NCBI GenBank assembly: GCA_965601925.1
Contig: OZ271854.1
Location: 3,488,001 to 3,552,000, forward strand
Length of the DNA stretch: 64,000 bases
Origin: Alkalispirochaeta sp.
Lineage (GTDB): Bacteria; Spirochaetota; Spirochaetia; DSM-27196; Alkalispirochaetaceae
Reading direction: 5' to 3'
Every line of letters starts with the position of its first letter. Positions within the stretch are counted from its first letter, which is position 1. Shown piece by piece: positions 1 to 64,000 of this stretch. The notes beneath the pieces were generated by a model. The model had not been told where the DNA came from. It did not search any database and saw only the letters and a program-made list of their open reading frames with translations. Made by a program: the position numbers and the translations under genes.

Positions 1-1
1 G

Positions 2-733
2 GTGATCGGATCGGGACTCGCGATTAACTCGATGAAGACGACGGCTCGGCGTCGAGAGACGATGATCCTCTCCTATATCGATCGGTATCACGCCGAGTTC
101 GAGGGGGAAGAGGCCCCTCGTTGGTACGACTACCGCTACGCCGACGCGATCGAAGGGGGCGATATCCTCGTCCTGAGCGATACGGTGTTGGCCGTCGGCT
201 GTAGCGCCCGCACCTCACCGGAGGCGATAGAACGGCTCGCCGAGACTCTCTTCGTCGGCGGGTCGGCCATACAGGAGGTCCTCGCGATTCAGATCCCCTT
301 CAAACGGGAGTACATGCATCTCGATACGGTCTTCACCATGCTCGATGTGAATAAATTTCTCATATTCCGAGGGATTGAGAATGAGACCAAGGTATTCAGT
401 CTGCGGCCGGGAGCCCGGGGACACCTCAAGATCGCGACCTGCGAGAGTCTCAAGGAGGCGCTCGATAGCGCTTTGGGACGCGACGACGTTCGTATTCTCG
501 GAAGCGGCGGAGAGGATACGATCACCGCGGCTCGGGAGCAGTGGAACGACGGTACCAACACCCTGGCCATCGCACCGGGAACCGTCGTAACCTACCGACG
601 AAACCAAGCCTCCAACGATACGTTGCGCAAAAACGGCGTCGAAGTGGTGGAGATCGAAGGGTCCGAGTTGGTCAGAGGACGCGGCGGTCCGCGCTGCATG
701 AGCATGCCTCTTCGACGCGCACCCGTCGGCTGA
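2..733 (+). CDS. arcA: Arginine deiminase, C-terminal part (truncated by window edge)
   Basis: Motifs [29 protein letters not shown] and [15 protein letters not shown] (catalytic Cys); directly upstream of OTCase. Confidence 0.95.
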
Positions 734-797
734 AATCTCGAAACGAACGAGCCGCTCGGGGCTCGGATTCATAACACTCACGAGGAAGGAGTTTGCA

Positions 798-1790
798 ATG
801 GCGATCAGTTTGAAGGGACGGCACCTGTTAACCCTCAAGGATTTCACACCCGAAGAGATACGATTTCTCCTCGACCTCTCCCTCGATCTGAAGCGAAAGA
901 AACGGGCGGGCGTCCGGGGAGAGCTCCTGGACCGGAAAAACATCGTCCTGTTGTTCGAGAAGACCTCTACCAGAACCCGTTGCGCCTTTGAGACCGCCGC
1001 CTTCGACGAGGGAGGGAGCGTCACCTTTCTTACGAACAGCCAAATGGGAAAGAAGGAGTCGATCGAGGATACGGCCAAGGTCCTGGGCCGCTACTACGAC
1101 GGTATCGAGTTTCGGGGCTTTGAACAGAAGACCGTTGAGGACCTCGCTCGCTTTGCCGGCGTACCCGTCTGGAACGGTCTCACGGACCTCTACCATCCGA
1201 CGCAGATTTTGGCGGATCTCCTCACGCTCAAGGAACACTGCCCGAAGCCCCTCAACAAAGTGAAACTCGTCTACGCAGGGGACGCCAGGAACAACATGGG
1301 AAACTCCCTGATGATCGGCGCAGCGAAGATGGGCATGCATTTCGTGGCTCTCGCCCCGAAGGCGCTTTTTCCCGCCGAAGAGCTGGTGGTCGAGATGCGC
1401 GAGATGGCGCGGGAAACGGGGGGAACGATCGAGCTGTCGGAGGATATAGACGCCGTCGGTGGCGCCGATGCCCTGTATACCGATGTGTGGGTCTCTATGG
1501 GCGAGGAGGCGATGTTCGCCGAGCGGATCGAACAGCTTCGACCCTATCAGGTGAACATGGAGATGATCAAAAAGACCGGCAACGACGATGTGCTCTTCCT
1601 CCATTGTCTCCCGGCGTTCCACGACCTGGAGACGAGCATCGGCAAAGAGATCCATGAGAGGTTCGGCCTAAGCTCCATGGAGGTGACCGACGAGGTGTTT
1701 CGTAGCAGGCATTCCGTCGTTTTTGATGAGGCGGAGAACCGAATGCACACCATTAAGGCTGTGATGGTGGCGACGATCGGGAATCTTTAG
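798..1790 (+). CDS. arcB: Ornithine carbamoyltransferase (catabolic by context)
   Basis: FEKTSTRTR carbamoyl-phosphate motif, HPTQ, FLHCLP, EAENRMH; RBS GGAAGGAG upstream. Confidence 0.95.
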
Positions 1791-2191
1791 ACGAAGCCGT
1801 TCGTCTCCGTAGCGGTAATGGGCTCGTGATGCTGCGTGCGAATACCAATCGGCGCCGGCAATAGGGAGCTAAAAAAGTAAAGTTCGACGCAAGAGCAGGA
1901 TCTCAACCCTCCCGAACCCGATCCCTTTGAGGAAGTACTTTCCGGTGAGTTTGCGGAGTGTCTTCTCGCCGGACACCTATGGGAACACGTAGCTGTTGAA
2001 GGGGAAGAGTTGTGGTCCGAAATTGCCGCCATTTCCCGGAGCCGGGAGGGTACATCCTTCGCTATTGCGAGCGTGTCGACAACGTCTTTGACTTTGTAAC
2101 GGCGTGTTCGCAGTAACTCCGCAAAAAATATCAAGTTGATTATCCGCGCCTCCGTTAGCTTACACGCACATAGTTCCGACAGGAGACGTAA

Positions 2192-2365
2192 ATGAAACTG
2201 GATAGATCCTTTCCGATTATCATCACCGATACGTTAGAAGAAAGTGTGACGTTCTATACCACCCATTTTGAGTTTGAAACCGTCGCAGACCTGGGCTGGT
2301 ACTTTCAACTACGTCATCCCGATGGAGTGGAGATCGCTTTGATGCTACCCAACATCGAAGCGTAG
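2192..2365 (+). pseudogene. Truncated VOC/glyoxalase-family gene (57 aa, not in ORF track)
   Basis: AGGAG RBS at 2181, then MKLDRSFPIIITDTLEESVTFYTTHFEFETVADLGWYFQLRHPDGVEIALMLPNIEA*, which is the N-terminal half of a VOC fold only. Confidence 0.6.
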
Positions 2366-2397
2366 GTTCATTCGCTCGTTCCAAGAAGGAATATGTC

Positions 2398-2691
2398 ATG
2401 AAGACGGTCAACGATTTAACACGACTACCCAATATTGGAAAGACCATTGCTCAGCTTCTCGGCGATGTGGGTATCTACAACGAGGATGAGCTGCGAGAGG
2501 CGGGTCCCGCCGAGGCCTTTCGACGGATTGAGGGGAGCTATCCGGGCGCGACGGTACCGGTGTGTTACTACCTCTACTCCCTCGAAGGGGCGCTTACCGG
2601 CACCCATTGGAACTCCGTCCCGGAGCGACGAAAACGTGAACTGTTGCACGCCGTCGGCCGGCCGGAAAAGTATCGGCCTCGAAAGAAATAG
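2398..2691 (+). CDS. TfoX/Sxy C-terminal-domain protein
   Basis: LTRLPNIGKT...L..VGI...L...G....F; LYSLEGAL.G.HW..VP..RK.EL pattern. Confidence 0.8.
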   Translation: MKTVNDLTRLPNIGKTIAQLLGDVGIYNEDELREAGPAEAFRRIEGSYPGATVPVCYYLYSLEGALTGTHWNSVPERRKRELLHAVGRPEKYRPRKK

Positions 2692-2760
2692 GTTTCGGTC
2701 TCCGCCCAACGGCGTTTTGGGTTTTGTTGTGGCCTCGGAGGAGCCGGTATAGTATGCGAT

Positions 2761-3612
2761 GTGGAGTCGGACAACGCCCGTTCACGTGATTACCGAGCCC
2801 TGTGGGATACCCTGATCTACATCCAGCGCAACCTGGAATCGGCCCTCTCATTGGATGTTCTCGCGGAGATCGCCCACTATTCGCCGTATCACTTTCACCG
2901 TTTGTTCAAGCAGTTTACCGGGGAGACCGTCAAAGCCTATGTGCGGCGGCTCCGGTTGGAACAAAGTGCCTTTGCGCTTCAGGTGAGTGAGCAACCGGTC
3001 ACGGATCTTGCCTTTCAAAGCGGCTACTTCACCCATGAAAGCTTCACTCGCGCCTTCCGACACCGCTTCGGTTTAAACCCATCGGAGTACCGTGCGGCAC
3101 GCACCCTTCCCGACCGGTGCAATGACGAGCACATTACTTCGGTTGAAGAGGTCTATTTCTCCGGACGAACCTGTCTTTGTCGGCGTTACGACGGCCCGTA
3201 TGAAGCTACGCCCTCGCCGGAACAGGGGGACTCACCCTGGAAGGCTCTTATGCGTCAGCTTGACGCGCCGCCGGGGGATTGGGATCGATTTGAATGGTTC
3301 GGGATCAGTCGCGACGACCCGGAAATCACCGCTCCCTCCCATGTCCGCTACGATGCATGTGTCGCGGTACCTGAGGATACCAAGCCGGATCCGACGCTAC
3401 GAAGGATGAAACTCGACGGAGGCGTCATGATTCGTGCGAGTTACAGCGGTCCCTTCTATCAATTGACCGAGGCCTATCACTATGTGCTGAGAGTGTGGGC
3501 AGCCGACCACACCATGCCGCTCGCGGTCACGCGTGCGCCGTTTGAGAAGTTCATTATCGAGGGGGGAGAATGGGTCGGGACGGAGATCTATTTCCCTATA
3601 GAAAACAGGTGA
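2761..3612 (+). CDS. AraC-family regulator with C-terminal GyrI-like effector domain
   Basis: SPYHFHRLFK, SGY..HESFTRAFR.RFG..PSEYR; C-terminal DDPEIT...RYDACV and GPFYQL..AY. Confidence 0.9.
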   Translation: MESDNARSRDYRALWDTLIYIQRNLESALSLDVLAEIAHYSPYHFHRLFKQFTGETVKAYVRRLRLEQSAFALQVSEQPVTDLAFQSGYFTHESFTRAFRHRFGLNPSEYRAARTLPDRCNDEHITSVEEVYFSGRTCLCRRYDGPYEATPSPEQGDSPWKALMRQLDAPPGDWDRFEWFGISRDDPEITAPSHVRYDACVAVPEDTKPDPTLRRMKLDGGVMIRASYSGPFYQLTEAYHYVLRVWAADHTMPLAVTRAPFEKFIIEGGEWVGTEIYFPIENR

Positions 3613-3886
3613 GTAGATAGGTATCGGATTGGGTTACGTTGCATGATCGACCTCGACTCATGTAGTGCGAGGCGTCGGCACCGCCCGTCCCGGCGCAAAA
3701 CCTACTGCGAGCGCGCCGCCATTGTGAGTACACATACGTGGGATGAGGTTCATATTCGGTCCCTGATCCCGGGAAGTTGCTGAGCACGATGTGCGGTTCG
3801 CGCGCATCCGCACGCAGAGACCGAAACGAATACGCTGCAAAGCAAACGGCAGTCGCTCGCTCGCAGTAACGAATGGGTGTTCATAA

Positions 3887-5698
3887 TCAACGCTCAAAGA
3901 TTCTCTTCCCGAAGGCCGAGCCGACGAGGTTGCACAAACCTCTATCGTCGATCCAACTTTTGTCGGGAGTGCCGGAGATGTCGAAGGCGCGCATCCCCGA
4001 GGTGGCGGCGATCATCTCCATAGCCAGGTGCGCCTCGCGAAAGGTGAGGCCCTCTCCCTCAGCGCCGATGACGTCGGTACTGAGGCGGGCGAGGAACCCT
4101 TCGGTGCCCGTCGTTACCGTTCGGAGGGCCTGGATCATGACCTCCCGCATGCCCAGAAGGTCGATATCTTCCATCGTATAGACCGGCACGCGTCGCTCTC
4201 GAATGAGCTCGGCCTCCCCCTCGGTGACGTCCCGCAGCCCCACGAGCACGATGTTCTCCGGGGAGAAGACCGAGTACAGCGTGGCACCTTCGTCCGTAAG
4301 ACCGAGCACGGTGGCCAAAAAGCGATGGTTCTCATCTCCATCGAGCACCAGGGACGCGCGTGGCGAGAAGACGATGAGCCCGGCGTGGTGCAGCGTCCGG
4401 GACAGACCCTCGAGAGCCGCCACGGTTCGATTCGCCTCTCCGCCGATGAGGGGGAGCTTGTTGTTCTCGACCGCTTCGGCGATCAGGCCCTCACTGATCG
4501 GGGTCGTGACGATCTCGTGATCGAATCCCATCTCTTCCAAATGGTCGAGCAGAATCTCCTGCGTGAAGGTGGGGGAGTTTCCCAGCAGAAGGATATGATC
4601 GGACTTCACTACCGTCTCGCCCCCCATCCGGGGCGTCTTTTGCACGTACGGTGATGTCATCGCCGCCAGAAGGGCGCCGTAGTCGAGATCGAACTCGACT
4701 TTGTCCCCTAAGTGTAGCTCCCGTGCCGACGGACCGACCTCGATTAGAAGGTGATCGCTCGAGGCGCCGAGCACCGTGACGCCCGAATCGACGGCGCTGA
4801 GGTCGTCGGTCACCACGTCCTCTCGCCCCACATTGAGGATCGCCCGGAGAATGTCGCCCCGGTCGGAAAAGGCGTGCCGCTCCCCAAAGGCGTCCATACC
4901 GGTCTCTCCGACGGGGACCGACGGCTTCTTTTTGAGCTCGATGACCTCCGCCGAAAGGCGGAACGCGTCGGGGCGACAACCGGGCCAGAGAGTGCCCCGG
5001 GCCGTCTCGCGTCCCAAAATGATCGACTCGCCCAAACGCAGATGGTTGATACGTTCCGGCATCCCGCCCTCGGCGAGGAGGGGCAGCGAGGACGAGTTCC
5101 CGCCCGATACGATCTCCAGCGCCATCCCGAAGCTCTGCTCGATCCGGTCGGCGTAGTCCACGAGCGCGCCCATGTTCTTGCGCGACGGGAGCACACCGCC
5201 GAAGCAGGTGAGGTTGGTTCCGATACCGACGACCCTCACCCCGTCGAGGGCGACTACTTCCCGGGTTATCTCCATGAGATCGGAAGGCCATATCCCCTCG
5301 CGCAGGTCCCCGAGGTCGACCATGAGAATGATCTTGTGGATCTTTCCCTGCCGAATAGCGGCCTCGGAGAGGGAGCGCATGATGGGGAGCTCTGAGTTCA
5401 GACTGATGTCGGCGTTGGCGACGATCTCGTCGACGCCGGACAGGGGCGGAATACGCAAGAGCATGATAGGCGCGTTGATGCCGCTCCGTCGCAGGCGCTT
5501 GATATTCTCGATACGCGATTCCCCGAGGCCGACGACGCCACCGTCCAACATCGCTCGTCCCACGAGCGGCATGCCGCAGGTGACCTTGGTGACACCCGTT
5601 ACCGCGATGCCCCGGGCGGCGCAAAACTCGACGAGGGTCCGTGCGTTCTCTCGTACGGCGGGAATGTCGATGACGACTTCGGGACCGGACCTCATCAC
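3887..5698 (-). CDS. orr: Ornithine racemase (PLP fold III) fused to a degenerate arginase-like C-terminal domain
   Basis: VTGVTKVTCG (PLP Lys), LMVDLGDLREG, GTNLTCFGG, SGGNSSS, GASSDH; last gene of ornithine operon; ~240 extra aa resembling arginase. Confidence 0.85.
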   Translation of the reverse strand: MMRSGPEVVIDIPAVRENARTLVEFCAARGIAVTGVTKVTCGMPLVGRAMLDGGVVGLGESRIENIKRLRRSGINAPIMLLRIPPLSGVDEIVANADISLNSELPIMRSLSEAAIRQGKIHKIILMVDLGDLREGIWPSDLMEITREVVALDGVRVVGIGTNLTCFGGVLPSRKNMGALVDYADRIEQSFGMALEIVSGGNSSSLPLLAEGGMPERINHLRLGESIILGRETARGTLWPGCRPDAFRLSAEVIELKKKPSVPVGETGMDAFGERHAFSDRGDILRAILNVGREDVVTDDLSAVDSGVTVLGASSDHLLIEVGPSARELHLGDKVEFDLDYGALLAAMTSPYVQKTPRMGGETVVKSDHILLLGNSPTFTQEILLDHLEEMGFDHEIVTTPISEGLIAEAVENNKLPLIGGEANRTVAALEGLSRTLHHAGLIVFSPRASLVLDGDENHRFLATVLGLTDEGATLYSVFSPENIVLVGLRDVTEGEAELIRERRVPVYTMEDIDLLGMREVMIQALRTVTTGTEGFLARLSTDVIGAEGEGLTFREAHLAMEMIAATSGMRAFDISGTPDKSWIDDRGLCNLVGSAFGKRIFER

Positions 5699-7062
5699 CC
5701 GTTCTCCAGATACCGGGTGAGGAGCCGAGTCGCGTCTTCCGGATACTCCGTCCCGAGGACGCCGACGGAGGCCATGATGTAGTGCCGGTCGATGAGAATC
5801 TTCGGAACGGCCGGGGGAAGAAGGTCGTTGGCACTGCCCGTTGTGAACAGTTCTTCAAGTTGGGCTCGCCCCGTCCCGAGCCGCGTCAGAGTCCCGCCGG
5901 TGCCGACGACGTGCTTCACCGCCGTGAGGTCTCGCCCCACGGCGACGGTCCTTTTGCCCCCCGAGGCGAAGGAGTCGCCGTATTTCCCGGCGTGGCGGTG
6001 AAGGGCGAGTTTGAGGGCCGTCAGGCTCAGCTCGCCGACCAAGGTGCGCTCCGTGTCGTCGGCGGGAATGGGGCCTAAGGCCTCGACGGCGGCGTGAAGG
6101 TCCCTCTCGGCGATTCCGGTGACTCGGGACAAGCGCTTGGGGTCGGAGCACTCCAGGACGTTCATTCGGTTGATGTACACGCCGAGGTCCCCTTCGACGC
6201 TCCGCTTGGCGTCCGGTTCCGGGGAGATTTGGATCGCGCCGACCTCCTCGCTGCCGTCGGTGGCGGAATGGACGTCCGTGGTCGCGCCGCCCACGTCGAA
6301 GGTCATCACATCGCCGAGCTCTCGTTTTAACAGAAGCGTGGCCTCCATGACGGCTCCCGGTGTCGGGATCACAGGCCCGTCGACGAGATCGCGAATCTTC
6401 TCCATGCCCGGGGCGTGGACGATGCACTCTTCAAAGATCGCCTGAATCGCCTTGCGCGCCGGGCGAACCTCCAAGCGATCGATAGCGGGGTAGACGTTAT
6501 CGACGATGTAGAGCTTCGAGGCGGTCGATGAGAATATGCTTCGTATCTCGTCGTGGTTCTGAATGTTGCCGGCGTAGAGGATGGGAACGGCGAGACCAAG
6601 CTCGGCGATCTTCTCAGCGTTGTCCAGGGCCGTATCGCGCTCGCCGTAGTCGACGCCGCCGGCAAGCATGATGATGTTCGGTTCCAGGGATCGAAGCGTC
6701 TCGAGCTCCGTTCGGCGTAGTCGCCCCGCGGTGATTTGGTGGATGTTGGCTCCGGCACCCAGGGCCGCCTCCCGGGCGGCGCGTACCGTCATGTCGTAGA
6801 CCAGGCCGTGGACCGTCATGCGAAGACCGCCCGCCGCGCTGCTCGAGGCGAGAAAGCGTTTCCAATGCAGATCCTCGATCTCGAGGGTTCGTTTCAGATC
6901 GTCCAGGGCGGCGTTCATCCCCACCGTTACGTCACCGGCTCCGACGCTTGTCGGCGCCGAGCCTTGACCGAGATGGCGTGGGGCGGCCGTTTCGAGGCCC
7001 CCGAAGGCGTTCACGACGGTGGTGGTGCTCCCGATCTCCGCCGTGAGGAGATCTACGGTCAT
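5695..7062 (-). CDS. GlmL/MutL-like putative reactivating factor of B12-dependent ornithine aminomutase
   Basis: Start re-set to MTVDLLTAEIGSTTT (TGATG overlap with oraE); SSSAAGGL, LAGGVDYGE, PTPGAV, DVGGATTDVHS, RSVEGDLG. Confidence 0.85.
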   Translation of the reverse strand: MTVDLLTAEIGSTTTVVNAFGGLETAAPRHLGQGSAPTSVGAGDVTVGMNAALDDLKRTLEIEDLHWKRFLASSSAAGGLRMTVHGLVYDMTVRAAREAALGAGANIHQITAGRLRRTELETLRSLEPNIIMLAGGVDYGERDTALDNAEKIAELGLAVPILYAGNIQNHDEIRSIFSSTASKLYIVDNVYPAIDRLEVRPARKAIQAIFEECIVHAPGMEKIRDLVDGPVIPTPGAVMEATLLLKRELGDVMTFDVGGATTDVHSATDGSEEVGAIQISPEPDAKRSVEGDLGVYINRMNVLECSDPKRLSRVTGIAERDLHAAVEALGPIPADDTERTLVGELSLTALKLALHRHAGKYGDSFASGGKRTVAVGRDLTAVKHVVGTGGTLTRLGTGRAQLEELFTTGSANDLLPPAVPKILIDRHYIMASVGVLGTEYPEDATRLLTRYLENG

Positions 7063-9275
7063 CAGAGCCCCCGCTCGTCCCTGTTCTTCACCAGGAAGGT
7101 CGCCACTTGGGACCCGTCGGTGCCCCGACCGAAGGCGCGGTCCACGCCGTAGCGCTCGGCGACCTCCGGCGAAACTTGGGTGCCCCCGGCGCAAAAGATG
7201 ACTCTGTCGCGAACGCCCTTTTCGACGCAGGCGTCGTGGATCTTTTGCATGTTCTTATAGTGTACGTCGTCGTGGCTGATAATGGTCGAAGCGAGGATCG
7301 CGTCGGCGTCGAGCTCGATCACGGCGTCCACCAACTTTTCTACGGGACACGAGGTGCCCAGGTAGTGGACCTCGATGCCGAACTGTTCGATACCGCCGTG
7401 TTTGATGTCGATGATCTCCCGCAGGCCCACGGAGTGTTCGTCCTCTCCCACCGTCGCCGCCACGACCTTCATAGGACGCGTCTTGATCGCCGCCGACAGC
7501 TCCTCGAAGCTCATGATTTCCGGCTCCTCCGGGACGACGAGCGTCTCCAAGTCGATGCTGTGGGGAAAGCTACCCTTGATCTCTACGCGTGTTCCTTCGG
7601 CGGCCTGCAGCACCTCCGTATGAATGACCTCCACCTCTTCGAGGCCCATCTTTTTGCCGACCTCGATGGCGGCGTAGTAGGCGGTCCGCTCGTCCACCGG
7701 AAGAAACATGGTTGTCTGCACGACGCCGTCGCCGGCCCATTCCATCTCCGGTTTGACGATGGCTTTTTCTCGGTAATCCCGGGTCTCCTCGAGGCGCGCA
7801 TTGACGTTGTCAGCCGCGTCGAGCTCGTCGATGAATATAATCTTCTCGGGCCTCTCGAAGGTTCCGCCGCCGATGAGCGACGCCGGGTCCCGTACCGCCT
7901 CGTCGCCGTAGGGCTCGAGGTTGTTGTAGCCGAAGTGGGCCGTGACCGGCGCCATGTAGTCCGGGGCCCGCTCGTAAACGGTACCGGCCCCGATGCCGCC
8001 GTCGATGTGCCGGACGATGGCGTCGTCGTTTCGTTCGGGATAGTACCCGGAATCGACGAAGAAGCCTTCTTCAACGGCGTTAAAGTAGCCGCCGACCTCG
8101 ACCATCTCTTCCAAGTAGAGAACGGCACGCTCCTTGAGCTCTCGCACTTTATGGGATAGTTCGCCCTCTTCGCGGCGAATCCGGACCATCTCGGAGAGGC
8201 CGTCCATGCCGGCGAAGGCCTGGTTGGCCGTGTCGGTACCCTCGATGTTGTAAATGTGCCAGGGAACGTTCCGCCCCTCGTCGGGGGTGATGGTCGACTG
8301 TATCTCCGCTCGAGTGAGTTTGGAGATCAGGAGGTTCAGGGTGTGAGTAACGGTAGCCTCCCGGGTGGAGGAGCCCATGTATTTCGTGTTCTGCTGAGCC
8401 CGCATCTTGTACTCAGAGAAGAGTTCGCGCAGGGCGACGGCGTAGGGGAGGTCGAGGCGCATGCAGGGAGCGGGAGGAGCCGTCGGCGGCACCGTTGAGA
8501 GGCAGATGTTCTCTTTCTTCATGCCGACTTTGACCGAGAAGATCGAGTTGAGGCCGTGCTGTACCATGAGCTCGGGCATGACCTTCCAGGCGTCGCGCGC
8601 CGTGGCGTTTGCGTTGTGCGCGCCGTCGATCTGGGCGATCCCCGCCCAGGCCATGATCGTTTTGGCCGCGGCGGCGTCGACGAAGGAGCGCACCATGTTG
8701 ATGTTGCGGTAGAGTACGTTGTACTGCGGGTCCTGGTGGGCGCCGTTCACTCCCTCTTCGGCGAAGAGTACGGCGATCTCAGGCCCCGCCACACCGCTTA
8801 CGTAGGAGTGGTAGTTAATGGGGCGTCCCACCTCGTCTTCGATAAGGTCGAGGGCCTTTCTTTGGGCGCGGAGCTGCTTGCGGGTGATGGGCACGCCGCC
8901 GATCCCTTGGGGCGTCCCTTCCAGGAGGCCGTCCATGTGGCTCTGGCCGGCGGTGCGTATAACCATGAGGTGATCCGCGCCGTGCCAGGCCGCCATCCGC
9001 ATGCGTCGGATATCGTCCTCGAAGCGCCCCGAGGCGATCTCCGTGGTGATGGTGCTCGTGGGTTGCGGTGCGATGCCGTCGAAATACCTGCTCGCCGGCA
9101 ATCCCACCGCCCGATCGAGCTTCTCGCTCGTTTCGTAGTACTCGAACTTGCCGAGTCGTTGCTTCGGACCCGCCCCTTTGCGCCAGATCCAGTGCCGCCT
9201 GCGAGGACGATAGTGCTCCAGGCCCTTCAGTATTTCGACGACGTCTATCTTCGTATTCGGATCAAGGGGCTTCAT
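7062..9275 (-). CDS. oraE: D-ornithine 4,5-aminomutase large subunit
   Basis: TEIASGRFEDDIRRMRMAAWHGADH; B12-binding GEDEHSVGLREIIDIKHGG (PLP Lys); start MKPLDP after AGG-rich RBS. Confidence 0.95.
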   Translation of the reverse strand: MKPLDPNTKIDVVEILKGLEHYRPRRRHWIWRKGAGPKQRLGKFEYYETSEKLDRAVGLPASRYFDGIAPQPTSTITTEIASGRFEDDIRRMRMAAWHGADHLMVIRTAGQSHMDGLLEGTPQGIGGVPITRKQLRAQRKALDLIEDEVGRPINYHSYVSGVAGPEIAVLFAEEGVNGAHQDPQYNVLYRNINMVRSFVDAAAAKTIMAWAGIAQIDGAHNANATARDAWKVMPELMVQHGLNSIFSVKVGMKKENICLSTVPPTAPPAPCMRLDLPYAVALRELFSEYKMRAQQNTKYMGSSTREATVTHTLNLLISKLTRAEIQSTITPDEGRNVPWHIYNIEGTDTANQAFAGMDGLSEMVRIRREEGELSHKVRELKERAVLYLEEMVEVGGYFNAVEEGFFVDSGYYPERNDDAIVRHIDGGIGAGTVYERAPDYMAPVTAHFGYNNLEPYGDEAVRDPASLIGGGTFERPEKIIFIDELDAADNVNARLEETRDYREKAIVKPEMEWAGDGVVQTTMFLPVDERTAYYAAIEVGKKMGLEEVEVIHTEVLQAAEGTRVEIKGSFPHSIDLETLVVPEEPEIMSFEELSAAIKTRPMKVVAATVGEDEHSVGLREIIDIKHGGIEQFGIEVHYLGTSCPVEKLVDAVIELDADAILASTIISHDDVHYKNMQKIHDACVEKGVRDRVIFCAGGTQVSPEVAERYGVDRAFGRGTDGSQVATFLVKNRDERGL

Positions 9276-9642
9276 GGTGTACCGCCTCAAAAAGGGCTGC
9301 CGCATCGTCCCAGAGTTCGTTCCCCGCGAGCTTGAGACCCGCCTCTCTGATCTCCATGCCCTTCGCCTCGGCCAGTTTGTAGACCACGTGGCCGGCGCCG
9401 TGGCCGATGAGGTTCTTGTCTATCGCTCCGTCGACGATCGAAGCGCTCTCCAAACTCGAAAAGCCCATTCTCAAAAGAACCGAGCGCTCGATCGAGGGGG
9501 TGGTGTGTCGCGCCGCCGTCTCGACGATGGGTTCCATGAGTCGCTCGCAGAGCTCCCAGAAGCGCCGTTCCAGCTCTTTTTCGCTGAGTCCCTTCAGATG
9601 AACGCGCCGCTCCTCGAAATCGTCTCTTCGTTCCATACTCAC
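9262..9642 (-). CDS. oraS: D-ornithine 4,5-aminomutase small subunit
   Basis: RRDDFEERR.HL...RFWEL, HTTPSIERSVLLRMGFSSLE; position before oraE. Confidence 0.93.
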   Translation of the reverse strand: MSMERRDDFEERRVHLKGLSEKELERRFWELCERLMEPIVETAARHTTPSIERSVLLRMGFSSLESASIVDGAIDKNLIGHGAGHVVYKLAEAKGMEIREAGLKLAGNELWDDAAALFEAVHHEAP

Positions 9643-11057
9643 GCCGCTCCCTTAAAGGCATCGATAATCTTCCGGACCTCTTCGACGCCGATTTTCGTCT
9701 CATCAGCGAGGTAACGGAGGTCCTCCGACGCGATCTCATCACCGGCATCCGTCTTGGCGAGGCAGTTGCGGATGTAGGATCTCCGTATCTTATCGAGATC
9801 GAGATCGACGGCCCTGATCTGCGCGGGATGCTCGGGCAGGATGATCGAACGTCCCGGGATCTCTTCTGCGGGATCACCGAAACGGATCTCGATGCCGTTG
9901 TTCCGGGCGAAGGAGAGTTGAGGTTGAATGTGCTTTCCCGCGCCGGTGTATTCCGTCTCTTGAACGACGATGGTCTCCCCCTCGTTCATCTCTTGAGCCA
10001 GAGAGAACGCGGCGGCGAGCGACACGTTTCCCGCGGGACCTCGTTCCAGGCCCTCGAGCTGTGCGAGGGCTTCGGTCATATAGAAAACCTCGCCCTGCCG
10101 GACGGTCACATAGCGGTCCATGTAGCGCAACGGGCGCGCCGCCGAGCGCGGTACGTCGGAGCGGTCGGGGTTCGTCGCAAAGGGAATGCCGAAACCGGTG
10201 TGCCCCGTGGTGAAAGACTTGCGGTTGAACTGTGTGTCGCTCGCCATGTGAAGCCCTGAGAGGTCCACGCTTGCCGCAACGATCTCCGTGTCGGCGGCGC
10301 CGGCCTTGGTGAGGCCCCGAGCGGTTCCCGTGATGTTTCCCCCTCCCGCGGTGGTGACGACCACCCCGTCGGGGTTGCGTCCCGTGAGGCCCGTCATCTG
10401 TTCCGAGATCTCGTATCCCAGGGTCTCGACCCCGGCTATGCCGAAGGGCGTGTAGAGTGAGGCGTTAAAGAAGCCCGTCTCCTCCAACAGCCGGAGGAAG
10501 GCGTAAAAGAGTTCCGGTCCTACGGAGAGTTGAACGACCTCGGCGCCGTACGCCTCGCACTTTCGAGCCTTCTCTATGGTTTCGGGCTGTCCTTTGCCGG
10601 CCGAGTCGTAACACTCCTGAACGATGATGCATTTTAAACCCCGCATGGCGGCCTGGCTTGCAACGGCGGCGCCGTAGTTACCGCTTGTGGCGGCGATGAC
10701 ACCGTTATAGCCGAGCTTCTCGGCGTGATAGACACTGATCGCGGCGCGCCGGGCCTTAAAGCTCCCGGAAGGGTTTGACGCCTCGTCTTTGAGGAAGATC
10801 CGCGCCCCCTTTCCCGGTGCGGCGACCGTGCGGCAAAGGGCCGTTATGCGTTTCAGCTCGTAGATCGGGGTGTTGCCGACCCCGGCGCCGCGCTGGATGT
10901 CGCGGATCTCCGGAAGGGAGTAGCCGACCTTTTTCATCATCCCCTCGTAGTCGAAGGCGATCGATCCCGATTCGAACTGCCCGTAGTCGATACCGACCGA
11001 GGCCTTCATGATTTCGCCCCTCCGGGCCATGAGGCTATTGTAGTCCTTAGCGGCCAT
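9639..11057 (-). CDS. ortB: 2-amino-4-oxopentanoate thiolase beta subunit (PLP fold II)
   Basis: NPSGSFKARRA, ATSGNYGAAVA, QFNRKSFTTGHTGFG, ETEYTGAGKH. Confidence 0.93.
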   Translation of the reverse strand: MAAKDYNSLMARRGEIMKASVGIDYGQFESGSIAFDYEGMMKKVGYSLPEIRDIQRGAGVGNTPIYELKRITALCRTVAAPGKGARIFLKDEASNPSGSFKARRAAISVYHAEKLGYNGVIAATSGNYGAAVASQAAMRGLKCIIVQECYDSAGKGQPETIEKARKCEAYGAEVVQLSVGPELFYAFLRLLEETGFFNASLYTPFGIAGVETLGYEISEQMTGLTGRNPDGVVVTTAGGGNITGTARGLTKAGAADTEIVAASVDLSGLHMASDTQFNRKSFTTGHTGFGIPFATNPDRSDVPRSAARPLRYMDRYVTVRQGEVFYMTEALAQLEGLERGPAGNVSLAAAFSLAQEMNEGETIVVQETEYTGAGKHIQPQLSFARNNGIEIRFGDPAEEIPGRSIILPEHPAQIRAVDLDLDKIRRSYIRNCLAKTDAGDEIASEDLRYLADETKIGVEEVRKIIDAFKGAA

Positions 11058-11364
11058 GACTCAGCTCCTCTTCGTCAAGTATGGCCCGGAGCTTTCGCCC
11101 GATCTGCAGGACCTCGGGGATGAGGCTGCCCCAGGCGTGATCGAAGCCCGGGTTATGCTCAAGGAGCTCGCCGGAGATACGGCGGCCGATAATCGTCTCG
11201 ATCTCGACGGTGTCACCGAAGGAGGCCTCTTTGTTCACCAAAAAGCCCTTGTCCCACATCTCCAGGGGAACGCCCTTCGTATCCTCCGGGACCTGGGGCG
11301 CCCGCTCCGAGGCCCGGAGTATCGTTTCGTGTATTCTGACCCAGTCGCCGCGTCTTGCATCCAT
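11047..11364 (-). CDS. ortA: 2-amino-4-oxopentanoate thiolase alpha subunit
   Basis: GDWVRI...L...ERAPQVPEDTK.VPLEMW.KGFL; between ord and ortB. Confidence 0.92.
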   Translation of the reverse strand: MDARRGDWVRIHETILRASERAPQVPEDTKGVPLEMWDKGFLVNKEASFGDTVEIETIIGRRISGELLEHNPGFDHAWGSLIPEVLQIGRKLRAILDEEELSHGR

Positions 11365-11367
11365 GGC

Positions 11368-12417
11368 TCACCTCTCGATCAAATCGCGCATGTCCCCCAT
11401 GACCGCCCGGGGCACGGGAAGGTCGATCATCGTCTTCAGGCCAGCAGAGGCGTTTATCACGTGGGGAATCATGTTGACGCACATGGCGATCGTCCCGACG
11501 CCCCCGGGGACCTCAGGCTTGATCGTCATATTGATGTCCGGAGTCCCTTTGATGCGGATGTAGTCCCCCGTGTCGGTGCCTTCGAGCTGGGGCTCGATTT
11601 GCTGGGGGTGGATCATCTTGATCTTCTCCTCGCCGTCGACGAATCCGGCGCCTTTCATGGTGCACCCCGCGACCTCGCCGGGTTGTACCTCGGCGTAGGG
11701 GGTCCTGCGGTGGACCCTCGAGACGATGGGCTCCATCGATTGGCGTACCGGCTCGCTGAGCTTCCAGCCGAGTGCCTCGGTGATCATGCCGACCGACTCG
11801 TTGAAGCCCACGTGACCGGCCAAGGTCTTGCTGCGAACCCCATCGGCAAACTGCTCCTCCGTAAGACCGACGCCCTGCTCCTCCATAACGGCGGGACCGA
11901 ACGGAGAGAGACTGTTGACCCGTTCCGCCTCGATCCGTTCCACGTCGATGCACGCGCCGGTCAAGGTGATCACCAGAAGATCCATGATGAGGCCCGGATT
12001 GATACCGGTGCCCAGGACGGTCGCGCCGTGTTCCTTGGCGATCCTGTCGAGCTTTTCGGCCAGCTCCGGTTCCGACGAGCGGGGAAAGGCCATCTCCTCG
12101 GCGGTAGAAATGACGTTCAACTTGTGTTCGAGGAGAAACGCGATCTTGTCGAAAGCCTCGGTCGTGAAGGAATCGGTGGCCAGGAGGGCGACATCGGCGC
12201 AGCCGTCGCTCACAAGGGATCCGATGTCGCTCTCGACGATGAGCTCCGGATGGTTGCCGCGATCCACATCCAAGAGGGCGTAAATACTTTTACCCTCCCG
12301 GTCGGGATGTTTGTCGCAGACTGCGGAAATCGCTACCCCTCGTTTCTTCAGGAGCATCTTGGCCATGCCGCTCCCCATGGCCCCGAAGCCCCACAATAAG
12401 ACTCTCAGATTCTCCAT
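11368..12417 (-). CDS. ord: 2,4-diaminopentanoate dehydrogenase
   Basis: WGFGAMGSG Rossmann motif, STAEEM, GTGINPG, GHVGF, PEVPGG.GT; start MENLRV after AAGGGGAG. Confidence 0.93.
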   Translation of the reverse strand: MENLRVLLWGFGAMGSGMAKMLLKKRGVAISAVCDKHPDREGKSIYALLDVDRGNHPELIVESDIGSLVSDGCADVALLATDSFTTEAFDKIAFLLEHKLNVISTAEEMAFPRSSEPELAEKLDRIAKEHGATVLGTGINPGLIMDLLVITLTGACIDVERIEAERVNSLSPFGPAVMEEQGVGLTEEQFADGVRSKTLAGHVGFNESVGMITEALGWKLSEPVRQSMEPIVSRVHRRTPYAEVQPGEVAGCTMKGAGFVDGEEKIKMIHPQQIEPQLEGTDTGDYIRIKGTPDINMTIKPEVPGGVGTIAMCVNMIPHVINASAGLKTMIDLPVPRAVMGDMRDLIER

Positions 12418-12469
12418 CGGTTCACTCCCCTTGTGGTGGAACGACATCGGCAACGTAGAATCGCTGCTA

Positions 12470-12489
12470 ATTACTACTACGATAGTGAT
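12470..12489. promoter_or_regulatory. Candidate TrmB-family operator 1
   Basis: ATTACT-N8-AGTGAT imperfect palindrome overlapping the predicted transcription start of ord. Confidence 0.5.
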
Positions 12490-12492
12490 TTT

Positions 12493-12520
12493 AGTATAGA
12501 CCAGCCTTCGGAGCTGTCAA
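12493..12520 (-). promoter_or_regulatory. Sigma70-type promoter of the ornithine operon
   Basis: Minus strand TTGACA (12520-12515), 16 bp, TATACT (12498-12493). Confidence 0.7.
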
Positions 12521-12593
12521 GACCCATGTGCTTCACCGAAGGAAGGCACTTTTTTTTTTGACCGTCGGAGGAGTCGAATCGATACCGCACGCT

Positions 12594-12614
12594 ATCACTT
12601 TTTTTGGTAGTAAC
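12594..12614. promoter_or_regulatory. Candidate TrmB-family operator 2
   Basis: ATCACT-N9-AGTAAC; its reverse complement shares TTACTAC...AGTGAT with operator 1; upstream of arcC remnant. Confidence 0.45.
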
Positions 12615-12652
12615 GACTCGGCCGAACTCGAGCATCGAAAAGGGAGAAGCCG

Positions 12653-13049
12653 ATGGATGAACGGAAGATAGTCGTCGTCGCCCTCGGTGGAAATGCGATC
12701 ATCCAAAAAAGGCGCGCAGGGGGATATCCACCGGCAGTTTGCCAATACACGCATCTCGATGGGAGAGGTGTTCAAGCTGATACAACGGGGCTATAGGGTG
12801 TTCGTGACGCACGGTAACGGTACCCGGGTGGTAGACCTAATGCTCATTGACGGACAAGGCTCTGGAGATCTTGCCTGAGACGCCCTTGCGGTCGCCGACG
12901 TCATGACCGCCGGTTCCATGGGACCGAAGATCCTTGCGGCGATCGAGTTCGTCCAGGCGAATCCGGAAAACAGGGCGATTATCACCGACGTGGAGCACCT
13001 CGAAGATGCCGTTCGGGGAGAGGCGGGAACGGTGATCAGCGCGTACTGA
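12653..13049 (+). pseudogene. arcC: Carbamate kinase pseudogene (frameshift, in-frame stop, large internal deletion)
   Basis: MDERKIVVVALGGNAI, then after +1 shift VFVTHGNG, TGA at 12876, then AGSMGPKILAAIEF...AIIT...GEAGTVI*; about 130 codons versus about 310 aa for typical ArcC. Confidence 0.85.
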
Positions 13050-13064
13050 ATCGATCCGGACGCG

Positions 13065-13886
13065 TCATTGGCCGTATTTCTGCCGGAGTCGTTCGAAGTT
13101 CTTACCGAAGACCTCATCTACCGTATCACCGAGATAGTTTTTCACCTCGGCGATGTAAAAATCGTGAATGATGAAACCCTCGATCGATTTGATCAGCCCC
13201 TTGTTCCGCGTCCAGACCGACTGGCACGGGGATATCCCTCCCAAGCTCCCGGCGATGCAGACGTTGGAATCCACGACCAGGTCGAGGGACCTTCCGCTTT
13301 CGGCGATGTCGTTGAGGTTTTCGATGCTGTGGTAATGTACCTCTCCGAACTCCGGTTCCGCCGTCCCGTAGAGGAGAATCAGGATTCTGGCCCCCCGCTT
13401 CTCGGCCTTTCGGAACGCCTCTTCCAGGACCTCGAGCTCCTCGTCCCAGAGCCCGACGAAGATCTTTTCTTCCGCTTGGGCGATGAGCTCCGCGGCCATC
13501 TCAAGCGCTTCGGTCCGTCCCGACAGGTTCCATACGGGGTCGAAATCGGCGGTGAACTGGATGGAATCGAGCTGCTCTTTGAGCTCCGACGTCAGCTTCG
13601 AGTTGTCCCGCCGCAGGCGCGCCACGAGCTCCTCGGGAGAGATGGGAGAAAAGAGCTCCGGGTTCGTCCCCTTGGACGTCACATATCCCCGTTTGATCAA
13701 GCGCCGGGTGGTATCGTACACGCGGGAATGCGGAACGCTTGAGTTCTTCGAAATGCTGTACGCGCTCATGGGGTGGTCATCGAGAAGGGCCATATAGACC
13801 TTGCCCTCGTACTCGGTGAAACCGAGCTCCTTTAAATTGCCTATAATCGCATCCGTCGGTGCACCGCTCGTCTTGCGCTTCGTCAC
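13065..13886 (-). CDS. TrmB-family transcriptional regulator
   Basis: LKELGFTEYEGKVY.ALL, S.VPHSRVY wHTH plus PLD-like effector domain; probable GTG start 13886 (ORF extends to 13973). Confidence 0.88.
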   Translation of the reverse strand: MTKRKTSGAPTDAIIGNLKELGFTEYEGKVYMALLDDHPMSAYSISKNSSVPHSRVYDTTRRLIKRGYVTSKGTNPELFSPISPEELVARLRRDNSKLTSELKEQLDSIQFTADFDPVWNLSGRTEALEMAAELIAQAEEKIFVGLWDEELEVLEEAFRKAEKRGARILILLYGTAEPEFGEVHYHSIENLNDIAESGRSLDLVVDSNVCIAGSLGGISPCQSVWTRNKGLIKSIEGFIIHDFYIAEVKNYLGDTVDEVFGKNFERLRQKYGQ

Positions 13887-14124
13887 CCGCCTATGATCCG
13901 CCGCGATTCCCGTTTCGTCAATCGTCACGGGTGCGGGAACGGATCGGGCCGGTATGCAGCCGCGACGATTCACGTTCGCGTCGCGGAAACCCGAGACGAC
14001 GGAATCGGGCTTCCGCCGACACCCGGAGGACGTCCCGAGTAGTGAGACCCAGCCGGACAGTCTCAGAATAGATGCCTTGCCACGGATAAAGAGTAAACGT
14101 CGAATGTGCTATGATTGAAGTACG

Positions 14125-15318
14125 ATGAGTGACGCGCAGCAAACGGCCCAGGATCCCTTCGGCTTTCTCGGTTCTTCGTTCTCCTTTCGGAACAATCAAG
14201 ACGAGATACGGCGCAACCTCACATTGATCATCAGGATCCGCTGGTTCGTCTCACCGAGTATTCTCCTCATCATGGTCCTCGCGGGCTTGATCGGTGTAGC
14301 GAACCAGTTCACCTTCTCGATCGAGCAGATTGCGATCAACGGTGTCAACGTCCTCATCATGCTCATGCTCAATCTCTGTTACACCGTTCTCGCTCGGCGA
14401 GTTGAGGACCTCGGCCCGCTCGTCGTTCTCCAACTCATGATCGACGTCATTCATTTTGCCTTCACCGTGTACAAGACCGGAGCGGTGACCAGTCCTTTTA
14501 CGTTCCTCTTCTTCTTCGTGATCTTCTCCGGAGCGCTCCTCGTATCGGGACGCACCGCGTACTTCATAGCGGGCATCTCATCGTTCCTGTACGGAGCCAT
14601 CGTACTACTCGAGCGAATCGGGATCATACCGCATCAGGCGTACTTCAGTCCGTTCTCCGGTCTGCAGGAGAATCTTTCCTATTTCTTCTTGAGCGTCGGC
14701 TTCACGATCGGCTCGATGTTTGCGTTTGCCGCCCTTGCGGCGTTTCTCACCGGTCTGATCCACCGCCGTCAAGAGGAGCTGCGAAAGACGGTGCGGCTGC
14801 TGCGCGAGAAGAACGATACGATGCTCATGCTCTTCCGGACGGCGGAGACGCTCAACCGGCACGTACAGATCGATGAGGTCGGCGAGTACGTCCTCGACCA
14901 GTTGATGGGCCATCTCGATCTCGATCGTGCATTACTCTATCTCGTCGAGGGCGACGTGCTGAGGCTCCTACTCGTGCGGACTAGAGGCGGCCGCACCGAC
15001 GATTCGGTGACTCTCGAGATTCCACTCACGATCGAGTCGGGGCTCACCGCCCGCGTCGCGATAGAGCAAAAGGCGTTCAACGTCCGCGAACCGGAACGGT
15101 CCGAGCTGATCAATCGAGAACTCGCCAAGAAGGTCGGTCTCAACCCCTTTGCGATCGCACCGCTGGTGCTTCGCGGCCGCACGGTCGGAGTGATCGGCAT
15201 CGATCGCAGCGACCATCCGATCAAAACCGAGGAGTTTCAGGTGCTCAAGGCGTTCGCCAACCAAGCGGCGATTGCGATCGACAGCGTTCGTCGCGTCGCC
15301 GCGTCGGAGCGCACGTGA
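14125..15318 (+). CDS. Membrane protein with about 6 TM helices, coiled coil and C-terminal GAF domain
   Basis: Hydrophobic N-terminus with IRW and TG..TSPF; C-terminal APLVLRGRTVGVIGIDR...FANQAAIAI. Confidence 0.8.
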   Translation: MSDAQQTAQDPFGFLGSSFSFRNNQDEIRRNLTLIIRIRWFVSPSILLIMVLAGLIGVANQFTFSIEQIAINGVNVLIMLMLNLCYTVLARRVEDLGPLVVLQLMIDVIHFAFTVYKTGAVTSPFTFLFFFVIFSGALLVSGRTAYFIAGISSFLYGAIVLLERIGIIPHQAYFSPFSGLQENLSYFFLSVGFTIGSMFAFAALAAFLTGLIHRRQEELRKTVRLLREKNDTMLMLFRTAETLNRHVQIDEVGEYVLDQLMGHLDLDRALLYLVEGDVLRLLLVRTRGGRTDDSVTLEIPLTIESGLTARVAIEQKAFNVREPERSELINRELAKKVGLNPFAIAPLVLRGRTVGVIGIDRSDHPIKTEEFQVLKAFANQAAIAIDSVRRVAASERT

Positions 15319-15466
15319 TTGCGAACGCTCCGGCCACGCACTGAACTCCGCGGTGTCGACAGCCGGATTGGAGACGAGTTCCCCGTCGGATACCCTCGTC
15401 CACGCTGCGCCGCAATGCTTGCGATACCTCGGTCGGTCGAGCATGTACACAAACTCTCCGCCTCCC

Positions 15467-16462
15467 TCACCGTACCTCGTCGACGGCGCGATACCCGTGC
15501 CGGTAGCGTCGACGGTACGCCGTCGGTGTAAGGGACGTGAAGGTCTTGAACTGCTTGCGAAGCGAGCCGAGATCGTCGTAACCCAAGCGGCCGGCGATCT
15601 CCTCAAACGTCAGATCCGAGGTCTCGAGCATGCGCTTGACACGTTCGACCGAGACGCGGCGAATGAACCATGACGGTGTCTGCCCCGTCGCACGCTTGAA
15701 ACGTCGTGTCAGCGTCTTTGTCGTCATATTCGCGCCCTCGGCGAGGCGGTGCACCGTCTCATAGCCGCTCTTACTCTCCAGTACGTGCTTCTGAATCGCG
15801 GCGACCTCCGTATCTCCGTGGTTCAAAAAAGGATTGAATATGGCGTACAGCGACTGGGCCGGTTTGGCGTAGTCGATAAGGAGCATTTGGGACGCGGCGA
15901 TCGCGGTGTCTTTACCACAATACTTCTCCACCAAATAGACTATGAGGTTCATGAAGGACGTGGCACCGCCGGCACAATAGAGGGTACCGTTGTCGATGAT
16001 GATTCGCTCGTCCTCGAGACGTACGTTCGGATACATCGCGCGGAAGGTGTCCGCCATCGCCCAATGGGTCGTCGCTCGTTTCCCGTCGAGAAGCCCGGTG
16101 GCCGCAAAAAGAAACGATCCGGTGCACATGCTACCTACCTCGGCTCCGCCGTTGTGAAGGCGCACGATGTGTGGAATACAACTCGCGTTCGCCGCCAGTT
16201 TCTCCTCGATATCGAAGTCGATAGCCGGAATCAGAAGGAGATCGGTCGCCGCGACATCCTCGATAGTTCTGTCGCACCGGAGCGCGTATCCATCCTCGAA
16301 TTGCAGCGAACCCGGCCGCGCCGAAACGAGCGCAACGTCGAAAAAGGGTTTCTCGGTTCCCGTTCGTTGGGCGTGAATGACGCCGGACTTTCTCAAAAGC
16401 TCCATGGCACCCACCGGAGCGATGGGAGTGCAGTGCTCCAAAGCGAGGACTGTGACGTTCAT
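15467..16462 (-). CDS. GlxA-family (DJ-1/PfpI + AraC) regulator
   Basis: SMCTGSF.FAATGLLDGKRATTHW; TLTRRFKRATG.TP; LGYDD...F......TPTAYR. Confidence 0.9.
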   Translation of the reverse strand: MNVTVLALEHCTPIAPVGAMELLRKSGVIHAQRTGTEKPFFDVALVSARPGSLQFEDGYALRCDRTIEDVAATDLLLIPAIDFDIEEKLAANASCIPHIVRLHNGGAEVGSMCTGSFLFAATGLLDGKRATTHWAMADTFRAMYPNVRLEDERIIIDNGTLYCAGGATSFMNLIVYLVEKYCGKDTAIAASQMLLIDYAKPAQSLYAIFNPFLNHGDTEVAAIQKHVLESKSGYETVHRLAEGANMTTKTLTRRFKRATGQTPSWFIRRVSVERVKRMLETSDLTFEEIAGRLGYDDLGSLRKQFKTFTSLTPTAYRRRYRHGYRAVDEVR

Positions 16463-16568
16463 TTCCGATTCTCCTCCACCTATTGTCCTTTTTGCCCCTT
16501 AAAGGGGCGTAGGGGCGAGTGTCAGTATATACCGCAGATCGTAGGAATCAACGATAGGAGGAGAAACG

Positions 16569-16883
16569 ATGAGCAGTTTTGTCGTGATGACGAGAACTTT
16601 TTACGAACCGCACGTTCGAGAGCGCGTCGTGGCGGCAGCCGACGGAGCCTTTCCGATCTTCAAGAAGCAGCCCGGATTGATCTCCATACGGATGCACGAG
16701 GACCACGAGCGCACCCATACCATGACGGTCATGGAGTGGGACAGAAAGGAGAGCCATGAAGCGTGCCTGCAGAGTCCCGACTTCGGTAGCTGGAACGACG
16801 AATGGAACTCGATACTGTCTACCGGCGCCGCACGGTGGGAGCTCTTTACCTACGAAGTATTGCACGACCACCGTCGCGTGTAG
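16569..16883 (+). CDS. Antibiotic biosynthesis monooxygenase (ABM)-family protein
   Basis: QPGLIS, EW...ESHEAC..SPDF; strong GGAGGAG RBS; divergent from GlxA regulator. Confidence 0.75.
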   Translation: MSSFVVMTRTFYEPHVRERVVAAADGAFPIFKKQPGLISIRMHEDHERTHTMTVMEWDRKESHEACLQSPDFGSWNDEWNSILSTGAARWELFTYEVLHDHRRV

Positions 16884-16884
16884 T

Positions 16885-16942
16885 CCCTCGCCGCGGGGCC
16901 GCCGCTCCGGACGAGGAGGGCGGCTCCGCCTCGCGGCGAGGG
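16885..16942. terminator. GC-rich inverted repeat between convergent genes
   Basis: CCCTCGCCGCG...CGCGGCGAGGG arms; no U-tract. Confidence 0.4.
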
Positions 16943-16943
16943 G

Positions 16944-17450
16944 TCACAGCACGGTCTTGAGCGAGGCCACCCACGCCTCGATGCGTCCGTCGGTTTTGTC
17001 ACTCTGATTATCCTCATCAACGGCGAGGCCGACGAGCTTGCCGTTCCGTGCGGCCCGCGATTCGTCGAACGTATAGTCGGCGATATCGGTATAGCCGACG
17101 ATCGTCGCTCCCGCCTGCTCCGCCGTCTCGGCGAGGATACCTAATGCGTCCGCAAACGAGTCGGGGTAGCTCTCTTGATCTCCCGTTCCGAATACGCCGA
17201 CTTTGAGACCGCCCAGATCGGCGCCGGCAAGTATGTCCAGTTTTGCATACCAATCGTCCTGAAGATCGCCGATACCCCAGGTCGAGCTACCCAGTAACAC
17301 CAGATCGTACGCGTTCAAAGAGGAAAGGGTGTCGCCGCCCAGGCTCGTAACGTTTCGTGATGTCGCACCGTCAAAGGCCTGCGTAATTCTTTCGGCTATA
17401 TCCTCGGTGGCGCCGGTACTGGAACCGTATATGATGAGTACCTTGCTCAT
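16944..17450 (-). CDS. fldA: Long-chain flavodoxin
   Basis: YGSSTGAT, STWGIGDLQDDW, FGTGDQ.SY.DSF, GLAVDEDNQ; start MSKVL after AAGGAG. Confidence 0.93.
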   Translation of the reverse strand: MSKVLIIYGSSTGATEDIAERITQAFDGATSRNVTSLGGDTLSSLNAYDLVLLGSSTWGIGDLQDDWYAKLDILAGADLGGLKVGVFGTGDQESYPDSFADALGILAETAEQAGATIVGYTDIADYTFDESRAARNGKLVGLAVDEDNQSDKTDGRIEAWVASLKTVL

Positions 17451-17485
17451 ACCGTATGACTCCTTATCCAAAGTGGAATAACACG

Positions 17486-17503
17486 AGTTAATCATGACTA
17501 ACT
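17486..17503. promoter_or_regulatory. Palindromic operator upstream of flavodoxin
   Basis: AGTTAATCATGACTAACT, an 18-bp palindrome with one mismatched pair. Confidence 0.5.
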
Positions 17504-17554
17504 TATTTTTTCAAGTAAAACTCGAAACCGTCTCGTCATAAGCGAAGCGGCACG

Positions 17555-18496
17555 CTATCCATCGCCCGCACGGATGTAGATATCCTCGGCGCATACGCCG
17601 TAACTCTCGTCACGCTCGTCATTTCCCGATGGTTCCAGATGGACGACGACGTCGTAGACCGCGTCAAGGCGATCTTTGATAGCCGCCTCCGTCGCCTGCG
17701 CGATTCGGTGCGCCGCCACCACGGTCAGATCGTGTGCGACTTCTATATCCAGGATGATCGCATACAGATTACCGAGCTTTCGGACGCGGACGCGGTGGGG
17801 ATTGCGCGCCGCCGGTACGCGCTCCACCGCTTCGAATACTTTGCGGTATACCTCGGGGTTGTCGACACCGTCCATGAGCTCGGTGGTCGAGAGAAAATAG
17901 ATCTGCAGAGCCGTCTTGATAATCCACACACTCACAGCCAACGCGGTAAGCGTATCGATGAGAGGCATTTCCAGCACCTGCGTCGCCGTTACACCGATGA
18001 TCACGGCAGCGGAGATGATGATATCGTTTTGCATGTTCCGTGCGTCGGCGAGGAGGAGTTCGCTGTCGAGACGACGGCCCAATCTGCGCTTGTAGACGGT
18101 AAGGAGCATCTTCACCACGATGGATACCGACGATATTACGAGCGCCGGTATACCGGGAATCGTACCGCTGCTTCCGGCGACGAGGTTCCGGACTGCCGCG
18201 ACGACCAGTTGGAAGCCGGAGAAGAAGATGAAAAAAGCCAGCAGCTTCGTAGCCACCGTTTCGGCGCGTCCGTATCCGAAGGGGAAGCGGCGATCGGGGG
18301 GACGTAGAGAGACGTAGGCGGCTATCAACGCGACGGTCGAGGTCACGATATCGGTGCCGGAGTCAATTCCGTCGCTTATGACGGCAAAGCTTGAATCGAG
18401 CACGCCGACGACGATTTTTGCGACCGCAAGAGCGGCGTTGACGACGATCCCGATCCACGATGCGCGTATTATCTGCCGTGCGCGCTCTCTATTCAT
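17555..18496 (-). CDS. Cation diffusion facilitator (FieF-like) transporter
   Basis: DGIDSGTD, PPD..FPFGYGRAE, ADARNMQND, LDIEV, AHRIA, VVHLEP; probable start MNRERAR. Confidence 0.9.
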   Translation of the reverse strand: MNRERARQIIRASWIGIVVNAALAVAKIVVGVLDSSFAVISDGIDSGTDIVTSTVALIAAYVSLRPPDRRFPFGYGRAETVATKLLAFFIFFSGFQLVVAAVRNLVAGSSGTIPGIPALVISSVSIVVKMLLTVYKRRLGRRLDSELLLADARNMQNDIIISAAVIIGVTATQVLEMPLIDTLTALAVSVWIIKTALQIYFLSTTELMDGVDNPEVYRKVFEAVERVPAARNPHRVRVRKLGNLYAIILDIEVAHDLTVVAAHRIAQATEAAIKDRLDAVYDVVVHLEPSGNDERDESYGVCAEDIYIRAGDG

Positions 18497-18654
18497 GGGA
18501 CGTAAGAGTATAGTGCGCGGCATGCGGGATTGAAAGGGGCGCCGCCCGGGAGACGGATTCCACCTTTGCATACATCTACGCGTGGGCCACTGTTCAAACG
18601 GAAGCAAACATGTGCACCATTCTTCTAAGACGGTACACGTAAGGGGGAATAGCC

Positions 18655-20676
18655 ATGAAGAGATTAAGGGTGTTTTTCGTTGTCGCCGCGACGGCGGTAT
18701 TGGCCGCCTGCGCGACGGACGGAGGAGTGACCCCGACGCATGAAGCGGGGCCGGTCGTGTTTACGCTGCAACTCCTCCACTTTGCCGACATAGACGGCAA
18801 TGAGGAGACGGCGCTCGACTCGGTGGACGAGTTCTCGGCGCTGGTTCGCGCCTTTCGAGCCGACGCGAGCTACGGCGAGGCGACCCTATTGGTGAGTTCG
18901 GGAGACAATATCATTCCCGGACCGCGCTTCTACGCTGCGGAACAGCGTGCGGTGCGATCGGTAACGGGAAGCAACGAGCCGGGCCACGCCGATATCGCCT
19001 TCATGAATTATCTCGGCGTCGCCGCCTCGGCGGTTGGTAATCATGAGCTGGACGCGGGACCCGGAGAACTCGCCGACGCGCTTCAGATCGAGTCGAGCGG
19101 GGGGGTAGAGTTTCCCGGTGCGCTCTTCCCGCACCTTTCGGCCAACCTCGATTTCTCGAGTGATTCCGATTTTGCCGAGTTGATCGGTACCGACGGCGAC
19201 GACGTGGAAAACCTTGCCGGCGGCGTCGCGGCGTCGGCGATAGCCGAGGTCGGCGGCCGACGAATCGGTTTGGTCGGGGCCTCTACGCCGACTCTGCCCA
19301 CAATCACCTCCACCGGCGGCATCTCCGTTCGCCCGGATGCCGCGGGTTGGACCGTAGAGGCGCTGGCGGCGGAGATTCAAACGGCAGTCGATGCGTTGAC
19401 CTCCCAAGGGGTCGACACGGTCGTGCTCCTCTCGCACATGCAGCAGATCGCGGTTGAGAAGGAGCTCGCAACCCTTCTCAGCGGTGTGGACATCATCGTC
19501 GCCGGCGGGTCCAATACGCGAATGGGGGACGATACCGACGCGCTCTTCGACGGCGACGACGAGTTTGCAGAGACGTATCCCTTTGTCACCGCGGCCGTCG
19601 ATGGAGCTCCCACTCTCGTGGTGAACGTCGACGGTGACTACAAGTACCTCGGGCGTCTCGTCGTGGGATTCGACGCCGACGGTGTCCTCGTACTCGACAG
19701 CATCGACGAGGCGGTAAGCGGTGCGTGGGCCAGTACGAGTGCGAACGTCGCCGCGCTCGGCGCCGACCCGATTCCGGAGGTCGTCGCTCTGCGTGACGCC
19801 GTGCGAGGCGTTATCACGGCGCAGTACGGAAACGTCTTGGGATACACCGCCGTGTACCTCGACGGACGCAGGAGTCAGGTGCGTACGCAGGAGACCAATC
19901 TCGGCAATCTCACCGCCGACGCCAACCTCTGGTACGCGAATCTCCTTTCGGACGTTCGCGTAGACGTCTCCATAAAAAACGGGGGAGGAATCAGAACCGA
20001 GATCGGCTCTGCGGTGGTGCCGCCCGGTACGGTGGACTACTCCCAAGCCGTGCTCTCGCCGCCGCGCGCTAACGCCGAGGCGGGCGCCGACGAAGGGGCG
20101 GTAACCGAAGGCCACCTGCGCGCGACCCTACGATTCGACAACGGGTTGGTGACGATGAACGCCACGGCGGAAGAGCTCGTTGCGCTCCTGGAACACGGGG
20201 TATCGCAGACGGCTCCCGGAGCTACACCGGGTCGATTCCCACAGATTGCCGGGATGCGATTCAGCTTTGACGCCGATGCACCGGCGGGAAGCCGCATTCG
20301 CTCCCTGGAGATTCTCAACGACGACGGCTCGGTTCGCGATACCGTCGTGGCCGGCGGCGCCCTACAGGGCCCGGGGACGCGCGTCTTCCGTCTCGTTACG
20401 CTCAACTTTCTCGCCAACGGCGGCGACGGGTATCTTTTCCCCGAGCTTTCCGACCCGGTACGGCGAAATCTCTATGAGGGCACCGGATTCGGCGAGGAGA
20501 TCGATTATCCCGACGAGAATCTCCGTGCGGATCCAGGCGCCAACTCGGCGTTCAGCTATACCGGGGGCGAGCAGGACGCCCTGGCGGAGTACCTCGCCGC
20601 GTTTCATGCGTCGCCCGGAAGCGCCTTTGCGGTGGGTGAGACGGACCGCCCGGAAGACGGCCGCATCTCCTACTAA
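18655..20676 (+). CDS. 5'-nucleotidase / bifunctional metallophosphatase lipoprotein
   Basis: Lipobox LAAC; LQLLHFAD, SSGDN, VGNHELD, LSHMQ, ETNLGNL.ADA, NGGGIR, GRFPQIAG, FLANGGDGY. Confidence 0.9.
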   Translation: MKRLRVFFVVAATAVLAACATDGGVTPTHEAGPVVFTLQLLHFADIDGNEETALDSVDEFSALVRAFRADASYGEATLLVSSGDNIIPGPRFYAAEQRAVRSVTGSNEPGHADIAFMNYLGVAASAVGNHELDAGPGELADALQIESSGGVEFPGALFPHLSANLDFSSDSDFAELIGTDGDDVENLAGGVAASAIAEVGGRRIGLVGASTPTLPTITSTGGISVRPDAAGWTVEALAAEIQTAVDALTSQGVDTVVLLSHMQQIAVEKELATLLSGVDIIVAGGSNTRMGDDTDALFDGDDEFAETYPFVTAAVDGAPTLVVNVDGDYKYLGRLVVGFDADGVLVLDSIDEAVSGAWASTSANVAALGADPIPEVVALRDAVRGVITAQYGNVLGYTAVYLDGRRSQVRTQETNLGNLTADANLWYANLLSDVRVDVSIKNGGGIRTEIGSAVVPPGTVDYSQAVLSPPRANAEAGADEGAVTEGHLRATLRFDNGLVTMNATAEELVALLEHGVSQTAPGATPGRFPQIAGMRFSFDADAPAGSRIRSLEILNDDGSVRDTVVAGGALQGPGTRVFRLVTLNFLANGGDGYLFPELSDPVRRNLYEGTGFGEEIDYPDENLRADPGANSAFSYTGGEQDALAEYLAAFHASPGSAFAVGETDRPEDGRISY

Positions 20677-21013
20677 CGTCGTAGTACACCCGGTCCGGTC
20701 CGGTCGTTTTGATCGGACCGGCTATCTCAGGAGGGTGTCGCACGAGCGATGGGGGCCTTGCGCCGTACCGAGCGCGATGGAGTGCGGTCGTCGTTGCACC
20801 GGGCGTCGCACGCATCCCGACCGATACATCTTCTTTCTTTATTTATTATGATATAAGCATTATTGCCGAGAATTTGTTCTGAAAAACGTAAGCGAAAGAC
20901 GATATTTTGCGCTTGCACGAAATAACGGCTCGCTTTACAATCATGGAAAGAACGTACCACTTACACACCTTGTGTGTGATACAGTGGGCTATTCTTCTTT
21001 CGAGAGGTGGCAT

Positions 21014-22129
21014 ATGGCATCGGCATTTAGTCTCGCGATTTACCCCACCGTGTGTATCGCGCAATACGGCGACGACGGACGGTGGGAACTGCACGTTTCC
21101 GAAAAACCCCATAAGACTCCCGCCGAAGAGGCGGCGCTTCCGGCGGGGGAGCGCGAGGCGCTTCTTGCGGCTCGCAACTCGTTTCCCGAGCTTCCGTTGG
21201 TCAACTATACCTCCCAGTACGGCCTGGGGTGTTTTGAAGGCGCCAAGGCGTACCCACAGCCGGACGGCACGCTCAAGATTTTTCGTCCCGACGAGAATGC
21301 AAAGCGTATGCGTCGCTCTATGGATGGTCTCGGTATGCCGGGACTCCCCGAGGAACTGTTCCTCGAGGCGCTGGATCGATTTGTCGGACGCAACATCGCC
21401 CTCGGTTTCACCGAGTCGTACGACAAGGAGTGGGAGACCGACGGCTTCATGCGGGCACGATCGGTCTATCTTCGACCGTTCAGCTGGGCCGAGGGCGGTA
21501 TCGGCGTTAACTTGAGCGAGCGGCCGTCGGTCGTGTTCGTAGCGACTCCCGTCGGCTCCTACTTCGATCCCGACGCGTCAACGGCGGCCGCTACGACGCG
21601 GCGCGTTCGTGCCAACCCCGGCGGTATCGGGTGGATTAAGTGTGACGCCAACTACGTGATATCGGCGCTGGCCAAGAAAGAGGTTCAGGCCGCGGGCTTT
21701 ATGGAGGCGATTTTTCTGGACGCCAAGGAACATCGCTATCTCGAAGAGGGCTCGTCCTGCAACATCTTTGTGCTGCTCAAAAACGGCACCTTGGTTACCC
21801 CGGACCTGCGGGACACGGTCCTTCCTGGTATCAACCGCGCGAGCGTCATCACGCTGGCTCGGGAGCGGGGCATCACCGTTGAAGAGCGCATGATCTCTAT
21901 CGAGGAGGCGCTCGGCGACGGAGCGGAGTGCTTCGTCACCGGCACGGCGGCCGGTGTGACGCCGGTAGAGTCGATCACCCACGAGGGCACCACCACCGCC
22001 TTCACCCAGGGTGTCGGCGAACTGACGCGAGATCTTCGCGACACGCTGAAGGGTATCCAGTATGGAGCGGTAGAGGACCACCACGGCTGGATGCACACGG
22101 TACCGGTTCCGGCGGCGCAGCCCGCCTAG
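21014..22129 (+). CDS. ilvE: Branched-chain amino acid aminotransferase (class IV)
   Basis: YGLGCFEGAKAY, FRPDENAKR, K...NY, EEGSSCNIF, LPGINR, FVTGTAAGVTPV; GAGAGG RBS. Confidence 0.9.
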   Translation: MASAFSLAIYPTVCIAQYGDDGRWELHVSEKPHKTPAEEAALPAGEREALLAARNSFPELPLVNYTSQYGLGCFEGAKAYPQPDGTLKIFRPDENAKRMRRSMDGLGMPGLPEELFLEALDRFVGRNIALGFTESYDKEWETDGFMRARSVYLRPFSWAEGGIGVNLSERPSVVFVATPVGSYFDPDASTAAATTRRVRANPGGIGWIKCDANYVISALAKKEVQAAGFMEAIFLDAKEHRYLEEGSSCNIFVLLKNGTLVTPDLRDTVLPGINRASVITLARERGITVEERMISIEEALGDGAECFVTGTAAGVTPVESITHEGTTTAFTQGVGELTRDLRDTLKGIQYGAVEDHHGWMHTVPVPAAQPA

Positions 22130-25100
22130 CGCGATAGGATCACCCCGCGGGCACACCGCCCGTCTACTTTGGCAACCAACGAAGAGGCGGTACGTACGTG
22201 ACGTATGTACCGCCCCTCGTGTATTACCTCCTGTGAGTCCAACCAGTCCCAGCGGATATACTCCTCGGCGTGCGGCGAACGGATGTGAAAGTATCCGAGC
22301 TTGAGGGATATCACATTGTGAAAAAAGTGACTTCCCTGCGACGGATCGACGCGAAAGTCGCCGAGATCGGACTCTACGATTACCAAAGCGTTCGATATTT
22401 GGGACCAGTCGACCGGTATTCCGAGCCAGCGGTCCGCGGTGCCCCAGCGGCCGAACCCGATGAGGATGTAACGGCGATCTTCATCCTTGAGCGTCGCGTT
22501 GACCTCTCCGATCTCCTGCGCTATCCGTTCGGTCGCCGCGACGTCAAAGCGCTCCGGATCGACGTACACAACGTCATACATGTCTTGAAAGAGCCCGTTC
22601 CCCATGGCGTGGTTGGAGGCGCACACTGCGGCGTCCAAGTCGTCGCCCTCGTGGGCGACCTCGACCGTCTCGCGACCGACCACAAGAGGCCGGATCTGCA
22701 AGAAATGGAACTCCGCCGTGTCCGTCGTCGAGCCGTCTCCATCCTCTTTGAGGTTGAGGGCGAACTCGATTTCCACCTCCGCCCCGAAACTCGATCTGCC
22801 CAACTCCAGAAGGTCGACGACGATCTCCGGTAACGGTACGGGACGGCCGGCGCGCAGTCCTGCAAAATCCACGACCCACGGTCCTGTGTCGGTTATGCCG
22901 CGTCGGATGCGTTCGTCCTGCGCGGAGTAACTCCCCGCCACATAAGCGAGCGTCCCGTCGTCCCGTGCCTGTTTGAGCCCCGGCCTCTTGAGACTGAACC
23001 GTTCGTCGCGTTCGACCGCCAGACGGGGTCGCGATAGGTCCAACGCGTAAAAGTGGTGTTGCGTCGTCCTCATGAGCTCCGCCGGAGAGGAATAGGGCGG
23101 ATTCTGACGCGGAAAGGGTGGACAAAAACGAAAGATGTTTTCGCCGTCGACGATGCTTTTGCCCAGGCCCAAGGCGACGCTCGCGATACCGTCCTCGGGG
23201 CGTATCGGCGAGGTTGGGTAGAAGTTGTGGGACTGGGCGACGCCTGAGACCGTGGGATAGAAGAGGTCGCCGTGGCGGCGACCGGCCACCTCCTGGATGA
23301 TAACGCCCATCTTCTCGTCTTCTAAGCGATAGTTCGTGTTGTGAATGTACTCCCGGGAAGCGCGATAGAAGACCGACGCGTATACGAGCTTCACGGCGTC
23401 GGCAAGCTGCGATAATCGGCCGTCCGGGTCGGGATCGTTGTTAGGGAGCATATAGGTCGCATACAGCCCGGCAAAAGGAAGGCTCTGAGAGTCCTCCAGC
23501 ACGCTGGAGGAGCGAACCGCCAAGGGCGTATGGATCTTCTCCACGACGCGCTCCAGTTGTGCGAGCGTCTCCTCTCCCAGGCGAGAGGCCAAAAACCGTT
23601 CGGCGATCGTCTCGTCCGCGGCGTGCTCCAAGTCGGTACGATGCAGTTCGTTCGTTTCGAGAAACTCCTCGTACACATCGGTGCAGACTACGAAAGTCGC
23701 CGGCACACCGATCCGCACGGTGGGGTATTTTTCTCTGAGAGACGGATCGCCCAGCAGTCCGTTGACGAAGGCGATTCCGCGCGCTTTGCCGCCCAACGAC
23801 CCGCCGCCGATGCGAATGAACGAGGCCGCTACATCGCCGGCGTAGGCGGCCAGTTCGGTGATTGACCCGGCACGATTTTTGTTGAGGAGCGCCCGTATTG
23901 CGTCGTGGAGGTGGCGACGGAGCCCCTCGATATCGGAGAAGTCCTCGACGCGGGTCGGGCGCAACTGCTCGGCTACGGCAAACTCCGTACGCGCCCTGAG
24001 CCACATGGAGATGTCGTTACGCGCGGCGTGGCGACGCAGGCTATCGGGAGGGCACGTCTGGAGGAGCTTTTCAAACTCTTGAATATTGCACGCTCGGTAT
24101 AGTTCTCGGCCGTCGGGATCGCGAAAGACGAAATCGCCGAATCCAAGGTCGGTCAGGAGAAACCGGCGCAGCTCGGTAAGTAGACCGGGGGAGCGCTTGT
24201 CGACGAAGGTGCACTCGACGCCGATCTCTTCACGCGCCTCGCCGCGTTCGGAGTGGAGTAGAATCGGGAGATCGAACAGCTTCTCGCGAAACGTCTCCGC
24301 AAGGAGTAGACCTGCGTTCTGATCGAGTTGGCCGTCTCTGGAAAATGCGACGTCGGATATGACGCCCAGTACGTTGCGCTTGTACTTATCGAATAGGCGC
24401 ACCGCCTCCTCATACGTCTCCGCAAGCAGCAACTTGGGCCGTGCCCGCATCCGGAGGAGGCGTTGATAGTCGTTTACGCTCTCCGATATCAGGCGTTGCG
24501 TCTGTGTCATTAACTCGGTATAGAGAGGCGGAAGAAACATGGAGTAGAACTTGGGGTTGTCCTCCACAACCAGAAGCGTCTGCACGCCCGAGGCGGTGTC
24601 GGCGTGCACGTTCCCGGCATCCTCCACGTATTTGATGATCGCCAAGAGTATCTTGCTGTCTCCGAGCCAGTAGAAGATGCGGTCGATGGACGCGGCGCGA
24701 CGAAACCGCGCCAACAGATCGGGGCTGAGCATCTCGACGGTCAGCAGTACGACCGGCTTGTCGGGGTGCAGCCGTTTCACATGGTTGCCGAAATCGACCG
24801 GGTCCATATCCGAGAGGCGCGCCATCGTGAGAACGAGGTCGAAGTTGCGACTCTCCAGCTCCGAGAGCGCCTCCTCGGCGGTGGAGACGCGGGTAATGCG
24901 CGGCACGAAGCGCAAGTTCAGGTCGATGTACTGACTGAGGATGAGTTCCGAGACGCCACGGTCCTCCTCCAGGACGAAGGCATCATACATCGTCGACACG
25001 AGGAGGATCTCGCGCACCCGAAACTGCATGAGGTTGTGAAAGCCGCCGAAGTTGTGACGATATGCGCGAGAAAGCACCGGGCTACTCACCGGGACAGTGT

Positions 25101-25131
25101 AGTATGAACGGCGGCGGACAACAACCGGCAA
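22126..25131 (-). CDS. PEP/pyruvate-binding (PPDK_N/PEP-synthase-like) protein with N-terminal receiver-like domains
   Basis: IG.GSLGGKARG, AVRSSS.LEDS...FAGLY, FLQIRP, GRWGT.D.WLGIPV.W, SQGSHFF; start may be GTG 25089. Confidence 0.85.
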   Translation of the reverse strand: MPVVVRRRSYYTVPVSSPVLSRAYRHNFGGFHNLMQFRVREILLVSTMYDAFVLEEDRGVSELILSQYIDLNLRFVPRITRVSTAEEALSELESRNFDLVLTMARLSDMDPVDFGNHVKRLHPDKPVVLLTVEMLSPDLLARFRRAASIDRIFYWLGDSKILLAIIKYVEDAGNVHADTASGVQTLLVVEDNPKFYSMFLPPLYTELMTQTQRLISESVNDYQRLLRMRARPKLLLAETYEEAVRLFDKYKRNVLGVISDVAFSRDGQLDQNAGLLLAETFREKLFDLPILLHSERGEAREEIGVECTFVDKRSPGLLTELRRFLLTDLGFGDFVFRDPDGRELYRACNIQEFEKLLQTCPPDSLRRHAARNDISMWLRARTEFAVAEQLRPTRVEDFSDIEGLRRHLHDAIRALLNKNRAGSITELAAYAGDVAASFIRIGGGSLGGKARGIAFVNGLLGDPSLREKYPTVRIGVPATFVVCTDVYEEFLETNELHRTDLEHAADETIAERFLASRLGEETLAQLERVVEKIHTPLAVRSSSVLEDSQSLPFAGLYATYMLPNNDPDPDGRLSQLADAVKLVYASVFYRASREYIHNTNYRLEDEKMGVIIQEVAGRRHGDLFYPTVSGVAQSHNFYPTSPIRPEDGIASVALGLGKSIVDGENIFRFCPPFPRQNPPYSSPAELMRTTQHHFYALDLSRPRLAVERDERFSLKRPGLKQARDDGTLAYVAGSYSAQDERIRRGITDTGPWVVDFAGLRAGRPVPLPEIVVDLLELGRSSFGAEVEIEFALNLKEDGDGSTTDTAEFHFLQIRPLVVGRETVEVAHEGDDLDAAVCASNHAMGNGLFQDMYDVVYVDPERFDVAATERIAQEIGEVNATLKDEDRRYILIGFGRWGTADRWLGIPVDWSQISNALVIVESDLGDFRVDPSQGSHFFHNVISLKLGYFHIRSPHAEEYIRWDWLDSQEVIHEGRYIRHVRTASSLVAKVDGRCARGVILSR

Positions 25132-25237
25132 TCCGTCGGGGCACGCTGCGGCGGGCGCCTGAAATGAGTATTATGGCAATTGAAAGGGAAAAAAATGCCG
25201 GATCGGTACGCCCTCCCTTTCGATACGGAGATGAATC

Positions 25238-25681
25238 ATGAAGTTCGACGAGACAAACCTGGCCATCATCAAACACCTCAAAGACGGAAGAAAGTCCTTC
25301 GCGACCATCGCCCAGGAGTTGAATGTGACCGAGAACACCGTGCGCTCCAGAGTAACGCGCATGATGGAGGAAGGGGTCTTGGAGATCGTGGGACTCGTCA
25401 ATCCGCAGCAGATTCCCGGCCACCGAAGCGTGATCATAGGCATCAAGTTATCGACTCCCAAGCTCTACACCAAAGGCCAGGAGTTTTGCTCCCTTAAGGG
25501 AGTCGTGAACGTCATGCTGGTTACCGGAAAGTACGATCTCATCGTGGAAGTACTGCTGAACGAGAACTTCGGACTCCTCGACTTCTACGAGGAGGAGTTC
25601 AGCAAGATTGACGGGATTCAGAATATGGAAACATTCGTCGTCGTCAAAAACTTTCATCATCGCGTGCCGTACGCATTGTAA
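25238..25681 (+). CDS. Lrp/AsnC-family regulator
   Basis: DGRKSF..IA.EL.V.E.TV..RV..M...G; VTGKYD. Confidence 0.92.
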   Translation: MKFDETNLAIIKHLKDGRKSFATIAQELNVTENTVRSRVTRMMEEGVLEIVGLVNPQQIPGHRSVIIGIKLSTPKLYTKGQEFCSLKGVVNVMLVTGKYDLIVEVLLNENFGLLDFYEEEFSKIDGIQNMETFVVVKNFHHRVPYAL

Positions 25682-25767
25682 GCCTCAAAATTAAGAATAT
25701 GTTCAAAAAACAATTCTTTCATTGTGCTTTTGGGCAACGAGTGCTACCATTATTGCAAAATCCGTAA

Positions 25768-27120
<1,353 letters not shown>

Positions 27121-27345
27121 GGCGGCGCGTTCCCGAAAGCGCGTGTTACGACTAGAGACGCGGGCGAGTCGTGGCGTCGACCGCTCATGCAGGCCCGACA
27201 TGGTCGGGCCGGAAGATCGCGGTCGCCGGACGCATGCGCGAGCAGCAATCCGTAAGGATTGCGACCAGCGCCGTCCCACTCGTCCGCCTGCGGTGCACCT
27301 CGCGCCCGATGACTCTTGGTGGATCGTGGGAGGAAACAGAAGCGA
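27121..27345 (+). repeat. Structured ~225-bp repeat, copy A (full)
   Basis: Begins immediately after gdhA stop; closely matches 29390-29607; hairpins GGCCCGAC-ATG-GTCGGGCC and GCAATCC-GTAA-GGATTGC. Confidence 0.9.
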
Positions 27346-27509
27346 GGCGGCGCGTTCCCGAAAGCGCGTGTTACGACTAGGGGCGCGGGCGAGTCGTGCC
27401 GTCGCCCGCTCATGCAGGCCCGTGCCGTTACGCGTATCGTGGCGGTGCGCCGGCGAGCGCGCCGTCGGGATGGGGCGTAGACTCCAGGTCGTACTCCCGG
27501 TCGGGCCGG
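27346..27509 (+). repeat. Structured repeat, copy B (5' part, hairpin loop expanded)
   Basis: 27346-27422 repeats 27121-27197 at a 225-bp period; right arm GGTCGGGCCGG reappears at 27499-27509. Confidence 0.85.
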
Positions 27510-27553
27510 TTTGTCGGAGTAACACGCTCTCCTGTACTCGCTGATAGCATTGC

Positions 27554-28471
27554 TCAATGGCATGGGGCTAGCATACTTTTGATCCCGTACCGTGTCGGTG
27601 CAATGCGTTCTTGTACCGCCTCACCGCGCGTCGCTGCCGTCATCCGCGCCACAACCGCGCCGAAACCGTCGGCGAGACGTCGGGCCATGACCGCCAGAAT
27701 AATCGGATGCGCCATGCGGTATTTCGGTGTGATTTCGAACCAGATGTTGACCGTTGATCCCGTTCCGTTCGGCTTGACTTCCCAGCCGCCCGACATCGTC
27801 TTGAACGGATAGGGGAAGCCCGGTTCATTCGCCAGAAACTCAAACTCGACTTGCCTATTCTGCTCATCGTATCGTGTGCAATGCTCGCCCCATGTCTTGC
27901 CGTCGACATCGGTGCATTGGCGGACCGCATTTACCCCCGGTTGGGCGCCGTCCCGCAAAGTAACCTGCGTTAGATTGGGAGAGTATAGGCGGATGTTCGG
28001 TAAGTCCGCGATGATCGGCCATATCGCATCGGGTGATGCGGGCGTATCCACCGTGACACACAGGGTATGCGTACCGGGTTTGTCGGGGGAGGCATACACT
28101 CTTCCGACACCTTGAAGCTGGCGCAGACCAAAAGTTAGGACGATTGCCGCGATCACCAGCAGCATGAGCATACCCGCAGTTTGCAAAGGTGCAAACGCGA
28201 GCACGATCAGCACCACCGTACCGGCAACCCATGCAAAATCGGCGATGCTGATTAATGCCGCCGCAACGGTATCGATGTGGTGCCGTGTACCCGTCCACGT
28301 CACGAAACCGGCAAATCCCAACAACCCCAAACCGATAATACGATAGACCAACGGCTCACCGGTTCCCATAAACTCGGCGACGGCACGGCTTAAGACGATG
28401 CACGTCAAACCGGATAGTGTAGAGAAAAGCGCATTGGCTAAAAGGGCTGTCCTCAATGTTCTTGTTTGCAT
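27554..28471 (-). CDS. 4-TM membrane domain fused to SRPBCC/polyketide-cyclase domain
   Basis: ALLANALFS, AD.AWV.GT; ASPDAIWPIIAD, GVNAVRQC.D..G..W.E; start MQTRT after GGAGG. Confidence 0.8.
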   Translation of the reverse strand: MQTRTLRTALLANALFSTLSGLTCIVLSRAVAEFMGTGEPLVYRIIGLGLLGFAGFVTWTGTRHHIDTVAAALISIADFAWVAGTVVLIVLAFAPLQTAGMLMLLVIAAIVLTFGLRQLQGVGRVYASPDKPGTHTLCVTVDTPASPDAIWPIIADLPNIRLYSPNLTQVTLRDGAQPGVNAVRQCTDVDGKTWGEHCTRYDEQNRQVEFEFLANEPGFPYPFKTMSGGWEVKPNGTGSTVNIWFEITPKYRMAHPIILAVMARRLADGFGAVVARMTAATRGEAVQERIAPTRYGIKSMLAPCH

Positions 28472-28545
28472 AGTCGAACCTCCACGATGCTGTCTTCTTT
28501 TCAGCGTCATGCTTTCAGGTTATGCTCGTGGGGTAATGAATCCAA

Positions 28546-28560
28546 TTACCTCACGGGTAA
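28546..28560. promoter_or_regulatory. Candidate operator of the XRE/MmyB regulator
   Basis: TTACC-TCACG-GGTAA inverted repeat between the divergent genes, 3 nt before the regulator ATG. Confidence 0.55.
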
Positions 28561-28563
28561 AAC

Positions 28564-29382
28564 ATGACGTTTCGTGAGACGTCGATTGATCAATTTGGTG
28601 ATATTCTGCGGCACTGGCGCAAAGTCAGACGCCTCAGCCAAATGGAGTTGGCACTGACAGCCACGGTATCCACACGACATTTGAGCTTTATTGAAACCGG
28701 GCGCGCACAGCCGAGTTATGATTTGGTTTTGCGTCTGGCCGAGGCGATGGGCCTTCCCCTGCGATACACCAACTCCATGCTTGTGGCAGCCGGGTATGCA
28801 CCGCGTTATACAACGTGGTCCATCGATGACGATCAAACCGGCGTGGTGCGTACGGCTCTGGAACGGATGCTGGTGCAGCATGAACCGTACCCCGCCTTGG
28901 TGACCACTCGCGATTACGACGTGATTATGGCCAACAACGGCACACGCACATTGATTTCGTGGCTGACCGATGGAGACGATCTTTTGAACCGCTTCCGCAA
29001 CAGTTACCGTTTGCTGTTCGCTCCTGATGGTCTACGGCCTTATGTGGTGAACTTTGAACGCTTGCAAGGGGTGCTTCTGAGAAGGCTGCGTGAGGAGAGC
29101 ACGAACTATCAGAGCAAAGCGTTGTTTCAGTTGTATGAAGCCTGTGCAGCAGACGTGGCCGATCTGAATCGGACGGACCAATCTGCGGCTGACCCACAGT
29201 TGCCTGTTTTGACGCTTCGCTTACGAAAGGGTGATATCGACGTGCGTTTCTTTTCCACGGTGACGACTTTCGGCACCGCCGTCGACATCACAACCCAGGA
29301 ACTTCGTATTGAGAGCCTTTTTCCCGCTGATGATGAAACCCGGACCGTAGTCTCGAACGCCATATGTGACACCCCGACGTGA
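28564..29382 (+). CDS. XRE-HTH / MmyB-like transcriptional regulator
   Basis: WRKVRRLSQMELA..A.VSTRHLSFIETGRAQPS; HEPYPA; FSTVTTFGT..DIT.QELRIE..FPAD. Confidence 0.9.
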   Translation: MTFRETSIDQFGDILRHWRKVRRLSQMELALTATVSTRHLSFIETGRAQPSYDLVLRLAEAMGLPLRYTNSMLVAAGYAPRYTTWSIDDDQTGVVRTALERMLVQHEPYPALVTTRDYDVIMANNGTRTLISWLTDGDDLLNRFRNSYRLLFAPDGLRPYVVNFERLQGVLLRRLREESTNYQSKALFQLYEACAADVADLNRTDQSAADPQLPVLTLRLRKGDIDVRFFSTVTTFGTAVDITTQELRIESLFPADDETRTVVSNAICDTPT

Positions 29383-29389
29383 GTGGGTT

Positions 29390-29607
29390 CGTTTCCGGAG
29401 GCGCGTGTTACGACTGGAAGCGCGGGCGAGTCGTGCCGTCGACCGCTCATGCAGGCCCGACATGGTCGGGCCAGAAGATCGCGGTCGTCGGACGCATGCG
29501 CGAGCAGCAATCCGTAAGGATTGCGACCAGCGCCGCCGCCACCCGCCCGCCGGTGGGAACCTCGCGCGTCCGATGGCGCTTGGTGGATCGTGGGGGAGGG
29601 AGAAAGG
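29390..29607 (+). repeat. Structured repeat, copy C (near full)
   Basis: GCGCGTGTTACGACT...CGCTCATGCAGGCCCGACATGGTCGGGCC...GCAATCCGTAAGGATTGCGACCAGCGCCG...TTGGTGGATCGTGGG as in copy A. Confidence 0.9.
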
Positions 29608-29700
29608 GGCGCGCGTAATGCGAGGACGCGCGTGTCGCAATAAGATCGCGGGCAGGTAACGTCGCCAATCGCTCATGCAGGCCCGGCTTTGCCGGGTCCG
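29608..29700 (+). repeat. Structured repeat, copy D (diverged 5' part)
   Basis: GCGCGTGT 227 bp after that of copy C; CGCTCATGCAGGCCCG conserved, followed by variant hairpin GGCCCGGC-TTT-GCCGGGTC. Confidence 0.7.
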
Positions 29701-29746
29701 AAACCTTTATAGGTCGAGGACCGGTTGAGGCCATGCATGGTGCGAG

Positions 29747-29776
29747 AAAAAAAGGAGCCCCGAGAGGCTCCTTTTT
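29747..29776. terminator. Bidirectional rho-independent terminator
   Basis: AAAAAAAGGAGCC-CCGAGA-GGCTCCTTTTT, downstream of the NSS/MetS operon. Confidence 0.85.
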
Positions 29777-29789
29777 CGTGTACTTACTT

Positions 29790-29891
29790 TTACATCGGGC
29801 GCTTGCGCAGTGCGATCGCAATGCATACCGCGGCGCCGCCCCACGTAATCGAGAGGCCGAGGATCATGAAGATGATTGCTCCGGTTGACAT
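29790..29891 (-). CDS. MetS-like NSS transporter small subunit (33 aa, not in ORF track)
   Basis: MSTGAIIFMILGLSITWGGAAVCIAIALRKRPM*, AGGAGG RBS, immediately after NSS gene; single TM with WGG. Confidence 0.85.
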   Translation of the reverse strand: MSTGAIIFMILGLSITWGGAAVCIAIALRKRPM

Positions 29892-29901
29892 GGTGTTCCT
29901 C

Positions 29902-31395
29902 CTATTCGCTTTGCTCGTGGACTAATAACGACTCGTCCGGCCATTTTGCCTTGGCGACGAGAAACGCCGTTGCAAGGCCCACGAGGACGACAGCCCACCC
30001 CATGACTACGACTTGTGCTGTGGTGTAACCGCCGTAATTACTGGAAAGGTCGCCGACGAGATTCAATACCGCGGTGACGCCCAAGACGATCGGAGTGACT
30101 ACCCGTATCATGAGATTCCACCATCCACCGACCGTGAAGTCCGAGATTCCGTTCGCGTGATCTCGAAGTGTGTCGAGCTTGAAAAACCACCCCAAGAGGA
30201 TGACTTCGATAAGGCCCGAGAAGACGATTCCGAAGTTGTTTATGAAGTGATCGACGATATCCAAGATGTAGAGGCCCGCACCGGTTGCAAAGATCAAGCT
30301 CACCGCCGCGGCGACCACGGTGTACCACAGTACGACCTTGCGACGCGCCGCTCCCAGTTTGTCCGATAGTGCGCGTACTACGACCTCGTTAATGGAGATA
30401 AACGATGAGAGGCCGGCGAAGGTGAGGGAGACGAAGAAGAGTACACCCACGAGCACACGCAACGTCGGTAACTGATTGATCGCCGCCGGTATCGTTGCGA
30501 AGGCCAGGAACACGCCCGACAGATTACCGGGGAGCTCGCCGCCGGCTTGGTGCATGAGGAACCCCACGATACTGAAGATGGTGATACCGGCGAGGATGCT
30601 GAACCCGCAGTTCAACAGGGCGGTCATGAACCCGTTGTTCACGATGTCGGACTTCTCAGGGAGGTAACTCGAGTAGGTGATCATGATGGCGAAGGCGATG
30701 CTGAGGGTAAAGAAGATCTGACCGTAGGCATCTACCCATACCGACGCGTCAAGTATGCGCGAGAAGTCGGGACGGAAGAGCATCTCCAGTCCACCGGCGG
30801 CGCCGGGTAGGGTGAGTCCGCGCACCATGATAATCAGAAGGAGCAGAATCAAAAGGGGCATGAAGATCTTGTTCGCCGTCTCGATCCCTCGTTTGACCCC
30901 CGCGTATTGCGCCACGAAGCTGACGAGCCACGCAATCGCAATGGTCCCGAAGATGCCCCATCGGATGCCGCCGAGTTGGAAGGGACCGTCGGTAAGGCCT
31001 AAATACTCGCCGACGAAAAAGCCGACCGGTTCATCGGCCCACGCAAGGGAGAAGGAGAAGCCGATGTAGCTGATCGCCCATCCGATAACCGCTACGTAGT
31101 AGACCGCGATAACCATCGAGATGATCGCCTGCCACCAGCCGAGCCACTCCCACTTGCTATTCAACTTGGCAAATGTGAGCGGCGCGCCGCCCTTCATGCG
31201 GTGACCGAGAGCAAACTCCATGATGATGATCGGTATGCCCGCGGTGAGCAGCGCCACGAAGTAGGGGATGAGGAACGCTCCACCACCGTTCTCGAAAGCC
31301 ATGTAAGGAAAACGCCAGATGTTTCCCAATCCGATGGCCGAGCCTACCGCCGCGAGGATAAACCCGACGCGACTGCCCCATTGTTCTCTTTGCAT
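29902..31395 (-). CDS. Sodium-dependent NSS/SNF-family amino acid transporter
   Basis: REQWGSR.GFILAAVGSAIGLGNIWRFPY...NGGGAFLIPY; W.DAYGQIFFTLS. Confidence 0.95.
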   Translation of the reverse strand: MQREQWGSRVGFILAAVGSAIGLGNIWRFPYMAFENGGGAFLIPYFVALLTAGIPIIIMEFALGHRMKGGAPLTFAKLNSKWEWLGWWQAIISMVIAVYYVAVIGWAISYIGFSFSLAWADEPVGFFVGEYLGLTDGPFQLGGIRWGIFGTIAIAWLVSFVAQYAGVKRGIETANKIFMPLLILLLLIIMVRGLTLPGAAGGLEMLFRPDFSRILDASVWVDAYGQIFFTLSIAFAIMITYSSYLPEKSDIVNNGFMTALLNCGFSILAGITIFSIVGFLMHQAGGELPGNLSGVFLAFATIPAAINQLPTLRVLVGVLFFVSLTFAGLSSFISINEVVVRALSDKLGAARRKVVLWYTVVAAAVSLIFATGAGLYILDIVDHFINNFGIVFSGLIEVILLGWFFKLDTLRDHANGISDFTVGGWWNLMIRVVTPIVLGVTAVLNLVGDLSSNYGGYTTAQVVVMGWAVVLVGLATAFLVAKAKWPDESLLVHEQSE

Positions 31396-31580
31396 CTGTC
31401 TCCTCCAGAAGTGTGTGAGTATGTATCGTTATGCGCCCACTTATGCCGTTTGTCAAATAGTTTTTCTTTTCGTGAGAAATAAGGGGAAAAACATGCATGA
31501 ACCGCATTTTATTACGCGCGAAATGTTGAAAACATCATAGCCGGCGGATTGCGTATAACGCGCTTCGAGCCTATCATAGA

Positions 31581-32210
31581 GTGGTGAGCGTTACGCGTCG
31601 TTTTGCAGGGAACTTCCGCGCTTTGTGGGACGGGAGCCGCGTACCGTCGCAATACGCGGAGCTCGAGCGGCCGCTCCTCCTCCATTGTAGCGACACCCCC
31701 AGCTCACTGTACCGCCACCTGCGCGCGTTGATCCGCCGTATGGAGCCCGACTATGTGATTCACACCGGCGACGTGGCGGACGAGATTAAGCTTGAGTTTT
31801 GTCCCGGCGAGCTCTCTCATTATACAAAGACGGTGCGAAAGCTCTTTATCTCCCTTGAGGAGCTCTCTCATCGGCGACTCTTCGTCGTGCCCGGTAACCA
31901 CGACGACGCGGAGGTCCTCGATGCCGTCGGCGGTCGGACGACCATCGTCGCCGAGGGAACGGTGCTCGACATCGAAGGGGTGCGTATCGGCGTGTCGCAC
32001 CGCTTTTCGAGCGCCGCGTCCGGTGCGGCCTATCACCTGTACGGACACGCCTCAGAGCCGCCTACACACCGACACGCGCATACCGCCTGCATTAACGGTA
32101 TGGCGGCGATCTCGGTCATCTCCCTCTCTACCGGCGCGTTGCACTATCTCCCCTATCCGGCATCCGCGCATCGTCACCGCTCGTGTCTTCTTCCCAAGCC
32201 GGGATTGTGA
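31581..32210 (+). CDS. Calcineurin-like metallophosphoesterase
   Basis: HCSDTP, IHTGDVAD, VPGNHD, VSH, YGH motifs (first DxH replaced by DTP). Confidence 0.8.
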   Translation: MVSVTRRFAGNFRALWDGSRVPSQYAELERPLLLHCSDTPSSLYRHLRALIRRMEPDYVIHTGDVADEIKLEFCPGELSHYTKTVRKLFISLEELSHRRLFVVPGNHDDAEVLDAVGGRTTIVAEGTVLDIEGVRIGVSHRFSSAASGAAYHLYGHASEPPTHRHAHTACINGMAAISVISLSTGALHYLPYPASAHRHRSCLLPKPGL

Positions 32211-32221
32211 GGAGATGCGCT

Positions 32222-33217
32222 GTGGTGTTCATACGTCACGGGCCGAGATTCCTGTTCCTCCGTTCGGCCGAGCCGGAAAAGCTCGCACGGGTGTGCAGAG
32301 GCGCGTTTGATGCGGCGGCGTATTCGTTCGATGAGGCGTTGGCGCGATCGGACGAGGATACGACGTTGGTCTTTTTGACACCTCCCGGACTCACGAAGAC
32401 GCGCGTTTCCGATGCGCTCACGATACTGTTGGCGCCCGTCGCCGCGTCGATCGTGTTGACGACACTCTTTCAACGCGGCGTTGCCGGTCTGTTGGAGAAC
32501 GCCCATCTTGGCCCGGGGTCGATCATTCTCAGGGTCATCGGGGGCGGCGCCGGTGTCGTCGAGGAGTTGGCTGAGCGCTACGCCGGCGCCTGCGACGACT
32601 TCGAAGGGTTGATAGAGGCGGGGGATGTCGACGATACGATCGTCGGCCTTACCAACGCACCGTTGAACCGAGTCCTGCCCCGAGATGCGATCATCGATCC
32701 GCAATTACTCGTAAAACGCCCCTCCCATCGTCTCTATCCCGAGTTGCGCAACCGGGGAACGCTCTTTATTACCCATAGTCTCGACCGCAAGGAGTGGTAC
32801 GAGTTTCGTGTGAATATCTACGACGCCGCGGAGCGCTACGAGGAACACTACCGTCGGATCATAGCGACCCTCACCGATCTGGAGGCGGGATTCGTACTAG
32901 GAGAGTCGTGGACGCGGGACCACGCGTTGGTTCTTTTGTCCGTTCCGGCGTATCAACTGCGCCTCTTTTCACTCTTTGAGCCACGGGAGGTCAAACGTAT
33001 ACTCGTCGGGCTCGAGTACGACGAGAGGGGACGACGCCTCGTCGATATCGACGTGTATTATCGCAACCGTAAGATCTCTTACAACGACAAGGGGGTGCGC
33101 CGTTACGCCGGTGAAACGCGACTCGAGATTCGGCGAAGTCTCTTCGAGCGCCTTTCGGCCGAGGCTTCGGGTGAGATCAGAGGCCTGGAGCGCCGGCTTC
33201 GCGCATCGGACGAGTAG
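32222..33217 (+). CDS. Hypothetical protein, C-terminus CitX-like
   Basis: GAGGAG RBS then GTG; host-like codon usage; VKRILVGLE...GRRLVDIDVY; family call tentative. Confidence 0.65.
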   Translation: MVFIRHGPRFLFLRSAEPEKLARVCRGAFDAAAYSFDEALARSDEDTTLVFLTPPGLTKTRVSDALTILLAPVAASIVLTTLFQRGVAGLLENAHLGPGSIILRVIGGGAGVVEELAERYAGACDDFEGLIEAGDVDDTIVGLTNAPLNRVLPRDAIIDPQLLVKRPSHRLYPELRNRGTLFITHSLDRKEWYEFRVNIYDAAERYEEHYRRIIATLTDLEAGFVLGESWTRDHALVLLSVPAYQLRLFSLFEPREVKRILVGLEYDERGRRLVDIDVYYRNRKISYNDKGVRRYAGETRLEIRRSLFERLSAEASGEIRGLERRLRASDE

Positions 33218-33247
33218 CGGGGCGACTCGTTATGGGATATCCTCGGC

Positions 33248-34063
33248 GTGGAGGAACGTCGGTTTACTCGCACGCCGTCCCGATGGCCCGACGGATATAC
33301 GCTCTTGGACATACCTATACTTCTTATCCATGGATTGATCGGCACGTTGCGCGTCTCGCCCATTATAGACTCGTTCGGTGATTGCGACCTGTTCGCTCCC
33401 GACCTTCTCGGCTACGGCGCCTCGTCGTCACGTCTCGTCGACGATGTGACGCTCTCTCGACAAGCCGATCATGTGGCCGAATGGGTGCGGTCTCATACGG
33501 AATCGCCGGTACACGTCGTCGGCCATTCCGTCGGTGGCGCAGTCGGTGTGCTGTTTGCATCGAGATACCCGGAGCTTACCGCATCCATAACGAGTGTCGA
33601 GGGCAACTTCACACTCAGGGATGCGTTCTGGTCGGCAATGATCGCCCAAGCGGACATTACCGAGGTCGAGGGTATCCTCGAAGGATACAGGAAGGACGTC
33701 GGTGCGTGGCTCGCCGGCGCGGGTGTCGCGTGCAATTCGACAACGTTGGCCGTCGGGAGAGCGTGGTTGGCGCACCAATCCGCCGCAACACTCAGGGCGC
33801 AAGCGACCGCCGTAATCGACGAGACTTCAAAGCCGAGATATCTCGAGATGGTGAGGGAGCTGATGGTATCGGACCTACCGTTTCATCTGATAGCGGGTCA
33901 GGAATCGCGCGCCGCTTGGGACGTTCCCGCCTGGGCGGTCGCCTCGGCGACGAGCGTAACCGAGCTGTCGGGCATGGGGCATCTTATGATGCTGCAGGCA
34001 CCGGAGTTGTTCGGTGCGACCGTACGGCGCGTTGTGGGTACCGATTGTCAAGGTCGGCGATGA
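33248..34063 (+). CDS. Alpha/beta hydrolase
   Basis: LLIHG, PDLLGYG, GHSVGG nucleophile elbow, GHLMM; start uncertain. Confidence 0.88.
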   Translation: MEERRFTRTPSRWPDGYTLLDIPILLIHGLIGTLRVSPIIDSFGDCDLFAPDLLGYGASSSRLVDDVTLSRQADHVAEWVRSHTESPVHVVGHSVGGAVGVLFASRYPELTASITSVEGNFTLRDAFWSAMIAQADITEVEGILEGYRKDVGAWLAGAGVACNSTTLAVGRAWLAHQSAATLRAQATAVIDETSKPRYLEMVRELMVSDLPFHLIAGQESRAAWDVPAWAVASATSVTELSGMGHLMMLQAPELFGATVRRVVGTDCQGRR

Positions 34064-34161
34064 ACATCTCGGTTCCTACACCACGTCCGGTACGTCTTAC
34101 GCCGCTCGTAGATACGGCGAAACTTTACAAAGTTGCGCGACAGACCATATCGTACAAGGGT

Positions 34162-35403
34162 ATGCCGTACGTTCGCCGGGTTTGGTCACTGCCGTTCATG
34201 TCTCACGGTTTCCCGTGGTTAATCTCACCGGCGATGATCGTACTGTCCGCGTACCAATTTCGTCTCGACAGTGGTAGCGCACCCGTCGAGGGGTGGCAGA
34301 CCGATTTTTTTGTCTTGTGGACGTTGTTTGCCGCACTGTCGATCGCGCTGTTGTTCGCCACGAGTCGTCGGGCCGTTCTCGGTGTGATGGTGGCCAAGGT
34401 CGGGCTCTTCTTCCTTTTGACGATTCCCGCCCGGCAGTCGGCCGGAGTCCACGCGGCGTTACTTACCTCCCTTCTTCTTGAGGCGAGCCTCTGTATGTCG
34501 ACCGTCGGTGCGGTCGTCGTCCTTGCGACTCTTGGTGTTTTGACGCCCGTCGTGTACGGCTTTTTCAATGTCTTGCCGGCTAAGATTGAGGTGTTGCTTG
34601 CCGGTGAAACGACCGTCCTCTCGGCGGTTCCCTTCATCGTGTTCCTGTTGTCTCTCTCGCGCTCGTCGGCGCTCAGCGGCCGTACGGCGGCGCGTCGCGA
34701 AGCGGACGTCCTGGACCGATCCGTCAGGCAGCTCACCACCGCAAACGCCGGCTTCCTCCAATACGCCTCAACCGTGGAGCACGCAACGGTCTCCAAGGAG
34801 CGTCGCCGGCTGTCACGCGATCTTCACGACGTCGTGGGGCAGACCTTTACGAACATCACCTCGATGATGGATGCGGTCTTGCGCACCCCCATTGTGGATG
34901 GGGAGGAGTTGCGTAAACTCCACCAGTGGATACGCGACCACGCCCAGTGGGGGCTTCAAGAGAGTCGTCGGGCGCTCTATCGTCTCCGTTCGATGAAAGA
35001 ACTGGAAAGCGGCGGGAGCTCGGCGTTGCGAAAACTCTTCGAGACCTTCGAGTACGCCACAAAAGTGAAGGTGACCGTCGAGTGGCGCAACCTGCCGTGG
35101 AACCTACCCGACGAGACCGATATGACGGTTTACCGCACCGTTCAGGAGTCGATGGTCAACTCCTTCCACCATGGGAAGGCGACCGAGATCGAGATTTCGT
35201 TTTGGTCGACCGGACGTGCGATACAACTCTCGGTTAGGGACAACGGCACGGGAGGACCCGTCGATCACGCCGGGATCGGGCAGGCGGGAATGTGTGAACG
35301 CGTCGAGGCGTTGGGAGGTCGTGTGGAGTTCGAGAACGGAGCGCCCGGCTATCTGGTACGAGCCGTGATTCCCATCTCCTCCGAAGGGAGCTCTACGTCA
35401 TGA
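34162..35403 (+). CDS. Membrane sensor histidine kinase (HisKA_3/NarX type)
   Basis: ERRRLSRDLHDVVGQ, QESMVNS..HG, DNGTG, GQAGMCERV; the 5' part of the 33382 ORF overlaps the hydrolase and is spurious; start 34060-34198. Confidence 0.88.
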   Translation: MPYVRRVWSLPFMSHGFPWLISPAMIVLSAYQFRLDSGSAPVEGWQTDFFVLWTLFAALSIALLFATSRRAVLGVMVAKVGLFFLLTIPARQSAGVHAALLTSLLLEASLCMSTVGAVVVLATLGVLTPVVYGFFNVLPAKIEVLLAGETTVLSAVPFIVFLLSLSRSSALSGRTAARREADVLDRSVRQLTTANAGFLQYASTVEHATVSKERRRLSRDLHDVVGQTFTNITSMMDAVLRTPIVDGEELRKLHQWIRDHAQWGLQESRRALYRLRSMKELESGGSSALRKLFETFEYATKVKVTVEWRNLPWNLPDETDMTVYRTVQESMVNSFHHGKATEIEISFWSTGRAIQLSVRDNGTGGPVDHAGIGQAGMCERVEALGGRVEFENGAPGYLVRAVIPISSEGSSTS

Positions 35404-36101
35404 GGCCGCGATCGATCCTTATCGCCGATGATCAGAAGCTCTTTGCCCAGAGTCTCAAGCGCGTCTTGGAGTCGGATCCGCGCGCAACCGCCTCGGTCTT
35501 CGTCGCGTCAAGCGGTGAGGAGGCGGTGGAACTCCACCGAACGCTCCGTCCCGATGTCGTACTGTTGGACGTATCTATGCCCGACCTCAACGGCGTGGAG
35601 GCGCTGAGAGCGATACGAGCCGACGATCCCGAGGCGGTCGTCGTGATGCTTACCGCATTCGGGTACGACGAGTACGTTCACGCGGCGATGGCCGCCGGCG
35701 CAAAAGGGTACGTTCTCAAGGACATCACCCCCGATGAGCTGCAGAACGTCATTCGTACCGTGGCCGGGGGCGGCATTGTGCTCTCTCCGGAGGTGACCGG
35801 TGGTGCGTTCAAGGGCGACTCGTCATCGGGAACCGCAGGAGCGACCGGCGGCCGCGAATGGTTTTACCGCCTCACCGACAAGGAACGCGACCTTCTGCGT
35901 CTCATCGCACGGGGATTCAGTAATGGCGAAATCGGCGATACCCTTCACTTGGGGCCGCAGACGGTGCGCAACTACACCAGCGCCCTCTACGCCAAGATCG
36001 GCGCCAGGGATCGATTCGAGGCGATCCGTCTCGCTATCGAAACGGGCTTTGATCACCACGTTGAAAGTACAAATGTAACCGACCCAAAAGTACACCCGTA
36101 A
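35400..36101 (+). CDS. NarL/LuxR-family response regulator
   Basis: IADD, LLDVSMP, LTAF, GYVLKD; LT.KE..LL.LIA.G.SN.EI...L.....TVRNY. Confidence 0.93.
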   Translation: MRPRSILIADDQKLFAQSLKRVLESDPRATASVFVASSGEEAVELHRTLRPDVVLLDVSMPDLNGVEALRAIRADDPEAVVVMLTAFGYDEYVHAAMAAGAKGYVLKDITPDELQNVIRTVAGGGIVLSPEVTGGAFKGDSSSGTAGATGGREWFYRLTDKERDLLRLIARGFSNGEIGDTLHLGPQTVRNYTSALYAKIGARDRFEAIRLAIETGFDHHVESTNVTDPKVHP

Positions 36102-36131
36102 CTGGTGCGCTCGGTGGGGTCGCCGTACAAT
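36064..36131 (+). promoter_or_regulatory. Direct-repeat activator site and -10 box for the sulfatase operon
   Basis: AAAGTACA-nn-GTAAC type unit twice at 23-bp spacing (36064, 36087); TACAAT at 36126, 7 nt before ATG. Confidence 0.55.
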
Positions 36132-36138
36132 CGTTGCC

Positions 36139-37731
36139 ATGGACGCCCCGGGTCGCCGCCCCAATATTCTTCTTGTCGTCGCCGATCAACACCGCGCCGA
36201 CGCCCTCGGTGCCTACGGCAATCGCCGGATTCTGACACCCAATCTGGACTCCCTGTCCGCCGACGGGGTGGTATACGAAAACGCCTTCTGTCCGGCCGCG
36301 ATCTGCACGCCGTCACGCTATTCTCTCTTTACCGGACTCTATCCGCATCAACATCTCGGCTTGAGCAATCGCTCGACGCCGCACCCCTCGGCGCCCTCAT
36401 TTCCGGCGGTCCTCCGCGACCACGGCTACCGATGTACCACCGTCGGTAAGATGCACTGTACCCCCACGCACCTCGATCTCGGTTTTTCCGCGATGCACCT
36501 CGCCGAGCAGGACGGTGTGGGTCGCTTTGACGACGAATATCACGGCGATCTCATGAAACGACGATCGGTGGACTACACCGATATGCAGGACCAGGTCGCC
36601 CTCTACCGTGATCTGGCATCCCCGGAGTACCATGAGACGTTCGGCGCCGTCGCCTCCGAACTCGCCGAAGAGGAGTATTCTACGGGGTGGATCGCGCGAC
36701 GTGCCGAGGAGGTCCTTGACGGGTGGACCGCCGAGGGTAACTTCACCGTCGTCAGCTTCATCAAGCCGCATCACCCCTTCGATCCGCCGGAGGAGTGGAT
36801 TCGCCGGTACGACGGAATCGACGTGGAGCCGCTTCCGGGATGGCTCGATGAGTGTCTGGAACGGGATCTAAAGAAACACGAGGGCTACTTTCCCCATACC
36901 GCCCTCAGCCGCGACGCCGTTCGTCGGGTGACGACCTATTACTACGCCCTCGTGACCCAAATCGATCACTACGTGGGCCGCTTCGTCGACGTGTTGCAAC
37001 GTAACGGCATGTACGACGACGCGATCGTTATCTACTGCAGCGACCACGGCGAGTATCTCGGGTACCACCACCTCTTGTTGAAGAACAACCACCTCTACGA
37101 GCCGCTGGTACGAGTGCCGCTGATCGTCAAACAGCCCGGCCGGGCGCGCGCCGGAGAGAGGACCCGCGCGCTCTTCAGCCTCATCGATATAGCGCCGACG
37201 CTTCTCGGCGCCGCCGGTCTCTCGTCGGCGATGTTGGGTTCGCCGGCGATCGAGCGCGACGAGGGGAGCGGACCGATACCGATCGATGATCCGTACCGCC
37301 GCAAGCTCGCCGAGCGTATGGGGTGGAAGAATCTCTTCGAGATTGAGACGGGACGTGAGGTCGTCTTTTGCGAGGACTTCGGCGGGGGAGAGTACATGGC
37401 ACACAACGGCGATCACAAGCTGTTGCTCACACCGGACGGCGAGACGTCCATGCTCTTCGACCTCGCGGATGATCCCTTTGAGATAGAGAATCGTATCGAC
37501 GATCCGCGGTACCGCGAGGTGACGCGGCGCCTGAACGACGCGTTAATGAGGTGGCGGCTCTTTGACGCTCCGCCGCAGCACTACGTCGACGAGAGTGCAC
37601 CGAGCGTAGAGTCGGAGCGCGATCGTAACCGTGCGGCGCGACAAGAGCGACGCGCCTTCTTCGATTCGGCCTTTCGTTCCGAAAACGCTTTGAACGATAA
37701 TCCCGCGGCGCGGGACGGACAAACCACATAG
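36139..37731 (+). CDS. Cys-type sulfatase (choline-/aryl-sulfatase-like)
   Basis: PNILLVVADQHR, CTPSRYSLFTG (CxPxR), GKMH, KPHHPFD, SDHGE, RVPLI. Confidence 0.93.
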   Translation: MDAPGRRPNILLVVADQHRADALGAYGNRRILTPNLDSLSADGVVYENAFCPAAICTPSRYSLFTGLYPHQHLGLSNRSTPHPSAPSFPAVLRDHGYRCTTVGKMHCTPTHLDLGFSAMHLAEQDGVGRFDDEYHGDLMKRRSVDYTDMQDQVALYRDLASPEYHETFGAVASELAEEEYSTGWIARRAEEVLDGWTAEGNFTVVSFIKPHHPFDPPEEWIRRYDGIDVEPLPGWLDECLERDLKKHEGYFPHTALSRDAVRRVTTYYYALVTQIDHYVGRFVDVLQRNGMYDDAIVIYCSDHGEYLGYHHLLLKNNHLYEPLVRVPLIVKQPGRARAGERTRALFSLIDIAPTLLGAAGLSSAMLGSPAIERDEGSGPIPIDDPYRRKLAERMGWKNLFEIETGREVVFCEDFGGGEYMAHNGDHKLLLTPDGETSMLFDLADDPFEIENRIDDPRYREVTRRLNDALMRWRLFDAPPQHYVDESAPSVESERDRNRAARQERRAFFDSAFRSENALNDNPAARDGQTT

Positions 37732-37740
37732 GAGGAGATC

Positions 37741-39018
37741 ATGAAACGTGTATGGGTGTGTATAGCGATGGTATCGCTGGTAGTCGCCGGCGTATGGGGC
37801 GCCGGTGATCAAGAGGCGGACGCGTCGGAGGCGGGGGAGGTATTGAGCATTCTTACCTTCAAAGCGGCCCCCCATGAGCGAGCGGCGCTGGAAGATGTGA
37901 TCGTCGCCTTTGAGGCGGCCAATCCCGGTATAACCGTGGAGCTCGAGGCCGTGTCGCACTCCGGCGGCTACGACCAGGTCCTCGACACGCGCCTGATTTC
38001 GGGCGAGATGGCCGATATCTACATGGAGGTGACGCACCGTTTGCGTCGTATCATCGAGGCGGGATACGCCGCACCGATTACCGACGCCGAGTTCATCGAC
38101 GATTTTCAGGACGATGTGATCGACCTGGCGAGCGCCGACGGAGAGGTGTACGCCATTCCCACCGAGGTGACCTCGGTCGGTATGTGGTACAACCGGCGTG
38201 TTCTCGCCGACAACGGCGTGGCGTTTCCCGAGACGTGGGAAGAGTTCGTTGCCGTCTCCGAGGAGCTCTTGGCCGCGGGATACGAGCCGATCGTGCTCGC
38301 CAATGAGCAGGGAGTTTCGGCGCAGTTTTTGACCTCACCGCTGGCCCGAGACCTTATGTACTCCAACCACGACGCCGCGTCGTTCATTCAAGAGGTCAAC
38401 GAAGGTGATGCCGGTTTCTCCGAGGTGTATCTTCCGGCGTTTGAACGCTTGGCCGATATGACCGAGTCGGGCTACTACGATCCGGTCGATTCCTTAGGGT
38501 GGTTCATCGCCGAGGAAGGTATTGCCCAGTTTGCCCAAGGACGGGCGGCCTTCTATCCCGGCGGAAATTGGTTTACCGCCCTCTTTGACGATGCCGATCC
38601 CGACGGCGACATCGTCATGGGGCCCACACCGATAACCCTGGACACCGCCAAGGCGGCGGTACAGCCCCAAAGCTATCTCCTGATGTACTCAGAGGCCGAT
38701 AATCGGGAGGCGGCGCTCGCGTTCATGTCCTTCATCTCACGACCGGAGATAATGAATAGTTACGTCGCCGCGTTGGACGGCTTCTCGCCCTTGCGGGCCG
38801 AGTTCGTACCGGATAATCCGCGCCTGGCGCCGATCGGCGCGGCGATCGCGGAGGGTCGCACGGTTCCGTGGTATATACCCAACGGCCTGGCGATCGGCGG
38901 CGAGGTGGGCGTCGTACGACAGGTGCTGCAGGAACTCATACTCGGCAACGTAACATCCGGCGAGGCGGCGGAGAGACTCGACGCGGAGATTGAGCGACAG
39001 ATCACGCTATCCCGGTAG
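37741..39018 (+). CDS. Carbohydrate ABC transporter substrate-binding protein
   Basis: Signal peptide ending VWGAGDQE; FE.ANPGI.VE, DG.VYAIP, WYN, P.TW.EF, F.QG.AAF. Confidence 0.9.
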   Translation: MKRVWVCIAMVSLVVAGVWGAGDQEADASEAGEVLSILTFKAAPHERAALEDVIVAFEAANPGITVELEAVSHSGGYDQVLDTRLISGEMADIYMEVTHRLRRIIEAGYAAPITDAEFIDDFQDDVIDLASADGEVYAIPTEVTSVGMWYNRRVLADNGVAFPETWEEFVAVSEELLAAGYEPIVLANEQGVSAQFLTSPLARDLMYSNHDAASFIQEVNEGDAGFSEVYLPAFERLADMTESGYYDPVDSLGWFIAEEGIAQFAQGRAAFYPGGNWFTALFDDADPDGDIVMGPTPITLDTAKAAVQPQSYLLMYSEADNREAALAFMSFISRPEIMNSYVAALDGFSPLRAEFVPDNPRLAPIGAAIAEGRTVPWYIPNGLAIGGEVGVVRQVLQELILGNVTSGEAAERLDAEIERQITLSR

Positions 39019-39040
39019 GCGGATGCGACACCGGGCCGAT

Positions 39041-39071
39041 CCGCCCGTCCGCGACTCGATTCGCGGGCGGG
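39041..39071 (+). promoter_or_regulatory. Intercistronic stem-loop after the binding-protein gene
   Basis: CCGCCCG...CGCGA-n-TCGCG-GGCGGG hairpin; typical mRNA-stabilising position. Confidence 0.35.
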
Positions 39072-39098
39072 CTCTTCCGTTATAGGGGATACGCCGTT

Positions 39099-40034
39099 AT
39101 GCGTAACACGCTCCAGCTATCGACATCGCCCCGGCAGACCGGCGCCAAAATCGCGTTTCTCAGGGACAAACGCTTTTATATGTATTTCTGGTTGGTGGTG
39201 CCGGTACTCGTAATCTATATCACGTTTTTCGTCGTGCCGGTCGTCTTGACGGTGATGTTCAGCTTTACCAACTTCAACGGCCTCAACCTTAACGCCTTTC
39301 GGTACGTGGGGTTGCGCAACTATCGCGCCATGTTTCAGGATCCGGCGCTGCGTGCCAGTGCGTGGCATACCGTTTCGTTCGCCGTCGGTGTCGTGGTGTT
39401 ACAAAACGGGATCGCGGTGCTCGTCGCCGTGGCGCTCAATGCGGCGCTCAAGACGAGAAACGTCCTGCGCTCCCTCATTTTTATGCCGTGTATGTTCTCG
39501 CCCATCATCGTCGGATACCTCTGGTCGTACATCTATGCGCGCGACGGACTCCTTAACTACCTCCTGTCGGTTCTCAGAATCGGCTCCCTCGGTCGCTCGT
39601 GGTTAGGTGACCCTCGCTTCGCCCTTACCGCGGTCGTTATCGCCCACGTCTGGATTTGGATCGGCTACTCGGCGGCTATTTTTCTGGCAAATCTCCAAAG
39701 TATCCCGCAGGAAGTCACCGAGAGCACGGTACTGGAGGGGGTTACGCCGCTTCAACGTTTCGTCCACGTCACGTTTCCCTTACTGGCGCCGGCGACGACG
39801 GTGAACGTCTCTCTCGCCTTTTCCGGGAGTTTGCAGGTCTTCGATATCGTCTGGGCGATGACCGGCGGCGGACCCGGCTACGCTACCGAGACGATCGGCA
39901 CCTATATGGTAAAACAGATGAATAACAACCTCTTCGGTTACGCAGCATCCAATTCGGTGTTGCTTCTGATCTTTATTCTCACGGCTACGTTTTTCATCTA
40001 CCGCTATCTCAAGAGCAGGGAGGTCGAGGTATGA
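39099..40034 (+). CDS. Carbohydrate ABC permease (MalF-like)
   Basis: VGL.NY, GLLN, WLGDP, LQSIP.E..E....G......F..VTFPLL, MTGGGPG. Confidence 0.92.
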   Translation: MRNTLQLSTSPRQTGAKIAFLRDKRFYMYFWLVVPVLVIYITFFVVPVVLTVMFSFTNFNGLNLNAFRYVGLRNYRAMFQDPALRASAWHTVSFAVGVVVLQNGIAVLVAVALNAALKTRNVLRSLIFMPCMFSPIIVGYLWSYIYARDGLLNYLLSVLRIGSLGRSWLGDPRFALTAVVIAHVWIWIGYSAAIFLANLQSIPQEVTESTVLEGVTPLQRFVHVTFPLLAPATTVNVSLAFSGSLQVFDIVWAMTGGGPGYATETIGTYMVKQMNNNLFGYAASNSVLLLIFILTATFFIYRYLKSREVEV

Positions 40035-40888
40035 GGCGACGGCCAACCGACGGCGTAGCCGTTGCAACGCGCCGGCCGATCGGACTGGAGATCGTTATGA
40101 TTCTCTTTACCGCGGCGATGATGGTGCCGGTAGCCCTCATGCTTTTGATATCGGTGAAGACCAACGCGGAGGCGGTTGCGACGCCCTTCGGGATTCCCAC
40201 CACGGTACACTGGCAGAACTACGTCGAAGCGTTTCGGAGCATGCGCTACCTCCAGACGCTGTGGAATACGCTCTTCATCACGACGATTTCCGTCGCCCTA
40301 GGTGTCGTACTCTACAGCATGGCGGCCTACGCGCTGGTACGGGCACGGCGCGGCCGCGTCGTCTTCGTCTTCTGTTTTTCTCTACTGGCGATCAGTCTTG
40401 CGATGCCGCCGCAAATGACGATTGTTCCTCTCACGCTCCTGTTACGGAGTCTCGGCCTCCACGGTATGCGCATCGGCGTGGCGTTGGTGTTCGTGGCGGT
40501 CAACGCCGGTTTCGGCGTCTTTGTGCTCCACTCGTTCGTCAACACCGTGCCCGCAGCGATCGAGGAGTCGGCATTGATCGACGGATACGGCCCCTTCGCC
40601 ATCTTTTGGAAAATCATGTTACCCCTCATGCGCGCCCCGTTGGTGACCCTCATCGTTCTGGTTACCGTGCGGGTCTGGAATAACTTCATCTATCCGTTGA
40701 TTCTCCTCCAGGGGCCGGAGTCGCGGACCCTCCCGGTGGCGGTCTTCTACTTTCGCGGGAGCACGATCGTCCGCTGGAACCTCCTATTTGCCGGATTGGT
40801 GTTGGCGGTCGTCCCGGTGGTGCTCTTTTACCTACGTATGCAACGGCTGATCATTTCCGGCATGACCCACGGCGCGCTCAAAGGATAA
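40031..40888 (+). CDS. Carbohydrate ABC permease (MalG-like)
   Basis: W.NY.EA, AAYAL, VP..IEESA.IDG, WNNF..PL, TLPV, G...GALKG. Confidence 0.92.
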   Translation: MRRRPTDGVAVATRRPIGLEIVMILFTAAMMVPVALMLLISVKTNAEAVATPFGIPTTVHWQNYVEAFRSMRYLQTLWNTLFITTISVALGVVLYSMAAYALVRARRGRVVFVFCFSLLAISLAMPPQMTIVPLTLLLRSLGLHGMRIGVALVFVAVNAGFGVFVLHSFVNTVPAAIEESALIDGYGPFAIFWKIMLPLMRAPLVTLIVLVTVRVWNNFIYPLILLQGPESRTLPVAVFYFRGSTIVRWNLLFAGLVLAVVPVVLFYLRMQRLIISGMTHGALKG

Positions 40889-40891
40889 GCA

Positions 40892-42919
40892 ATGAAAGAC
40901 AAAGCAACCCCTACGATTACCGACCTTTACGTCGCCGCCATAACGCATCTCGATGTCGGTTTTACCGACGCGGCGAGCTCGGTGAAAGAACTCTACCTTC
41001 ACCGGCATATCCCGCAGGCGATCGAACTGGCTGAGCGGCTCTCATCCGATTCCCGAGGCTACCATTGGACGATGGGGTCGTGGCTGGCGAGGTGTTTCTT
41101 AACCGAGATGCCGGCCGCGGACCGCCGTCGATTTGAACGCGCCGTGACCGAGGGGTGGGTCAGCTGGCACGCGATGCCGTTCACCCTCTCCACGGAGCTT
41201 GCCGACCGCCCGCTCCTCGAGTACGGCCTTTCGTACTCACGGGAGCTCGACCGGCACTTCGGCTCGACTACCACCGCCGCAAAGGTGACCGATGTGCCGG
41301 GACACACGCGGGGTCTGGTCGCGCCGCTTGCGGACGCGGGCGTGCGATTTCTTCACATCGGGACGAATCCCGGGTGCCGACCGGCGGAGGTCCCGCCGCT
41401 CTTTCGGTGGCGCAATGGCGACGGCGTGGAGATTATCGTCGCCTACAACGCTCTGGAGTACGGCGGCCTAATTACCGTTCCCGGATCATCCGCGGCGCTC
41501 TATATCGCAAGCACCCTCGACAACGTCGGGCCCCACACGCAATCTGCGATCGAGGAGTGTTACACCCAGCTCGCGCATCGATTCCCCGGCGCGACGATCC
41601 GCGCATCGAGTCTCAATCGCTTTGCCGAGGTGGTGCAGCCGATTCGCGACCGACTACCGGTCGTTACCGACGAGATCGGCGACACGTGGATCCACGGCGC
41701 CGGAAGCGATCCCAAGAAGATGTTCTGGTTTAAGGAGTTGTCCCGCCTCAGAGAGCGATGGAGTATCGACGGTACCGCTGCGATGTACCCCGAGATCTAT
41801 CACGAGGTTGGTGACGCCTTGCTCCTCGTCGCCGAGCACACGTGGGGATTGGATATCAAGACGCATCTCAACGACCGCACCCACTGGCGGCGCGACGAGT
41901 TCCTCCCGATGCTTGCCACGACGCTCTTTCGTCGCACGGCTCGGTCGTGGCGGGACGAGCGCTCCTATCTTACCGATCTTGTGGATGAAGATACCTCGTC
42001 GGCTCCTCGTATCGAGGTGGCGGAGCGTCTCCGTCCCCGCCGTATCGACCTCGACGCCATAGACTTCGGGGATCCCGACATCTCCGATGACATCACCCTT
42101 GCGAACGAGTTCCTCGATGTGCGCTTCGACCCGGAAAGCGGTAAAGTAACGCGGCTCACAGACCGCCGTACCGGCGGCGTTCGCGAGCTCTCCTTCGGCG
42201 CGTGCCGCTACGAAGTCTACGGCGACGACGACTATCGCATGTATCTCTCGCACTACGGTGCATACGGTCCCGAGACGGTATCGCGTCTCCCGTGGGTCGG
42301 CGAGGACCTTGCAAAACCCGGCTATCCCTTACAATCGGTTGAGGAGACGACGTTTCCCTTCCGCGTCGACGGAGCGGCTCGCGTCACCGAGTCGGGGGCG
42401 CCGCTTCTCTTTCTACGGCTCTCCTCGACCGCGGAGGGCGACCACACCTACGGATGCCCGACCGAGATCTTCTTGCGCTACCGACTCCGACGAAACACCA
42501 TCGAGTGCGCACTCCATTGGCCGCGGAAGACGGCGAGTCGCATCTGTGAAGCGCTATGGCTCGACTGCGGCGTGGCGATGGAGACGGGCGATGAATGGAG
42601 GTTGCGGAAGAGCGGTGAGTGGGTAGATCCGAGGCGGGTGGCCCGAGGCGGCAACCGATTTCTCCACGCCGCCGATACGATTGATGTGGGGGGCGATCAC
42701 GACCGAGTAATCGTATCGAGTCTGCATGCACCGCTGGTGCGCGTGCAGGAGAGTACGATCCTCCGGGCGCCCAATGATGCGGCGACGGACTCCCGCTCCA
42801 TGAGTATCAACCTGTACAACAATCTCTGGTCGACCAACTATCCCCAGTGGTACGGCGAGGACGCCTACTTCGAGTTCCGCATAGAGTGGCGCTCGACCGC
42901 TGAGAACCGTGGGATATGA
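40892..42919 (+). CDS. DUF5054-like protein with GH38-type N-terminal domain (putative glycoside hydrolase)
   Basis: THLDVGFTD, WHAMPFT..TEL, TDVPGHT, EIGDTWIHG..SDP, EHTWG.D.K, NLYNN.W.TNY.QW. Confidence 0.75.
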   Translation: MKDKATPTITDLYVAAITHLDVGFTDAASSVKELYLHRHIPQAIELAERLSSDSRGYHWTMGSWLARCFLTEMPAADRRRFERAVTEGWVSWHAMPFTLSTELADRPLLEYGLSYSRELDRHFGSTTTAAKVTDVPGHTRGLVAPLADAGVRFLHIGTNPGCRPAEVPPLFRWRNGDGVEIIVAYNALEYGGLITVPGSSAALYIASTLDNVGPHTQSAIEECYTQLAHRFPGATIRASSLNRFAEVVQPIRDRLPVVTDEIGDTWIHGAGSDPKKMFWFKELSRLRERWSIDGTAAMYPEIYHEVGDALLLVAEHTWGLDIKTHLNDRTHWRRDEFLPMLATTLFRRTARSWRDERSYLTDLVDEDTSSAPRIEVAERLRPRRIDLDAIDFGDPDISDDITLANEFLDVRFDPESGKVTRLTDRRTGGVRELSFGACRYEVYGDDDYRMYLSHYGAYGPETVSRLPWVGEDLAKPGYPLQSVEETTFPFRVDGAARVTESGAPLLFLRLSSTAEGDHTYGCPTEIFLRYRLRRNTIECALHWPRKTASRICEALWLDCGVAMETGDEWRLRKSGEWVDPRRVARGGNRFLHAADTIDVGGDHDRVIVSSLHAPLVRVQESTILRAPNDAATDSRSMSINLYNNLWSTNYPQWYGEDAYFEFRIEWRSTAENRGI

Positions 42920-42954
42920 ACGGCGCCTTCCGTAGGTATTCGCTACAAATGAGA

Positions 42955-44058
42955 TCAGGGCTCATAGGACCGGCCGGATGGAAGTATCTGCGCTCCTCGA
43001 TCGAGGTTCTCCCAACCGCTGAACTCTACGCCGGCCTCGAATAGGTCTTCATCGGTCAGTCCCATCAGGGAGCGCATTTCGATCAGGCGAGAATCGAAGC
43101 GCTTCCACGCTACACCAGGGTAGGCCGCAGCCCATTTTTTGGCCGTTCGGCGGCGAAATGCCGCTTTGTCATTGCGTATCACGTGAAAGACAAACTCACG
43201 CGTCTCCTCACCCGCCTCACCGGCGGCGAGGCGTTCGATGAGATCGCCCCGCCGTGCCTTAACCTTGGCGCGGCGAAAGAGAGGAAACGGTCCGAACGAC
43301 ACGGCCGGCCAGTAGTGCGACACGTCCAATAGATCCGGCACCGCCACACTGGGGCGGTGCCGTTCAAAATACTCTTTAGCCTTCTGCAGATTGCGGAGGT
43401 ATTTTGTCCGTATATCTCTGTCGTTGTTCCCAAAAGTCTGTACAAAAATTTTCACTAACAAGGCGGCGAAACGCTCCTCGGGTACAATGATCGGTGAGCG
43501 AATCGGCGTGGCGGTCGCACGCGCCAGATCGAAAAAAGCCTCGAATTGGTTCGTGTTCAGATTGAGTATGTTGTAGTGCGAACTGAGGTGTCTGATCTCA
43601 TACCGCGGCAAATCGGGAGAGCGGTCGGTTTGCAGCTCGGCAAGAGTCGCCGCCAGCGTACGGTACTGCGCTTCCAGTTCCTTATAGACTACGGCGCGAC
43701 TCGTACCGAAATTGAAGTCATCGACGGTATGGAACTGACACTTACCGTTACGGTCATGTATGCAGCGCTCGGGCTCTTGTTCTCGTAGTGCGTCATTGTC
43801 GACTATCGGCCAGCCCGAGGTCAGAGTAAGGTGCAGCCCGATCTCCAAGGCGTACTTCTTACCCGACCGGAGGGCGGAGGCTCGAGCCTCGTCGCCGGTA
43901 TCGATTAACCGTTTGATCGAGTCGCGCCGGTAGGCATCCTCCCCGTTGGCGAAAACGGCCACCGAGTTAATACGGCGGGCACACACGGCCTCGCGGATCC
44001 CTTCGTCAATGTGAGAAATCGCCCCGTAGTCGTCGGCGGTAAAAATTACTTTTTTCAT
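42955..44058 (-). CDS. ChbG/YdjC/HpnK-family carbohydrate deacetylase
   Basis: IFTADDYG, GLHLTLTSG.P, HLSSH, EFVFH. Confidence 0.8.
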   Translation of the reverse strand: MKKVIFTADDYGAISHIDEGIREAVCARRINSVAVFANGEDAYRRDSIKRLIDTGDEARASALRSGKKYALEIGLHLTLTSGWPIVDNDALREQEPERCIHDRNGKCQFHTVDDFNFGTSRAVVYKELEAQYRTLAATLAELQTDRSPDLPRYEIRHLSSHYNILNLNTNQFEAFFDLARATATPIRSPIIVPEERFAALLVKIFVQTFGNNDRDIRTKYLRNLQKAKEYFERHRPSVAVPDLLDVSHYWPAVSFGPFPLFRRAKVKARRGDLIERLAAGEAGEETREFVFHVIRNDKAAFRRRTAKKWAAAYPGVAWKRFDSRLIEMRSLMGLTDEDLFEAGVEFSGWENLDRGAQILPSGRSYEP

Positions 44059-44230
44059 GTTCGATACCTCTGCTCCTGATTATAAAGTTAGAATGACAAT
44101 GTGTGAGTTCTCCATTGGTGTATCGTTTGCATCGGCCTTGACCGTGGGGCTCGTATCGTACAACTCTCATAAAACAAAGCCGACTCATGAGAATCGGTGA
44201 GATTTTTTCCGCGAAAAGGCAGATAAGGCC

Positions 44231-45445
44231 ATGGCACGAATTACTATGAAACGATTGGACTACGCCGCGGCGTTGGGCATGTTCGTATACGCTTCAAGCG
44301 TCGTCGCCACTCCGATTATCCTGCTCCGTATTGCCCAGGAGCTGGGATTCGGGTTGGCGGAAGGGGGCGGTATCGAGGCGGTGCGGGCCGGTTTTCTACT
44401 GGCGATCTTGATTGTAAGCGGCGCCGCCGCCGCGCGTTTCGGAATGACGCGTTCCCTCGGTGCCGGGGGGCTCGTGCTCGCCGCGGGCCTTTTCACCTAC
44501 TCGATCGCTCCCTCGTACGGAGTCGTGTTGGCTGCGATCGTCTTGGTCGGCCTTGGCGGCGGTATCCTGGAGGCTCTCTTGAATCCGTTGATACAACAAG
44601 AGCATCCGAACGACTCGGGGCGATATTTGAATGTCGTCAACGCGTTTTTCTCCATCGGCGTACTCGCATCGGTCCTGATTGTCGGCGATTTGCTTACTCG
44701 AGGCGTATCATGGCGGGTGCTCATCGCCGGGATCGGTGGATTGGCTCTCCTGTCCGGTGTGCTTTTTTTTATCTTCGGTCACGGAACAATACACCACGCC
44801 GCGTCTCACGGTACAACGAACGACGGGGGAAAACACTCCGTCTCCCTCCGTCGACACATACGAGAGATCGTCGGTGACAGGAAGTTTTGGCTCTTCTCGA
44901 TCGCGATGTTCTGCGGCGGAGGCGCGGAGGGCGCTTTTACGTTCTGGAGCGCCAGCTACATCCAATTGAACTTCGGCGGTCTCGCCCGCGCAGGGGCGTT
45001 CGGTACCGCGGTATTTGCCGGCGGCATGGTTGTGGGTCGATTTGCGTCGGGCCACCTCGTCAAACAGGAGCGGCTGCATCTACTCATCATAGCCTCGGCG
45101 GTTCTCGGAGTGGGTGCAAGCCTGGGAGCGTGGGCCGTAGAGACGATGGCGTCGTTCATGGCGGTGATTTTTTTCTCCGGTCTCACGATCGCCTGCTTTT
45201 GGCCGAGTATTCAATCCCATGCAGCCTCCCTGATGGACGTGGATTCGACGATGTTGTTCATCCTGCTCTCATGCGCCGGCATACCGGGATTCGGTCTGGT
45301 TTCGTGGATCATGGGGCTCGTCGCCGAGGCACGCGACCTTCGGGCGAGTCTCCTTGTGATCCCGATTCTGCTCACCGCGTTGGCGGGAACGATGGTCGCG
45401 TCGCGCATCGGCGGGAGAAAGGCTACTCACGTTTCAGGCTGGTGA
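44231..45445 (+). CDS. MFS transporter (FucP/glucose-mannose-like)
   Basis: About 12 TM; G.GGG..E...N, LN.VN.FFSIG, GG.E..F.FW..Y, GM..GRF. Confidence 0.88.
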   Translation: MARITMKRLDYAAALGMFVYASSVVATPIILLRIAQELGFGLAEGGGIEAVRAGFLLAILIVSGAAAARFGMTRSLGAGGLVLAAGLFTYSIAPSYGVVLAAIVLVGLGGGILEALLNPLIQQEHPNDSGRYLNVVNAFFSIGVLASVLIVGDLLTRGVSWRVLIAGIGGLALLSGVLFFIFGHGTIHHAASHGTTNDGGKHSVSLRRHIREIVGDRKFWLFSIAMFCGGGAEGAFTFWSASYIQLNFGGLARAGAFGTAVFAGGMVVGRFASGHLVKQERLHLLIIASAVLGVGASLGAWAVETMASFMAVIFFSGLTIACFWPSIQSHAASLMDVDSTMLFILLSCAGIPGFGLVSWIMGLVAEARDLRASLLVIPILLTALAGTMVASRIGGRKATHVSGW

Positions 45446-45594
45446 GCGCGAGTCGCTCGATGACGCGACGACCATCGGTGAGTGATTATACATTGAGCGC
45501 GCACTACACATGCTCACCATTCCGAAGAGTAACGATAACCGGTCGTATCGATATCGTCGACGGCACGATGGATAGGCCGACGAGCCGAGTGCGA

Positions 45595-48500
45595 TCAATG
45601 GAAATCTCTGCTCGATCGGTGCGCCGTGTGCCCGCTCAAAGTGGGTATCCAGAAGCGTTCAGCAACGAGATGGACGACTGCTCCCTCCTTTTGCACCGCA
45701 CCGGTGATACCTATGATCTCGTTGGTGAGAATAAGTACGCGATACTGTTCGTATATGCGTTTCCAGATCACGAGGTTCACAAAACCGCTCTCGTCCTCCA
45801 AGGTCATGAACACGACGCCGCCGGCGGTGGACGGCATCTGACGACAGATCACCATACCCACGTAGGAGGAGACGTCACCGTGTTCTCTGTCTGCGAGGCG
45901 TCGTGCATCGGGCAGCCCCCGGTCCGATAACTCTCGACGAAACGGCTCCAACGGATGGCCGAAGGTGCTGGCGCTACCCGTCTCATGGTCCCACTCGACG
46001 ACTTCAAAGGTGCTGAGATGGGAAAAGGACGGCGTGCGTTCCTCCTCGTCGATCGCGAGGGCAGCCGCTCGACGCGCGTCGGCGCCCAGAACGGCGAAGA
46101 GTGCATCCCTGCGGCTCACGTCGAAGCAGCGATACGCACCGGCCAAGGCCAATTGCACAAGGGTATCGCGATCGAGTCGCACCAAATCCAAAAAAGCGCG
46201 AAAGTCCTTGCCGCAACGCCTGCGAGAGGTCCGGATCGCTTCCCAGTCGCGCACACCGAGCCCCTTTACGTAGCGAAGTCCGAGGCGGACGGCGAGTCTC
46301 TCCGACCTGTGCGGGTCGCGCTCGAGGGTACAGTCCCAATCGCTGCGTAGCACCGTGATGGGGAGCACGGTGACGCCGTGGCGTTTGGCATCGTCGACGA
46401 TCGTTGCGGGCGCATAAAACCCCATCGGCCACGCATTGAGCAAGGCGCACGCAAAGGCGGCGGGGTAATGGCATTTGAGGTAGGCGGTCGCATAGGCTAT
46501 GAGGGCGAATCCCGCGGCATGACTCTCGGGAAATCCGTAGGAGCCGAATCCCTGAATCTGTTTGTACACTCGCTCGGCAAACTCCCGGGCGATCCCCTTT
46601 TCTACCATGCGTTCGATCAAACGCTTGCGGTGCCGCTCGATTTTACCGGTCGTGCGCCACGCGGCCATGTCGCGGCGCAGTTGGTCGGCCTCGCCGGGAG
46701 TGTAGTCGGCGGCGACCATCGCCACTCTCATCGCCTGTTCCTGAAAGAGCGGCACCCCGAGGGTCTTTTTAAGCACCGGTTCGAGGCTTCCGTGAGGGTA
46801 GATCGTATCTTCCTCACCATTGCGCCGCCTGAGATATGGGTGCACCATGTTACCGGTGATCGGGCCGGGACGTACGATGCTCAGCTCGATGACCAGGTCG
46901 TAGTAATTGCGCGGACGCAGGCGCGGGAGCATCGACATCTGAGCGCGGCTCTCTATCTGGAAAACCCCGATCGTGTCGGCGCGACACATCATATCGAAGG
47001 TTCCCGTGTCATCGGCCGGAATGGTCGCGAGGGACAGGGTGCGGCCGTGGTAGCGCTCAATCAGATCGAAGCAGAGGTGCGCGTGCGTCAGCGCTCCGAG
47101 CCCCAGCACGTCGACCTTGAAAAGCTTGAGCGTCTCGATGTCGTCTTTGTCCCACTGGATGACGGTCCGCCCCGGCATGGTTGCCGGCTCGATCGGTACG
47201 AGCGTGTCGACCGGCTCGTTCCCGAGGAGAAATCCGCCGGGATGAATCGAAAGGTGGCGAGGAAAGCCGATCAACTCCGTCGCGATCTCGAGAAGGAGGC
47301 GTACCCGGTGCGATGAGAGGTCCAGCGACGCGTGAGCCGTCGATTCGTCGATTGCACTGTCCCAGTGAGACAAAAGTTTTGCGCAGCGATCCAAAGCGGT
47401 TTGCGCTACCCCGAGGACCTTGCCCACCTCTCTGACGGCCGACTTGGGCCGATAGCGAATGACATTCGCCACCATGGCGGCACGATCCCGTCCATATCTC
47501 TCGTAGAGGTGCTGAATGACCTCCTCGCGCCGAGCGTGCTCGATGTCGATATCGATGTCCGGCGGCTCGTCGCGTTCCCGGGAGAGAAAACGCTCGAACA
47601 ATAGATCCATCTTCACCGGGTCGATGGCCGTGACCCCGAGACAGTAACAGACCGCCGAGTTTGCCGCCGATCCGCGCCCTTGGCAGAGAATTCCCGCGTC
47701 CTCACAAAAGCGCACGATCGCGTGGACGGTCAGAAAGTAGCCGGCATAACCCAACTCTTCGATAAGGGCGAGCTCTTTGTCGACCTGCTTCGCGACGCGT
47801 ATCGGTACGCGTCCCGCATACCGTGCGTGTGCTCCCTCGAAGGTGAGGTGTCGTAACCATCCCATCGTGGTGTATCCCTCCGGTACCGCCTCCTCCGGGT
47901 AGCGATAGGAGAGGTCGCGTAAGGAAAACCGACAGCGATCGGCGACATCGACGGCAGCGGCTATGAGCCGTGGATCATCGGCAAAGAGTTCCGCCATGGA
48001 GTAGGGAGAGCGGAGGTGGTGTTCGGCGTTCGGGCCCACGTCCGTTCCCGCCTCGTCGAGCGTCGTCGAGCGGCGTATACAGGTGAGCACATCGCAGAGG
48101 CGACTACGCTCCCGCTCGTGATATAACACCTCGGTTGCCGCGACGAGGGGAATGCCGAGGCGTCCGGCGCAGGTCCGTGTTGCGCGTTCGCGTTCGGCGT
48201 CGCGCTCTTCACGGTGACGGGTGACCACCGCGTACAGACGGTCGCCGAAACTCCGTCGAAGCGTCTCCAGGTATACCGCCGATGTAGCATCGCGGTAAAT
48301 CCACAGCGCGATGAGGCCTTTGTTGCGCTTACACAACTCCGAGACGGATATCGTGCACTCACCCTTAGGGGTGACGGCCTGACCGGTCGATACGAGGCGA
48401 CAAAGGTTGGCGTATCCCTCCCGGTTCCGCACCAGGACGACGACCGTGTTGAGTCCGTCATCCAATGAGAGTTCGCTTCCGACAATGAGACGGACCTTGT

Positions 48501-48678
48501 GTTCCTCCGCGGCGACGAGGGCGCGCACGATGCCGTATACGCCGTTCCGATCGGTGATCGCGACGCTCCCGATACCCAAGCGGGCGCACGCTTCGATAAT
48601 CTCCTCCGGATGGCTTGCACCTTCCAGGAATGAGAAGTTGGTCTTGCACCATAGCGGTGCGTAGGCGAGCGGTGTCAA
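45595..48678 (-). CDS. dnaE2: Error-prone DNA polymerase DnaE2 (ImuC)
   Basis: WCKTNFSFLEGAS PHP start, QGRGSAANS, PPDIDID, QIESRAQ, YGFPESHA, C-terminal SRDFH; TTG start overlapping imuB TGA. Confidence 0.95.
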   Translation of the reverse strand: MTPLAYAPLWCKTNFSFLEGASHPEEIIEACARLGIGSVAITDRNGVYGIVRALVAAEEHKVRLIVGSELSLDDGLNTVVVLVRNREGYANLCRLVSTGQAVTPKGECTISVSELCKRNKGLIALWIYRDATSAVYLETLRRSFGDRLYAVVTRHREERDAERERATRTCAGRLGIPLVAATEVLYHERERSRLCDVLTCIRRSTTLDEAGTDVGPNAEHHLRSPYSMAELFADDPRLIAAAVDVADRCRFSLRDLSYRYPEEAVPEGYTTMGWLRHLTFEGAHARYAGRVPIRVAKQVDKELALIEELGYAGYFLTVHAIVRFCEDAGILCQGRGSAANSAVCYCLGVTAIDPVKMDLLFERFLSRERDEPPDIDIDIEHARREEVIQHLYERYGRDRAAMVANVIRYRPKSAVREVGKVLGVAQTALDRCAKLLSHWDSAIDESTAHASLDLSSHRVRLLLEIATELIGFPRHLSIHPGGFLLGNEPVDTLVPIEPATMPGRTVIQWDKDDIETLKLFKVDVLGLGALTHAHLCFDLIERYHGRTLSLATIPADDTGTFDMMCRADTIGVFQIESRAQMSMLPRLRPRNYYDLVIELSIVRPGPITGNMVHPYLRRRNGEEDTIYPHGSLEPVLKKTLGVPLFQEQAMRVAMVAADYTPGEADQLRRDMAAWRTTGKIERHRKRLIERMVEKGIAREFAERVYKQIQGFGSYGFPESHAAGFALIAYATAYLKCHYPAAFACALLNAWPMGFYAPATIVDDAKRHGVTVLPITVLRSDWDCTLERDPHRSERLAVRLGLRYVKGLGVRDWEAIRTSRRRCGKDFRAFLDLVRLDRDTLVQLALAGAYRCFDVSRRDALFAVLGADARRAAALAIDEEERTPSFSHLSTFEVVEWDHETGSASTFGHPLEPFRRELSDRGLPDARRLADREHGDVSSYVGMVICRQMPSTAGGVVFMTLEDESGFVNLVIWKRIYEQYRVLILTNEIIGITGAVQKEGAVVHLVAERFWIPTLSGHTAHRSSRDFH

Positions 48679-50249
48679 TCTACGACTCCCTGTTGTTCCC
48701 ACCGCCGAGTAGTGAGGTCGTGATACAACCACGCAGTAGCGGCACCCGACCGCGCGACGTAGTAGTACTCCCGCACTACGGGAGCATCCCACCACCGTTG
48801 ATGAAGAGAAAACGGGCCGGTGATGACGGGTGCGTCGTACGGCGAGTGTGGAGAACGGGTAGAGCGGTGTCCCGTACGCGTATCGGCGGCGGCGTGCACA
48901 TCGGAACGTACCGCTCGGCGAGGAGACAAAAAGATACGGCGGATCGAGCGTCCGATCTCGATCGAACGGGACGATTCGTCCGCAGGCGGCGGTGATGTGG
49001 CGGGTCTCTCGATCGGATACCACTCGAAACGGCGTTCGGGAATATGGTCGGCGACGATCCGGGCGCAACGGACGGCATCGTTACCGAATGCCGCGCGAAT
49101 CATGGAAAACGCGCGCTCACCGGAACGCGCCGTACGCTCGATCGCCCCGGCAAAGAGCGTCGTCTGGCGATAGGCGATCGCGGCCGACCGGGCCGAGAGC
49201 GTTACGAGATCGATTCCGCTCGATGCGCCGTTCCCCCCGCTCTTTCGCCCACCGTTTCGCGATGTGCCGCGGTGTTCGTACATGCGGTTGAGTCGTAGCC
49301 GCAGGAGTCTTCGGTATACCGCCGCGTCACGCGTTGCCACGGCGCTTCGCACACGCTCGCGGTCGGTAGAGCCGTCTTCAAAGCGTAGCGTGAGATCGAT
49401 GTCGGAGATCGCCGTCTCCTCGCCGGTGATATTCGAGTAGAGCCGCTCCACCATAGCGTCCAGTACCATCTCAAGCCTTCCGAGATCGCGTATCGGATCA
49501 TCAAAAGAGTGTGTAACGGTATTGGGAGCGGACCATTCGCGGGGTTGAATCGGCGCTTCGCTCTCCTCAGAGGCGAGAAGCGTCGATAGTATGCGCGCAT
49601 CCCGTGGAAAACGTCTGCGAAGCGTCTCCGACGGAAGGGTCCGCAGCCGTCCGATGGTATGAATATCGAGGCGGTGCAGGAGCGCAATGGTGTCCGGCTC
49701 GATGGGAAGGTGGTCGATAGGGGCCGATTCGTACGCCTCACGCTCTTCGCGTGGCGAGGAGAAGATGCGCGAATCGTCAAGCGCCTTCGTCGCCAGATAG
49801 GTATCGAATCGACTGTATCCGATACCTACCCGAGCCGTGAAACCGTACGCGGCGACGAGCGATGTCACTCTTCCCATCCAGCGGTAGTGAGATCCGAACA
49901 GCGACTCCAAGCCGATCGGGTTGAGCCAGAAGACGCCGGTATCGAAATCGCAGCGCTCCACATCGGGACTCATCGACGACAATGCGCGTTCCACCTCTTC
50001 GAGTGCGGCGGTCTCCGTATCGAGCGAGACGGCGTGGGCGCGAAGGTGCGGCTCGATCGAAAGACCGTGCGAATAGCGCATGCCGACGCATACGCCGCTG
50101 TCGATAGCACGGCGATTGGCGTGGGTGATCATGCCCGAGGCGGCCTCTCGGTCGACCACGGCGATAGGCGTCGTGTGACGATCGTCGTAGGTGCGTATTA
50201 AAACCTGCAGCCGAAATGCGTCGATGCTAACGCAGGCCCACCGGCGCAT
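48675..50249 (-). CDS. imuB: ImuB, inactive Y-family polymerase
   Basis: Y-family-like N-terminus lacking catalytic acids, QTTLF clamp motif, HIPE, GP.....WW...REYY, WLY, QG.VD. Confidence 0.88.
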   Translation of the reverse strand: MRRWACVSIDAFRLQVLIRTYDDRHTTPIAVVDREAASGMITHANRRAIDSGVCVGMRYSHGLSIEPHLRAHAVSLDTETAALEEVERALSSMSPDVERCDFDTGVFWLNPIGLESLFGSHYRWMGRVTSLVAAYGFTARVGIGYSRFDTYLATKALDDSRIFSSPREEREAYESAPIDHLPIEPDTIALLHRLDIHTIGRLRTLPSETLRRRFPRDARILSTLLASEESEAPIQPREWSAPNTVTHSFDDPIRDLGRLEMVLDAMVERLYSNITGEETAISDIDLTLRFEDGSTDRERVRSAVATRDAAVYRRLLRLRLNRMYEHRGTSRNGGRKSGGNGASSGIDLVTLSARSAAIAYRQTTLFAGAIERTARSGERAFSMIRAAFGNDAVRCARIVADHIPERRFEWYPIERPATSPPPADESSRSIEIGRSIRRIFLSPRRAVRSDVHAAADTRTGHRSTRSPHSPYDAPVITGPFSLHQRWWDAPVVREYYYVARSGAATAWLYHDLTTRRWEQQGVVD

Positions 50250-50793
50250 CGTATGTTCCCTCGTAACGTGCGCCGGGACCTCGACGCTTGTCCTTTATGA
50301 TCGCCAGGCCGGAGTGCACGATACCATTCTCGCTTACCCGCGATGAGACTACCCCGCGATAGGTCACCATGGAACCCAGCGACTCCGCATCGTTCGATTT
50401 AATCGTCAGGAACACCAGCCCGGTGCCGGAGCGACGCACGAGGTGTTGTAACCGCGCAAGAGATGAGTCGGTGACGACCGTCTGCTCTCCCAGATCGACG
50501 ACGACCAACGCGAATGCATCGGATCGTAACAACCAATCAGCGACCTTCGTCGCCGCATACGAAGTCTGTACGCGAATCACCGGGATCAGGGCGAGATCGA
50601 TACCCTGGTCGGCAACGTCGGGAGGATAGAAGATGCTCTCCGTCGCGCTTACCCACACAACGGCGTTGCCGGCGACGATAGCTTGGGCGACGAGGGATAT
50701 CGCGACGGTAAGCCCGCCGCTGGGGTAGGCCTGAGAAATTTCGCTGATACATGCGTATAGGTCGGATACGCGAAGCGACGATAAACCGGACAT
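50227..50793 (-). CDS. imuA: ImuA, RecA-like protein
   Basis: Degenerate P-loop, FYPPD.A..GIDL, LLRS.AF.LVVVDL, SLGS, KDKRRGPG; first gene of cassette. Confidence 0.85.
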   Translation of the reverse strand: MSGLSSLRVSDLYACISEISQAYPSGGLTVAISLVAQAIVAGNAVVWVSATESIFYPPDVADQGIDLALIPVIRVQTSYAATKVADWLLRSDAFALVVVDLGEQTVVTDSSLARLQHLVRRSGTGLVFLTIKSNDAESLGSMVTYRGVVSSRVSENGIVHSGLAIIKDKRRGPGARYEGTYDAPVGLR

Positions 50794-50797
50794 AGTA

Positions 50798-50828
50798 TTA
50801 CTATACATATGTTAAGTAAAAATCGCAA
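50798..50828 (-). promoter_or_regulatory. imuA promoter with overlapping 22-bp palindrome (candidate LexA/SOS box)
   Basis: TTGCGA, 17 bp, TATAGT, 6 nt, ATG; TTACTATACATATGTTAAGTAA at 50798-50819. Confidence 0.7.
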
Positions 50829-50908
50829 GGAGCAATGCGCACTGCATCCGTCCGTCACGGACGGCGCTCATCGTGTACGAGTCGGGTTCCCGGGATGAGG
50901 AAGGTAAT

Positions 50909-51208
50909 CTATCGCGGGCCTGCCGTACCGACGAGTATGAGAAAAAGATTGAGAATCGGCAGTGCGATGACGGCAAGCGCTCCCCGGTGGCGTTTCGTCG
51001 CGAACAGCGTCCAGGCGATAATGACCGACAGCACGATAACGACGGGTAACGCCGTCATACTGTAAACCATGAGGAGCGTGCCGAAGCCGGTTCCACCGGC
51101 GGCCAACATAGGAGAGAATATCGCCGCCATGAAGCTGTGAAAAAGTCCGGCACCGTAGACGACGGTACAAAGAATCAAAATCCGGCGCGCCGTTTTTCTC
51201 TCGACCAT
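50909..51208 (-). CDS. Small 3-TM hypothetical membrane protein
   Basis: Three hydrophobic segments; TAATG overlap with upstream gene. Confidence 0.7.
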   Translation of the reverse strand: MVERKTARRILILCTVVYGAGLFHSFMAAIFSPMLAAGGTGFGTLLMVYSMTALPVVIVLSVIIAWTLFATKRHRGALAVIALPILNLFLILVGTAGPR

Positions 51209-51711
51209 TACGAACCTTGCATCCCGTACAACGGAAACGAGACTCTCATACCGCCTATCGCCTCCACGGTACGAAAGTCGGTAAGAGCACGGACATACAC
51301 CGACGGAATGAACACGGGACGTTCAAAGGCGATGATTGAAAAAAATGCGAAGGGAAAATAGAAAATGTCGATCTCACCCACCGCATACAGCGAGGTTTCA
51401 CCGTCTTCCATATCAACCGCTATCCCGGGGTTGAGCAAACCGAAGATCGACATTCCGGTTACCGTGACTCGATGACGGCCTTCCGCCGGAATTATCTCGT
51501 ATCCGCCCTCGAAGGAGGTAAGGCTCACGGCCCGGCGACGCGCAAAGTCGAACGTCTTGATCGATGCACCGTATGACGACCCCGCGTACTCATCCGAAAA
51601 CGCCGAAAAGAGGGAAGGCATGACCAGGGTCGTGTGACTGTCGGGTGATTGCTCTTCAGCGCCGAGAAGACTTGAAAAGAATATCAGCACGCCGACGACG
51701 CTGGAACGCAC
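51208..51711 (-). CDS. Hypothetical exported (beta-strand-rich) protein
   Basis: Signal peptide ...SLLGA; alternating aromatic/hydrophobic pattern; TGtTATAAT 7 nt before GTG. Confidence 0.65.
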   Translation of the reverse strand: MRSSVVGVLIFFSSLLGAEEQSPDSHTTLVMPSLFSAFSDEYAGSSYGASIKTFDFARRRAVSLTSFEGGYEIIPAEGRHRVTVTGMSIFGLLNPGIAVDMEDGETSLYAVGEIDIFYFPFAFFSIIAFERPVFIPSVYVRALTDFRTVEAIGGMRVSFPLYGMQGS

Positions 51712-51873
51712 GACGACGATTATAACACGGTGCAGTTCGATGATCCGGCCTATGATTTCCCCGGTATGAAATGACGTGGAACGGCACCATCGCTCCTCCG
51801 CCGCACCGTCTATTCCTACCGCACGACATCCCGGGAGGGCGACGTGTCGATACGCATCCGCGGGCCAAAAAGA

Positions 51874-51921
51874 TTGACCGATTAATTGGTAAGTGTTAAC
51901 TTACGGTAAGTTGTGACTTAC
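51874..51921 (+). promoter_or_regulatory. ArsR promoter with tandem palindromic operators
   Basis: TTGACC, 17 bp, TAACTT; GTAAG-N6-CTTAC at 51889-51904 and 51906-51921. Confidence 0.7.
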
Positions 51922-52227
51922 GGAATAGTATTTGAGTGCATTGCCGACTCGACGCGACGGGAGATCCTCGCCATCCTCAAAGGCGGTGAGCTACCGGTGG
52001 GCGCAATCGCGACGCGCGTGTCCGTGAGTCGTCCGGCCGTATCGCAACATCTTCGGATACTTGCCGATGCACGACTCGTCGTTCGCAGACGGGAGGGGAC
52101 GCGGAACTACTATCGTCTCGAGCGATACGGATTTGATCGGATAAAGGCGTATGCAGAGGAGTTTTGGGATGATGTACTGCGCTCGTACTCGGCCGCAGCG
52201 AAAGGAGACTGTCATGACGACGATTGA
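51913..52227 (+). CDS. ArsR/SmtB-family regulator
   Basis: IADSTRREIL, VSRPAVSQHLRIL..A.LV..RREGTR.YY, FW. Confidence 0.9.
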   Translation: MTYGIVFECIADSTRREILAILKGGELPVGAIATRVSVSRPAVSQHLRILADARLVVRRREGTRNYYRLERYGFDRIKAYAEEFWDDVLRSYSAAAKGDCHDDD

Positions 52228-52666
52228 ACCGATCCGTAAAACGGTCCGCGTGGCGCTGACGCCCTCAGACGCCTATGCATTGTTCACCGAACGGATCGAT
52301 AGCTGGTGGCCCATCGCCTCCCATTCGGTCGGTGGCGAGCGCGCCCGTACCGTTGTATTGGAACCGGGAATCGGTGGACGAGTCTATGAGGTACTCGACG
52401 ACGGAACGGAATCGGACTGGGGACGCATCACCGCGTGGGACGTCCCGGCGATGGTTGCGTTTACGTGGCACCCCGGGAGACCGGTCGATACCGCCGGGGT
52501 CGTGACGGTCGAGTTCGTCGCCGAAGGGCGGGAGACGGTGGTAACGTTGACCCACGACGGTTGGGAACGGCTCGGCGAGAGCGCTACGGAGATACGCAGT
52601 GGGTACGACACGGGATGGGACTTTGTGTTCGGGCAACGGTTCGCCGCCGCCGCCGACGGTCGGTAA
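52214..52666 (+). CDS. SRPBCC (AHA1/START-like) protein
   Basis: AAGGAG RBS; FTE.I..WWP, GGR.YE, WG.I..W..P, V.LTH.GWE, GW. Confidence 0.88.
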   Translation: MTTIEPIRKTVRVALTPSDAYALFTERIDSWWPIASHSVGGERARTVVLEPGIGGRVYEVLDDGTESDWGRITAWDVPAMVAFTWHPGRPVDTAGVVTVEFVAEGRETVVTLTHDGWERLGESATEIRSGYDTGWDFVFGQRFAAAADGR

Positions 52667-52980
52667 AGACGGCGTCCGACCGACGCCCACGACAGTTGCT
52701 ATAACGCCGCCGACCGTCGACGCTCGTGGTTTCTCCTTTCCACGGGTACGGCCCTTCGGGCCGAGGAATGCAAACAATGGCGTCTTGTCGGCAATCGTAT
52801 CCTCCCCGGGACGTTCTTGTTATACGGAATGAATGTATCGATATGTATCTCGCGAATGATTGTTGCTCGGCGTATTATTGTTCTATGCTGTAGCTAACTA
52901 CCCCTACCGCTTCCGTGTGTAGAGGCGCCAAAAATAGTCTCCAAAACTTGCGTAAATTATACTGTACTCGGAGTGTAGCA

Positions 52981-54741
52981 ATGCATATTGAATCTGATAC
53001 CGTGCCCCCGTTCGCCGAAGCGAACGCCCATGCCGGCGCGCGTACCCCTGAGGCGGTGATTGCCGCGGCACGTACCGCATGGGAGCGATCTCTCGAAGCA
53101 CCTGAGGAGGCCGAGCGCGCGCTTCAGAAGCTCCTCGTCGAGCCCGTGGTGAAGGCGCATCCGTATGCGAGGGCGCTCCTTCTGCGGGTACAGTGTTATC
53201 TCGAGGTGTGGCGCGGTGACACTCATGCGGCGTATGCCAGCGGCGTAGAGGCGGAGCGCTTGCTCGAAGCGGCGACCGACGATATCGAGGACGACTCCAA
53301 TGAGTTGGCCCTCGATAAAGCGACCGTTGCCTATCTATTAAGCACCATCGCGCTCATGATCGGGTCGTTCGACCGAGCGTTCCATTACGGCTCCGAGAGC
53401 CTTAGGCAGGCCGAAGCCGCCGGAGAGACTCGTTGGATCGCCTGGGCGCACGATGCGTTGAGCGCCTTTTATCTGGAGACCGGTGAGCTCGATGCGGCGG
53501 AGACCGAAGCGTGTGCCGCCCTCGACCGATTCGATGCCATAGGCTACGACGTCGGCCGGATCAGGATGCTGGGTCGTCTCGGCGATTTGGCGGCAAAAAA
53601 ACGGGACTGGGAAGGTTCGATCGGCTATTATCGTCGGGGGCTCGAAGTTCCCGGTCTACCGGCGCGTATGGTCCACTTCTCGCGCATCGGCTACGCGTCG
53701 GCTCTGGTCGAACTCAACCGTCTCGAGGAGGCCCAGAGCGTCTTCGAGGTCGCGTTCGCCGAGGAACACGGCGACGACGTCGGCTCCGCTACGTTGCGCA
53801 TCGGCTACGCGGCGCTGCTGCGCAAGGAGAAGCGACCTCACGAGGCGATCGAGCAGTTGCTCAATGCGTGGGATAAGGCGTCCAAGCAAGACCTTGCCGC
53901 CGAAAAGGATCGCATCTGCCGCGAGCTGTCCGAAGTCTACGAAGAAGACGGAAATGCGGTCCAGGCGCTCGCGTGGGCGCGGCGATACCAACAAGCGCAT
54001 GAGGAGTTCTTTGAGCAGGAACGGGCGCGAGATCTCCGTAACGCCCAAGTGCGGATCGCCGTAGAACGGAGCCGGGCGGAGGCCGATTGGGAGCGACGCA
54101 AAAACACCGAAATCGAGGAGTTGTTACACAACATACTGCCCATCAGTGTCGCCCGGGAGCTTCGCGAAACGGGAAGGGCCGAACCGATTTTGCACCCGGA
54201 GGTCACCGTCCTGTTTGCCGATTTCGTCAACTTTACAGCGCACGCGGCGACACTTTCACCTACCGAGCTGGTCGATACCTTGAACCGCGCCTTTACGCGG
54301 TTTGACGGCGTCATCGAGTACCACGGATTGGAGAAGCTCAAAACCATGGGTGATGCGTACATGGCGGTAAGCGGCGCGCCCGAAGCGAGGAACGACCACG
54401 CCGTTCGGCTCGCCCGAGCCGCTCACGATATGATTGACGTGGCCGCCGACTTGCGCGTCGAACTCGGAACCGGCGATGCGTGGCACCTTAGGATCGGGAT
54501 GCACTCGGGACCGATCGTCGCCGGAGTCGTCGGGCAGATAAAGTTCGCCTACGATATTTGGGGAAGTACCGTCAATCTTGCAAGTCGTTTGGAAGAGGCG
54601 AGTCTCCCCGATCGGATCACCGTAAGCGCGCATACCGCCGAGCTCTTGAGGGAGGCATTCGAGATTTCCCACAACGGTACGGTCGAGCTCAAAGGTGCGG
54701 GGCGGCAAGATATCTATCTGGTGGGCGACCCGCTGGAGTAG
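52981..54741 (+). CDS. TPR-repeat class III adenylate cyclase
   Basis: Helical repeats then LL.NILP, LFADFVNFT, KTMGDAYM, RIGMHSGP, YDIWG.TVNLASRLE. Confidence 0.9.
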   Translation: MHIESDTVPPFAEANAHAGARTPEAVIAAARTAWERSLEAPEEAERALQKLLVEPVVKAHPYARALLLRVQCYLEVWRGDTHAAYASGVEAERLLEAATDDIEDDSNELALDKATVAYLLSTIALMIGSFDRAFHYGSESLRQAEAAGETRWIAWAHDALSAFYLETGELDAAETEACAALDRFDAIGYDVGRIRMLGRLGDLAAKKRDWEGSIGYYRRGLEVPGLPARMVHFSRIGYASALVELNRLEEAQSVFEVAFAEEHGDDVGSATLRIGYAALLRKEKRPHEAIEQLLNAWDKASKQDLAAEKDRICRELSEVYEEDGNAVQALAWARRYQQAHEEFFEQERARDLRNAQVRIAVERSRAEADWERRKNTEIEELLHNILPISVARELRETGRAEPILHPEVTVLFADFVNFTAHAATLSPTELVDTLNRAFTRFDGVIEYHGLEKLKTMGDAYMAVSGAPEARNDHAVRLARAAHDMIDVAADLRVELGTGDAWHLRIGMHSGPIVAGVVGQIKFAYDIWGSTVNLASRLEEASLPDRITVSAHTAELLREAFEISHNGTVELKGAGRQDIYLVGDPLE

Positions 54742-54817
54742 GCGACGCACCACCGCCCCGCGGCGGTGCGACTCTATCCCGGTACCGTACGGCGGACCCG
54801 TCGTCCGAAAGCTGCCG

Positions 54818-55471
54818 TTACGGGTCCGGCTCGTATTTCACCGTGCAATCGCCGATAAGATTGAGCCCCACCAGTTCTACCTCCAGAGGAGGTTGCGCAG
54901 TGCCGTGAGACGTCGGGGGATAGGAGCGGTCGCGACGTTTTTTTCTGCGCCGCTTCGTCCGTGAGTCGCCGAGCAACACCCCGATGCGCCGGTTTACCGA
55001 TGCGTTCGCCGGCACGTAGACGGTTACGTCACCGACTATGCCGACGTGTACGATCCTGACCCGATTGAAACGATGAGCCACATCGGTAAGATCGATACGC
55101 ACGTCGCCGAGGATGGAGATCACCGTGTTGATCGGCGTACCAATATCGATACCGGCGATCGATTTGTCACCGATCAGGTTGATGTGTCTACTCGAACCCG
55201 ATCGCAATTCGTGCCGTTCGACTGCGAGGTGCGGTCGTTCATTCGTCGAATGTAGAAACGAGATCGTATCGGGAGGAAAGTCGTATACGACGCGCCGGAG
55301 CGCCTCGACGGAGGTCGCTTCCTGGACGAGCGCAAGACGGCGCTCAAGCTCTTCCATCTCGATCTCGTTTTCCGTATACGCGTCGCTGAGTACCTCTTCT
55401 ACCCGTGAGCGGAGTTTCGGTAATCCGTAGACCGTGTGTCCCGCCCGTTCCGGCGGATGTTCGTTTTTCAT
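54818..55471 (-). CDS. DUF1707 (SHOCT-like) plus LiaF/DUF2154-like protein
   Basis: R..V.EVLSDAY...I..EELERRL; repeated G-D beta motifs (LGDVRIDL, GDVTVYVP). Confidence 0.75.
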   Translation of the reverse strand: MKNEHPPERAGHTVYGLPKLRSRVEEVLSDAYTENEIEMEELERRLALVQEATSVEALRRVVYDFPPDTISFLHSTNERPHLAVERHELRSGSSRHINLIGDKSIAGIDIGTPINTVISILGDVRIDLTDVAHRFNRVRIVHVGIVGDVTVYVPANASVNRRIGVLLGDSRTKRRRKKRRDRSYPPTSHGTAQPPLEVELVGLNLIGDCTVKYEPDP

Positions 55472-55711
55472 AGAACGACCGATATGATACGGCGTCGTTT
55501 GAGGCTATGACAAGCGCGATCGCCGTACTCGTCGCTAATCCGGATGTGATCCTCTCGATCGCACGTGCCGTGCAAAACCTCGAAGGCTTCATGGTATCAA
55601 CGACCTCGTTGAACGAACCGCCGTAACTGCGTATCTGTGAATGAGCGACCGACGTAACACACCGGAAGGTCGTCACCGAGCGACGCGCGTGTCGTCTATC
55701 CTGTGGCCCGA

Positions 55712-56212
55712 TTACCCTCGGGATCGAGGCGATCCGTATCCGGTCCCCAAGGCGTCGTTACGACGGAGCACCCTCGATTGCGTTTCGATATTCGTAGTCC
55801 GCTGGGCCCCGGGATGCTGGTCGTTCACCTGCAGTAGGTCCCATAGGTTTCCGTATAGATCTTGAAATACCGCTACCGTGCCGTACGGGGCGTGCTTGGG
55901 CTCTCTCACGAACACAACGCCGCGGGAGAGCATCTCGTGGTAGTCCCTCCAGAAGTTATCGGTGTTGAGAAACAAAAAGACCCTTCCGCCGGTTTGATCT
56001 CCGATACGAGTCTTTTGTTCGGCCGTCGAAGCCTTTGCCAGAAGAAGTGTCGTTCCGGTCGAGCCCGGCGGTGCGACCACGACCCAGCGTTTGTCCTGCT
56101 CCGGCTGGTAGGTATCGTCTACCAACGTGAAGTTGAGAGTCTTCGTGTAAAAGTCGATCGCCTCGTCGTAGTCTTCGACGACCAATGCGACGTGGATGAT
56201 TGATTGGTGCAT
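55712..56212 (-). CDS. VOC/glyoxalase-family protein
   Basis: ALVV.DYDEAI.FY, KRWVVV.PPG, G.QTGGRVFLFL.TD.F, PYGTVAVF.DLYGNLWDL. Confidence 0.92.
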   Translation of the reverse strand: MHQSIIHVALVVEDYDEAIDFYTKTLNFTLVDDTYQPEQDKRWVVVAPPGSTGTTLLLAKASTAEQKTRIGDQTGGRVFLFLNTDNFWRDYHEMLSRGVVFVREPKHAPYGTVAVFQDLYGNLWDLLQVNDQHPGAQRTTNIETQSRVLRRNDALGTGYGSPRSRG

Positions 56213-56309
56213 CGTTTCGCTCCCGTGACACCGTCGACCGCGACGCGTTCCCGTCGTTCCTACGTGACGGTCGTCCGACCCGCGCCCCTTTTCGCGTTCC
56301 GCTCAAGCC

Positions 56310-56657
56310 TCAGCCGGGCTGCTCCATGCCCTCGAGAACTCTGCGCTCTTCCGCGCTTCGCTCTACGAGGCGGTCGCAGACGATAGTGCAAAGGGCTTGA
56401 ATCGAGGGATCCTTAATACGGTAGTAGGCGTTGAGTCCTTGTTTACGCCGGGCGACGAAATCCTCGCGTGCCAGGAGATTGAGATGCTTGCTCACGTTCG
56501 CTTGGTGCTGTCCCGACGCCTCCACCAGTTCTCGGACGGTCATCTCTCCGGTGTTGATAAGGTGCATCAAAAGTTGTAGACGACTTAGTTCACCGAGCGT
56601 CTTAAATCGTCGGGCGATGCGGCTGAGGAGTTCGTCTGAGAAGTCGTAACGTGCCAT
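56310..56657 (-). CDS. ArsR-family regulator (possibly sulfur-responsive)
   Basis: RFKTLGE.SRL, QANVSKHL, RRKQG...YY, LCTIVC; divergent from sulfur operon. Confidence 0.88.
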   Translation of the reverse strand: MARYDFSDELLSRIARRFKTLGELSRLQLLMHLINTGEMTVRELVEASGQHQANVSKHLNLLAREDFVARRKQGLNAYYRIKDPSIQALCTIVCDRLVERSAEERRVLEGMEQPG

Positions 56658-56809
56658 GGCAACAGTAACAAGATAGGGCAGATTCCCGGGCGAATCAAAT
56701 CGCAATACAGGGCTTGTCGTCGACAGCAATATATTACTAAATTACTAATCAGTTGTATAACGAACATAAGTCTTTGTGAAAAGACACGTATCGATACGGG
56801 AGGTTTCGT

Positions 56810-58267
56810 ATGTTGTTTCGCATGCTCTACGACGAGAAGCTGGCTCAAGCGTCGTATCTCATCGGGTGTCAGCGCACCGAAGAGGCGATTGTGATCGATC
56901 CGGAACGCGATGTGGAGCGCTATCTCGACGTAGCGGCAGGAGAGGGGATGAACATTGTCGCCGTCGCGGAGACCCATATCCACGCCGACTTTCTCTCCGG
57001 CGCACGAGAGTTGGCGGAGAAGACCGGCGCTCTGTTATACCTTTCCGATGAGGGGGACGCGGACTGGAAGTACCGCTGGCTCGACAAGAGATCGGATGGT
57101 GGTAGCTACGATCATCGATTGGTAGTCGACGGCGATCGATTTCAAGTGGGAAATATCCACTTTGAAGTACTCTCCACACCGGGGCATACGCCGGAACACA
57201 TCAGTTTTCTCGTGACCGATCGGGGCGGGGGTGCCTCCGAGCCGATGGGCATTGCGACCGGGGATTTCGTCTTTGTGGGAGACGTAGGACGACCCGATCT
57301 CTTAGAGACCGCCGCCGGCGTGTCCGGCGCCAAGGAGGAGTCCGCCCGGACGCTGTATCGCTCCCTTCAGCGATTCAAGGAGTTGCCCGATTATCTCCAA
57401 GTTTGGCCGGGCCATGGTGCCGGTAGCGCGTGCGGTAAGGCGTTGGGGGCGGTCCCCCAGTCGACGGTCGGTTACGAGAAGCGTTTCAATCCGGCGATCG
57501 GTTCCGCTGAAGACGAAGGCCGTTTCCTCCATGAGGTCTTGCACGGTCAGACCGAGCCTCCTCTTTACTTCACGCGCATGAAGCGGGAAAACAAAGAGGG
57601 GCCGGCGCTGCTGGGGACACCCCCGACGCCCGCCCTCGTGCGTGTTGAGGCGATACAGGCGGCACGACGGGGTGGGGCGGTCGTACTGGATACGCGTGCG
57701 TGGGAGCTCTTTTCTCAAGGTCACCTCGACGGATCTCTCTATGCGCCGCTCCTCGGCTCCTTTCCCACCGTGGCCGGCTCCTACATCGACGATCCCACGA
57801 CGCCGATCTACCTCGTGATCGAGAACGAACGCGTCGATGAGGCCGTAATCGATTTGATTCGGATCGGACTTGACAACGTGGTCGGCTACATCGTTCCCGA
57901 TGCGATAACCGAGTGGGCAAAGAGGGGCGATGCGAAGCGAACGGCGAGTATGCATATCACCGATCTAGCGTCCGATCCTCTTCCGGCGGACGCGTTGATC
58001 CTGGACGTGCGGCGCGCCGATGAGTACGAGTCGGGACACATCGACGGAGCGCTCAATATCGCCCACACCCATATCGTGAAGCGGTTGGACGATGTCCCCC
58101 GGGATCGACCGCTCTTTGTCCACTGTAGAACGGACAATCGCTCGGCCCATGCGACGGCGCTCCTGCAGAGTCGCGGCTACGACGTGACCCATCTGCGGGG
58201 TGGAATAACGGCGTGGTTGGCCGCGTCCGGCGAGGTTACGGTACCGAAATCGGTCAAGATTCCATGA
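56810..58267 (+). CDS. Persulfide dioxygenase-rhodanese fusion (CstB-like MBL fold)
   Basis: ETHIHADFLSG, TPGHTPEH, GDVGRPDL, PGHGAGSACGK, two rhodanese domains, active site HCRTDNRS. Confidence 0.9.
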   Translation: MLFRMLYDEKLAQASYLIGCQRTEEAIVIDPERDVERYLDVAAGEGMNIVAVAETHIHADFLSGARELAEKTGALLYLSDEGDADWKYRWLDKRSDGGSYDHRLVVDGDRFQVGNIHFEVLSTPGHTPEHISFLVTDRGGGASEPMGIATGDFVFVGDVGRPDLLETAAGVSGAKEESARTLYRSLQRFKELPDYLQVWPGHGAGSACGKALGAVPQSTVGYEKRFNPAIGSAEDEGRFLHEVLHGQTEPPLYFTRMKRENKEGPALLGTPPTPALVRVEAIQAARRGGAVVLDTRAWELFSQGHLDGSLYAPLLGSFPTVAGSYIDDPTTPIYLVIENERVDEAVIDLIRIGLDNVVGYIVPDAITEWAKRGDAKRTASMHITDLASDPLPADALILDVRRADEYESGHIDGALNIAHTHIVKRLDDVPRDRPLFVHCRTDNRSAHATALLQSRGYDVTHLRGGITAWLAASGEVTVPKSVKIP

Positions 58268-60015
58268 GACGAGCCATTCGCGTCCTCGAGTGGCTCCCCG
58301 GCTACCGGAGGGAGAACCTCCGGGGCGATATCGCGGCCGGTCTGACCGTCGCGGTCATGTTGATTCCGCAAGGCATGGCCTACGCCCTCCTGGCGGGATT
58401 GCCGCCGATCGTAGGGCTTTACGCCTCGCTGGTCCCGATTTTGGTCTACGCCCTTCTGGGAACCTCACGGCAGTTAGCCGTCGGGCCGGTCGCCATTGTG
58501 TCGCTCATGGTGGCCTCGGCGTTGGAGGGTCTCGCCGAGGCGGGAACGCCGCACTACGTCGCCCTTGCGGCTCTCCTGGCCGGAATGGTGGGTCTCGTAC
58601 AGCTCGCGATGGGCGTGGCGCGCCTTGGCTTTTTGGTCAATGTGCTGGCACATCCGGTCATCACCGGGTTCACATCCGCGGCGGCCTTTATCATCGGATT
58701 CAGTCAACTCGGCCACCTGTTGGGAATCGAGCTGCCCCGTACGCATCGCGTCGATGCGATTCTGTTATCGGCCCTCGGCACCATCGGTGCGACGCACCTC
58801 GCAACGTTCTTTATCGGAGTTGCGGGAATCGTGGCACTCGTCATGCTCAAGCGCCGGAGGCCCATGTTTCCCGCGCCGATCGTCGTCGTGATACTGGGTA
58901 CTCTTGCGACGGCGGTCTTCCGATTGGATCTACTCGGCGTCGCGGTGGTTGGAGAAGTTCCCCGGGGGCTGCCGACCGTCACGGTTCCCGATTTTGCTGC
59001 GATCGGCGGCCCTACCTTCCAAGCACTCGTTCCGGCGGCTCTCGCGATTGCACTGGTGGGATTCATGGAGTCGATCGCCGTGGCCAAGTCCTTTGCGGCG
59101 CGTAACGGCTACACGGTAAACGCCGACAGGGAGCTCTCGGCTCTGGGCGCGGCGAACCTGGCGGCGCTCTTTTTCGGCGGATATCCGGTTACCGGCGGCT
59201 TCTCCCGCACCGCTGTGAACGCTCAAGCGGGATCTCGGACACCCCTCTCTTCGATCGTGACGGCGGGAATGATAGGGGCGACGCTCCTCGTACTGACGCC
59301 CGTATTTACCTTTCTTCCCAACGCACTATTGGCCTCGCTCATTATGGTTGCCGTCGCGAACTTGATCGACGTCGAAGAGATACGTCGCCTGATACGAATG
59401 AGGTCGCCGGATCTTGTACTCCTACTTGTTGCATTTATTGCGACCCTCAGCCTCGGAATGGAGTTAGGTGTGCTCGCGGCGGTCGGCGTCTCTCTGATCC
59501 TGGTGATCTACCGCAGCACGCGACCCCATTCGGCGGTATTGGGACGGTTGCCGGGCACGCAGATCTTTCGAAATGTTGCACGATATCCGGAAGCGGAGAC
59601 CTTTCCGGGGCTCCTTGTCTTTCGTATCGATGCCGACCTCTATTTTGCCAATGTCGCGGTCTTTGCCGAACGAGTGCGGGCTGCCGAGGCGGATCACGGC
59701 TCGGGACTCGACGCCGTTGTGTTCGACTGTCGGAGTATCAGCTATATTGACTCCACCGGAGAGCGGGTCTTACGAGAGGTCGTTTCCGACCTCAAATCGA
59801 GGATGGTTGAGGTCGCCTTCGCGAATGTAAAGGGTCCGGTTCGAGATATGCTGGAGCGGTCCGGTTTCCGCCGATTCGTCGGGGAGGCGCGTTTCTTCCG
59901 TTCCAACGGCGAAGCGGTGGAGCATTACCTTGCTCGACGGGCGTCCGGTGCGGACGTCCGGTGCCGTTCGACACGTGTAGATGTGCGTAACACGATGGAG
60001 GTACGACATGACTGA
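58264..60015 (+). CDS. SulP-family anion permease with STAS domain
   Basis: D..AGLTV..M.IPQGMAYA.LAGLPP..GLY, GGFSRTAVN, LYFAN, IDSTG; start MRRAI. Confidence 0.95.
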   Translation: MRRAIRVLEWLPGYRRENLRGDIAAGLTVAVMLIPQGMAYALLAGLPPIVGLYASLVPILVYALLGTSRQLAVGPVAIVSLMVASALEGLAEAGTPHYVALAALLAGMVGLVQLAMGVARLGFLVNVLAHPVITGFTSAAAFIIGFSQLGHLLGIELPRTHRVDAILLSALGTIGATHLATFFIGVAGIVALVMLKRRRPMFPAPIVVVILGTLATAVFRLDLLGVAVVGEVPRGLPTVTVPDFAAIGGPTFQALVPAALAIALVGFMESIAVAKSFAARNGYTVNADRELSALGAANLAALFFGGYPVTGGFSRTAVNAQAGSRTPLSSIVTAGMIGATLLVLTPVFTFLPNALLASLIMVAVANLIDVEEIRRLIRMRSPDLVLLLVAFIATLSLGMELGVLAAVGVSLILVIYRSTRPHSAVLGRLPGTQIFRNVARYPEAETFPGLLVFRIDADLYFANVAVFAERVRAAEADHGSGLDAVVFDCRSISYIDSTGERVLREVVSDLKSRMVEVAFANVKGPVRDMLERSGFRRFVGEARFFRSNGEAVEHYLARRASGADVRCRSTRVDVRNTMEVRHD

Positions 60016-60502
60016 GGTCATTGTATGGAGCGGCGCGTTCGGCGGACTCGCCGTTGGGATTTATGCGCTCTTTCAGTTTTTTGTGACGGGAAAGATTCTA
60101 GGAGTCTCTTCGGGCTACGGAAACATATGCGGCTATCTTTCCCGAACGTCCTTTTTCCACGAGGGGCCGTGGAAGAGTCTCAATAACTGGCGCCTTTGGT
60201 TCTTGATAGGGCTTCCTCTGGGGGGGCTCCTGGCCGCTCTTACCAGTCCCGGTGAGATCGCACTTAGCTTCTCCCTCGGATCGCTTTACGACTCGGTCAT
60301 CCCGTCGCAGCTGTGGATACGGGGCCTCATCCTCGCCGGTGGCGGCGTCATGATCGGCTACGGCTCGCGCATGGCCGGCGGATGTACCAGCGGCCACAGC
60401 ATCGGGGGCATTGCGCTTCTCAATCCTCCGAGTGTCGTGGCGTCGATTGGTTTTTTCATCGGCGGTATCGCTGCCGTGCAACTCCTCTTTCGCGTATTGT
60501 AG
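60008..60502 (+). CDS. YeeE/YedE-family sulfur-compound transporter, first half
   Basis: GKILGVSS, GYGSRMAGGCTSGH.I.G; GGAGG RBS. Confidence 0.88.
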   Translation: MTEVIVWSGAFGGLAVGIYALFQFFVTGKILGVSSGYGNICGYLSRTSFFHEGPWKSLNNWRLWFLIGLPLGGLLAALTSPGEIALSFSLGSLYDSVIPSQLWIRGLILAGGGVMIGYGSRMAGGCTSGHSIGGIALLNPPSVVASIGFFIGGIAAVQLLFRVL

Positions 60503-60514
60503 AGGCACATCGTC

Positions 60515-61015
60515 ATGCAGAAGTATCTTTTTCTTCCCATGGGCATCGTCTTCGGATTCATCTTGAGCCGCGCCGGTGCTACAACGTACGACTTTTACGC
60601 CGAACTCTTTCTCTTCCGTGACCTTCAACTTTTGTGGGTCATCGCGGTAGCCGCTTCGGTAGGAGCCGCCGGCATCGCCGTCCTGAAGGTCGCCGGCGCG
60701 CGCGCACTGCTCGACGGCACGGCCCTCTCTTTTCAAGGTAAACCCTACACTCGATCTCTGGTGCCCGGTTCGCTCCTTTTCGGCCTCGGATGGGGACTCG
60801 CCGGAGCCTGCCCCGGGACGGTCTTGGTCATGCTCGGCGAGGGAAAACTGGGAGCACTCTTTACGATCGCCGGTATCACCTTGGGCACCTATCTCTATGG
60901 CGTGTCACATACTCCCAAAGGGAACCCGGCCGGCGACTCGCCATGGGCCTCTGTGCTAACCACAGAGAGCCGAGCGAAGACCGAACGGGGTTACGGAGGA
61001 GTTTCCACTTCATGA
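60515..61015 (+). CDS. YeeE/YedE-family sulfur-compound transporter, second half
   Basis: G..FG, G.LLFGLGWGLAGACPG. Confidence 0.88.
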   Translation: MQKYLFLPMGIVFGFILSRAGATTYDFYAELFLFRDLQLLWVIAVAASVGAAGIAVLKVAGARALLDGTALSFQGKPYTRSLVPGSLLFGLGWGLAGACPGTVLVMLGEGKLGALFTIAGITLGTYLYGVSHTPKGNPAGDSPWASVLTTESRAKTERGYGGVSTS

Positions 61016-61112
61016 TACGGTAAAACGCGAAAGCTGCGCGCCGCCGCGACGAGTCGCCGGGGAAGCGTTAATGCCACGAACACCGGGTTTCGTACGAAAC
61101 GGGCGCGTTCGT

Positions 61113-61244
61113 ATGAAGTCGTATCACCATCTCCCCCGAGAGGAGCGATACCGGATGATTCGCCCCGAGGCCACCGGCCCTCACCGCCGGTTCCTCTGCC
61201 ATGCGAACCATCGGGTCATGATCCGGACATCCCCACCGGGATAG
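61113..61244 (+). pseudogene. Possible IS30-family transposase N-terminal remnant
   Basis: MKSYHHLPREERYRMI resembles the IS30 start (YxHLxxEERxxI); the rest is unrelated. Confidence 0.3.
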
Positions 61245-61254
61245 GAGACTGTAG

Positions 61255-61824
61255 TCACGCCCGACAGGCGTATTCCATCACAACCGTTCCCGTCTTGAAT
61301 CGCTTTATGTCCGATAGTTTCATATGTCTCGTAATGTCCACGTCGCTGAACAGATGTGCGCCGTGGCCCAACACGAAGGGATACACAACGATACAGAGCG
61401 TATCGACGAGATTGTGTGCGAACAGAACTCGGTCGAGAATCCCCGTTCCATATTTGATAATGTCCTTACCCGGCTGCTCCTTCAGCGCTCGAACTTCCTC
61501 GGCGATGTCTCCCCGGATAACGGTTGTATTCCACGTCGTCTCCTTAAGGGTCGTGGATGCGATGTACTTCGGAATACTGTTCATGCGGTCTACAAACTCC
61601 ATCGGCGCTCCGGCACCGGCCTTGGCCATACCCAGGTAGGCCTCCGAAAGGCTTTCATACGTCTTTCGACCCAAGAGGAGGGCATCGGCTCCAAAGAGTC
61701 GTTGTGTTTGGTAGGAGTCGTGCTCCTCATTGCCCGCGAAGTACGGCTCAGCCTCCCCGACAATGTCCGGCGCATCTATGACGCCGTCAATACTCATAAA
61801 CGTGATTTCAATGAGTTGTCTCAT
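61255..61824 (-). CDS. Dihydrofolate reductase/RibD C-terminal family protein
   Basis: MSIDGV, LLGRKTY, MNSIPKYIASTTL, LKEQPGKDI, P.VLG.G..LF. Confidence 0.9.
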   Translation of the reverse strand: MRQLIEITFMSIDGVIDAPDIVGEAEPYFAGNEEHDSYQTQRLFGADALLLGRKTYESLSEAYLGMAKAGAGAPMEFVDRMNSIPKYIASTTLKETTWNTTVIRGDIAEEVRALKEQPGKDIIKYGTGILDRVLFAHNLVDTLCIVVYPFVLGHGAHLFSDVDITRHMKLSDIKRFKTGTVVMEYACRA

Positions 61825-62122
61825 GCACTCCTCCTGTCGGACTCTCCACTCGCGTAGCCCGCCCTACGCGACGAGCCGTCTACCCGCATAAACGGTGTTG
61901 CAAATCGACTGACGGGTGCATAACGTTGCCGTGGTCCGCGGGAGTACGTCCTCGATGTATCCTCCGTTTTGCACCGCTTACCTGTCTTGAGAACACATAG
62001 TCGGAGCATACTGAATATAATACGCCGGTGTGAGATATACGGTTACAATAGTATATCTCCCTCAAGCGGCGCTCGTGTCGGGTATGCACGGAGATATCGG
62101 TCTTGGGAACACGGTATTGTAC

Positions 62123-62938
62123 ATGACGTATCAAACGTTTGAGCCGGACGCGGATTTGGCGGCCTTCGTAAAGTGTTATTGGACGCTCGAGGTTCCGGCT
62201 CAACAGGACGTTCAACGACAGCTCATCATACCCGACGGATGCATAGAAATGACCTTTAGCTTCGGCGACGATATAAAGCGCTATATCTCCGAGGACGAGT
62301 TCATCATCGGGCCACGCGAAGTGGTTATCGGGCAGATTACCGAGCCGATCTATATCGAGCCCACCGGATACGTTGATTCCTTTGCAGTTCGATTTTATCC
62401 CTACGGCTTTGCCAACTTTGTGCGGACGCCCATCAATACGCTGGCAAACACCGAAACGCCCTTGGTTCAGTTGTTTGGAGAAGAGATCGCGGGGCAATTG
62501 GCGCAAAAGATGATCCAAGCGGGAGAGACCGGAACGAGAATAGCGATCATAGAGGAGTTTCTCCTGGGCCGGCTGAGCGATAAAGGAACCATCGACACCA
62601 TCGTGCAAACGACCATTGAGGCGATGTTCGCGACACAAGGAAGCAGCGCGATAAAAGCAGTTCTCAAGAACGATTTATCGAAACGAAGACAGCTAGAAAG
62701 AGACTTCATACAAAAAATAGGTATGAGTCCCAAGCAGTTGGGCAAAGTGATCAGACTACAAGCCGCCCTGAAGAGAATCCTCAATCGGCAATCGGAAACC
62801 TTGACCGAGATTGCCTATGAAAGTGAGTATTACGATCAGGCGCACTTTATAAAAGATTTCAAAGAGTTCACCGGAGTAACACCCAAAAAATTTCTTGGAT
62901 CGGAACAGATGGCTCTCTCTTCACTCTTCTACAAGTAA
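62123..62938 (+). CDS. AraC-family regulator (DUF6597-type N-terminus)
   Basis: P...L..FVKCYW, IPDGC, VRF.P.G, RQLER.F...IG.SPKQ, YYDQAHFI.DFK.FTG.TP; probable start MTYQTF. Confidence 0.9.
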   Translation: MTYQTFEPDADLAAFVKCYWTLEVPAQQDVQRQLIIPDGCIEMTFSFGDDIKRYISEDEFIIGPREVVIGQITEPIYIEPTGYVDSFAVRFYPYGFANFVRTPINTLANTETPLVQLFGEEIAGQLAQKMIQAGETGTRIAIIEEFLLGRLSDKGTIDTIVQTTIEAMFATQGSSAIKAVLKNDLSKRRQLERDFIQKIGMSPKQLGKVIRLQAALKRILNRQSETLTEIAYESEYYDQAHFIKDFKEFTGVTPKKFLGSEQMALSSLFYK

Positions 62939-63026
62939 CGACAACCCTGTCGCATTCTTACAATTTCCACCTCAGCGGGTGCTTTATTTTTAATGTGACA
63001 AAGCGAAGCAGTGACAGGAGGAGTCT

Positions 63027-63389
63027 ATGTCAAACACAAACATCAGTAACGTGGTTGCGGTTGTGCCGGCGAAGGATCACCGGAGCGCCGTTGGATGGTA
63101 TACGCAGTTACTCGGGCGGGAGGCGGATATCGTTCCCGTGGATGACGTTGCGGAATGGCAGCTCGCCGACAACGCATGGCTTCAAGTCGGCGTCGATCCG
63201 GAGCGTGCGGGTTACACGACGGTCATCATCGGGGTGAACGACATCGATGTACAGCGCAGCTTCTGCGAAAAAGCCGGCGTACCGCTCGGCGAAGTTGTCG
63301 AAATCCCGGGCGTCATCAAAATGGCCGAGACGGGCGATCCGGACGGGAACAAAGTCGTATTTGTTCAGGATCTTTCCGGCGGAGCCTGA
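63027..63389 (+). CDS. VOC/glyoxalase-family protein
   Basis: AGGAGG RBS; WY..LLGR, DPDGNKV.F. Confidence 0.88.
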   Translation: MSNTNISNVVAVVPAKDHRSAVGWYTQLLGREADIVPVDDVAEWQLADNAWLQVGVDPERAGYTTVIIGVNDIDVQRSFCEKAGVPLGEVVEIPGVIKMAETGDPDGNKVVFVQDLSGGA

Positions 63390-63400
63390 TTGTCGGAATC

Positions 63401-63433
63401 ACCGGGGGGAAGCCGTCGTAGCTACCCCCCGGT
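63401..63433. terminator. Hairpin after VOC gene
   Basis: ACCGGGGGG.AGC...GCT.CCCCCCGGT. Confidence 0.45.
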
Positions 63434-63558
63434 AACCGTTCATTGCGACAAACTAATCGACTCGGGGATAAAAAGGGCCATAGTTTTCTCGGAAATCTCC
63501 CTAAGAGTAGTAATAACATAGCGGTGACCTTGAGTTTCGCATCGCGGAACGACCGGTA

Positions 63559-63999
63559 TCACACGTGTCGGACCATGAGACGAGAGCTTTCTATATTCGC
63601 ATGAACTCCGAAGCCGAGCTTCTTGTACAACCCGTACGCATGATTATCGTTCGAAACCATGAGGCTCAAGCGGTTGACCCCCTGCTGAGAAGCTTGCTCG
63701 ATCAAACGTGCGAGAAGCCTCGTCCCGATGCCGCACCGACGGTGGTCGCGGGCGACGGCAAGAACGAGAACGGGAGTGACCTCATCGATGTATCCCCTGA
63801 TGGCGTTGGACGTGGTGTGGAACCGGTACCACGCTGCACCAACGGGAACCGAGTCGAGGATCGCAATGACGGCGGTGTCTCCCTCGCGCTTACCCCAGTC
63901 TTCAAGCGCGGTACCTACACCCGGTGCCGATAGTCCTTCGTCGAAGGGTGGATTGCTTTTCTGTGAAATCGAGCGCCAGTACACCGCCTCATATAACAT
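63559..63999 (-). CDS. GNAT N-acetyltransferase (5' end probably outside window)
   Basis: VGAAW.R, HRRCGIGTRLL, LSL.V..DN.A..LY.KLGF. Confidence 0.88.
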   Translation of the reverse strand: MLYEAVYWRSISQKSNPPFDEGLSAPGVGTALEDWGKREGDTAVIAILDSVPVGAAWYRFHTTSNAIRGYIDEVTPVLVLAVARDHRRCGIGTRLLARLIEQASQQGVNRLSLMVSNDNHAYGLYKKLGFGVHANIESSRLMVRHV

Positions 64000-64000
64000 C

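Follow-up and report, generated by a model that had tools for sequence, protein, structure and literature searches.

An ornithine racemase fused to a catalytically dead arginase domain that retains a predicted trimer interface

In Salmonella OrnR, Lys36 and Cys164 have been assigned catalytic roles, and racemases of the Fold III/Orr type are described in the same source as obligate dimers (PMC13397332); the words "arginase" and "fusion" do not occur in the main text of that paper. A dead arginase tail on an ornithine-using enzyme is described for Fusobacterium Oda, an ornithine decarboxylase (PMC8503589; PMC12826042). According to the cited passages, this arginase domain is not needed for F. 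nucleatum to grow, and the role of the tail is a matter of speculation (PMC12826042). A ureohydrolase without metal, MetCb, is required by its active partner MetCa, and the roles of metal-free arginase homologues are called elusive in the text cited (PMC11271267).

The gene described here lies in the window, i.e., the whole stretch of 64,000 nucleotides that was analysed. The initial annotation had read it as an ornithine racemase joined in one frame to an arginase-like domain; this reading was borne out, and every motif quoted in its favour is present. An uninterrupted single ORF (3887-5698, minus strand) encodes the fusion, with the following features:
3887..5695, minus strand: orr-arginase fusion gene, 602 aa, ornithine racemase plus pseudo-arginase; alternative GTG start at 5698
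4631..5695, minus strand: Orr racemase domain, residues 1 to ~355, by NF040742 (E 1e-130), with PLP Lys37 and catalytic Cys164
5585-5587, minus strand: codon of PLP Lys37
5204-5206, minus strand: codon of catalytic Cys164
3890..4606, minus strand: pseudo-arginase domain, residues 364-602, by Pfam Arginase, 1cev alignment, model and structure matches

The ATG at 5695 is the likely start, as it overlaps the stop codon of the upstream or-4 gene and agrees with database protein P0002 (602 aa), the form in which residues are numbered throughout. A frameshift or assembly artefact was ruled out: the frame is common to P0003-P0040, 37 of these 38 proteins being 598-604 aa long and one partial. No terminator-like site was found downstream of the gene. 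A model of the full-length fusion reached a pLDDT of 86.8 and a pTM of 0.83. Because the matches listed for this model in a fold search were all of the racemase fold, the C-terminal domain was folded separately.

The N-terminal part has the alanine-racemase fold and gives a full-length match to NF040742 (435.5 bits, from residue ~5 to ~354 or 355), in line with its earlier identification as ornithine racemase. The score lies below the 480-bit cut-off, which was exceeded in none of the 99 genomes of the order. Of the fusions that cover the respective positions, all 77 have K37 and all 81 have C164. To judge by sequence, the racemase domain is likely active and would feed D-ornithine to the adjoining aminomutase pathway.

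The C-terminal domain matched Pfam Arginase (E 3e-11), B. caldovelox arginase 1cev (E 3e-17) and TIGR01229 (E 5e-17), the last with 62 bits, far from the cut-off of 227.6 bits. Its model, folded alone, had a pLDDT of 92.7 and matched B. subtilis arginase 6nfp with a TM of 0.86 and T. thermophilus arginase 2eiv with a Z of 28.1 (rmsd 2.1 A over 230 residues). Structure comparison, the check that had been proposed for the fold, thus showed that the domain adopts the ureohydrolase alpha/beta fold. The three metal-binding motifs are degenerate:
4430..4444, minus strand: GGEAN (418-422), degenerate GGDHS; first Mn ligand lost, H to A421
4352..4369, minus strand: FSPRAS (443-448), degenerate xDAHGD; three Mn ligands lost, D, H and D to S444, R446 and S448
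4070..4084, minus strand: LSTDV (538-542), degenerate LDLD; first Asp lost (S539), second kept (D541)

The initial annotation had regarded the metal ligands as missing altogether. This holds for five of the six ligands of the binuclear Mn centre, but the last Asp of the DxD motif survives as D541. The SGNxHG substrate loop is deleted and the catalytic His and Glu are lost, the Glu of VEVNP being replaced by G575, so that the domain in the window, as read from its residues, is without a catalytic site.

The fusion gene is the last of an ornithine cluster with the order ord-ortA-ortB-oraS-oraE-or4-orr, and arcA and arcB lie on the opposite strand, 2 kb past its 3' end:
5695..7194, minus strand: or-4, GlmL-related ornithine degradation protein (NF040744 above cut-off); true start probably later
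7062..9305, minus strand: oraE, D-ornithine 4,5-aminomutase large subunit (NF040743 above cut-off)
9262..9642, minus strand: oraS, aminomutase small subunit (PF16552)
9639..11057, minus strand: ortB (NF040741 above cut-off)
11047..11364, minus strand: ortA (NF040739 above cut-off)
11368..12453, minus strand: ord, 2,4-diaminopentanoate dehydrogenase (NF040740 above cut-off)
2..1790, plus strand: arcA (3' part; the gene begins before the window) and arcB, arginine deiminase route to L-ornithine (PF02274, PF00185/PF02729)

Several neighbouring genes were recorded in passing. Two carbamate kinase (arcC) fragments, at 12705-12851 and 12888-13040 on the plus strand (model positions 14-62 and 259-308), lie between ord and a TrmB gene and look like an internally deleted arcC. 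The TrmB-family regulator itself (13065-13973, minus strand) is upstream of ord; because homologues of ~50% identity adjoin orr in two other genomes (L133, L134), it is a candidate for the control of ornithine oxidation. The gene at 14125-15318 (plus strand) encodes a membrane protein that combines a PilS-like 6TM region with a GAF domain and is without a kinase or other output domain.

Judged by the names of the nearest homologues, a spirochaete is the probable host. The host genome has one Orr, an intact arcC elsewhere and three other ureohydrolases, one of which is agmatinase-like and one nearest to the dimeric Zymomonas arginase, with the third of similar make-up. Two arginase-like genes (G000:C1:1419539-1420534 and 1399896-1400858) have Cys in place of the GGDH His (GGTCG and GGGCA), and the product of the former is nearest to Zymomonas arginase 6ksy.

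It had been proposed that ArcA and ArcB, by supplying ornithine, make arginase catalysis dispensable. An ArcA-type deiminase is present in 10 of the 99 genomes of the order, as called at E <1e-84 with the next best match at 4e-63, the cut being set at this gap after the scores had been seen. Of these 10 genomes, 7 carry the fusion or a fragment of it at a contig edge, versus 2 of the other 89, and arcA and arcB adjoin the ornithine cluster in L002-L004. The co-occurrence rests on three related groups, whose members are kin and not independent, and one genome (G005) has a dead fusion without an ArcA-type deiminase above the cut. It supports, without proving, the view that arginine deiminase made arginase catalysis redundant, and the proposal holds loosely.

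A search with the C-terminal domain identified 48 proteins of 331-1056 aa, 45 of them with both Pfam domains; some two dozen fusions of greater distance came from a profile search, and locus scans contributed others. Their source labels cover several phyla, including Spirochaetales, Victivallaceae, Sumerlaeaceae, Pseudogulbenkiania and one Planctomycetota genome, and in the scanned fusion loci the ornithine cluster is the same wherever the contig shows it. The ESM Atlas holds two clusters with both domains (110 and 92 members). In a 401-genome sample of the phylum, 3 of the 24 matching genomes carry the fusion and stand-alone Orr is commoner, and among the 99 genomes of the order all seven Orr matches with E <1e-100 are fused. 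Only 1 of 16 genomes of the same genus has a match, at 37% identity, compared with up to 69% for named Oceanispirochaeta proteins; this uneven distribution may result from patchy loss or from transfer.

The collection of racemase-arginase fusions that the initial annotation had called for came to 88 distinct fused domains, in which ligand loss is graded and, as set out below, purifying selection is evident. All six metal ligands are present in 7 of these domains, four or five in 3, and three or fewer in 78. These counts leave out P0067 and P0069 (apparent frameshifts), L008 (not parsed), L081 (self), and L001-L003 and L006, which were taken as near-duplicates of protein records. P0059 is the sole fusion to keep both the metal ligands and the equivalents of N130, S137, N139, H141 and E277, and it passes TIGR01229 with 233.4 bits. 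Six others (P0045, P0047, P0049, P0056, P0185 and L055:6207-8594) have all six ligands and have lost the arginine-binding loop; these possibly still bind metal or use another substrate.

In a tree of the C-terminal domain, 40 fused domains fall on one side of a branch from 19 free arginases (SH-aLRT 99, weakened by long branches), consistent with a single fusion of Orr with an arginase. The trait is not part of the racemase domain, and on a tree built from that domain three changes are needed to account for the six-ligand state. Since a regain of six ligands is unlikely, we infer at least three losses; this tree was rooted at its midpoint, and the order of events was deduced on that footing.

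Other gene arrangements came to light in these searches. Orr-like racemases are also fused to Ord (P0065), to a D-Ala-D-Ala dipeptidase domain (P0096, with P0117 a similar partial protein), to a D-Ala-D-Ala ligase-like ATP-grasp domain (P0162) and, in tandem, to a second racemase (P0060). P0046 is a 719-aa fusion of an intact arginase with a class III aminotransferase (RocF-RocD-like). In L211 (1422-7063), as well as in L178, L179, L181, L212 and L220, an Orr-like racemase and an intact arginase are encoded by separate, overlapping genes. The L211 pair sits between genes for a MurJ-like flippase and a MurT-like ligase, a position that suggests production of cell-wall D-ornithine from arginine; the arginases of such pairs do not have the trimer residues and are similar to the Oda domain.

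The initial annotation had suggested oligomerisation as a role for the domain, and three segments form the interface predicted here:
4160..4177, minus strand: TMEDID (507-512), predicted trimer interface; D512 corresponds to B. caldovelox D199, and E509 is fusion-typical
4016..4051, minus strand: GLTFREAHLAME (549-560), predicted trimer interface; R553, E554, H556 and E560 correspond to B. caldovelox R249, E250, H252 and E256
3899..3910, minus strand: GKRI (596-599), C-terminal interface motif; R598 contacts E509 of the neighbouring subunit in the model

B. caldovelox residue numbers were taken from the 1cev alignment. Three copies of the C-terminal domain were modelled as a confident ring with an interface score of 0.90, compared with 0.02 for the best control; the contacts agreed between runs to at least 95%, and the partner pLDDT was at least 89. 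The model thus gives computational support to oligomerisation. A calibration of the complex score with two copies had passed 20 of 30 solved homodimers and 1 of 23 single chains; the trimer run differs from this calibration in its three copies and its own alignment, and its pass may stem partly from likeness to solved arginase trimers. The surest contacts are those of D512 with R553, E554, H556, L557 and E560 of the next subunit, and of R598 and I599 with E509.

The homotrimer-interface residues of the arginase family are found at this predicted interface and are invariant. R553, E554, E560 and G596 are present in 88 of the 88 distinct fused domains, R/K598 in 87, E509 in 86 and D512 in 85. 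We also considered the 37 positions that are at least 95% conserved in the 19 free arginases. At these positions, 41 dead fusions (de-duplicated at 70%) retain 5 of 6 in the interface and 4 of 31 elsewhere; the Fisher p of 0.0016 is rough, as kin are not independent, and the interface set was drawn from a model folded with the same alignment. Interface surface residues are invariant across sequences less than 30% identical. The remainder of the domain is looser: identity to 37 close relatives is 74% for the racemase, 72% for the interface half and 47% for the active-site half. In eight unsaturated pairs from three lineages (6 of 14 pairs were saturated and left out, the window's own pair among them), dN/dS was 0.05-0.12 in the interface half and 0.07-0.11 in the racemase, compared with 0.14-0.30 in the half that once held the active site.

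Decay within one lineage, the outcome that the initial annotation had set against its own reading, was ruled out by the occurrence of fusions in many lineages, the conserved interface and dN/dS; what was found is a domain conserved over many lineages (88 fused domains, dN/dS 0.05-0.30) and not one evolving neutrally in one. Residue labels such as D204, R255 and E262 follow rat/human arginase numbering. Five free arginases with complete catalytic residues are without the equivalents of R255 and E262, that is, most of the interface residues, and the dead Oda domain 8D27 is without those of D204, R255 and E262. As all of these fold without most of the interface residues, the latter appear dispensable for the fold.

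Two of the interface residues have a further association. The B. caldovelox counterparts of D512 and E560 in the alignment are D199 and E256, which we take to be rat D204 and E262, and D512 and E560 touch across the predicted interface. B. caldovelox arginase mutants of D199 and E256 reportedly stayed hexameric, which suggests that these are ligand residues and not glue. In the rat enzyme, R308 bridges E262 and D204 of the adjacent subunit, and in 3CEV, which is without R308, free L-arginine occupies that place (both as described in PMC7925462). An arginine-activated allosteric site in B. caldovelox arginase is named in a title cited in PMC11271267 and PMC6988801. At the register of R308, 83 of 83 fusions have I, L or V (Ile in the window protein), and the tails beyond it vary, so an R308 equivalent is not conserved; the acidic pair is kept, and R598, which lies beside E560, may fill the pocket. 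E509 is Glu in 86 of 88 fusions versus 8 of 72 free arginases, and it contacts the neighbour's R/K598 (87 of 88). In three fusions (L085-L087) Ser replaces D512. Since the active site is gone, arginine sensing, the other role that the initial annotation had suggested, would, if it occurs, take place at this inter-subunit pocket.

Taking the model and the conservation together, we give a probability of about 0.5 to the reading that the arginase-derived tail is a structural trimerisation module on a likely active Orr, derived from a former two-enzyme fusion. By this account, one fusion of Orr with a RocF-type arginase would have produced a two-step enzyme from Arg through L-Orn to D-Orn. On at least three occasions catalysis would then have disappeared, in many cases where ornithine comes from arginine deiminase, while the three-fold interface would have remained under selection. 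Because Orr-type racemases are obligate dimers and the tail is predicted to form trimers, the two could combine into a hexamer of three racemase dimers and two trimers, or into a larger stabilising cage; the acidic arginine pocket would be filled by the protein's own basic tail or be vestigial. Against a trimerisation module stands the fact that most Orr are stand-alone (3 of 24 fused), which indicates that these racemases are not generally in need of a trimer. Such a module also leaves two acids, D512 and E560, facing each other at the interface unexplained, the trimer score may mirror solved trimers, and interface and conservation share an alignment.

Those two acids would find a use if the tail were an allosteric sensor of L-arginine or a guanidino compound at D512/E560, tuning assembly or racemase activity, a reading that we consider less likely but the main rival of the trimerisation module. 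It draws on the correspondence with D199/E256, the contact across the predicted interface and the unconserved R308 equivalent, and the co-occurrence of ArcA-type deiminase and fusion (7 of 10 vs 2 of 89) makes arginine the likely upstream substrate. However, the meeting of R/K598 with the fusion-typical E509 of the neighbour suggests that the protein may provide its own cation; D512 contacts R553 as well and is hence explained by the trimer alone; and S512 in L085-L087, together with the origin of the co-occurrence in three related groups and a post hoc cut, weakens the case for sensing. In its full form, for which we would claim only a tentative standing, an arginase would have been pared down to its allosteric site through several independent losses of the catalytic centre, with the inter-subunit pocket reporting arginine to the racemase by gating a dimer-by-trimer assembly. 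If true, bacteria would have an arginine-sensor domain of a new kind, and the fusion would be a natural combination of two symmetries with the capacity to build hexamers or cages. The family would also test the in vivo relevance of the second arginine site of bacterial arginases.

A tail that docks another protein (OraSE, Or-4 or an active ureohydrolase), as MetCb does for MetCa, would suit a gene that is translationally coupled to or-4 and ends the ornithine cluster in many loci, in a host with three other ureohydrolases. We regard docking as unlikely, given that conservation is concentrated in the self-interface, and the loci read show no free arginase gene next to the fusion. A hetero-oligomer with the host's own ureohydrolases has little support, as those proteins are agmatinase-like or nearest to the dimeric Zymomonas arginase and are without the interface motif. 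That the tail is a relic evolving neutrally, preserved solely because a truncated racemase would fold or be expressed poorly, is improbable and largely refuted by interface-half dN/dS and by surface residues invariant below 30% identity, even though stand-alone Orr is common, the Oda domain is dispensable and a few short racemases, possibly fragments, nest among the fused ones in a fast tree. Least probable is a new metal-independent or single-metal catalyst: the intermediate group (P0045, P0047, P0049, P0056, P0185, L055) hints at a changed substrate there, but the clade of the window is without any conserved active-site position, its ligand positions vary freely and its loop is deleted. The trimerisation module and the sensor could be separated by a few mutants, since nature offers the family in grades, from near-intact through metal-only to dead, and its conserved surface is sharply defined.

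Among known systems, Orr/OrnR (NF040742; the Clostridium sticklandii cluster; Salmonella STM2358) shares with the window protein the Fold III PLP Lys/Cys pair and the last place in the cluster, whereas the window protein adds a 240-aa arginase-derived tail and scores below the cut-off. RocF-type arginases (TIGR01229; 1CEV/3CEV, 6NFP, 2EIV) have the same fold, trimer-interface residues and second-arginine-site residues; by comparison, the window domain is ~50 residues shorter and has Lys at the trimer-trimer position of B. caldovelox E278. MetCb (of metformin hydrolase) and the T. brucei arginase-like protein likewise have a ureohydrolase fold without the binuclear site, but they are separate polypeptides, and MetCb pairs with an active paralogue, of which none was seen for the fusion.

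The initial annotation had named the architecture the best candidate in the window for an undescribed one. It is already present in database labels, some members being called "predicted amino acid racemase/arginase family enzyme" by JGI, and the dead tail has a precedent in Oda; the part that stands is that no paper on a racemase-arginase fusion was found among titles and abstract openings, a search whose scope ended short of most subscription papers. Other members are labelled "arginase" or "alanine racemase", and arginine catabolism is therefore misassigned in anaerobe genomes. Fusobacterium Oda (PDB 8D27) similarly joins an ornithine-using PLP enzyme to a C-terminal arginase domain that is inactive in some lineages. 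Its N-terminal domain, however, is an AAT-fold ornithine decarboxylase and not an alanine-racemase-fold Orr, and its pattern of loss is the opposite one, with only two Asp ligands changed, the substrate loop kept and the interface residues absent. A dead arginase tail on a PLP enzyme is thus known, and the present fusion family differs in its partner, its breadth, the depth of its decay and the interface that it has kept.
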